From: Planctomycetes bacterium RIFCSPHIGHO2_12_FULL_52_36
GTDB lineage: Bacteria; Planctomycetota; Brocadiia; Brocadiales; Bathyanammoxibiaceae
Length of the DNA stretch: 25,840 nt
Direction of reading: 5' to 3'
Assembly: GCA_001828545.1 (NCBI GenBank)
Contig: MHYW01000136.1
Coordinates: forward strand, 1 to 25,840
Shown: positions 1-25,840 of the stretch, one piece after another
How the letters are laid out: the number at the start of each line of letters is the position of its first letter
Position numbering within the stretch: the stretch's first letter is position 1
Notes under the pieces: model-generated
Database searches by the model: none
What the model was told of the DNA's origin: nothing
The model's input: only the letters and a program-made list of their open reading frames with translations
Position numbers and translations under genes: made by a program

Positions 1-2
1 CA

Positions 3-644
3 CTGGATATTGCCGAAAAGCTGGTAAGTTCTAATGGGGTGGATATCATAGTAATAGATTCCGTGGCGGCCCTGGCACCCAGGGCTGAGATAGAGGGGGA
101 GATGGGGGATACCCACATAGGACTCCAGGCCCGGCTCATGTCCCACGCCTTAAGGAAGCTTTCAGGTATAGTGTCCAAGACCCATACCTCCCTCATCTTT
201 ATAAACCAGATAAGGGAGAAGATTGGGGTGATGTTTGGCAATCCTGAGACCACCCCCGGAGGCCGTGCCCTCAAGTTTTATGCCTCCGTGCGGATAGAGA
301 TACGCAAGATTGGGGTCATAAAGGAGGGAGAACAGGCTCTTGGAAGCAGGGTAAGGGCGGCTGTGGTAAAGAACAAGGTAGCCCCTCCTTTCAGGAAGGC
401 AGAGTTTGATATAATGTTTAACCATGGTATATCCCTGGCGGGGGACGTCCTGGACCTGGCCCTTGAGAATCAATTGGTGGAGAAGAGCGGCGCATGGTTC
501 TCCTATGGGGACCTCCGCCTGGGACAGGGGAGGGAAAACTCCAAACTATATCTTGAACAGAACCCGAAGGTACTGGAGGAGTTGAGAAAGGGCATACTCA
601 AGAAGACGCCTTCCGAGCAACCAAAGGCAGCCGCCTCGGAGTGA
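3..644 (+). CDS. recA: Recombinase RecA (5' part outside window)
   Basis: Frame is open from base 3 ([24 protein letters not shown]). Hallmark motifs: [79 protein letters not shown]. Confidence 0.99.
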
Positions 645-660
645 ATAGTAACGGTAAGTA

Positions 661-687
661 GTAGGGGCAGGGTAACCCTGCCCCTAC
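661..687. repeat. GTAG-type REP-like palindrome, copy 1
   Basis: gtaggggcagggt-a-accctgcccctac: perfect 13-bp arms in the recA-alaS gap, followed by degenerate 7-mers (cctactg tctgctc cttactg). Confidence 0.85.
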
Positions 688-717
688 TGTCTGCTCCTTA
701 CTGCCTTCTCTAACCAG

Positions 718-3387
718 ATGAAAACCGACGAACTCAGGCAGAGATTCCTTCAGTTTTTCCAGAAGAAGGGCCACACGGTGGTACCCAGCGACTCACTGGT
801 ACCCACCCTTGACCCCACACTCCTCTTCACAGGGGCAGGGATGAACCAGTTTAAGGACATGCTCCTCTGTAAAGGGAAACTGGAATTTACCAGGGCCGCC
901 TCCTGTCAGAAGTGTCTCCGCACGGGGGATATTGAGAACGTCGGTAAGACCTCTTCCCACCACACCTTCTTTGAGATGCTGGGGAACTTCTCCTTCGGCG
1001 ATTACTTCAAAAAGGAGGCCATCCAGTGGGCCTGGGAATTCCTGTTAGAGGAGTTAAAATTGGCCCCGGAACGCCTGTACGCCAGCATCTACAAGGAGGA
1101 CGAGGAGTCCTTTGAGGTATGGAATAAGACCATTGGCCTTCCCCCCAACAAAATCCTCCGTTTTGGAGAGAAGGAAAACTTCTGGCCCTCTAACGCCCCC
1201 TCCCTGGGCCCCAATGGCCCCTGTGGCCCATGCTCAGAGATTTTCTATGACCAGGGGGAGAAGGCGGGCTGCAGACGCAAGGACTGCCAGCCCAACTGCC
1301 CACACTGTGAGCGGTTCGTAGAGGTGTGGAACCTGGTATTCGTCCAGTTTAACCGTGTGGGAGAGATGAAGCTGGAACCGCTGGAACATAGGAGTATAGA
1401 CACAGGCATGGGCCTGGAGAGGATTGCCAGGGTCATGCAGGGGACGTATACCAATTTTGAGATAGACCTATTCACCCCGATTATACGCAACGTAGAAGAG
1501 ATTCTAGGCAAGCGATACGTCTCCAGCTCAGAGGAAGGCAGGCTCTTCCGCAGGATAGCCGACCACATGAGGGCCGTAGTCTTTTGCATATCCGACGGGG
1601 TACTGCCCAGTAATGAGGGCAGGGGCTACGTGGAAAGGAGACTGCTGAGGCGGGCGGTGAGAGACGCCATGGGCCTGTCCGGGCTGGAAGAGGCCGCCCT
1701 CTATAAACTTGTTCCCACTATTACAGAGGTAATGGCAAAGCCTTACCCAGAGGTAAGCCAACGAAGAGATAACATTGCCAGGATAATAAAGAATGAGGAG
1801 GAAAAATTCCTTAGTACCTACACCCAGGGTATCCAGCGTCTGGAAGAGGTGGTGGCAGGATTAAAGAAGGGCGGAGAGAAGACCCTGTCTGGAGAGGAGG
1901 CCTTCCGCCTTTATGATACCTACGGTTTCCCCCTGGACAGCACCATAGACTATTGCGAATCCATGGGCCTCAAGGTGGATACCCATGGTTACGAGAAGTA
2001 CATGAAGGACAGGATTAGCCTCTCCCGCAGTGCTTCCGGCCTTGTCCAGGCGGTCTTTGACGTAGGGCCCATTGCCCAACTAAAGGAGACGGTCAGGGCA
2101 ACGGAATTCCTGGCCCATCAAGGGGGTGCTGTAGAGGCCCAGGTTGCAGGGATATTAAAGGACGATACCCTGGTATCCAGGGCCGCCCAGGGGGAGATGG
2201 TGCAGGTGGTACTGGACCGCACGGCCTTCTACGGGGAGGCAGGGGGGCAGGTAGGAGACACAGGGCACCTCAGAGGACAGGAGGTGGAACTTGAGGTCCT
2301 GGATACAAAGCGTGCCGAGGGCTTCTTTCTCCACCATGCGAAGGTACTTAAAGGTACGCTAAAACCAGGAACCAAGCTCCAGTGTCAGGTAGACCTGGAG
2401 AGGAGAAAGGCGATAAGCCGCAGTCACACTGCTACTCATTTACTCCATCACGTATTGAGGAAGGTGATTGGAGACCATGCCGAGCAGTCAGGCTCCCAGG
2501 TAGCCCCAGATAGGTTGCGATTTGACTTCCACCACTTCCAGTCCCTCACAAGAGAAGAGCTAGTCAGGGTAGAGGATATGGTTAATGGGTGTATCAGGGA
2601 AGACGCCCCTGTGACAGCAGAGGAGATGCCCATAGAGGAGGCCAGGAAGAGGGGGGCCATTGCCCTCTTCGGAGAGAAGTACGGGGAGAGGGTCCGCCTG
2701 GTGGACATCGGGGGTTATAGTAAGGAGTTCTGCGGGGGGATCCACCTCCAACGGAGTGGGGAGGTGGGTCTCTTTAAACTGGCAAGCGAGGGCTCTGCGG
2801 CGGCTGGCATCCGCCGTATAGAGGCCCTTACAGGCCCAGCCGCCCTTCAGAGGGTTAGAGAGACTGAAGGGGTGCTGGAGAGGCTATCCACCACCCTGAA
2901 AGTCCCTGAAGGGGCAGTGCTCCAGAGGGTAGAGGTACTACTGGGGGAGATGAAGAGGCTCGAAAAAGGCACAATGGGAGACCAGTTGAGGGACTTCATG
3001 GCCGAGGGCCTACTCAAGGAGGCCAGGGAGGTCAATGGAGTGAGGGTCATCGTCCAGAAACTTGAGGCCCTCAGGGTGGACGACCTGAGAAAGATTATTG
3101 ACTACATAAAGGGGATGCCCTCCATGGCGGCGGTACTGGGGACAAAGGAGGATGGACGGGCAGTAATAATCGTATATATTGGTAAGGAGCTCGTAAAGAA
3201 GGGGCTCAACGCCTCAGAGATTGCCAGGGACGTAGCCAAGGTCATTGGTGGGGGTGGTGGAGGGAAGGCTGATATGGCCCAGGCGGGTGGTAAAGACGCT
3301 GGCAAAATAGACGAGGCCCTTGAGTATTCCTTTAAACTCATAAAAGAGAAGGTGGCAAGGCAGGTATGCCCCACCCCAGGTGGATGA
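718..3387 (+). CDS. alaS: Alanine--tRNA ligase
   Basis: LLFTGAGMNQFK, HHTFFEMLGNFSFGDYFK, GPCGPCSEI, DTGMGLER, RIADHMR, LYDTYGFP, editing-site HTATHLLH and CGGIH, C-terminal GGGGGGKADMAQAGG (DHHA1). Confidence 0.99.
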   Translation: MKTDELRQRFLQFFQKKGHTVVPSDSLVPTLDPTLLFTGAGMNQFKDMLLCKGKLEFTRAASCQKCLRTGDIENVGKTSSHHTFFEMLGNFSFGDYFKKEAIQWAWEFLLEELKLAPERLYASIYKEDEESFEVWNKTIGLPPNKILRFGEKENFWPSNAPSLGPNGPCGPCSEIFYDQGEKAGCRRKDCQPNCPHCERFVEVWNLVFVQFNRVGEMKLEPLEHRSIDTGMGLERIARVMQGTYTNFEIDLFTPIIRNVEEILGKRYVSSSEEGRLFRRIADHMRAVVFCISDGVLPSNEGRGYVERRLLRRAVRDAMGLSGLEEAALYKLVPTITEVMAKPYPEVSQRRDNIARIIKNEEEKFLSTYTQGIQRLEEVVAGLKKGGEKTLSGEEAFRLYDTYGFPLDSTIDYCESMGLKVDTHGYEKYMKDRISLSRSASGLVQAVFDVGPIAQLKETVRATEFLAHQGGAVEAQVAGILKDDTLVSRAAQGEMVQVVLDRTAFYGEAGGQVGDTGHLRGQEVELEVLDTKRAEGFFLHHAKVLKGTLKPGTKLQCQVDLERRKAISRSHTATHLLHHVLRKVIGDHAEQSGSQVAPDRLRFDFHHFQSLTREELVRVEDMVNGCIREDAPVTAEEMPIEEARKRGAIALFGEKYGERVRLVDIGGYSKEFCGGIHLQRSGEVGLFKLASEGSAAAGIRRIEALTGPAALQRVRETEGVLERLSTTLKVPEGAVLQRVEVLLGEMKRLEKGTMGDQLRDFMAEGLLKEAREVNGVRVIVQKLEALRVDDLRKIIDYIKGMPSMAAVLGTKEDGRAVIIVYIGKELVKKGLNASEIARDVAKVIGGGGGGKADMAQAGGKDAGKIDEALEYSFKLIKEKVARQVCPTPGG

Positions 3388-3393
3388 GAGAAG

Positions 3394-3867
3394 GTGACAC
3401 CAAAATTCTTAGCAGACCTTACTGGGATTGACGTAGACCGCCCGGTTATAACCCTGGAAGAAATCAGGGGGGTGAACCCTCATCGGCACGAGATGGAGCA
3501 ACTCTCGGGGATACTGAGGTTTGACCCGGACAATAAGCTCATCATAGGCTACAAGGACGTGGGTAGGGAGGAGTTCTGGGTTCGGGGACATATCCCTGGC
3601 AGGCCCCTTATGCCGGGGATTCTCATGGTGGAGGCGGCGGCCCAACTCTGTACCTTTTATTATAAGAAGTGCATCCCTGACGACAGATTCCTGGGTTTTG
3701 GCGGGGTGGACAAGGTAAAGTTCAGGGGCACAGTCTTACCCGGAGACAAGCTAATCCTTATCGCCAGGAACATAGAACTCAGGCCCCGTCGTGCCACCTT
3801 TGAGTGTCAGGGGGTGGTGGACGGGAGGATTGTCTTTGAAGGGATAATCATAGGCATGGCCATTTAG
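3394..3867 (+). CDS. fabZ: 3-hydroxyacyl-ACP dehydratase FabZ/FabA family (hotdog fold)
   Basis: GHIPGRPLMPGILMVEAAAQL (canonical GHFP..P.MPGV...E..AQ), VKFRGTVLPGD. GTG start 7 nt after the alaS stop. N-terminal NPHRHEMEQL variant. Confidence 0.88.
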   Translation: MTPKFLADLTGIDVDRPVITLEEIRGVNPHRHEMEQLSGILRFDPDNKLIIGYKDVGREEFWVRGHIPGRPLMPGILMVEAAAQLCTFYYKKCIPDDRFLGFGGVDKVKFRGTVLPGDKLILIARNIELRPRRATFECQGVVDGRIVFEGIIIGMAI

Positions 3868-3896
3868 GAAAATCTGCGGAAGTAAAAGAGAAGCCC

Positions 3897-4829
3897 ATGA
3901 TTTTCTGCGCGGTATTAATAAAGTCTGTTTCCCGGTATAGACTTTTTGCCTGCACGTATTTTTTATCTTTTTACATCCTTACCATCATCTTATTTCCTAC
4001 TTTTTTGCAGGCTCAAGCAACGTCCGAAAAGAGACCCGACCTTGCTCTTTCCAATTTCTTCTCCGAGGGATGGAAATTCTCTTGGTGGGAAGAACCTATG
4101 GAAGGCCCAGCCCAGTCCCCACGCTTCAGGCTTCTCAAAATTCCCGCCACCGTCTTTGAGCGTGAAGTGCGCATGAATTACTCATTCACCAACAATGCAG
4201 ACAGCGGCAAGCTAGATGAACATGAATGGGAGCTTGAATTTGAAATGCCCGTCAGCAGAAGACTTTTAATAGAAGTTGAACCAAGTGTCTCGTTTGTATC
4301 TCCTGATGACGGTGATGACCATAGTGGCCCTGGCGATACTTCATTCATATCCAGGATAATGTTCCTTGAGACACGTAACACCACTCTTCTATCTTTATTG
4401 GACGTAAAATTTCCTACAGGAGATAAAGACCGCGGGTTGGGAGGAGGCAAGACCGTTATAAGCCCTGGTCTTGGCCTTTGGAGAGACCTTGGTGGACGCT
4501 TCGCCCTCCACGGCTTCTTCGGCTTTAATATCCCCGTGGGTGGTACCACCGACGCAGACCCGGATACCACAGTTAATTATAGTGCAGCAGTGACAAAGAC
4601 CATAACCCCCAAATATAAGCCTCTCCTGGGGAATTTTACCTTGTTTACCGAAATCAACGGAAGCTCAGATGTGGGGGCCCGCCATGACGTTACTGTCGTA
4701 AGCATCCTGCCCGGCGCCAGATGGAATTTGGGACGCGAATTCTGGCTTATGCCAGGGGTGGAATTTCCCATTATCGGAAGAGATACGTTTGACAATCGTA
4801 TTTGGTTTAGCATATTGAAGGATTTCTGA
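3897..4829 (+). CDS. Outer-membrane beta-barrel, putative transporter (MetA-pathway/phenol-degradation-like family)
   Basis: Hydrophobic signal peptide ending FLQAQA, alternating amphipathic strands, GPGDT..ISR and KFPTGDKDRGLGGG motifs, terminal Phe (FSILKDF) typical of Bam substrates. Family assignment by resemblance only. Confidence 0.7.
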   Translation: MIFCAVLIKSVSRYRLFACTYFLSFYILTIILFPTFLQAQATSEKRPDLALSNFFSEGWKFSWWEEPMEGPAQSPRFRLLKIPATVFEREVRMNYSFTNNADSGKLDEHEWELEFEMPVSRRLLIEVEPSVSFVSPDDGDDHSGPGDTSFISRIMFLETRNTTLLSLLDVKFPTGDKDRGLGGGKTVISPGLGLWRDLGGRFALHGFFGFNIPVGGTTDADPDTTVNYSAAVTKTITPKYKPLLGNFTLFTEINGSSDVGARHDVTVVSILPGARWNLGREFWLMPGVEFPIIGRDTFDNRIWFSILKDF

Positions 4830-4838
4830 AAATAAAAG

Positions 4839-4866
4839 GTAGGGGCACGGCATGCCGTGCCCCTAC
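4839..4866. repeat. GTAG-type REP-like palindrome, copy 2; possible bidirectional terminator
   Basis: gtaggggcacggcatgccgtgcccctac: perfect 28-bp palindrome between convergent genes. Confidence 0.85.
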
Positions 4867-4889
4867 TGCTGTAGATTTAAATAAGTGGT

Positions 4890-5567
4890 TCAGGACAGCA
4901 GGCCAAGAAGCTCGCCAATATTTTTAATAAAGAAGTCTGGTTCCATTTCTTTCTGAGAAGAACTGGCAAACCTCTCGTAGTGCTGGCCGTGCCGTAACAT
5001 GGCGGTGGTCATTCCAAGGGCCGCGGCGGCGGCGAGTTCGTCTTCTATGCGGTCTCCCACACACATTACCTCTTTTGGGGTAAGGTGGTATTTTTTCATG
5101 AGACGCTGGAAGCAATCTCCTTTAGCCTTACCCTCTCCATCTCTTTTCACTATCATCACCTCGTCCAGTAGTGGCTTTAGCCCCAGTTGGTTTAGTTTGG
5201 CCTCTTGTTCCTCCAGGTTCCCGGAGGTAACCAGGAATATCTTCAATCCTCGTCCTCTAAGGGCCTGCAGGGTGGGGGGGACGTTGGGGAATAGTCTAAT
5301 CTGACTCAGGTCTGGAGACCTCTGTAGTACAGCCTGAATCTCGTTCAGGAAGCCGGGGGGCAGACCTAAACGGTGGGCCAGGCCCTCGTAACGCCCATAT
5401 TTACGTACCTCCTCGTCCCCTTGCAAGACTTTCAGGGCCTCTTTCTCTGAACAGTCCTTATATCTGGCCACAACCCTGGCCAACTCCCGCCTCCTGTCCC
5501 TGGAAAGGGTGTTGGAACAGTCGTAAAGGGTGTCATCCAGGTCAAAGATTAGGGCCTTTATCTGCAT
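4890..5567 (-). CDS. HAD-superfamily (subfamily IA) hydrolase
   Basis: Motif I IFDLDDTL, motif II LVTSGN, motif IV CVGDRIEDE. SD GGGGAG upstream. Confidence 0.9.
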   Translation of the reverse strand: MQIKALIFDLDDTLYDCSNTLSRDRRRELARVVARYKDCSEKEALKVLQGDEEVRKYGRYEGLAHRLGLPPGFLNEIQAVLQRSPDLSQIRLFPNVPPTLQALRGRGLKIFLVTSGNLEEQEAKLNQLGLKPLLDEVMIVKRDGEGKAKGDCFQRLMKKYHLTPKEVMCVGDRIEDELAAAAALGMTTAMLRHGQHYERFASSSQKEMEPDFFIKNIGELLGLLS

Positions 5568-5576
5568 ATCTTTTCT

Positions 5577-5644
5577 CCCCTCTATTAAGAGGGGCCGGGG
5601 GTGTGTTAGTACACACCCCTTTATCCCCTCTTTCTAGAGGGGAT
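5577..5644. repeat. Three adjacent hairpins (CCCCTCT..AGAGGGG family)
   Basis: cccctct-atta-agagggg (5577-5594), ggggtgtgt-tagt-acacacccc (5598-5619), atcccctct-ttct-agaggggat (5623-5644). Confidence 0.7.
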
Positions 5645-5721
5645 TGGACCGGGGGCGCTCATAGACATTTTCAGAGACCCGTATCCTGAGAAACTCATTA
5701 GAAATTGGAAAATGCCAGGTA

Positions 5722-5756
5722 CAAATTTCAAATTTAAAATCTCCAATTTGCAATTC
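5722..5756. repeat. Degenerate heptamer tandem repeat (5 units)
   Basis: caaattt caaattt aaaatct ccaattt gcaattc. Confidence 0.6.
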
Positions 5757-5763
5757 CTTGTCT

Positions 5764-7461
5764 TTATCGGACGGGGAAGAGGGGGAGTCGGGCGTATACC
5801 CTGCATATGGCATTGGCCAGCTTATCGGGGTCATGTCTCAAGAGGTCCTGTTTCTCCCACAGGACCCTGGGCGTCTCAAGGTCTTCTATCAGGTCAGTCT
5901 CAATTATCTTCACAAACAGATTATGGGCCTCCGGGTCAAGGCGGACCATCCTGGCCCCTTCACGCTCGTATTTCTCCAGTACATCTTTCTTGGGCATACA
6001 GTTGTTTGCCAGGACGTAGTCAAGGACGTCCTCCCCCAGGTGGACAATCAGTGCCCTTATATGGTCGGAGGGGGTGTAGCCGTCCGTCTGACCAGGCTGG
6101 GTGACTATGTTGCAGACGTATATCTTGGCGGCATGGGAGTTTTTGATAGCCTCTCGCAGTCCCTTTACCAGGATGTTGGGTATAACGCTTGTGTACAGGC
6201 TCCCCGGACCAAGGACGATTATGTCTGCATTAGAGACCTCCTCTAAGGCATCAGGCAGGGGTTCTACGTTGTTAGGCTTTAATAGTACCCTCTTGATGGG
6301 GGGTTTCCCTGGTTGTCGTACGTTGAATTCCCCTTCTACTATGGTACCGTCGGCCAGTTCTGCACATATATGGGTATCCTCCAGTGTGGAGGGGAGCACC
6401 TTACCGCTTATGGCCAGTATCTTGCTGGCCTTTTTAATGGCTAGTTCAAAACTCCCCGTCATATCCGTTAATGCGGTCATGAGTAGATTACCTAGGCTCA
6501 TCCCCTTGAGGGACCCCCTGTCAAAGCGGTACTGGAAGAGTTTGTAGAGGTCTTCCTGTTGTTCTTCCGTCTCAGAGAGGGCTACCAGGCAGTTCCTGGC
6601 GTCACCGGGCGGGAGCATGCCGTATTCTTCTCTTAACTGGCCAGAGCTCCTGCCTGAATCGGTAACGGTGACCAGGGCCGTGGGGTTTCTACTGAAGGTC
6701 TTTAGTCCCTGGAGCACCATCGGGAGACCTGTCCCTCCACCCACTGCCACTATTTTGAGCCTATCCGGGAATTTGCCCATGTTTATCAACTCAAGGATGG
6801 TGGGGAGGGAATACATCTTGTTTATCCTGTAGTCGGGTTTTTCACTCTCCTGTCGGGGAGGTTCCGATTTGTAGCGGCCGTGGAGCATCTGTACGGCGAA
6901 CGTGCCCATGTTTTTGGCCACCCGTATCTCGGCATCAATGCGGTCTCCTACTACCACAGCCTCCCCGGGCATGAGGTCATATTTCCTTAGTAGTCCCCTG
7001 TAACAGTCCTCCAGGAGCAGGCCCACCTCCTGGTCGTTAATGATTATCTGGTCAAAGAAGGGGGCAATGCCCAGGAGTTCTATCTTTTTTTCCTGCCTGG
7101 TATGGACCCCGGTGGTGACCAGGAGGAGTTTGTATTTCTCCAGCCTTAATTGTCTCAGGGTAGGGATTACGTCAGGGAAGGGCTGTACATTAGAGACCTC
7201 ACTGCTGTTATAGGCCTGAAGGGCGGCCTTCACCAGGCCCTGTCCCATACCATACATGCGGGCAATCTCGTCAAAGACCAGGGAAGAGGGCCCAAGTTTT
7301 TCTGCCACGGTCTTCTGGAGTTCGTAGGCTACCTCTTCGCTGACAGGGAGACCCTGTCCCACCATGGCCCTGGACGCCCGACGCCGAGAGGCCTCTACCA
7401 GTAGACCTGTGCAGTCAAAGAGTGTATCATCCAGGTCAAAGATTACTGCCCTTATCCGCAT
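5764..7461 (-). CDS. yvcK: Fusion: N-terminal HAD-IA hydrolase + C-terminal YvcK/GlmR (UPF0052, CofD-like) domain
   Basis: Residues ~1-225: IFDLDDTL, VTTG, VGDRIDAE. Residues ~232-565: KIVAVGGGTGL, VTVTDSGRSSG.LR, LPPGDARNCL, GMSLGNL, IVLGPGSLYTSVIPN, NIVTQPGQTDG, LRHDPDKLA. SD AAGGAG. Confidence 0.92.
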   Translation of the reverse strand: MRIRAVIFDLDDTLFDCTGLLVEASRRRASRAMVGQGLPVSEEVAYELQKTVAEKLGPSSLVFDEIARMYGMGQGLVKAALQAYNSSEVSNVQPFPDVIPTLRQLRLEKYKLLLVTTGVHTRQEKKIELLGIAPFFDQIIINDQEVGLLLEDCYRGLLRKYDLMPGEAVVVGDRIDAEIRVAKNMGTFAVQMLHGRYKSEPPRQESEKPDYRINKMYSLPTILELINMGKFPDRLKIVAVGGGTGLPMVLQGLKTFSRNPTALVTVTDSGRSSGQLREEYGMLPPGDARNCLVALSETEEQQEDLYKLFQYRFDRGSLKGMSLGNLLMTALTDMTGSFELAIKKASKILAISGKVLPSTLEDTHICAELADGTIVEGEFNVRQPGKPPIKRVLLKPNNVEPLPDALEEVSNADIIVLGPGSLYTSVIPNILVKGLREAIKNSHAAKIYVCNIVTQPGQTDGYTPSDHIRALIVHLGEDVLDYVLANNCMPKKDVLEKYEREGARMVRLDPEAHNLFVKIIETDLIEDLETPRVLWEKQDLLRHDPDKLANAICRVYARLPLFPVR

Positions 7462-7492
7462 AATCTCCTTTTCTCAGCCCGAAATTATCCCC

Positions 7493-7521
7493 AATTTAGA
7501 GTAAAAACATACCAAAGTCAA
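7493..7521 (-). promoter_or_regulatory. Putative sigma70 promoter for the HAD-yvcK gene
   Basis: Minus strand TTGACT-N17-TAAATT, about 30 nt upstream of the ATG at 7461. Confidence 0.5.
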
Positions 7522-7538
7522 CCTGCATAACAAAGTAA

Positions 7539-7565
7539 GTAGGGGCGGGGTCACCCCGCCCCTAC
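7539..7565. repeat. GTAG-type REP-like palindrome, copy 3
   Basis: gtaggggcggggt-c-accccgcccctac. Overlaps the DUF192 stop and is flanked by cctactg cctactg cttact. Confidence 0.85.
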
Positions 7566-8053
7566 TGCCTACTGCTTACTCTCTCAGGTGGTAGCTCCAC
7601 CTTGTCCCCCACCTTTACGTTGTGCCTCTCAAACCATCCCTCCAGCATCTCTAAGGCGTACCTCGCCTTTTCTTTAGAGTCATGACTACTAAGACTGAGT
7701 GGCTCCATGGACTCAATCTGGGTGATTGTGCCCTCAGTTGATATGAAGGCAATGGAAAGGGGTATATGGGTATTCTTCATCCAGAAGGTGAGATAATCCT
7801 CCTCTGGGAACACAAAGAGCATACCGTAGTCTTCGGGGAGCTGTCGCCTGTACATCAGTCCTAGACCACGTTCACTGGGTGTACGGGCCAATTCCACGGT
7901 AATCACCTTCCCAGCAACTTTTAACTGGTAAAGCTCCTTTCCCTCCGTTGTGGACCTGGTGTAATAAAAGGCCACAACCAATAGTATGAATAGAAGACAT
8001 ACAACTGCGTATGGTAATCTGCCCGAGGCGGATTTTCTGTCACTCCTGGACAT
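7562..8053 (-). CDS. DUF192 family protein, membrane-anchored
   Basis: N-terminal TM, VELARTPSERGLGLMYR, GMLFVF, FWMKNTHIPLSIAFI, YALEM..GWF. Confidence 0.92.
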   Translation of the reverse strand: MSRSDRKSASGRLPYAVVCLLFILLVVAFYYTRSTTEGKELYQLKVAGKVITVELARTPSERGLGLMYRRQLPEDYGMLFVFPEEDYLTFWMKNTHIPLSIAFISTEGTITQIESMEPLSLSSHDSKEKARYALEMLEGWFERHNVKVGDKVELPPERVSSRQ

Positions 8054-8684
8054 TGTCTTTCAGAAGCCCATTGCAACGTTTACAGAAGGTGTCCGGTTTC
8101 CTATCCGTATCCGGAAGACTATTAGAAAAGAACATGACGCAGTGGGGGTCGGGACAGTGTCTCATGCCCCAGACGTGGCCAAGCTCATGTACGGCCTCCT
8201 TGACCGTCCTCTCCATTAATAAGGTAGTATCTGCTGGTTTTCCGTAGAATTCCTGCCTGAGGCGGCAGAGGGATATGATAGCCATGTCTTTAGTCGGGAG
8301 GGCCTCCCCAAAGACAAAATTGAGGTTAGGGACAAAGAGGTCTACCTCCGTTACCGCCAGGAGTAGGGGCAGGGTTACCCTGCCCCTACCAATACGGGGT
8401 CTGGTCGTCTCCAGGCCCTGCAGGACCCTCGTGGAATTGTATTGGTTGCGCCCCTGGTCAAAGGCCGCCTTTGAAATCTCTACTGGTTCCCCTATCTCAG
8501 CGGCCACCCCTAACTTGTCTCTCAGGGACTGAGCCAGTTCCTTTAGAAGACCTTTCTCCACCTTACCTACAGGTACCAGGTACACTACCCTTGAATGTTG
8601 GGCCATGCAGGGGGTGTTAGTAGCGATGGCCAGGAATAGAAGGGACAAGACGTCCGCGGAGAAGGGGGAGCGGAGTAATCTCAT
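8040..8684 (-). CDS. amzA: Archaemetzincin (peptidase M54) zinc metalloprotease
   Basis: RNQYNS, VTEVDLFVPNLNFVFGEA, EAVHELGHVWGMRHC...CVMFFSNS...FCKRC. ATGA overlap with the nfi stop; an alternative start at MAQHS is possible. Confidence 0.92.
   Translation of the reverse strand: MRLLRSPFSADVLSLLFLAIATNTPCMAQHSRVVYLVPVGKVEKGLLKELAQSLRDKLGVAAEIGEPVEISKAAFDQGRNQYNSTRVLQGLETTRPRIGRGRVTLPLLLAVTEVDLFVPNLNFVFGEALPTKDMAIISLCRLRQEFYGKPADTTLLMERTVKEAVHELGHVWGMRHCPDPHCVMFFSNSLPDTDRKPDTFCKRCNGLLKDNVQE
8363..8389. repeat. GTAG-type REP-like palindrome, copy 4, inside the archaemetzincin CDS
   Basis: gtaggggcagggt-t-accctgcccctac is the exact reverse complement of copy 1 (661-687). It is 27 nt and read in frame as part of GRGRVTLPLL. 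Confidence 0.85.
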
Positions 8685-9379
8685 TTTATCGTGTATTTAC
8701 CCTCGGAAACGGACCTCAATTGACTGACCAGGTTATGGGCCTGACGCAGGGGTTCCGGGAGTCTGTAGCCCCTGCAACTCCTGAGGACTATCTTTATGGA
8801 AGAGGGCAAATTGATTCTGTGCCCGGGAGAGACGAAGACTGGCTTCACCCTGCTCCTAGTCCTTACTGCCGCCCCTACCCGCTTGCCTTTGTAGAGGAGG
8901 TAAGAATAGGAGCCTGCCTCAACGCCCACAGGGTCGTACCCCCCCACTAGTACAGACTTGGCACAGCCCACGGAGGGCCTATCCAGCAGGAGTCCCATAT
9001 GGCTGGCCAGGCCGAGGCCCCTGGGATGGGCAATACCCTGCCCGTCAAATAGCAGCACATCGGGTTTGGTCTTAAGGAGACTGAACGCCTTCAGGAGGGC
9101 TGGTGCCTCTCTAAAACTAAGGAGACCAGGGATGTATGGGAAACTGGCCTTACGCACGGCACTGGCCTTATCCAGGGGCTTCATGCCCTTAAAGTCAAAG
9201 ACTACTACCCCAGCGTATACCTGGTTGGTCCGCTTACTATAAGCCACGTCTGCCCCTGCTATGGTACGGGGCAAGGTGGTGCTACCGTCCGTGAGGATGA
9301 GGGATTTCCTCAGCCTATCCTGTATGTCTACCGCCTCCTGGTAGCCTACCCGCCACGGATGGAGTCTTTTAAATCTCAT
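8681..9379 (-). CDS. nfi: Endonuclease V (deoxyinosine 3' endonuclease)
   Basis: IAGADVAY, FPYIPGLLSFREAP, DGQGIAHPRGLGLASH, SVGCAKS, PVFVSPGH, YRLPEPLRQAH. Confidence 0.96.
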   Translation of the reverse strand: MRFKRLHPWRVGYQEAVDIQDRLRKSLILTDGSTTLPRTIAGADVAYSKRTNQVYAGVVVFDFKGMKPLDKASAVRKASFPYIPGLLSFREAPALLKAFSLLKTKPDVLLFDGQGIAHPRGLGLASHMGLLLDRPSVGCAKSVLVGGYDPVGVEAGSYSYLLYKGKRVGAAVRTRSRVKPVFVSPGHRINLPSSIKIVLRSCRGYRLPEPLRQAHNLVSQLRSVSEGKYTIK

Positions 9380-10115
9380 CCCCTGCCTGGAATTGTAGGG
9401 ACAGGGCTTTAGCCCTGTCCGAAATGGGCAGACCTGGAGAAACGGACAGACCTAGAGGTCTGTCCCTACTGCTGCTGTCTTTAGGTCCCTCCCTGGAGGC
9501 CAGGTACCTCAAGCTCTTCATTACCTTCTTGTAAGGGAAATTCTTCCCGGGGCAGGCCGTATCGTGGACGTCCTTATGCAAAACAATAGAGGACCGGGGG
9601 ATATCGTACCTTTGCGATAAGTAACTGATAATGTTTATCAAGGACTTAATCTGTCGCCTGGTGGGTTTGTCCCCATTCTCAAAGTTCCCCACAAGGCAGA
9701 TACCTATACCCATGCGGTTGTACCGGGAGTCGCCGGCATGGGCACCGGAGAGCTGCTCCTTCCAGCGTTTACCTACCTCTATCTCACCGTCTCTGGAATC
9801 AGTCCCATTTCCGATGACGAAATGGTAGCCGAGACCATTTCCCCACCCCCTTACCTCCCGGTGGAAGGTGTCAAAACGGGCCGCTGAGCCTTCATGGGTG
9901 GCACTGTGGTGAAGCACTATGTATCGCCAGTGGTTCTCAGGGGCCTCAGGTTTACATAGTGTTTCCAGATTGGGTGCCTTTTTCTTTAGCAACATCAAGG
10001 GCAGGCTTACGGCGAGGGCAAGGACAACCAGTGCCGGAATGAGGAGGAAAAGGGGTATCTTCCATACGTAGAAGGAAAATGCAAGGCTATTCTTAGTCTT
10101 CCAGAACTGCTTCAT
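9369..10115 (-). CDS. N-acetylmuramoyl-L-alanine amidase (Amidase_2/PGRP-like), N-terminal TM anchor
   Basis: WRYIVLHHSAT, GLGYHFVIGNG, GAHAG, IGICLVGNFE, LHKDVHDTACPG (Zn ligands His/His/Cys). Hydrophobic residues ~15-42. Confidence 0.92.
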   Translation of the reverse strand: MKQFWKTKNSLAFSFYVWKIPLFLLIPALVVLALAVSLPLMLLKKKAPNLETLCKPEAPENHWRYIVLHHSATHEGSAARFDTFHREVRGWGNGLGYHFVIGNGTDSRDGEIEVGKRWKEQLSGAHAGDSRYNRMGIGICLVGNFENGDKPTRRQIKSLINIISYLSQRYDIPRSSIVLHKDVHDTACPGKNFPYKKVMKSLRYLASREGPKDSSSRDRPLGLSVSPGLPISDRAKALSLQFQAGDEI

Positions 10116-10145
10116 TAAGAGGGACTATTTCTTGCCACCTGCAAA

Positions 10146-10174
10146 ATTATATAGAGGCAGGAAAGGACTGTCAA
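10146..10174 (-). promoter_or_regulatory. Sigma70 promoter (perfect consensus) for the amidase-nfi-amzA-DUF192 operon
   Basis: Minus strand TTGACA-gtcctttcctgcctcta(17)-TATAAT. Confidence 0.8.
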
Positions 10175-10196
10175 TGGGAAAAGAGGCCAGGGTTGT

Positions 10197-10225
10197 GTAG
10201 GGGCGACCCGGCGGGTCGCCCCTAC
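10197..10225. repeat. GTAG-type REP-like palindrome, copy 5
   Basis: gtaggggcgacccg-g-cgggtcgcccctac, perfect 14-bp arms, lying between the divergent promoters. Confidence 0.85.
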
Positions 10226-10246
10226 TAAACGGGCAAGCAATTATCC

Positions 10247-10274
10247 TTGACAGCCCTCCAGTTGCTAGTACAAT
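10247..10274 (+). promoter_or_regulatory. Sigma70 promoter for the precursor-rSAM-kinase-NTase operon
   Basis: TTGACA-N16-TACAAT, about 50 nt upstream of the GTG at 10324. Confidence 0.65.
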
Positions 10275-10323
10275 AACCTTAATTATTTATGTATGTATTT
10301 GGTCCGATAGAAGGAGGTCGCCA

Positions 10324-10503
10324 GTGTCCAAAGAACCTACCGATAACCTTGAAGAACAGAGGCAAAAGACCCGCCGCAGGCTCCTGAAGTTAGGTGCATA
10401 CAGCATCCCGATAATCACAACTCTGGTTGCGAGCCGTGAGGCCCTTGCTGTATGTGGCCCTGTACTGTGCCCGCCCAAACTCAAGCTAGCGTCAAGGTCC
10501 TGA
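10324..10503 (+). CDS. Putative RiPP precursor peptide with Tat-like leader (59 aa; not in the ORF track)
   Basis: SD AAGGAGG (10311-10317) 6 nt before GTG. Translation MSKEPTDNLEEQRQKTRRRLLKLGAYSIPIITTLVASREALAVCGPVLCPPKLKLASRS: TRRRLLK twin-Arg motif, hydrophobic stretch, ALA cleavage motif. Directly upstream of an RRE-bearing rSAM. Confidence 0.82.
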   Translation: MSKEPTDNLEEQRQKTRRRLLKLGAYSIPIITTLVASREALAVCGPVLCPPKLKLASRS

Positions 10504-10579
10504 GTCGTAGCCATGAGCCGAAGTCCTGGGGCCGCCTCAGGTGGATGAAGGGGTTACGAAGGAGCGGTGATAGATTACT

Positions 10580-12196
10580 ATGGTTAATGAGATTGACCCC
10601 GCAAAAGGCCACATCTTCCTGGTAAGAGGACCTGTCAATTCTGCCTTGTACGACCTAAAGAAGAGGGAGATCTATTCCGTAAACCCACTGGTGGCTAGCG
10701 CGCTGGGGGATGGAGCGGAAGGGGTTCAGTCTATGCCTTTAGCAGGTCTACAGGTAGATTCGTTCCGATCACTGCAGGCCTCTAAACCTTCGTCCATTAG
10801 TGGAGAGGCCCTCCAGGTGCTCAGGAGTTACTTGGCCATACATCCTGCACTTGGTCAGTATGCGGTGACAGGTGGTAAGGGGTTTCGGGAGGGAGGCGGC
10901 AGTAGCCCCTTTTCCTACCAAAAAGTCATAGGGGAGTATTGCAATACGTCCCTACGTAGACTTAATTGTATATGGCTGGAACTCACCCAAAGTTGCAACC
11001 TCTCCTGTGCCCACTGTTATGCGGAGGCGGGGATGAGTCGCCCGAAGGAGCTTTCCCTGGGACAGTGGAAGGAGATACTTGAGGAGGGTGCGCAACTGGG
11101 CGCAAAGGAGGTCCAGTTGACGGGAGGTGAACCCACCCTATGCCCCTGGCTCACTGAGCTTGTTGAACACGCAAAGTCTTGCCAGTACAGAGAGATAGAG
11201 GTCTTTACCAATGCCACCCGCCTTGAGGAAGGGTTGTTGCGGAAGTTGGCTACCTTAGGGGTGAAGGTGGCATTATCCATTTACTCCTACGACCCCGAGA
11301 CGCACGATGGGATTACCAGGAGTCCTGGGAGCTTTGGGCGGACAGTAGAGGGTATAAAGTCACTCCTGGACTACCAGATACCTGTGAGGGCAAACGTAAC
11401 CCTTATGAAGGAAAACCTCTCCCACTTTAAAGACACCAGAGAGTTCTTGAAGGGATTGGGTTTGAAGGAGATAGGGTACGATTATGTACGGCCTACTGGG
11501 AGGGGGAGGGCAGAGTCAACCCGTCTGGATGTAGACGTGGCGAAGAAGGCGCCGGTGCTGTACATGCCATCCTCGCCCGAGGGCATACGTGGATTTTGTG
11601 AGGATAAGTCTGCCTGGATTACCTGCTGGAGGGGTGAGATACTCATAGCCAGTGATGGGGCGGCGTACCCATGCATCTTTACCAGGAAGATGCCAGTAGG
11701 TAAATTCCCCGAGATGCGGCTGGAAGAGATTATACAAGGCCAAACCGTCCAAAGGCTGTGGCAGATAACCCTGGATGAGGTGGAGACCTGTAAGGACTGT
11801 GAACTCCGCTACGGGTGTTTTAACTGCAGTGCCCTGGCACTGACTACCACTGGTAAACTGCTGGCCAAGAACCCACACTGTCAGTATAACCCCTACACCG
11901 GGCTTATGGAGGGGCATGGAGAAAAAGGGATGAAAGAAAGGCCAAAGACACGGATAGACCTCATCAATGAGACTGTGGAAGATGAGGTAGTTATTTATGA
12001 CCCAAAGAACCATAATGTACACCACCTGAATCCTATGGCAGGCATTATCTGGGAGTTATTAGATGGAAATCATACCCCCAAGGAGATAGCGGAGGAGGTC
12101 ATCAGTGTACTGGAGACCGACCCCGTTCAAGTGGAAAGGGACGTTACCAAGACCATTGAGGAGTTCCAGAGGAAAGGCCTTCTGGAAGAGGCGTAG
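10580..12196 (+). CDS. Radical SAM/SPASM peptide maturase with C-terminal PqqD/RRE domain
   Basis: CNLSCAHC (CxxxCxxC), LTGGEP, FTNA. SPASM CWRG...DGAAYPC...CKDCELRYGCFNC...PHC. Residues 451-538 are PqqD-like (EDEVVIYDP....HHLNPMAGIIWELLDG..TPKEIA...DV..TIEEFQRKGLL). Confidence 0.93.
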   Translation: MVNEIDPAKGHIFLVRGPVNSALYDLKKREIYSVNPLVASALGDGAEGVQSMPLAGLQVDSFRSLQASKPSSISGEALQVLRSYLAIHPALGQYAVTGGKGFREGGGSSPFSYQKVIGEYCNTSLRRLNCIWLELTQSCNLSCAHCYAEAGMSRPKELSLGQWKEILEEGAQLGAKEVQLTGGEPTLCPWLTELVEHAKSCQYREIEVFTNATRLEEGLLRKLATLGVKVALSIYSYDPETHDGITRSPGSFGRTVEGIKSLLDYQIPVRANVTLMKENLSHFKDTREFLKGLGLKEIGYDYVRPTGRGRAESTRLDVDVAKKAPVLYMPSSPEGIRGFCEDKSAWITCWRGEILIASDGAAYPCIFTRKMPVGKFPEMRLEEIIQGQTVQRLWQITLDEVETCKDCELRYGCFNCSALALTTTGKLLAKNPHCQYNPYTGLMEGHGEKGMKERPKTRIDLINETVEDEVVIYDPKNHNVHHLNPMAGIIWELLDGNHTPKEIAEEVISVLETDPVQVERDVTKTIEEFQRKGLLEEA

Positions 12197-12198
12197 AG

Positions 12199-13062
12199 GT
12201 GAAGGCGGCGACCCCAGCACTATCCACACTCAATATAAAGGTACTCTCCCTCCCGATAGAGATAACCACAAACCACGAGTCTTTCCGAAGAGAATTCTGT
12301 GAGCTTACCTCAGCCCTGGCTACCCCTGCAAATGGAGAACCACCAGTGGTAAGGTTCCAGGTGATGAAGAAGAAGAGATGTTTGCAGATAGAGCAGGAGG
12401 GTCGCATTATTTACCGTTTAACGAGAGACTATCATTTATGCCCCTTCCTGATGGACGAGATAAGGGCAAGCTGTTATGGACACGTGAAGGATTACCTGCT
12501 AGTCCACGCCGGTGCCGTAGTAAAAAATGGTAGGGCTATCCTCTTACCAGGGAAGTCAGAGAGCGGAAAGACCACCCTTACGCTGGGGCTTACGAACCAC
12601 GGTTATAAATATCTTACTGATGAGGTGAGCGCTATCCACCATGAGACTACGGAGGTGGTGCCATTCCAGAGGCCCATTTACGTGTGGCGTTGGTCCAGGC
12701 CCCTCCGTCAAGAGGTCAGTAAGAGTTTCAAGACCTATCGTTACCGTGGCGAAGGGCAGAGGTGGCAATACATTGTGCCCCAGGATGGTGCAGTAATCCC
12801 CGGGGATGCCCGGTGTAAGGTGGATTGGATTATATTCCCCAAATATGTCCCTAAGAGTAAGGTAGTATTGAAACCCATTGGCGGCGCCAGGGCAGCCGTG
12901 GCCCTACTGCAAAGGTGTTGGAATGCCCAGCTCTTTCCAGATAGGGGTCTAAAGATACTCACAGGGCTTGTACGAAGGGCGCGGTGTTATACACTGGAGA
13001 TGGGAGACCTGGAAGAGGCCTGCAAATTGATAGAGTCAACATGTAGGGGCGAATCCGCCTGA
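12199..13062 (+). CDS. HPr-kinase-related serine kinase (PadeK/ThcoK-like P-loop kinase)
   Basis: LVHAGAV, Walker A GKSESGKTTL, GYKYLTDE, VPFQRPI. Lacks the N-terminal domain of true HprK. Confidence 0.85.
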   Translation: MKAATPALSTLNIKVLSLPIEITTNHESFRREFCELTSALATPANGEPPVVRFQVMKKKRCLQIEQEGRIIYRLTRDYHLCPFLMDEIRASCYGHVKDYLLVHAGAVVKNGRAILLPGKSESGKTTLTLGLTNHGYKYLTDEVSAIHHETTEVVPFQRPIYVWRWSRPLRQEVSKSFKTYRYRGEGQRWQYIVPQDGAVIPGDARCKVDWIIFPKYVPKSKVVLKPIGGARAAVALLQRCWNAQLFPDRGLKILTGLVRRARCYTLEMGDLEEACKLIESTCRGESA

Positions 13063-13262
13063 GACGGACTGAACTCCACATCCAGCGACACAGTCGCTGG
13101 ACTCCATATATTTGGAGTCCATTGACTGTGTCAATGGACAAAATCAGACACCTAACCGCCCACTACTTCCTATCCAGCGATCCGCCTGAGGCGGAGAGGC
13201 AATCTAGTCATGGTTGAGCGGGATTGCTTCAGTAGTGTAGGGTGCGTCTTAACGCACCTTAC
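13043..13262. repeat. Composite palindromic element between kinase and nucleotidyltransferase
   Basis: Half-REP gtaggggcgaa (13043); tccgcctgag[a/g]cgga at 13054-13068 and 13181-13195; nested TCCA..TGGA hairpins at 13081-13139; REP-like gtagggtgcgt-ctta-acgcaccttac at 13237-13262. Confidence 0.7.
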
Positions 13263-13290
13263 TACTCGGCCCACCTTAGACAGACAACCT

Positions 13291-14496
13291 ATGTCTATGA
13301 ACAATATCCAAAGAGAACCTGTCTCAGAATATCAGAGTGAGCTTTTGCAACTCGTATCTCTATGCTCAGCCTCCAGGGTACGTCAAGTTGCAAATCCGCC
13401 ATCTTTCAGGCGGGACGCACCCTACGATTGGAGAGGCATAATAAAGATGGCCAGGGGGGAGGGGCTATCTCTCTCGTTATACAAAAACTTGAAGGCCAGT
13501 AACGGCCTCCTGCCCCAGGAGTATCTGGAGGAGTTGAGGCAAGAATATTTCTTAACCCTGGCACAGAATAAGTATTATTTTAGAGAGTTGGTGCGATGTC
13601 TTAAGGCAATGGACGTGCCGGTCATACTGTTAAAGGGGGCGGCCCTGCTTCCTGCCGCCTATAATGACTTAGGGGCGAGGCCCCTTGGGGATTTTGACAT
13701 CTTAATCCACCGCAGAGACCTGGATAAGGTAACAGGACGCTTAGGGGACTTGGGGTATAAATCTCATGGGGTGTATGGTCCCCATATTAATACTGTTTCT
13801 TTTATAAGAGACGAGGAGACGGTCCTGCCCCTGGAGGTTCACTGGCATATTGAAAATGCCATGTTCCCAAATTTTGAGATGTTCAAGATAGAGAGGATGT
13901 GGCAGGCCGCCATTACTGTAAAGATAGAGGGCTATGAGGGACTTATCTTTGCCCCGCATCACCAACTCCTCCACCTCACCGTACATGCCCTGAGGCACCA
14001 CTACGATAGGCTCATCCTCCTGTGGGACATACACCAGGTAATTAACCACTACGGGGGGCGGTTGAACTGGAAGGAATTGGTGCAGGAGGCACTGGAGTTC
14101 CGTCTCTCCAGACCTTTATTCTACGGGCTTTATCTAACCAAACTCTTAATGCATACAGACGTACCACAACATGTTCTGGATAGACTCAGGCCCTTAAGCC
14201 TTGGTCTGGAGGAAAAAGCCTTCGTCTATTTTATCAATAGGGGTATCCGCATACCCGGTTTACAATACCTGGTATATTTTCCAATGAACCAGGGCGTGAT
14301 AAATAAGATAAGATTTCTCTGGCGGGCCTTCTTCCCCCCCAGGGATATACTAGCGGAGATGGAGGCCCTTGATGGTTCTGAGATAGGGATAGTCCATTAC
14401 CTGAGGTGCATGAGTTGGAGGATGCAGTGTGCATGGAGGCTTATTGGGGGGGGGTTATGGTTTTCTGGCAAAGGCCAGGAGGGAGGGGCTGATTAA
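13291..14496 (+). CDS. Uncharacterised nucleotidyltransferase (NTP_transf_5-like)
   Basis: VILLKGAAL, YNDLGARPLGDFDILI, LEVHWHI, LLHLTVHALRH, RLILLWDI. Start placed at ATG 13291 (or 13297) because the ORF-track extension from 13210 runs through repeat DNA. Confidence 0.88.
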   Translation: MSMNNIQREPVSEYQSELLQLVSLCSASRVRQVANPPSFRRDAPYDWRGIIKMARGEGLSLSLYKNLKASNGLLPQEYLEELRQEYFLTLAQNKYYFRELVRCLKAMDVPVILLKGAALLPAAYNDLGARPLGDFDILIHRRDLDKVTGRLGDLGYKSHGVYGPHINTVSFIRDEETVLPLEVHWHIENAMFPNFEMFKIERMWQAAITVKIEGYEGLIFAPHHQLLHLTVHALRHHYDRLILLWDIHQVINHYGGRLNWKELVQEALEFRLSRPLFYGLYLTKLLMHTDVPQHVLDRLRPLSLGLEEKAFVYFINRGIRIPGLQYLVYFPMNQGVINKIRFLWRAFFPPRDILAEMEALDGSEIGIVHYLRCMSWRMQCAWRLIGGGLWFSGKGQEGGAD

Positions 14497-15351
14497 CAGG
14501 TTTCCAATAGATAGATAATAGACTGCCTGGGCCAGGGGGTAGGCGGTGTTTCGCAACAGTACCTCGGCAGATTTCCCGGCAAAGTTTATAAGGGCGGGAA
14601 CGTTTGGATCAAGGGTGGAATTCTCTACCCGTATGTCCACAAAACCTGCCTCCTTGAGGAACATCCTCAGTGTCCCTGGAGAAAACATATACACGTGGAA
14701 GACGGTGGGGGCCGTCACCCTGAGACCCTCCGGGATGATGGAATTGGTGAGGTCAAAAAGGCGCTGGAGGTAGAGGTGGAAGTGGAGGTTGGACACCCTT
14801 AAGGCAATAAGCCCGCCCTTCTTTAGTACCCTAAAGACTTCCCTTAAGTCTCCCCATGGGTCGTACGCCTGGTCAAGGACGTTCCAGGAAGTAGCCACGC
14901 CAAATGAATTCTCAGGCAGTTTGGCATCCCTTAGTTCCCCCCTGTGGACCTCGAGCCTCAGGGTATCTCTGGCAAATTGGACGGCGGTGGAGGAGACGTC
15001 GGTCCCCACTCCCTGCCACCCCCTCTTCCTGGCCAGGTCAAGGAAGTAGCCCTTGCCACAGCCTACGTCCAGGAGACTACCGTCTGGGATGGTGGATTCA
15101 ATACGGGAGAGCATCTTTTCAAACAGTGGGTATCTGTACTCCCTCCAGAGTGCCTCCTCTTCCGGTTTAAAATACTCAAGGTCGTAAAGCCTCCTCTCCC
15201 TCTCCAGGGTAGGTTTGGGGTTTATATAAGCAAGGCCGCATTTCTTACATCGTACCAGCCAGGAGGTCTCGTGGATTGGAGAGATGACCACCTGGTTAAG
15301 GGCAACGTAGTCCTTGGAGTTACAAAAGTTACAAGGGGTCTTGACTAGCAT
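14455..15351 (-). CDS. Class I SAM-dependent methyltransferase with N-terminal Zn ribbon (paralog 2)
   Basis: CNFC...CKKCGLAYINP, LLDVGCGKGYF, WNVLDQAYDP, HVYMFS. Confidence 0.9.
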   Translation of the reverse strand: MLVKTPCNFCNSKDYVALNQVVISPIHETSWLVRCKKCGLAYINPKPTLERERRLYDLEYFKPEEEALWREYRYPLFEKMLSRIESTIPDGSLLDVGCGKGYFLDLARKRGWQGVGTDVSSTAVQFARDTLRLEVHRGELRDAKLPENSFGVATSWNVLDQAYDPWGDLREVFRVLKKGGLIALRVSNLHFHLYLQRLFDLTNSIIPEGLRVTAPTVFHVYMFSPGTLRMFLKEAGFVDIRVENSTLDPNVPALINFAGKSAEVLLRNTAYPLAQAVYYLSIGNLLISPSLLAFARKP

Positions 15352-15384
15352 CTAGTGCCTGCGAAAGAGGGATATCTCCAGAGG

Positions 15385-16275
15385 TCATGGTTTTTTTGCA
15401 AAAATCATTAATGAGGGTCCCATTACCAGAGTACGTAATGAGAGGTAGTAGCAAGACTCTACCAGGAGATAGGTAAGCTTCCGTAAAAATTGTTCCGTAA
15501 CCCTTCCCACCACTGCCGAGGCGGTCCCTGGGACAAGGGCAGAATTCTCCATCCGTATATCCACAAACCCCGCCTTCTCCAACCACTTCTTTATGCACCG
15601 TGAGGAGAACATGTGTGGGTGGAAACCCACAAGGGGTGACAGGTTAAGTCTCCCCACTGAAATGACACCCAGGACGTTAGAGAGGTGGTAAAGAAAGAGA
15701 TGGAAATCAAGATTAAGTACCCTCAGCCCCAGAAGCCCACCCCTTTTAAGGATTCTAAATATCTCCTGGAGGTCTGCCCAGGGGTCGTACATGTGGTCAA
15801 GTACGTTCCAGGCAGTAATCACCTCAAAGGATTCGGATTCCAGATGGGCATCCTTGAGTTCACCCGCAAAGGCCTCTAACCCTAAAGAGTTCCTGGCAAA
15901 AAGGACGGCCTCCTGGGAAGGGTCCACCCCGTAGACCTTCCATCCTCTCTTCCTGGCCATCTCCAGAAAATAACCCTTACCGCACCCCACGTCTAACAAC
16001 CTGCCAGTCTGAAAAGAGTCCCCTATACGCTGAAAGGCCTGCTCAAAATAGGATAGTCTGTTTTCATGCCAGTGCCTCTCCTCCCCTATCTTATAATACT
16101 CATGGGCATAAAACTCCTTCTCTTCCTCTACCGGGCACATGGGGTTCATGTAGACCAGCCCACAGCCAGTACATCTCACCAGGAAAGAAGGTTCGGGGGT
16201 AAGGGGGGTCTTTATGCTAGCCAGGACGACATGGTCTTCCCTATCACAAAAATTGCATCTGGCCCTGATAAGCAT
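15385..16275 (-). CDS. Class I SAM-dependent methyltransferase with N-terminal Zn ribbon (paralog 1)
   Basis: CNFC...CTGCGLVYMNP, LLDVGCGKGYF, WNVLDHMYDP, HPHMFS. Confidence 0.9.
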   Translation of the reverse strand: MLIRARCNFCDREDHVVLASIKTPLTPEPSFLVRCTGCGLVYMNPMCPVEEEKEFYAHEYYKIGEERHWHENRLSYFEQAFQRIGDSFQTGRLLDVGCGKGYFLEMARKRGWKVYGVDPSQEAVLFARNSLGLEAFAGELKDAHLESESFEVITAWNVLDHMYDPWADLQEIFRILKRGGLLGLRVLNLDFHLFLYHLSNVLGVISVGRLNLSPLVGFHPHMFSSRCIKKWLEKAGFVDIRMENSALVPGTASAVVGRVTEQFLRKLTYLLVESCYYLSLRTLVMGPSLMIFAKKP

Positions 16276-16282
16276 AGATTCT

Positions 16283-17494
16283 TTAGACCCCTCCTGAAAA
16301 TCCCTTCTCGCTCAGGAGCTTCAGATATAACTGTACCATCTGCTCTACGGTTTGGGAGGGGGAGTCAAATAGTTCTTGAACCCTTTTACCCGCCTTGACA
16401 GTTAGTCTCTTTCTTAGTTTTTCATCCCTTCTCAAGCGGAGTATGCAATGGGCCATAGCCTCTGTATCTCTTACTGGGGCAAGCAGTCCAGTCTCTCCGT
16501 CTGCCACCATCTCCGGTATACCGTCTACGGCGGTCGCAACTACGGGTACGCCACAGACCATGGCCTCCAGTATTGAACGGGGGCTAGCATCCCATAAAGA
16601 GGGGTTGAAGGATATGTCAAGGATGCGGGTAATCTCAGGTATGTCCTTCCTGTAACCTGTCATTACCACCCTATCCTCAATGCCCATGCTGGTTACTCTT
16701 TGTTGAATCGCCTCTTTTAGCTCTCCCTCCCCCACTATTAAAAGAAAGGCGTCTGGAATCTCCTTATGCACCTTCTGGAAGGCCTCCAGGGCCTCAAAGT
16801 GTCCCTTTTGGGGGCTTAGCCTGGCTATAATACCTATCACGAAAGAGTCTTCGGGCAGGCCGAGTTCCTGCCTCTTTTTTGCTACGTTGACCTGTACCTG
16901 CCTAAATCTGTCCGGGTTAATGCCACTGTGGATTACAATGTACTTTTCTTTTGGGGCAATTCTGTAGTTCAGATAATCATTGGCCTCACTTTGACACATG
17001 GCAATAATTTTATCGGCCCAGAGGGCCGCTGGCCTTTCTATTAAAGCGAAAAACCAACGTTTAGGTAGGCCAAAGAACGTAGGGCGAAAGATACTCCCGT
17101 GGGGTGTGTGAACTATTACGGGGACATGGGCAAGCCTTGCGGCTAATCGGCCCAGTATCCCTGCCTTTGAGGTATGGGTATGGACTATTTGATAGCCGCC
17201 ATCCTTAATAAGCCTGAACAGTCTAAGAAAGGCCCATAAATCATATAAAGGGCTGACCTCTCTTCTGAACTCTGGGATGGGATGAAAAGGGATACCCATT
17301 TTACGGACCGTTTTGGCCGTCCTTGGGTCTGGGGCACCAGCCAACTCCACCTGAAACCCCCTATCCTTCAGCCCACTGCATAGGTTCAGGGCAACCTCCA
17401 CCGCACCCCCAGGGGTGAGTCGGGTTATAACATGAAGCACCCTGACAGGCGTCTTCCTGTCAGGTTTTTTACTACGTGGACTTCCCTCTGCCAC
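16283..17494 (-). CDS. Glycosyltransferase family 4
   Basis: VLHVITRLTPGG, IVHTHTSKAGILGR, HSGINP, IIARLSPQKGH, ILEAMVCGVPVVATAVDGIPE. Confidence 0.93.
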   Translation of the reverse strand: MAEGSPRSKKPDRKTPVRVLHVITRLTPGGAVEVALNLCSGLKDRGFQVELAGAPDPRTAKTVRKMGIPFHPIPEFRREVSPLYDLWAFLRLFRLIKDGGYQIVHTHTSKAGILGRLAARLAHVPVIVHTPHGSIFRPTFFGLPKRWFFALIERPAALWADKIIAMCQSEANDYLNYRIAPKEKYIVIHSGINPDRFRQVQVNVAKKRQELGLPEDSFVIGIIARLSPQKGHFEALEAFQKVHKEIPDAFLLIVGEGELKEAIQQRVTSMGIEDRVVMTGYRKDIPEITRILDISFNPSLWDASPRSILEAMVCGVPVVATAVDGIPEMVADGETGLLAPVRDTEAMAHCILRLRRDEKLRKRLTVKAGKRVQELFDSPSQTVEQMVQLYLKLLSEKGFSGGV

Positions 17495-17633
17495 TCAGGT
17501 CCCCCTTTGCAGGAAAATGGGTAGAGTTACCCGTACTTGCCGCCCGCACTGCAGAGAGAAACCCCCTTACGGGGTCTAAAGAACGGGAGGCTACGGCGGA
17601 CACTATAGCACTAATCAAGAGTCCTCTCAAGTC
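17472..17633 (-). pseudogene. C-terminal remnant of a GT2 glycosyltransferase
   Basis: Reads DLRGLLISAIVSAVASRSLDPVRGFLSAVRAA... to TAG 17472. Aligns without gaps to the C-terminus of GT2 18975-19961 (RLFGSLLVALAISLRYGSLDPLRGFLNGMRIG). No start of its own. Confidence 0.7.
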
Positions 17634-17727
17634 CCCCGCAACACAGATTAAGGGTGATATCGGCCGCCCCTCCTGGCACGAGTCGGGTTATGACCTGCAG
17701 GGTCTTAATGGGCAGTAGCACCTCCAC
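17611..17727 (-). pseudogene. N-terminal remnant of a GT4 glycosyltransferase
   Basis: Reads MEVLLPIKTLQVITRLVPGGAADITLNLCCG(GLERTLD*), matching VRVLHVITRLTPGGAVEVALNLCSG of the neighbouring GT4. Homology stops near 17635. Confidence 0.78.
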
Positions 17728-17732
17728 AAGCC

Positions 17733-18917
17733 TCACTTTAAGAATCTGACCTCTTTTCTGGACCCGTCCCACCTGATATCGGGGATAAGGGCATGGGTCC
17801 TGGCCTCAATCCTTTGCCTGTATTTTGATAGAGTCTTCAGAATAACACTTATCTCAGCCTCAATGTCATGACTTGGCTTATACCCTAGGGCTGTAAGACG
17901 TTCACGGTCGGGATTATAGTAATGGTCTTCTGATTCCCGTCTGGGATTCTCCACGTTTCGTATCTCAACCTCAAGTCCTAATTTTTTACCTACCTCTTGA
18001 ACTTTATAAGCCAGCGCCGTCAGGTCATAAACTTCATCAAATTGATTAAATACCCTATACTCGCCTTTTTCTGGTGGGTTCTCTATGGCGATGGCCAGAC
18101 ATTCCATAGAATCACGCAACGGCAGAAACCCCCTCTTCTGGTGTCCTTTTCCGTAGAGGGTAATGGGATGGCCTATAATTGTCTGTGCACAAAAACGATT
18201 GAGGGCAGTGCCAAAACACTGGTCAAAATCAAATCGGGTCACCAACCTCTCATCATCTCCCATCTCCTCTATCCTGATACCGTAAACTACCCCTTGCATA
18301 ATATCTGTTGCCCTGAGGTCCCAAAGTTTACAAGCCATCGTAACGTTATTAGAGTCATGCACCTTGGTCTGGTGGTACCAGCTTCCAGCCTGTCGTGGGA
18401 AAGGCAGGCGGTCTTTGCGGCCCCTGTACTCAATTTCAAAAAAGCCTTCTGGAATATCCATGTTGGGGGTACCATATTCACCCATAGTTCCCAGCTTAAC
18501 TAAGTGTGCCTCCGGGCATACGTCACGCATGCTGTGTAAGATATTCAGTGTCCCTGCCAGATTGTTAGTATGAGTGAACACACAATGATGTACGTCCAAC
18601 ATACTATACGGTGCTGAGGGCATTTCTCCCAGGTGTACAATAGCCTCCGGGCGAAAGGCCCTAAAAAAATTCCAGACAAAGTTGTAATCCCTTAGGTCCC
18701 CTTTAATGAACTCCAGGTTCACCCCAAAATTTTCTCTAAAAGCCTGCAATCTTTCAGTCATTCGGCGAATGGGTGTTGCAGACTGAGACCCCATTTCAGC
18801 GACCCAGTCCCTTCTAAAGTAGTTATCACATCCGGCAACCTCATGGCCCCTCCTGGTCAGATACATTGCCAGTGGCCATCCCAGGTATCCATCCACTCCA
18901 GCAATAAAAACCCTCAT
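17733..18917 (-). CDS. sqdB: UDP-sulfoquinovose synthase (SqdB/SQD1/Agl3 family, extended SDR)
   Basis: GVDGYLGWP, DNYFRR, HLGEMPSAPYSM, HLVKLGTMGEYGTP, FPRQAGSWYHQTKVHDS, QGVVYG, FGTALNRFC, YGKGHQKRGF. SD AGGAGG. Confidence 0.93.
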   Translation of the reverse strand: MRVFIAGVDGYLGWPLAMYLTRRGHEVAGCDNYFRRDWVAEMGSQSATPIRRMTERLQAFRENFGVNLEFIKGDLRDYNFVWNFFRAFRPEAIVHLGEMPSAPYSMLDVHHCVFTHTNNLAGTLNILHSMRDVCPEAHLVKLGTMGEYGTPNMDIPEGFFEIEYRGRKDRLPFPRQAGSWYHQTKVHDSNNVTMACKLWDLRATDIMQGVVYGIRIEEMGDDERLVTRFDFDQCFGTALNRFCAQTIIGHPITLYGKGHQKRGFLPLRDSMECLAIAIENPPEKGEYRVFNQFDEVYDLTALAYKVQEVGKKLGLEVEIRNVENPRRESEDHYYNPDRERLTALGYKPSHDIEAEISVILKTLSKYRQRIEARTHALIPDIRWDGSRKEVRFLK

Positions 18918-18974
18918 ACTAAGACCTCCTATTTGGAATATTAAGGTACTCCATCTGCCCTTGCCTCTTCTCCA

Positions 18975-19961
18975 TTAAAGATTCTTCTCGCAGAAAGACC
19001 TTCCAAATAACTTTCTATACTGTGCGGCACCTATTCGCATCCCGTTCAGGAAGCCCCGCAACGGGTCTAAAGAACCGTAACGAAGGGAGATAGCCAACGC
19101 TACCAGTAAACTTCCAAAGAGTCTCCATGCAAAGAAGAGGTTATTTAAAGGGTTCTTTTTAATGTGTTTCCCGAAGAAATACCATTCGCCAGAGACCCTT
19201 TTCTCATGATCTCCCTTCCTATTGTAAAGGGCAACCATCCCTCCCCTATGGAATCCTTTTACCCTGGGGTCAATTACCAGATTGTATCTTTCAGAGGCCC
19301 TGAAAGTAAAATCTATGTCACCTATAAAAACATGTCCTGTCAGTTGGCTATCAAACCTAATCTCTTCCACTACGTTCCTTTTAAAACTCATGATTCCCCC
19401 AAGAAGCCACCTTGAGGGATATGGGGTAGTTAATCGGTTATGGAAGTAATGGGGTATCCAGGCGGTAAAGAACCAGCCGTCCTTCTTTAAGGAAAAGGGG
19501 CCGCAGGTAAACAAGCTCTTTGCAATTAACCACAAGAGATTCTTACCAGCCATGTCAGTACTTACACCGCCTATACCCCCCAGGACGGGGTTTGTATCGT
19601 AGGTGCATAGAAGATTTTCAACGGCATCTCTTTCCAGTGTAATGTCGTCGTCCAGGAAGAAAACAATTTCACCGCTACTTTTCTTGAACCCTAGTACCCT
19701 GGCGGCTACCGGGCCCTTTATATCTTTATCCCAGATGTATATTAAACCTGACTTGTTACTACTATCCTCAAACAACTTAAGTATTTCTTCTTTACAGCTT
19801 TCCTGGCTCTGGTCAATGATAACTACCTCTTCCGGAGGGCGTGACTGCTGGATTATACTACGGAGCGTGACCAATAAGTCCTCTCTTCTATTCTTGGTCG
19901 GGATGATGACTGAGATACGCACTCTTGTCCCTCTAGAATTCTGTTGGGGCGTCTCCAGCAA
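18975..19961 (-). CDS. Glycosyltransferase family 2
   Basis: ISVIIPTKNR, VVIIDQS, FFLDDD, GGIMSFKR, DIDFTFR. TTG start, uncertain. Confidence 0.9.
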   Translation of the reverse strand: MLETPQQNSRGTRVRISVIIPTKNRREDLLVTLRSIIQQSRPPEEVVIIDQSQESCKEEILKLFEDSSNKSGLIYIWDKDIKGPVAARVLGFKKSSGEIVFFLDDDITLERDAVENLLCTYDTNPVLGGIGGVSTDMAGKNLLWLIAKSLFTCGPFSLKKDGWFFTAWIPHYFHNRLTTPYPSRWLLGGIMSFKRNVVEEIRFDSQLTGHVFIGDIDFTFRASERYNLVIDPRVKGFHRGGMVALYNRKGDHEKRVSGEWYFFGKHIKKNPLNNLFFAWRLFGSLLVALAISLRYGSLDPLRGFLNGMRIGAAQYRKLFGRSFCEKNL

Positions 19962-19982
19962 AGTCCCCCTACAGCGGTTTAA

Positions 19983-21005
19983 TCAAGCTCGTCTTCTAAT
20001 ATTCATTAAAACATCCATTTCGTATCCACACGTGCAGCCAGGGCATTCTTTATTAAACCCCTTTACCCTTTTCTCTATGTAGTCTTGACTCCGAAAGATA
20101 TCAAAGAGGGTATTGTTATTCAGCCTACCTGCAGGGGACATCGCCCAACATCCGGGGTAAACATTACCCAAACTATCAATAAAAAGCCCCATCAAGGTAC
20201 GGGCACAGTAATAATGCGGCAGTCTGCTATCCTGTAAGAGCGCTGGGATTTCCCTGAATCCCTTTATGCTGCCAGCAATGTGCTCAGGATATTTCCTTTT
20301 CAGTTCAATCAACAAATTCGTTGCTCCCCTCATTTCTTCAACGCTTGGCCCAATTGAACTGTCTATACCTTGGGAAAAATACAAATTATTGTGAAAAATA
20401 TTGAATTCCACGGCAATATCCAAATCTTTTGCATATTTCACAATAGCCTCAATTTCACCAATGTTTCTCTTGATAATCGTGAATGCAATACCTACTGGCA
20501 GCTCAATCCGTCTCATATGTTTAATTATACTATCCAATTTTTTCCAACTCCCTTTAATACCTACGATACTGTCATGAGTTTCCTCTTTCCCGTGCATAGA
20601 AATAGTTACACGGCCAACGGATTCTTTCCTAAAGAGGCCCACTTGCTCCTCGGTCAAAAGAGACCCATTCGTTGCTATAGACACTCGCAACCCCAATGAT
20701 TTCGCATAGGAAACAAGGGAATCTATATCTTTCCTTAAAAGTGGTTCGCCGCCTGTAAAACGTACCGAAAATCCACCCATTTCTTTAAAATCCCTTAAAA
20801 CATACTGCCATTGTTGTAGCGTCAATTCGCTTCTCTTATCCCCCATCTGGTAGTGATTGCACGTGATACAATGATAATTACACCTGTCGGTTAATTTAAT
20901 GGATAATGTGGGTGGAAAGAAATTAGTAGGGCTCTTTCTAATGTTCAAGGCGTAAAGACCGAGAAGTCCCACCACGAGTTTTTTAAGCTTCCACCTGATT
21001 ACCAT
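19983..21005 (-). CDS. Radical SAM protein with short SPASM/twitch domain (probable sugar-modifying enzyme)
   Basis: CNYHCITC, FTGGEPLL, IATNGSLL, YCAR..LFIDSLGNVYPGCW...CPGC. AT-rich coding sequence. Confidence 0.88.
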   Translation of the reverse strand: MVIRWKLKKLVVGLLGLYALNIRKSPTNFFPPTLSIKLTDRCNYHCITCNHYQMGDKRSELTLQQWQYVLRDFKEMGGFSVRFTGGEPLLRKDIDSLVSYAKSLGLRVSIATNGSLLTEEQVGLFRKESVGRVTISMHGKEETHDSIVGIKGSWKKLDSIIKHMRRIELPVGIAFTIIKRNIGEIEAIVKYAKDLDIAVEFNIFHNNLYFSQGIDSSIGPSVEEMRGATNLLIELKRKYPEHIAGSIKGFREIPALLQDSRLPHYYCARTLMGLFIDSLGNVYPGCWAMSPAGRLNNNTLFDIFRSQDYIEKRVKGFNKECPGCTCGYEMDVLMNIRRRA

Positions 21006-21094
21006 TTCGTTCCCTGAGAGCTAAGCATTACCTTAACGCCCAAGATAAAAAAGAGGAGGCTAAGGATTAATCTGGTAATCTGTTTTGGGTTCAT
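20999..21094 (-). CDS. 31-aa hydrophobic small ORF or gene remnant (MNPKQITRLILSLLFFILGVKVMLSSQGTKW)
   Basis: ATG overlaps the upstream TGA (ATGA), and the stop overlaps the start of the rSAM gene. Fills the whole intergenic gap; TM- or signal-like. Confidence 0.45.
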   Translation of the reverse strand: MNPKQITRLILSLLFFILGVKVMLSSQGTKW

Positions 21095-21528
21095 CTGGCA
21101 TTACGCTTGACCAACCAGGAACTGGATTGCACCTTTCCCCCACCCACGTTGAACACCACTCGTATGTTCAACTCCTTGCATAGAGGTAGTTCTGGGGTGT
21201 TGGATTCTTTTCTGTCTCCACCCTTGGCAAAGACGTCTGGCCTGAGTTTTTCCAGGGTTTTGCTTACCGTCTGGTCTGTGTCTATACATGGCATGACTTC
21301 ATCTACGTACTTTATGGATTCCAGGATTTCTTTACGTTCATCAAACGGCATAAAGACGTACCCTTTTTTCTTCAGCAAGAAGTCGTCTGTATTGAGTATC
21401 ACCACCAACTTATCCCCCAGGGCTTTGGCTTCTCTAAACAATCGGATATGCCCTATGTGGACCGGGTCAAACCCGCCACTGGTGGTCACCACTATTTCCT
21501 TTTTGCGGTCTATCTTAGCGAATTTCAT
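21091..21528 (-). CDS. Cytidylyltransferase-like nucleotidyltransferase (TagD/RfaE-II family)
   Basis: SGGFDPVHIGH (HIGH), VVILNTD, MPFDERKEIL, RPDVFAKGGD, QSSSW. Confidence 0.9.
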   Translation of the reverse strand: MKFAKIDRKKEIVVTTSGGFDPVHIGHIRLFREAKALGDKLVVILNTDDFLLKKKGYVFMPFDERKEILESIKYVDEVMPCIDTDQTVSKTLEKLRPDVFAKGGDRKESNTPELPLCKELNIRVVFNVGGGKVQSSSWLVKRNAR

Positions 21529-21568
21529 ACCGTTAGGTCAAGTTCATTCGTAAAGACTAAGCTCCCCT

Positions 21569-22720
21569 TTATCCCCTGAGCGAGTATATTGCCTCTTTTA
21601 CCCTGCGTGCAGTGGCCCTCCAATTGAGTTCCTCCACCACCCTCCGCCTCCCCCTCTCGCCTAGCCTCTTTGCGTATAAATCATCCGTAAGCAACCTGAC
21701 TATAGCCTCAAATACCTCCTGGGGGTTATTGGGATCGACAAGGAGACCCGTCTCTCCATGGATTACTGCCTCCGGGATGCCACCAGACCTCCCTCCTATC
21801 ACGGGCTTACCGCAGGCGTTAGCCTCAAGGAATACAATACCAAAACCCTCAAACTCAAAAGGGAGTTCCTTGCTTACCATCACAAATACATCACAGACAC
21901 TATAGAGTCCAGGAAGTTCCTCTCCAGGCATGGGCCCAGTAAAGAGGACCCGACCCTCAAGATTTAATCGTCCGACCATATCCTTTAAGATAGACTCCTG
22001 GTCGCCTACACCAACAACAACGTAGACCAGGTTGGGTATCCTCTTAATAAGTTCTGGCATTAGGTTGATAATGGTATCTTGCCCTTTATGGGAGACCAGG
22101 CGTGCGACAGTGAGCAATATCTTTTTACCCTCAAGCTTATATCTCCGCGCTATCTCCCCCCTATTCCTCACGGGCTGGAATCTCTCAGGGTCTGTCCCCC
22201 CGCGTACTAAGACAATCTTCTTCTCATCCACACCCCAAGCCATCAGTAACCTCTTTGTATAACTATAGGTAAAGAAGGTGGATGCCCTCCCCAGGACGAG
22301 CCTTTTTAATGGCCTGAGGAGCCACCTGTATTTTAGCCTCTTCAGCCAGCCGCCCTCTGGCTCCAGTAATTCAGCCGCATGGACAGCGACGTAATAGGGC
22401 ACATTGAATAAAAGATTCGTCGGTATTGCCAGACTACCACAGGGATGCCAGGTCATGCACAAGACCCTGTCCACATGGCCGCGAAGTGTCAGATAAAATA
22501 GCAGTAGCAGGGCATGGAACTCAAAAAGGGGCCTCTTTTTAACCAATCTATAAGTGATAAATTTCTCTCTTAAATCCCACTCCCTATCCCCCTTGATTCC
22601 GGGGGCAAGCACTATTACCTCCACGCCCTCCGCATGGAGGTTTTTGGCCAGTTCATAAGCGTAAGTTCCTACCCCGCCTGGCTGAGGCGGATAATTGTCC
22701 GTAAAGATTAAAAGGGCCAT
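21569..22720 (-). CDS. Glycosyltransferase family 4 (PimB-like)
   Basis: TDNYPPQPGGVG, LLTVARLVSHKGQD, EGFGIVFLEANACGKPVIGGRSGGIPEAV. Confidence 0.93.
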   Translation of the reverse strand: MALLIFTDNYPPQPGGVGTYAYELAKNLHAEGVEVIVLAPGIKGDREWDLREKFITYRLVKKRPLFEFHALLLLFYLTLRGHVDRVLCMTWHPCGSLAIPTNLLFNVPYYVAVHAAELLEPEGGWLKRLKYRWLLRPLKRLVLGRASTFFTYSYTKRLLMAWGVDEKKIVLVRGGTDPERFQPVRNRGEIARRYKLEGKKILLTVARLVSHKGQDTIINLMPELIKRIPNLVYVVVGVGDQESILKDMVGRLNLEGRVLFTGPMPGEELPGLYSVCDVFVMVSKELPFEFEGFGIVFLEANACGKPVIGGRSGGIPEAVIHGETGLLVDPNNPQEVFEAIVRLLTDDLYAKRLGERGRRRVVEELNWRATARRVKEAIYSLRG

Positions 22721-22733
22721 ACCATAAAAGATT

Positions 22734-22764
22734 AAGGTTCAAAAGTTCAAGGGTTCAAGGGTTT
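22734..22764. repeat. Short tandem repeat (7-8-mer, 4 units)
   Basis: aaggttc aaaagttc aagggttc aagggttt. Confidence 0.5.
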
Positions 22765-22776
22765 AATTATACAGGT

Positions 22777-22804
22777 GTAGGGGCAATTCATGAATTGCCC
22801 CTGC
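22777..22804. repeat. GTAG-type REP-like palindrome, copy 6
   Basis: gtaggggcaattcatgaattgcccctgc: 28-bp palindrome with one mismatch; contains the GT2 stop codon. Confidence 0.8.
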
Positions 22805-23627
22805 ATTGTCTTGAAGGAAACTTTAGCCAGCCGTATAGGAAGCCTGCCGTCCAAAACGCCTCTAATATAGCGTGTACGGGTCGGAGGCTCAATAGGTATA
22901 TTGGTATTTTAAATACGCCTGCTACCAGTTTGTAAAGGAGCACCCCTGGGGCCGTCTTTATCTGGTAATTTAGCAGTTTAACCCTGGGATAACCAAAGAT
23001 TTCTGGATGTACTTTACAGGCATAGGCAAAGCCTAGACCCATCCTGAGGGATTTCCGCATTATTGCAAAAAGAGTCTTGTCCATATGGTTATAGACCCAT
23101 GTCTCCGGGACTACCACCACCCCGTAGCCGGCCCTGCGGAGCCGCTGGCGAAGGTCGTCGTCTGTGCCGGTAATCAGGTCGTCACTCTCCCAGCCTACCC
23201 CCTTGTACACCTCCTTCCGCAAGGCGCAACAGGCATGTTTGGCATGGTCTGTATCTACCGTCTCTTTAACGACGGGGAACTCCAGATTTCTCATCCGGGC
23301 AAAGGTCTTTTCAAGCCAGGTAGCATCTTTGGGACATAAGGTGGAGGCCCCGGTCATACCAATCCTTTTGTCTTTTTCTAGAGGGCTAACCAGGTTCTCA
23401 ATAACCCTCTCGTGGCCCAGTATGCTGTCATCATCAATAAATACCAGGTAATCCCCCTGGGCCTTCTTCACCCCCTCGTTCCTTGCCCTGCCGTTGGGGC
23501 GGACTCCTTTGACTAATATAACCTCCAGGTCTTTGATGGTCTGCCTCTTTATATCTCCCAGTAGCCTCTCCACGTTGCCTTTACAGGAGCCGTCCAGTGT
23601 GGGTATGACGATTGAGACCTTAGGCAC
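22788..23627 (-). CDS. Glycosyltransferase family 2
   Basis: KVSIVIPTL, ARNEGVKKAQGDYLVFIDDD, GTDDDLRQRL. GTG start with GGAGG SD. Confidence 0.9.
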   Translation of the reverse strand: MPKVSIVIPTLDGSCKGNVERLLGDIKRQTIKDLEVILVKGVRPNGRARNEGVKKAQGDYLVFIDDDSILGHERVIENLVSPLEKDKRIGMTGASTLCPKDATWLEKTFARMRNLEFPVVKETVDTDHAKHACCALRKEVYKGVGWESDDLITGTDDDLRQRLRRAGYGVVVVPETWVYNHMDKTLFAIMRKSLRMGLGFAYACKVHPEIFGYPRVKLLNYQIKTAPGVLLYKLVAGVFKIPIYLLSLRPVHAILEAFWTAGFLYGWLKFPSRQCRGNS

Positions 23628-23749
23628 GTTTCACTACCTCCTTAGACCCTATTCTGTTTTAGTCTGAGACCCCTGCAAAAGTCTACACAGCACTATTTGT
23701 CATTCTAACCCTGAACGATCGGAACTAAGCTTTGAGCAAGGGACGTCCT

Positions 23750-25840
23750 CTATTTTTCCAAAAACAAGTTGACGTGGCCATCCGGTTTACTTCCACAAAT
23801 CTCAATGATTTTTCGTATCTCCACGTACCCTGTAGAACTATTCCCCATGAGTTTCATTTTAAAGCCGTAGTCTTGCAGTCTATGTAATAACTTTAACGAA
23901 TCGGTCCCCGCATTTTTTAGCCCGTATGGCCAAAATTCCATAAATATCTTCAAGTTATTGCCTTTTAATACTTTTTCAGCACCTTCTATCACAAGCCCTT
24001 CATACCCTTCTACGTCCATTTTGAGGAAATCCACCTTCTCAACACCTACTGCACCCTCAAAAAATTTATCTAGTGTTATTGTCTCAACCTCGTCTCGTGA
24101 TAACGATGGAGTACTCAGCCCAGCAGACATTATGTCTGTGGAGATATGCCCTGTAACATTGTCTTGCGATAACGATGGAGTAGTCAGATTAACTTTATTA
24201 ATAAAAAGCAGGGCCTTCCCGCATTTATTAGAGACAGCCTTTGGGATGGGAATGATATTGGTATAGCCATTTACCTTAATATTTGCGACAAGAAGGTCAT
24301 AATTATTTGATACTGGTTCAAATGCGTACACCTTACCCTCATTCCCCACTAGTTTTGCGGCAATCAGGGCATAATATCCGATATTTGCACCAACATCTAC
24401 CACAACCATACCTGGCCTTATCTGTTCTTTAAATAATTCCGTGTCTTGTCTTCCATAAACCCCTGTACTAAATAAATAAGGGGCAAGACCTTCGTCACGA
24501 TAATCCACATACATCTTGCTTCCCTGGACCTCCATCAAAATTACCCCATCAGGTTTTAATTTCGTATAAATGAACCAATAGAGAGGTAAGACACCGGGAA
24601 TCTTCCCAATACCCTTGCCTGACAAGGCCTCTTTAAGCTTCCTGAACAGTAGAAATGTTAGGTTCTCTTTAGGGAGTACATTTAATGTTGGGGCTTTATC
24701 AGCGTTTTCAAGGGGCCCCTTTTCTGCTAGTACGGCAATGGTGTTACCTAACCCGGGTAGTTTCCGTTTAATCTTGTCTTCTACAGGTTCCACTATCTTT
24801 ACCATTATCTCCCACAAGGAGGAGGATTTTAAGAAGTCGGGGATAAAATTGATCCCCATCTCTTCCTTTACCTCCAGCCCACCCTCCCTTAAAGCCAATT
24901 TTAGTTCTCCCCTGGTTTTCCACTTATCATAAGGGTCAAAGCTGTCCAGTGTGGCGACCCGGTTGATGGTTCTGTGCATGAGGGTTTTAAGTCCCTCTAC
25001 CATTCCATTAACACCATGACGATTGGGGGTGGTGAGGCCGGCCTTTCCGCCTGGCTTCAGCACCCTGCCCATCTCTTTTAGGGCCTTTTCATATCCTGGA
25101 ATGTGTTCAATGACCTCGGAGCATGAGACCGTGTCAAAACTGCAGTCCTTGAAGGGCAGTCGGGTGGCATCTGCTACCAGGAAGATTCCTCTTATATTTT
25201 CCTTAACCAACCTCGTTCTGGCTACGTTAACTGTCCTGTAGTCATAGTCCAGGCCCACATACCTTGCTCCCTTTGAAGTAAATAGAATTGCATCTCTTCC
25301 ACTACCACAGCCCACTTCCAGTATTTTTTCTCCACCTGCGGGTCTAAGGAGTTCCAAAAGGGCCCTTTGTTCCGCCTCGCTCTCGTGAGCCCAAAAAGGG
25401 GTAGAGGCAAGGGTCTTCTCCCTCTGCTGGGCGTTGCGGGCATAAATCTCCTTTACCCAGCAAGTTATTAGCCTCCTGGCCTCTTCATCCAAAGACCCTT
25501 CCCTGGGGAGAATCTTGGCCACGATGAATTGCTCATATATCTTCTCCAGCCCCCTGGCGCTCCTTTCTGCACTGAAATAGTCCAAGACCCTCTGCCTCCC
25601 CTTCTCTCCCATCTCTCTTGCCCTGGGCGGGGACTGAAGTAGCTCTATTATGGCCCTGGCCATAGCCTCGGTGTCTTTTGGCGGAACCAGCAGGCCAGTC
25701 TCTCCCTCCACTACTGCCTCAGGTATACCACCTACCTTGTTGGCCACTACCGCCTTACCCATTACCATGGCCTCCAGGATGGCTATGGACAGGGCCTCTC
25801 TAGTAGAGGGATGGATATAGAATTCCGCAGTGCTGAGGAT
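23750..25840 (-). CDS. Triple fusion: GT4 glycosyltransferase + class I SAM methyltransferase + FkbM-family methyltransferase (5' end outside window)
   Basis: Frame is open to base 25840 (ILSTAEFYIHPSTREALSIAILEAMVMGKAVVANKVGGIPEAV, GT4). Then ILEVGCGSGR, DATRLPFKDCSFD, EVIEHI (MTase_11). Then VVDVGANIGYY, YAFEP, FLKMDVEGYE, FMEFWP (FkbM). At least 696 aa. Confidence 0.92.
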   Translation of the reverse strand: MLSTAEFYIHPSTREALSIAILEAMVMGKAVVANKVGGIPEAVVEGETGLLVPPKDTEAMARAIIELLQSPPRAREMGEKGRQRVLDYFSAERSARGLEKIYEQFIVAKILPREGSLDEEARRLITCWVKEIYARNAQQREKTLASTPFWAHESEAEQRALLELLRPAGGEKILEVGCGSGRDAILFTSKGARYVGLDYDYRTVNVARTRLVKENIRGIFLVADATRLPFKDCSFDTVSCSEVIEHIPGYEKALKEMGRVLKPGGKAGLTTPNRHGVNGMVEGLKTLMHRTINRVATLDSFDPYDKWKTRGELKLALREGGLEVKEEMGINFIPDFLKSSSLWEIMVKIVEPVEDKIKRKLPGLGNTIAVLAEKGPLENADKAPTLNVLPKENLTFLLFRKLKEALSGKGIGKIPGVLPLYWFIYTKLKPDGVILMEVQGSKMYVDYRDEGLAPYLFSTGVYGRQDTELFKEQIRPGMVVVDVGANIGYYALIAAKLVGNEGKVYAFEPVSNNYDLLVANIKVNGYTNIIPIPKAVSNKCGKALLFINKVNLTTPSLSQDNVTGHISTDIMSAGLSTPSLSRDEVETITLDKFFEGAVGVEKVDFLKMDVEGYEGLVIEGAEKVLKGNNLKIFMEFWPYGLKNAGTDSLKLLHRLQDYGFKMKLMGNSSTGYVEIRKIIEICGSKPDGHVNLFLEK

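Follow-up and report, generated by a model that had tools for sequence, protein, structure and literature searches.

A candidate radical SAM/SPASM variant of the linear polyphosphorylated peptide pathway in a planctomycete polysaccharide locus

Organization of the peptide operon

The window, the whole stretch of DNA that was analysed, comprises 25,840 nt of contig MHYW01000136.1 from Planctomycetes bacterium RIFCSPHIGHO2_12_FULL_52_36. On its plus strand we found four co-directional genes, encoding a precursor peptide, a fusion of a radical SAM (rSAM)/SPASM enzyme with a PqqD-type RRE, a kinase and a nucleotidyltransferase (NTase), which confirms, position for position, the unit described in the initial annotation. 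The features of the locus are as follows.

10247..10274, plus strand: sigma-70-like promoter (TTGACA-16-TACAAT, 11/12 matches) of the peptide operon, at the start given in the initial annotation
10324..10503, plus strand: precursor peptide, 59 aa; GTG start; SD GAAGGAGG at 10310-10317, 6 nt upstream
10580..12196, plus strand: radical SAM/SPASM maturase with PqqD-type RRE, 538 aa; PF04055 9e-27, PF13186 5e-7, PF05402 7e-14
12199..13062, plus strand: HprK-related (PEPCK-fold) putative peptide kinase, 287 aa; begins 2 nt past the maturase stop
13210..14496, plus strand: NTP_transf_5 nucleotidyltransferase, longest ORF; PF14907 3e-47
14455-15351 and 15385-16275, minus strand: two paralogous Zn-ribbon/Methyltransf_23 methyltransferases, convergent to the cassette
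16283-17494, minus strand: GT4 glycosyltransferase, convergent to the cassette

The promoter of an amidase operon (12/12 matches, 10174-10146) diverges from that of the peptide operon. The true start of the NTase is probably the ATG at 13291 and not 13210, since the first 27 codons of the longest ORF span a REP-like palindrome and the homologues are about 40 aa shorter. The methyltransferases and the GT4 enzyme (14455..17494) are possible accessory genes of the cassette, and the same neighbours lie beside it in other genomes too.

We compared the operon with about 15 related loci, which are akin to one another, so that the counts given here overstate their independence. The rSAM-PqqD fusion was followed by the kinase in all 13 loci with available flank, and an NTP_transf_5 gene lay at most 5 kb away in 11 of the 13 loci with flank past the kinase, the gene being undetected in L018 and L019 with the query used. 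The co-occurrence across genomes that the initial annotation had proposed to check was thus borne out, and the four-gene unit is more than a chance arrangement. We hold with high confidence that the four genes form a real substrate-enzyme set.

The precursor peptide and the radical SAM/SPASM maturase

The leader of the precursor (residues 1-42) contains a conserved EEQxQK and a twin-arginine-like motif, T16-R-R-R-L-L-K22, followed by 14 uncharged residues and A40-L-A42, with an RRE-binding motif, Y26-S-I-P-I-I31, inside this twin-arginine-like signal. The core (residues 43-59, 17 aa) carries two Cys-x-Pro units (C44 and C49) and ends in Ser59; no acidic residue (Asp or Glu) was present in it, or in any of 12/12 Tat-type Cys-x-Pro cores. 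Among the orthologous rSAM-linked loci (n=12) the leader was conserved and the core was hypervariable, with 15-47 aa. All 17 full-length precursors contained [YW]xxPx[LVIFA], and every leader among the approximately 15 related loci contained YxxPx(I/V), the lasso/LPP-type RRE-binding motif; a motif of the YxxP type is the one bound by the RREs of lasso peptides and of linear polyphosphorylated peptides (LPP; PMC13381572). The predicted complex of RRE and precursor scored 0.59, within the range that counts as 'weak support' (0.60 or less), as compared with 0.05 for the best control; among reference cases, 51 of 78 solved complexes attained this score, as against 2 of 108 mismatched pairs. The predicted contacts fell on precursor residues 19-37.

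The maturase begins with a degenerate, RRE-like domain (about residues 1-125; hhalign 79%, E 1.6e-5), followed by a CxxxCxxC motif (C139/C143/C146) and seven SPASM cysteines (C349/365/404/407/413/416/434), all invariant, and it ends in the PqqD-type RRE (about 469-535), to which, among solved structures in the PDB, the lasso B1 proteins TbiB1 and TfuB1 come nearest. Outside the core, the structure model of the maturase is of low quality (pLDDT 62.9). The closest solved enzyme, both by profile (9e-35) and by fold, was the thioether-forming SkfB. Of 82 cysteines, 77 lay in Cys-x-Pro, and in the Tat-type group the figure was 32/33, whereas 20,000 shuffles gave 5.6 on average and never more than 13. 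Fusions further removed (35-48% identity; from Nitrospirota, Latescibacterota and other phyla) likewise had cores of C-x-P repeats, with up to 27 units, and in the C-x-P systems at this greater distance the cores had no terminal Ser. From these patterns, the rSAM enzyme is likely to act on Cys-x-Pro, and we give about even chances to a thioether as its product. Thioethers of the PapB/QhpD type, between Cys and Asp or Glu, are excluded for the Tat-type cores because these have neither residue, and since no Tat-type core has an acidic acceptor the chemistry may differ from that of the known Cys-Asp/Glu thioethers.

The anaerobic sulfatase-maturing enzyme (anSME) recognises C/S-x-P-x-R in sulfatases, a motif built around C-x-P, and the rSAM/SPASM enzyme could act in the same manner, converting each C-x-P Cys to formylglycine and yielding a peptide with reactive aldehydes and no thioether rings. 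Apart from the match to the sulfatase motif core, this is suggested by a substrate with a signal peptide, for which modification in the cytoplasm would be expected as for sulfatases, by the Lys-rich cores and by the presence of anSME among the structural and sequence relatives of the maturase (6e-14 by profile; ranks 6-9 by fold). However, Arg was found at +4 in only two C-x-P units of the Tat-type cores, the thioether-forming SkfB matched much more strongly (9e-35, as compared with 6e-14 for anSME) and no anSME model appeared among the best 25 NCBIfam matches. We consider formylglycine formation quite unlikely.

In G003, a genome of the same genus, the locus is syntenic, with endonuclease V and the amidase on one side and, across the cassette, the NTase, two methyltransferases and GT4, and it encodes a stand-alone PqqD and the kinase with no rSAM enzyme; its precursor keeps the leader and the final Ser and is devoid of Cys. 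The same pattern of discrete PqqD and kinase, no rSAM and a Cys-free precursor was observed in L101 and L104. Because leader, RRE, kinase and NTase recur at this locus in the sister genomes without rSAM and without Cys, the rSAM enzyme is a module added onto a Tat-leader/RRE/kinase/NTase system of the 'HPr-rel-A' type. This reverses the initial proposal that lasso-type tailoring had been placed on an rSAM scaffold. A locus that occurs within one genus with and without rSAM, and with and without Cys, offers matched natural controls.

Over the loci a three-way correlation was observed, the leader going with the RRE, Cys-x-Pro with rSAM and the terminal Ser with the kinase. It bears on the reading that the small ORF has nothing to do with the enzymes and encodes a small secreted protein or lipoprotein that happens to lie beside polysaccharide-modifying enzymes, for which the faintly lipobox-like A-L-A-V-C of the window could be taken as a sign. 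Given that the correlations hold across loci, and that the Cys lies at varying distances from A-x-A with V, I, T or Q at position -1, unlike in a lipobox, this already disfavoured reading is very improbable.

Proposed phosphorylation and export, and the polysaccharide context

The kinase gave no match in Pfam, and its best NCBIfam match, TIGR04352 'HprK-related kinase A', fell short of the family cut-off (113 bits against 200). AlphaFold models it with the PEP-carboxykinase/HprK fold (pLDDT 91), and the catalytic motif, H103...G118-x4-G123-K124-T125...D141-E142, is preserved: H103, G123, K124, D141 and E142 were conserved in 15 homologues, with H103, G123, K124 and D141 invariant. The motif of BsfK, H...G..G.GK[ST]...DD (H148, G163, G166, G168, K169, S170, D186 and D187; PMC10368454), is matched at the same spacing, with Glu at the position of BsfK G166. 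In the Bsf system the RRE speeds up the kinase (PMC10368454). Paeninodin-type kinases target the C-terminal Ser (PMC8498205), while LppK (PMC13381572) and BsfK (PMC10368454) phosphorylate core Ser3 and not the C-terminus. In the window, core position 3 would be Gly if cleavage follows A-x-A, and the last residue is Ser or Thr in 15/15 Tat-type cores. By analogy, we lean towards phosphorylation of the C-terminal Ser by the kinase.

In the NTase, G143, D161 and D163 (G143...D161-x-D163) are invariant. The operon thus has a kinase and an NTase paired as in paeninodin and pseudomycoidin, as had been proposed, and the precursor has a C-terminal Ser. The pseudomycoidin NTase places a hexose onto the phosphate of the C-terminal Ser (PMC8498205), and by analogy the enzyme studied here could act on the phosphate, although we regard this as tentative and somewhat doubtful. 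The role of the NTase is the weakest link of the proposed pathway, because LppN showed no activity upon heterologous expression (PMC13381572).

We also evaluated whether lasso enzymes accompany the unit. On window ORFs of at least 110 aa there was no match to the Pfam families for the lasso cyclase, the transglutaminase-like peptidase or the ABC transporter, in agreement with the initial description of a RiPP-like unit free of lasso enzymes and of an ABC exporter. The sole Asn-synthase-like (PF00733) gene of the genome, on contig C137, was considered as a lasso cyclase and rejected, being of the XrtA/PEP-CTERM amidotransferase/AsnB type and scoring 232 against the lasso cyclase model, below the cut-off of 525. 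The cassette could still be a lasso tailoring set with its cyclase and leader peptidase elsewhere in the genome, given that its RRE is closest to lasso B1 proteins, that a kinase with an NTase is typical of paeninodin-type clusters and that the genome is 77% complete. Nevertheless, neither the window nor the genome at this completeness yielded PF13471 (lasso B/B2 peptidase), the lone Asn-synthase-like gene is not of the lasso kind, the core lacks Asp/Glu at positions 7-9 as an acceptor for a macrolactam and no orthologous locus contained lasso genes. These results already largely refute a lasso enzyme set encoded elsewhere, which the initial annotation had named as a finding that would overturn its proposal, and leave it hardly credible.

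The Tat-like character of the leader, noted initially, holds for its motifs. All leaders compared shared T-R-R-x-L-L-K, a stretch free of charged residues and (A/V/I)-x-(A/G), with R-R, L-L-K-L-G and the small-x-small site invariant or nearly so. In the genome, which encodes TatC (contig C6), the N-terminal twin-arginine pattern fits only 12 of 7,073 ORFs, several others of which are large proteins with classic S/T-R-R-x-F-L-K N-termini. The precursors gave no match to the Tat-signal HMMs TIGR01409 (NCBIfam, E up to 1) and PF10518 (Pfam, E up to 10), and in the Tat-signal profile search two Cys-free relatives gave only faint UCR_Fe-S_N matches. The RRE-binding motif coincides with the hydrophobic stretch of the leader, and for this reason part of the resemblance to a signal could stem from the RRE motif. 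No dedicated peptidase or exporter was detected in the window (ORFs of at least 110 aa) or in about 12 orthologous Tat-type loci. Judging from these sequence features, we consider a Tat/signal peptidase I route for the peptide finely balanced.

The leader could instead serve RRE binding only, with an unlinked protease cutting it and the product remaining intracellular or leaving through an unlinked transporter. The overlap of the hydrophobic stretch with YxxPxI and the lack of HMM matches are consistent with this, as are related systems in other phyla, which use peptidase domains of the S24/S26 type together with exporters of the ABC-2 or MsbA kind. Against it, RRE binding needs YxxP alone, yet the twin-arginine, L-L-K-L-G and small-x-small elements are near-invariant; the Tat-type loci yielded no protease or exporter; and even the PqqD proteins of related loci bear twin-arginine-like N-termini of their own. 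We consider an RRE-only leader rather unlikely, with appreciable weight left to it.

Taken together, we propose, with a probability of about 0.6, that the operon is a ribosomal-peptide maturation unit. Gene content, conservation, the correlations between motifs and enzymes and the intact catalytic residues were observed directly, whereas the chemical steps and the export route are our reading of the sequences. The RRE at the C-terminus of the rSAM/SPASM enzyme would hold the precursor through the leader Y-x-x-P-x-I, and the enzyme would modify the core Cys of the Cys-x-Pro units, the most likely product being a thioether crosslink of the sactipeptide/ranthipeptide kind. The NTP_transf_5 enzyme might then attach a sugar or nucleotide-derived group to the peptide phosphate. 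Built like a twin-arginine signal ending in A-x-A, the leader would probably direct the modified peptide to Tat export, with signal peptidase I releasing it, and this would account for the absence from the locus of a protease and an exporter of its own. That the three enzymes modify the small, exported-looking peptide is very probable.

A polysaccharide locus surrounds the cassette in every genome examined, with GT4, Methyltransf_23, Glycos_transf_4, WbqC, PIG-L, Wza and Wzc as recurrent neighbours, and in a distant planctomycete locus the GT4 enzyme and the methyltransferase are 46-50% identical. The peptide might therefore be a carrier or cap for the glycan of the locus, with phosphoserine as the attachment point on which the NTase, GT4 and methyltransferases build, a role also compatible with the embedding of LPP and paeninodin clusters in capsule loci and with the hexose that the pseudomycoidin NTase places on phosphate (PMC8498205). 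However, adjacency alone is no proof of function, the glycan genes form a separate, convergent operon on the opposite strand, L010 keeps the cassette without GT4 and methyltransferase, and a search for a precedent found none; a glycan carrier is thus unlikely. As a long shot, the Tat-type leader, terminal phosphoserine and NTase might form a general system that exports a peptide phosphodiester-linked to the locus glycan, a peptide-primed or peptide-capped surface polysaccharide, with the Cys-x-Pro rSAM enzyme making the end of the peptide stiffer by an unprecedented crosslink, e.g. Cys to Pro. If this were true, the long-orphan 'HPr-rel-A' systems of exopolysaccharide loci would gain a substrate and a role.

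Comparison with known systems

The maturation unit proposed here provides a concrete candidate substrate family for the kinase/PqqD/NTase cassettes of exopolysaccharide loci, recognizable by a twin-arginine-like leader, a YxxP handle and a terminal Ser/Thr, and defines an rSAM/SPASM clade with a sharply delimited target context, Cys-x-Pro. One sequence may also serve both as RiPP leader and as general-secretion signal, which would spare a dedicated protease and exporter; our literature search found no described case of this.

The initial annotation knew of no characterised system with this combination. That did not stand for an RRE, an HprK-like kinase and an NTP-transferase without lasso enzymes, which make up the LPP pathway (lppA-K-B-S-D-N) of Paenibacillus alginolyticus (Popov et al., Nat Commun 2026; PMC13381572) and are paralleled in NCBIfam by the HPr-rel-A and SynChlorMet systems, while the rSAM fusion acting on Cys-x-Pro cores with a signal-type leader is still undescribed. 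The window shares with LPP these three components, the YxxPx(hydrophobic) leader, the lack of a lasso cyclase and the polysaccharide locus. It differs in having a Cys-x-Pro core and an RRE fused to the rSAM/SPASM enzyme, the RRE being discrete in LPP and in the sister loci G003, L101 and L104. The LPP core carries Ser3, whereas that of the window has Gly at position 3 and a terminal Ser, and the hosts are Bacillota and Planctomycetota, respectively. Unlike LPP, the window has a twin-arginine-like leader with A-x-A in place of an archaeal-type SipW-like SpI peptidase and an MsbA-like exporter, domains of which were found neither on window ORFs of at least 110 aa nor in genes of the orthologous loci; the leader, with its likeness to a signal, may stand in for the two.

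With the phosphorylated and phosphoglycosylated lasso peptides (paeninodin PadeK, pseudomycoidin PsmK/PsmN and BsfK/BsfB1 of Bradymonas; PMC8498205, PMC10368454) the operon has the catalytic motif of the kinase and the family of the NTase in common. These lasso peptides also have a lasso-B1-type RRE and a YxxP leader, and paeninodin and pseudomycoidin are likewise targeted at the C-terminal Ser. In contrast to them, the operon has no B2 peptidase, cyclase or core Asp/Glu, and it includes an rSAM enzyme.

The kinase, RRE and rSAM enzyme all score under NCBIfam family cut-offs. The 'HPr-rel-A system', defined through comparative genomics, consists of HprK-related kinase A (TIGR04352) and a PqqD chaperone (TIGR04353) tied to exopolysaccharide loci, and to our knowledge has no assigned substrate. 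TIGR04352 as the best match of the kinase and the polysaccharide context speak for a likeness, and the stand-alone PqqD of a sister genome passes TIGR04353 (39.4, cut-off 35). The window proteins differ in falling under both cut-offs (28.9 for the RRE against TIGR04353) and in the fusion of PqqD to the rSAM/SPASM enzyme. The SynChlorMet cassette (TIGR04248-04251) comprises the same kinds of enzyme, namely the HprK-like ScmC, the PqqD protein ScmD and the rSAM/SPASM enzymes ScmE and ScmF. ScmD was the best NCBIfam match of the window RRE and ScmE was among the rSAM matches, with scores far under the cut-offs (46.9 against 100 and 95.5 against 400); in the window a single fused enzyme takes the place of the two rSAM proteins and the separate PqqD, and an NTase is present.

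Like the sacti- and ranthipeptide maturases SkfB, CteB and PapB, the enzyme combines rSAM, SPASM and RRE with a Cys-bearing core. Unlike them, its main RRE is C-terminal and of the lasso-B1 type, its Cys-x-Pro target lacks an acidic acceptor, and it is coupled to a kinase, an NTase and a signal-like leader. The nearest characterised relatives are LPPs and phosphorylated lasso peptides; what remains undescribed relative to LPP and HPr-rel-A is the rSAM fusion on Cys-x-Pro cores together with the signal-peptide-type leader. On this comparison the operon is a radical-SAM variant of an LPP-type phosphopeptide pathway and not a categorically new class.

A conserved four-gene maturation operon

The initial annotation had described a co-directional unit of precursor, maturase, kinase and nucleotidyltransferase (NTase) genes, and all four were confirmed on the + strand.

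Features of the unit
10247–10274, +, sigma-70-like promoter, 11/12 consensus positions matched
10324–10503, +, precursor ORF, 59 aa, with a strong Shine-Dalgarno sequence upstream
10580–12196, +, radical SAM (rSAM)/SPASM/PqqD fusion, the maturase; Pfam E-values 9e-27, 5e-7 and 7e-14, respectively
12199–13062, +, kinase, 287 aa; best NCBIfam match HprK-related kinase A
13210–14496, +, ORF of the NTP_transf_5 protein, the NTase; Pfam 3e-47, likely start 13291

The kinase scored 113 bits against the HprK-related kinase A model (cut-off 200) and had no Pfam match. The remainder of the window carries housekeeping genes to one side of the unit and, to the other, a large glycan locus on the minus strand, comprising GT4, GT2, epimerase, cytidylyltransferase, methyltransferases and a second rSAM/SPASM protein. 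The latter (340 aa, 19983–21005, −) adjoins the cytidylyltransferase and GT2/GT4 genes and, since no peptide is nearby, may be a sugar modifier. Two tandem methyltransferase paralogues (14455–16275, −) share a 42-nt overlap with the 3′ end of the NTase ORF. They are ~50% identical, both carry a Cys4 zinc ribbon at the N-terminus, and their orthologues adjoin the cassette in G003, a genome of the same genus, and in the compared loci L009, L011 and L108. REP-like palindromes (GTAGGGGC...GCCCCTAC) are repeated at 661–688, 7539–7565, 8362–8389, 10199–10226 and 13237–13262, the third lying within an M54 peptidase ORF (8040–8684) as the exact reverse complement of the first, and the longest NTase ORF has a degenerate copy in its opening codons.

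In a large protein collection, the full rSAM-SPASM-PqqD architecture was common to ~50 proteins (33–81% identity). Gene order was compared in the window, L009, L010, L011 (genome G002), L015 (genome G021), L098, L100, L105–L110, L018 and L019, and an HprK-like gene of ~290 aa followed the fusion in 13/13 loci with flank available. An NTP_transf_5 gene lay within 5 kb in 11/13 loci with flank past the kinase; the exceptions were L018 and L019, where none was detected. All compared loci sit among polysaccharide genes (GT4, Methyltransf_23, Glycos_transf_4, WbqC, PIG-L, Wza, Wzc). The rSAM-alignment scan, which yielded the distant loci L018, L019, L042, L046, L074 and L094, was swamped by generic rSAM motifs and missed close orthologues, while leader-based scans gave seven loci only. 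The kinase was patchily distributed (14 of 41 related genomes), its close subtype being confined, among these 41, to the window's own genus and one Scalinduaceae genome. Searching 1.8 billion representatives returned 2,102 relatives at E ≤1e-10 and only 4 at E ≤1e-30, so that the kinase forms a small clade within a large family.

The domain search bore out the absence of lasso enzymes and of an ABC transporter from the window, and no lasso genes were present in any compared fusion locus. The lasso peptidase family was not found in the whole genome assembly (1.5 Mb, 77% complete) of this small-genome, Brocadiales-related member of the Planctomycetota, where the one gene resembling Asn synthase belongs to the XrtA/PEP-CTERM amidotransferase/AsnB type. 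Since, in addition, the cores contain no Asp or Glu, a lasso reading was rejected. We conclude that the unit is a real, conserved peptide-maturation operon and not a lasso cluster. Another hybrid, combining lasso leader-processing parts with an rSAM, is found in a Dehalococcoidales MAG (L042:4224–8151). Alongside PqqD, an rSAM, an HprK-rel-B-like kinase and NTP_transf_5, it encodes a lasso B2-type peptidase that scores 50 bits on NF033537 (cut-off 33), with no cyclase within that stretch.

Precursor family, predicted leader recognition and modification

A small ORF was present upstream of the maturase in every locus with sufficient flank. The conserved leader consists, in order, of EEQxQK, (T/A/V)-R-R-x-L-L-K-L-G-x-Y-(S/T)-(I/V/A)-P-x-(I/V) and a small-x-small site (A-L-A, A-H-A), followed by a hypervariable core of 15–47 aa. 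Overall, 77 of 82 cysteines were in a Cys-x-Pro context; in the Tat-type group, defined by its twin-arginine-like leader, the figure was 32/33, whereas 20,000 shuffles gave 5.6 on average and 13 at most. The terminal residue of 15/15 Tat-type precursors was Ser (13) or Thr (2). Cores built of Cys-x-Pro repeats also accompany distant fusions (35–48% identity; Nitrospirota, Latescibacterota and metagenome contigs), reaching 27 units in a single 146-aa peptide; the leader in this group differs (K-Y-(V/I)-K-P-x-(V/I)-E), but YxxPx(V/I) is still inside it. In the 146-aa precursor (L109:4064–4504), 27 of the 29 Cys fall in Cys-x-Pro, and a period-3 C-x-P repeat accounts for much of the sequence. A lipoprotein reading was ruled out, as position −1 and the Cys spacing are incompatible with a lipobox.

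The nearest solved relatives of the C-terminal PqqD domain of the maturase were TbiB1 and TfuB1, two lasso B1 proteins. The motif [Y/W]xxPx[L/V/I/F/A], which is bound by the PqqD-type leader-binding domains (RREs) of lasso peptides and linear polyphosphorylated peptides (LPPs) (PMC13381572), was present in 17/17 full-length precursors. Complex prediction with maturase residues 446–538 and the precursor scored 0.59, rated weak as are all passes at ≤0.60, against 0.05 for the best control; this mark was attained by 51/78 solved complexes and 2/108 mismatched pairs. Predicted contacts in this weakly rated model fell on precursor residues 19–37, and because solved lasso B1–leader complexes exist, the prediction indicates likeness rather than proof. 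The leader YxxP motif is probably held by the PqqD-type RRE at the maturase C-terminus. The first ~125 residues of the maturase likewise look like a degenerate RRE (hhalign 79%, E 1.6e-5) and can be aligned with the N-terminal part of CteB.

The maturase retains CxxxCxxC and seven SPASM cysteines. Its nearest solved enzyme, by profile (9e-35) and by fold, is the thioether-forming SkfB, with PqqE, CteB, SuiB and anSME more distant; the whole-maturase structure model was modest (pLDDT 62.9) and was not used for active-site statements. Given this nearest relative, our leading guess is that the maturase would form a thioether on core Cys. Under a minority alternative, it would turn the Cys of C-x-P into formylglycine. 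A Cys-Asp/Glu ranthionine of the PapB/QhpD type was ruled out, as no Tat-type Cys-x-Pro core has an acidic residue.

In every member, the leader fits the twin-arginine consensus, with an uncharged stretch and a signal-peptidase-type site at its end, and a TatC gene is present in the genome. A strict scan found the N-terminal pattern in only 12 of the 7,073 ORFs of the genome, several of the other matching ORFs encoding large proteins with classic twin-arginine N-termini. No protease or exporter genes were found in the compared Tat-type loci. Two points count against a Tat reading: Tat-signal HMMs matched none of the precursors, and the hydrophobic stretch also serves as the handle for the RRE. 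Judged from these leader features, the modified peptide may leave by Tat and be cut at the signal-peptidase-type site. Two distant Cys-x-Pro loci (L110:846–1289 and L019:4319–4753) encode an extra PqqD-domain protein with its own twin-arginine-like N-terminal signal, an arrangement that may point to Tat 'hitch-hiking' by peptides bound to the RRE.

Loci without the fusion and a second cassette

The G003 locus is syntenic with the window, with endonuclease V (96% identical) and an amidase on one side and, on the other, an NTase (62%), two methyltransferases (85–87%) and a GT4 (70%). Between these flanks there is no rSAM; instead, a stand-alone 85-aa PqqD scores above the NCBIfam 'HPr-rel-A system PqqD' cut-off (39.4 vs 35), a kinase gene is present, and a precursor-like ORF has the same leader and Ser end without Cys. 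Two other loci with a stand-alone PqqD, L104 and L101 (the latter with tandem precursors, two in number), follow this pattern too. In these sequence comparisons, the leader appears to track the RRE, a terminal Ser the presence of kinase and NTase, and Cys-x-Pro the PqqD-fused rSAM clade. Because the window kinase is closer to those of distant rSAM-type loci (60–72% identical) than to that of G003 (only 46%), the precursor-rSAM-kinase block may have entered a resident locus by a cassette swap.

A second Tat-leader peptide cassette lies elsewhere in the genome (contig C137, ~6777–11514, −) and in G003 (L012:3754–8661), the precursor being 100% and the enzymes 81–93% identical between the two. 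Its 55-aa precursor has R-R-R-L-L-K-L, W-I-P-P-A-I and A-W-A, together with a 10-aa core that lacks Cys and has Gly as its last residue. The cassette also encodes another type of rSAM/SPASM (332 aa), a PqqD that stands alone, an HprK-like protein, NTP_transf_5 and a Wza-like exporter. This cassette rules out that any rSAM in such units goes with Cys; the Cys link holds for the PqqD-fused clade alone.

In G003 (L013:9835–10707, −), the Cys-free precursor forms the 3′ end of one open frame with a YkgJ-like CxxCxxCC protein (PF03692); the two may be fused, or the precursor may be a gene of its own that begins at an internal Met. Next comes a beta-propeller repeat protein of 447 aa, and the cassette is likewise adjoined by FG-GAP/beta-propeller genes in L009, L106 and L107.

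Predicted phosphate chemistry and comparison with known systems

The predicted kinase structure was a confident PEPCK/HprK fold, and its catalytic residues match those shown to matter in Bradymonas BsfK (PMC10368454). The G...DxD motif of the NTase is invariant. Paeninodin-type kinases phosphorylate the precursor C-terminal Ser, and the pseudomycoidin NTase puts a hexose on the phosphate (PMC8498205). By analogy, the kinase would probably phosphorylate the C-terminal Ser of the precursor and the NTase may decorate that phosphate, as with the pseudomycoidin hexose.

The initial annotation had known of no characterised system with this combination, which holds in part. Our literature search found no paper uniting HPr-kinase-like proteins with rSAM RiPPs, none on a twin-arginine-type RiPP leader, none combining twin-arginine, RiPP, leader peptide and radical SAM, and nothing relevant on NTP_transf_5/PF14907 or SynChlorMet/HPr-rel-A; the RRE-Finder and rSAM-compendium papers make no mention of such a kinase or NTase. 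The NCBIfam HPr-rel-A system and the SynChlorMet cassette are comparative-genomics precedents, although no window protein attains their cut-offs. However, the LPP family (Popov et al. 2026, PMC13381572) is a close characterised relative, and the closest such system. LPPs are located in capsule loci, have a YxxP leader and are polyphosphorylated on core Ser3, their NTase being inactive when expressed heterologously (PMC13381572). In contrast to LPPs, the window has its RRE fused to an rSAM, a Cys-x-Pro core, a signal-peptide-like leader and neither SpI peptidase nor MsbA exporter, and the conserved hydroxyl residue of its family is the C-terminal Ser rather than Ser3. The operon fits best as a variant of the RRE/kinase/NTase phosphopeptide pathways that is distinguished by a radical SAM enzyme and a signal-type leader, with its chemistry predicted.

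Follow-up and report, generated by a model that had tools for sequence, protein, structure and literature searches.

The gene at 10324..10503 in the window (the whole 25,840-nt stretch of planctomycete DNA that was analysed) is almost certainly a real precursor peptide gene, and its identity as a RiPP precursor is strongly supported. We propose that it encodes the precursor of a four-gene peptide-modification operon, and that its leader is bifunctional, docking on a PqqD-type RRE domain and then serving as an export signal. Taken as a whole we give this explanation slightly better than even chances; its parts differ in strength and are treated separately below.

A 59-aa gene under selection

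The precursor peptide gene (plus strand) starts with GTG at 10324 and ends with TGA at 10501-10503, encoding 59 aa plus stop. It is preceded by the Shine-Dalgarno sequence GAAGGAGG (10310..10317, plus strand), 6 bases ahead of the GTG, and by a sigma-70-like promoter (10247..10274, plus strand) in which TTGACA at 10247 is followed, after a 16-nt spacer, by a TACAAT ending at 10274 (11 of 12 positions match). The first-pass annotation had proposed an ORF with exactly these bounds, start codon, ribosome-binding site and promoter of its own, and the 59-aa sequence is the one it quoted. A GGAGG context is also seen ahead of homologous peptide genes (loci L013 and L014 and those of the f4 family), and the promoter sequence also precedes the PqqD gene in a syntenic locus of a congener (L015). 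In the divergent intergenic region, outside the precursor gene, lies a REP-like palindromic hairpin (10197..10226); this 29-nt hairpin occurs in the 1.5-Mb genome in 8 exact copies and in 38 with variable loops. Assembler depth at the hairpin was 261, against ~20 alongside (run X1).

Ten homologues of 56-63 aa were found in the protein collection. When the 33 leader codons of the window were compared with those of the congener G002, 16 were identical, 13 differed by synonymous changes only and 4 by amino-acid changes. The 59-aa ORF is not a chance frame and is under purifying selection at the protein level. We also considered an antisense 75-aa ORF (10287-10514, minus strand) as the true gene; it was rejected, being in two pieces in an orthologous locus (L042), and the substitution pattern matches the plus frame. 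A 363-nt contig covering 10429-10791 was present in two runs that are labelled as metatranscriptomes and flagged as probably DNA.

Gene context

Three enzyme genes follow on the plus strand. The first encodes a radical SAM/SPASM enzyme (rSAM) with a C-terminal PqqD-type RRE (10580..12196; PF04055, 9e-27; PF13186, 5e-7; PF05402, 7e-14), the RRE domain occupying approximately aa 449-538 (bases 11924-12193; PF05402 match at aa 469-535). The second encodes a P-loop kinase similar to HprK-related kinase A (12199..13062; TIGR04352, E = 1.2e-32, 113 bits for a cut-off of 200), which shares 26% identity (E = 2e-24) with a genuine TIGR04352 member at locus L061, and the third a PF14907 (NTP_transf_5) nucleotidyltransferase (13210..14496; E = 2.8e-47). 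Among solved structures, the nearest to the rSAM part is the thioether-forming SkfB, and the RRE domain comes closest to TbiB1 and TfuB1, both of them RREs of lasso systems.

As a check on the precursor, the first-pass annotation had proposed a profile search for short leader ORFs beside rSAM homologues, and a conserved small ORF does recur in orthologous operons. The peptide gene stands ahead of orthologous rSAM/SPASM-PqqD, HprK-like kinase and PF14907 genes, with identical gene order in G002, G021 and one metagenome contig. At 16 of the 19 loci examined, PqqD, HprK-like and PF14907 genes lie beside an RR-leader peptide; one of these 16 comes from a Myxococcales MAG, and another is a genuine HPr-rel-A locus (TIGR04352, 395 bits). 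The type of core follows the enzymes: Cys-x-Pro cores were found at all five loci with this type of rSAM, and Cys-free cores at all nine loci with no rSAM.

That no dedicated protease or transporter is present, as noted before for the operon, holds more widely. We identified no peptidase or exporter in the cassette, in its immediate flanks or among the gene families recognised in the window as a whole, nor directly beside two related cassettes (L053 and L058). A divergent TldD/PmbA gene adjoins the second cassette, and the window encodes an M54 metallopeptidase 1.6 kb upstream; adjacency of TldD or M54 to the cassette is not kept at other loci. In L015, we checked the intergenic regions for an overlooked precursor and rejected the 49-aa and 57-aa frames there, which are without leader features; the peptide of this locus is in frame, at the end of a CxxCxxCC gene. 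The beta-propeller encoded at L015 has no homology to the beta-propeller beside P0036, a member of the wider peptide family described below.

Leader and core

The peptide (all coordinates plus strand) begins with an acidic and polar n-region (aa 1-15, 10324..10368; the family median is 18 aa with a net charge of -2), followed by the twin-arginine consensus-like motif T-R-R-R-L-L-K (aa 16-22, 10369..10389). Next come an uncharged 15-residue stretch (aa 23-37, 10390..10434) that includes Y26-x-x-P29-x-I31, a motif of the type bound by lasso and LPP RREs, and a c-region, R-E-A-L-A (aa 38-42, 10435..10449), in which a basic residue precedes A-x-A and which forms the putative leader/core boundary. 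The remaining 17 residues are the core peptide (aa 43-59, 10450..10500), with Cys44-Gly-Pro, Cys49-Pro-Pro, Lys52 and the C-terminal Ser59. The twin-arginine motif, the uncharged stretch, R-E-A-L-A and the tail with its final Ser are all as first described.

Across 11 homologues the leader (aa 1-42) hardly changes and the core of ~17 aa is hypervariable. In the 11 closest homologues, Lys52 and Ser59 are the invariant core residues, and at least one Cys-x-Pro unit is present in 12 of 13 cores. Cys44 and Cys49 had been named as candidate thioether donors; as a pair they are not conserved (orthologous cores carry one to three Cys), and it is the Cys-x-Pro unit that is kept. The earlier proposal of a RiPP-type precursor stands: its leader is conserved, its core is hypervariable, and its gene stays syntenic with those of the kinase, the nucleotidyltransferase and the RRE-bearing rSAM.

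When 1.84 billion representatives were searched with a profile, 102 further clusters matched. The pattern RRx[LF][LM][KR] is present in 111 of the 112 family members, and position statistics were drawn from the 107 whose leader is N-terminal. Both Arg of the pair are 100% conserved in these, while the basic positions flanking the pair swap R and K (64/23 and 16/80). Leu at +3 is found in 91%, K/R at +5 in 96%, Y/W at +9 in 85%, P at +12 in 98% and the I/V of the same motif in 94%. The uncharged stretch has a family median of 16 aa; the first charged residue past it is a basic one in 70 of the 107 members, and an AxA is present in 87 of 107, ending 24-28 residues past the first Arg, although some wider-family sub-types are without it (for example those with EEAYSGG or TAEARRRRRR). 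The C-terminal Ser is found in 26 of 111 wider-family members. The RR-leader is almost confined to the surroundings of the enzyme trio and is not found on unrelated secreted proteins. Finally, leader-like tails occur at the C-terminus of CxxCxxCC proteins, where YSxPxIxT is kept and RR is gone (VRQR, VYKR).

Predicted docking of the leader on the RRE

Lasso and LPP leaders bind their RREs through an experimentally defined motif, [Y/W]xxPx[L/V/I/F/A] (PMC13381572). Judged by its sequence, the 'h-region' of the leader holds a lasso/LPP-type YxxPx[ILV] motif, Y26-S-I-P29-I-I31, which the first-pass annotation overlooked and which by itself explains much of the conservation of the h-region. A leader/core boundary after R-E-A-L-A would place its Y at -17, its P at -14 and its I at -12.

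Binding of the leader to the RRE had been proposed together with co-folding as a check. Co-folding of the peptide with the C-terminal PqqD domain predicted the complex, with an ipSAE of 0.64 compared with 0.00 for the best of three controls; that mark was attained by 51 of 78 solved complexes and by 2 of 108 mismatched pairs. The predicted contacts with the RRE involve aa 9, 12-13, 15-17 and 19-36. This pass may echo memory of solved RRE-leader complexes. Taking all the evidence together, we consider docking of the leader on the RRE very probable.

The leader as a candidate export signal

The leader also reads as a signal peptide. T16-R-R-R-L-L-K22 corresponds to the twin-arginine consensus S/T-R-R-x-F-L-K, with Leu replacing Phe, and S-R-E-A-L-A followed by V provides the basic residue and A-x-A asked for in a signal peptidase I site. 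A dual role as RRE-binding site and export signal is plausible on these sequence features; export by a general pathway appears fairly probable, and Tat as the specific route falls a little short of even. In the window's genome (G000) we found TatC, and TatA was found only in the congeners G002 and G003. LepB is present in the congeners G001 and G002. Searches with TIGR02227, PF10502 and a LepB query found no signal peptidase I in G000, a 77%-complete assembly, or in G003, which we treat as assembly gaps or divergence and not as absence; the archaeal-type model TIGR02228 likewise had no match in G000.

Scans with curated Tat-signal profiles gave no match to the leader. Neither TIGR01409 nor PF10518 matched the peptide (E up to 10 for NCBIfam and up to 1 for Pfam), the leader went unrecognised in all 13 homologues too, and a six-frame search of the genome with TIGR01409 (E up to 10) gave six other sites, the 59-aa peptide not among them. 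In Pfam and NCBIfam scans of the peptide, the 13 homologues and 10 wider-family members, no family was found, and the sole matches were sub-threshold Tat-signal ones in two distant members.

We weighed whether the leader serves enzyme recognition only. In that case RRxLLK and YxxPxI would together make a single rigid surface that docks on the RRE, and perhaps on the kinase or nucleotidyltransferase too, the hydrophobic stretch would be a strand pairing with the RRE sheet, and the product would either not be exported or be handled by unlinked dedicated proteins. The fixed spacing from RR to the Pro and the co-fold contacts, which take in aa 15-17 (including Arg17) and 19-22, mean that RRxLLK could be a recognition surface and not a translocase signal; the near-constant company of the PqqD/HprK/nucleotidyltransferase trio and the negative Tat profiles point the same way. 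The TldD/PmbA and M54 genes also count for this reading, but they do not stay beside the cassette elsewhere. However, lasso and LPP leaders bind such RREs without RR, a hydrophobic block or AxA (PMC13381572). Neither Arg is ever replaced by Lys, though the adjacent basic positions swap freely, and the uncharged block of 15-16 residues, the charged c-region and AxA make up a complete signal-peptide architecture. The CxxCxxCC-fused tails retain the docking motif yet lose RR; since these C-terminal tails cannot serve as N-terminal signals, we count the loss in favour of export. On balance, we regard a leader confined to recognition as unlikely.

Less probable still is a Sec- or SRP-type signal peptide or signal anchor, in which RR would be mere n-region charge and the peptide would cross unfolded, or stay anchored with its 17-aa tail outside. 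The mean Kyte-Doolittle hydrophobicity of the 15-aa h-region is 1.51, compared with 0.57-1.16 in five TIGR01409 matches from the same genome (three of the five exceed the cut-off), which would favour Sec or membrane retention. The Leu in place of Phe and the silence of the Tat profiles are also consistent with it, and known signal-peptide RiPPs use Sec or lipoprotein routes, as in bufferins (PMC12452194) and DAG-RiPPs (PMC13056109). Against this, Sec needs nothing like a strictly invariant RR without a single Lys in 107 sequences. The basic residue that follows the h-region in most members also argues against Sec, such a residue being a Sec-avoidance feature. Furthermore, a cargo that is cross-linked, phosphorylated and possibly glycosylated before export would be better suited to Tat.

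It is very improbable that the ORF is a chance frame or an ordinary small secreted protein that neighbours the enzymes without being their substrate: Pfam and NCBIfam do not recognise it, and two wider-family members (P0036 and P0033) lie on contigs without the enzymes, but synteny holds across two phyla, a conserved leader contrasts with a hypervariable core, the leader holds an RRE-binding motif and passed the co-fold test, and Cys-x-Pro cores go with the presence of the rSAM.

A proposed maturation pathway

We infer the chemical steps, export and cleavage as follows. Y26-x-x-P29-x-I31 and its flanks would dock as a strand on the C-terminal PqqD/RRE domain, in the manner of lasso and LPP leaders. 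The same stretch would double as the hydrophobic core of a tripartite signal made of RRxLLK, 15 uncharged residues and R-E-A-L-A. While the leader is bound, the rSAM/SPASM enzyme would modify the Cys-x-Pro units of the 17-aa core. Cys is the likely target of the rSAM, because Cys-x-Pro cores track this enzyme (5/5 loci with it, 0/9 with no rSAM) and SkfB is its nearest solved relative. The likeliest chemistry would be a thioether cross-link, for which we see the chances as evenly balanced.

HprK-type kinases are known to phosphorylate the C-terminal Ser of lasso precursors (PMC8498205) or Ser3 of an LPP core (PMC13381572). By analogy, the kinase would phosphorylate a Ser of the core, most likely the invariant C-terminal Ser59, a step that we hold to be moderately probable. 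The nucleotidyltransferase would then decorate the Ser phosphate; in pseudomycoidin, such an enzyme puts hexoses on the phosphate (PMC8498205).

Release from the RRE would expose the signal, and the finished peptide would cross the membrane by a general pathway. We judge Tat to be the likeliest route because RR is immutable. Signal peptidase I would cut after Ala42. General export and cleavage would thus stand in for the dedicated proteins that Bacillota LPP clusters use, a SipW-like peptidase and an MsbA exporter. Masking of export signals has a precedent in the Tat proofreading chaperones of the TorD or DmsD type. In its boldest form, the proposal is that the RRE clamps RRxLLK-YxxPxI and masks the export signal until the core is finished, after which Tat export and removal by LepB follow; this would be the first Tat-exported RiPP family, with 100 or more related clusters, and would supply the long-missing substrates of HPr-rel-A/SynChlorMet-type cassettes. 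On this view the neighbouring sulfoquinovose- and methyl-sugar glycan might be attached through the phospho-Ser end. We put this forward tentatively, as somewhat less probable than its negation.

Relation to known systems

The closest counterparts are the linear polyphosphorylated peptides (LPPs) of Bacillota (Popov et al., Nat Commun 2026; PMC13381572). Both systems combine a PqqD-type RRE, an HprK-like kinase and a nucleotidyltransferase (an uncharacterised NTP transferase in LPP clusters) and are without a lasso cyclase, both have a YxxPx[V/L/I] RRE motif in a conserved leader followed by variable C-termini, and LPP precursors (tens to ~200 aa) are likewise encoded in clusters within polysaccharide or glycan loci. 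LPP clusters, however, have their own SipW-like signal peptidase I together with an MsbA-like exporter, both lacking in the window cassette, while the LPP leader is without RRxLLK, the hydrophobic block and AxA, all three of which the window leader has. The window operon has in addition an rSAM/SPASM enzyme fused to the RRE; the conserved Ser of its peptide is C-terminal, whereas the LPP kinase targets core Ser3. The hosts also differ, the family described here being found in Brocadiales-group Planctomycetota with relatives in Myxococcales. If our reading is correct, phosphorylated-peptide (LPP) pathways, described only in 2026, would extend from Bacillota to Brocadiales-group Planctomycetota and one Myxococcales MAG.

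The NCBIfam HPr-rel-A system (TIGR04352 kinase A and the TIGR04353 PqqD-family peptide chaperone) shares a homologous kinase and RRE with the window, though the window falls below the cut-offs for both (the kinase as given above, and the RRE with 28.9 bits for a cut-off of 35). At the bona fide HPr-rel-A locus L061, an RR-leader protein is encoded directly upstream. In the SynChlorMet cassette (ScmC/D/E/F), too, rSAM/SPASM and PqqD occur together with an HprK-like protein. NCBIfam scans assigned the RR-leader peptides to no precursor family, and in the literature we found nothing on the HPr-rel-A or SynChlorMet systems or on the rSAM/HprK/nucleotidyltransferase combination. The RR-leader peptides would, if the proposal is true, be the substrate family of a widespread, curated and uncharacterised trio (PqqD chaperone, HprK-related kinase A and PF14907 nucleotidyltransferase).

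Phosphorylated and phosphoglycosylated lasso peptides (paeninodin PadeK, ThcoK; pseudomycoidin PsmK/PsmN) resemble the system in having an HprK-type kinase that acts on a C-terminal Ser, a PF14907-type nucleotidyltransferase that adds hexose to the phosphate and a B1-type RRE that reads YxxP (PMC8498205). A lasso-peptide cluster was considered and rejected. Among the window's main ORFs (~29 frames) there is neither an asparagine-synthetase-like cyclase nor a B2 cysteine peptidase, which excludes a lasso peptide as the product.

A general-secretion signal that serves as leader, with housekeeping export and cleavage, is known from bufferins and oxazolins (Sec signal) and from DAG-RiPPs (lipoprotein signal) (PMC12452194, PMC13056109). 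Those systems pair Sec or Lol-type signals with MNIO enzymes, whereas the leader described here is of twin-arginine type and carries a defined RRE motif. Our literature search found no report of a Tat-type RiPP leader, or of an RRE motif within an export-signal-like leader. An RRE-binding motif placed inside a twin-arginine-type signal peptide, so that general export and cleavage take over from a protease and transporter of the cluster's own, would be a new design principle. It would also offer a genome-mining signature for unannotated small genes, namely RRxLLK, three residues, and YxxPx[IV].

Finally, sactipeptide and ranthipeptide systems (SkfB, AlbA, CteB) share the rSAM/SPASM maturase, the RRE and Cys-bearing cores. 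In those maturases the RRE is N-terminal, while in the window rSAM it is C-terminal, and NCBIfam maturase models all scored the window rSAM far under their cut-offs. No known sactipeptide or ranthipeptide core resembles the Cys-x-Pro repeat cores, whose strict link to this rSAM/SPASM subfamily points to uncharacterised peptide chemistry.

The peptide gene and its operon

The 59-aa reading frame proposed in the first-pass annotation proved exact in coordinates and length (10324–10503, +), running from a GTG at 10324 to a TGA at 10501–10503. The control signals that it had been credited with are also in place: the Shine-Dalgarno sequence GAAGGAGG (10310–10317, +) lies 6 bases ahead of the GTG, and a promoter-like site scoring 11/12 (+) extends from a TTGACA at 10247 over a 16-nt spacer to a TACAAT ending at 10274, opposite the divergent 12/12 promoter of the upstream amidase gene. 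The sole other long frame at this site, an antisense 75-aa ORF (10287–10514), was rejected as a competitor, because at the orthologous locus L042 it falls into two separate parts. When 33 leader codons were compared between the window and the congener G002, 16 were identical, 13 differed only synonymously and 4 carried replacements. This pattern indicates, at the level of codons, that selection acts on the protein encoded by the plus frame, and hence that the gene is real.

Four co-directional genes lie downstream of the promoter. The peptide gene is followed by those for a 538-aa rSAM/SPASM protein whose last ~90 residues are a PqqD-type RRE (10580–12196, +), an HprK-related kinase A-like protein (12199–13062, +; TIGR04352 E=1e-32, below cut-off) and a PF14907 nucleotidyltransferase (NTase; 13210–14496, +). 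To the right stands a converging glycan operon with methyltransferases, GT2 and GT4 enzymes, UDP-sulfoquinovose synthase and a second rSAM, and to the left housekeeping genes (amidase, endonuclease V, M54 peptidase, DUF192, CofD-like/HAD fusion, AlaRS, RecA). The domains recognised in the main ORFs of the window include no lasso cyclase, B2 peptidase, S26 peptidase or ABC exporter, in agreement with the earlier statement that the operon has no dedicated protease and transporter. An archaemetzincin-like M54 metallopeptidase (8040–8684, -), whose gene belongs to the divergent housekeeping operon and lies 1.6 kb upstream, may process the peptide; that gene is not conserved beside the cassette elsewhere.

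Two kinds of REP-like palindrome are common in this genome, with window copies at 10197–10226 and 13182–13194. If the loop is allowed to vary, 38 copies of the 29-nt hairpin (window 10197) are present, and the 1.5-Mb genome contains the short palindrome CCGCCTSAGGCGG 210 times. In G002 (locus L013, about 8160–8180) and two other homologues a short copy lies in frame within the n-region of the peptide gene and adds three residues, N/G-P-P-Q-A-D replacing D-N-L. Since contigs of the DNA sequencing run X1 give alternative joints around the REP copy in the kinase–NTase spacer (13082–13174; one skipping 36 bases, several with insertions), the spacer, where G002 has an extra CxxCxxCC gene, seems to vary in length between strains.

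A conserved leader and a hypervariable core

Ten homologues of 56–63 aa were found in the protein collection, two of them named from Brocadiales or 'Hypogeohydataceae' MAGs. Residues 1–42 are almost invariant in their alignment, including T-R-R-x-L-L-K and Y-S-I-P-I-I-T-T, while the last 14–18 residues are hypervariable except for one Lys and the terminal Ser. The order peptide, rSAM-PqqD, HprK-like, NTase recurs in three places: G002 (rSAM 72% identical to the window's), G021, a genome of another family of the order (58%), and the metagenome contig L042. The conserved leader, hypervariable core and enzyme synteny strongly support the view, advanced from the sequence at the outset, that the peptide is a RiPP precursor. 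The Cys44/Cys49 pair then named as candidate thioether donors is not itself conserved, because orthologous cores carry one to three Cys; what persists is the Cys-x-Pro unit, present at least once in 12 of 13 cores.

The leader as a predicted ligand of the PqqD-type domain

If the core starts at Val43, Tyr26, Pro29 and Ile31 stand at -17, -14 and -12, as do Y, P and I in actinobacterial lasso leaders. They fit the motif [Y/W]xxPx[L/V/I/F/A], which is bound by lasso B1 proteins and by LppB, the chaperone of the linear polyphosphorylated peptides (LPP) of Bacillota, as crystal structures and mutagenesis have established; the equivalent positions are -16, -13 and -11 in LppA and -15, -12 and -10 in PbaA (PMC13381572). 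The best solved relatives of the PqqD domain are TbiB1 (E=1e-4) and TfuB1. The suggested co-folding, here of the peptide with the RRE (aa 445–538), gave an ipSAE of 0.64, where the best of three controls scored 0.00; 51 of 78 solved complexes attain the mark used, as do 2 of 108 mismatched pairs. The predicted interface involves peptide residues 9, 12–13, 15–17 and 19–36. As like complexes have already been solved, a pass in this model is a likeness, not proof; together, motif and co-fold support docking of the leader on the RRE.

A wider family of leaders and its enzymes

When 1.84 billion cluster representatives were searched, as had been proposed, with a profile built from 13 leaders (E up to 1e-3), 102 matches came up, most of 50–110 aa. 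RRx[LF][LM][KR] is present in 111 of 112 family members. In the 107 with an N-terminal leader both Arg of the pair are found in 100%, followed by R (64%) or K (23%), Leu at +3 and +4 (91% and 90%), K (80%) or R (16%) at +5, Tyr (79%) or Trp (6%) at +9, Pro at +12 (98%) and Ile or Val at +14 (94%). R and K thus swap freely at charge-only positions and the twin Arg is constant, although the search profile itself weights RR. Cores are of several types: short, Ser-terminated Cys-x-Pro (the window); long Cys-x-Pro repeats, for example in a Myxococcales MAG; Cys-free, acidic then basic, with a G-L-S end; and passengers of about 190 aa.

PqqD, HprK-like and PF14907 genes stand beside the RR-leader peptide at 16 of 19 loci examined, including three Brocadiales families. 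In a Myxococcales MAG (L047) the order is NTase, peptide, rSAM, PqqD, HprK-like, within a Wzy and sugar-modification locus, and at another trio locus (L061) kinase (395 bits) and chaperone (46 bits) both exceed the NCBIfam HPr-rel-A cut-offs. The three others are L043, whose contig extends 8 kb to one side, and two short contigs, L045 (2.9 kb) and that of peptide P0012 (4.9 kb, ending just past the peptide gene). Among class genomes with a close HprK orthologue, the peptide was detected in 11 of 13.

Not every cassette has the rSAM, and the composition of the core goes with its presence: cores are Cys-x-Pro at 5/5 loci with the window's rSAM type and Cys-free at 9/9 rSAM-less loci and at both loci with a different, 332-aa rSAM (one a second cassette of the window's genome, on contig C137), these loci being kin, not independent, in a pattern that covers two phyla. 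L043 (1784–2119) and L045 (1088–1366) encode long peptides of Cys-x-Pro repeats behind the shared leader, with no PqqD, HprK-like or NTase gene in reach; either their enzymes are encoded elsewhere, or they are exported unmodified.

The leader as a possible export signal

The Tat-like features first noticed (TRRRLLK, ALA) are all present, in a complete tripartite layout of polar n-region, RRxLLK, 15 uncharged residues (family median 16 aa) and a basic residue plus A-L-A. The constant RR favours export, as does a natural control: the C-terminal tails of CxxCxxCC proteins in related cassettes retain YSxPxIxT and have lost the twin Arg (VRQR, VYKR), RR being kept only in N-terminal leader copies. 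TatC is encoded in the window's genome, TatA and LepB in congeners, and the dedicated pair that defines Bacillota LPP clusters, SipW-like peptidase and MsbA exporter, is consistently missing from the window and from the flanks of two related cassettes. Against export, the leader is matched by neither curated Tat-signal profile (TIGR01409, PF10518); with E up to 10, TIGR01409 does pick out six other sites of this genome, three of them above its cut-off. The consensus Phe is replaced by Leu, h-region hydrophobicity is 1.51 versus 0.57–1.16 in five TIGR01409 matches of the same genome, and A-x-A, which ends 24–28 residues past the first Arg in 87 of 107 members, is absent in some sub-types. The RR-to-YxxP spacing is moreover fixed, part of RRxLLK contacts the RRE in the co-fold, and the RR leader is not common to unrelated secreted proteins. 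From these points for and against, we infer that the leader probably uses a general export route, and that the odds of Tat in particular are slightly short of even. The original proposal, in which Tat signal and signal peptidase take the place of protease and transporter, is plausible. Searches with TIGR02227, PF10502 and a LepB query did not find signal peptidase I in the window's genome (77% complete) or in the congener G003 (94% complete, 10 contigs); LepB of about 450–530 aa occurs in congeners G001 and G002.

Putative chemistry and described relatives

In known systems an HprK-type kinase adds phosphate, often more than once, either to the C-terminal Ser of a lasso precursor or to Ser3 of an LPP core, and in pseudomycoidin a PF14907-type enzyme puts hexoses on that phosphate (PMC8498205, PMC13381572). 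By analogy, the invariant terminal Ser of window-type and G-L-S-type cores would fit a kinase target; 26 of 111 wider-family members end in Ser. The nearest solved relative of the rSAM is the thioether-forming SkfB, and Cys-x-Pro follows rSAM presence; against curated maturase models the rSAM scores far below all cut-offs.

Of the described systems the LPP family comes closest, with phosphorylated lasso peptides next. The cassette's enzymes are covered by the HPr-rel-A and SynChlorMet models, which are curated but uncharacterised, and NCBIfam scans gave no precursor model for RR-leader peptides. Whereas bufferins are signal-peptide RiPPs of the Sec route and DAG-RiPPs take the lipoprotein route, the leader here is of twin-arginine type; in the literature we found no report of such a RiPP leader, nor a description of the rSAM, RRE, kinase and NTase combination.

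A second cassette and related modules

The second cassette encodes a 52-aa peptide (C137:11350–11505, -; L059, about 9300–9460; orthologue L016:3763–3921) with the same RRRLLKL leader, in which W-x-x-P replaces Y-x-x-P and A-W-A follows, and a 10-aa tail that lacks Cys and ends in Gly. After it come the 332-aa rSAM/SPASM, a 92-aa ORF, stand-alone PqqD, HprK-like, NTase, Wza and Wzz; a divergent TldD/PmbA gene lies upstream. CxxCxxCC (PF03692, YkgJ-like) proteins with a leader-like tail occur at L053:3611–4414, L052 (about 8778–9600), L054, L057 and, in G002, L013:4456–5298. The tail may serve as an inbuilt tag for RRE docking, or may have decayed from a peptide copy in the same frame. At locus L015 of G003 (C8:398000–409000), syntenic with window 9369–15351, a complete peptide with RR and an S-L-S end shares a frame with the CxxCxxCC gene. 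Here the same amidase and methyltransferase genes and the same promoter frame a different cassette (stand-alone PqqD, HprK-like, CxxCxxCC with the in-frame peptide, 447-aa beta-propeller, NTase) without rSAM or upstream peptide, as if one module had been exchanged for another at a single locus.
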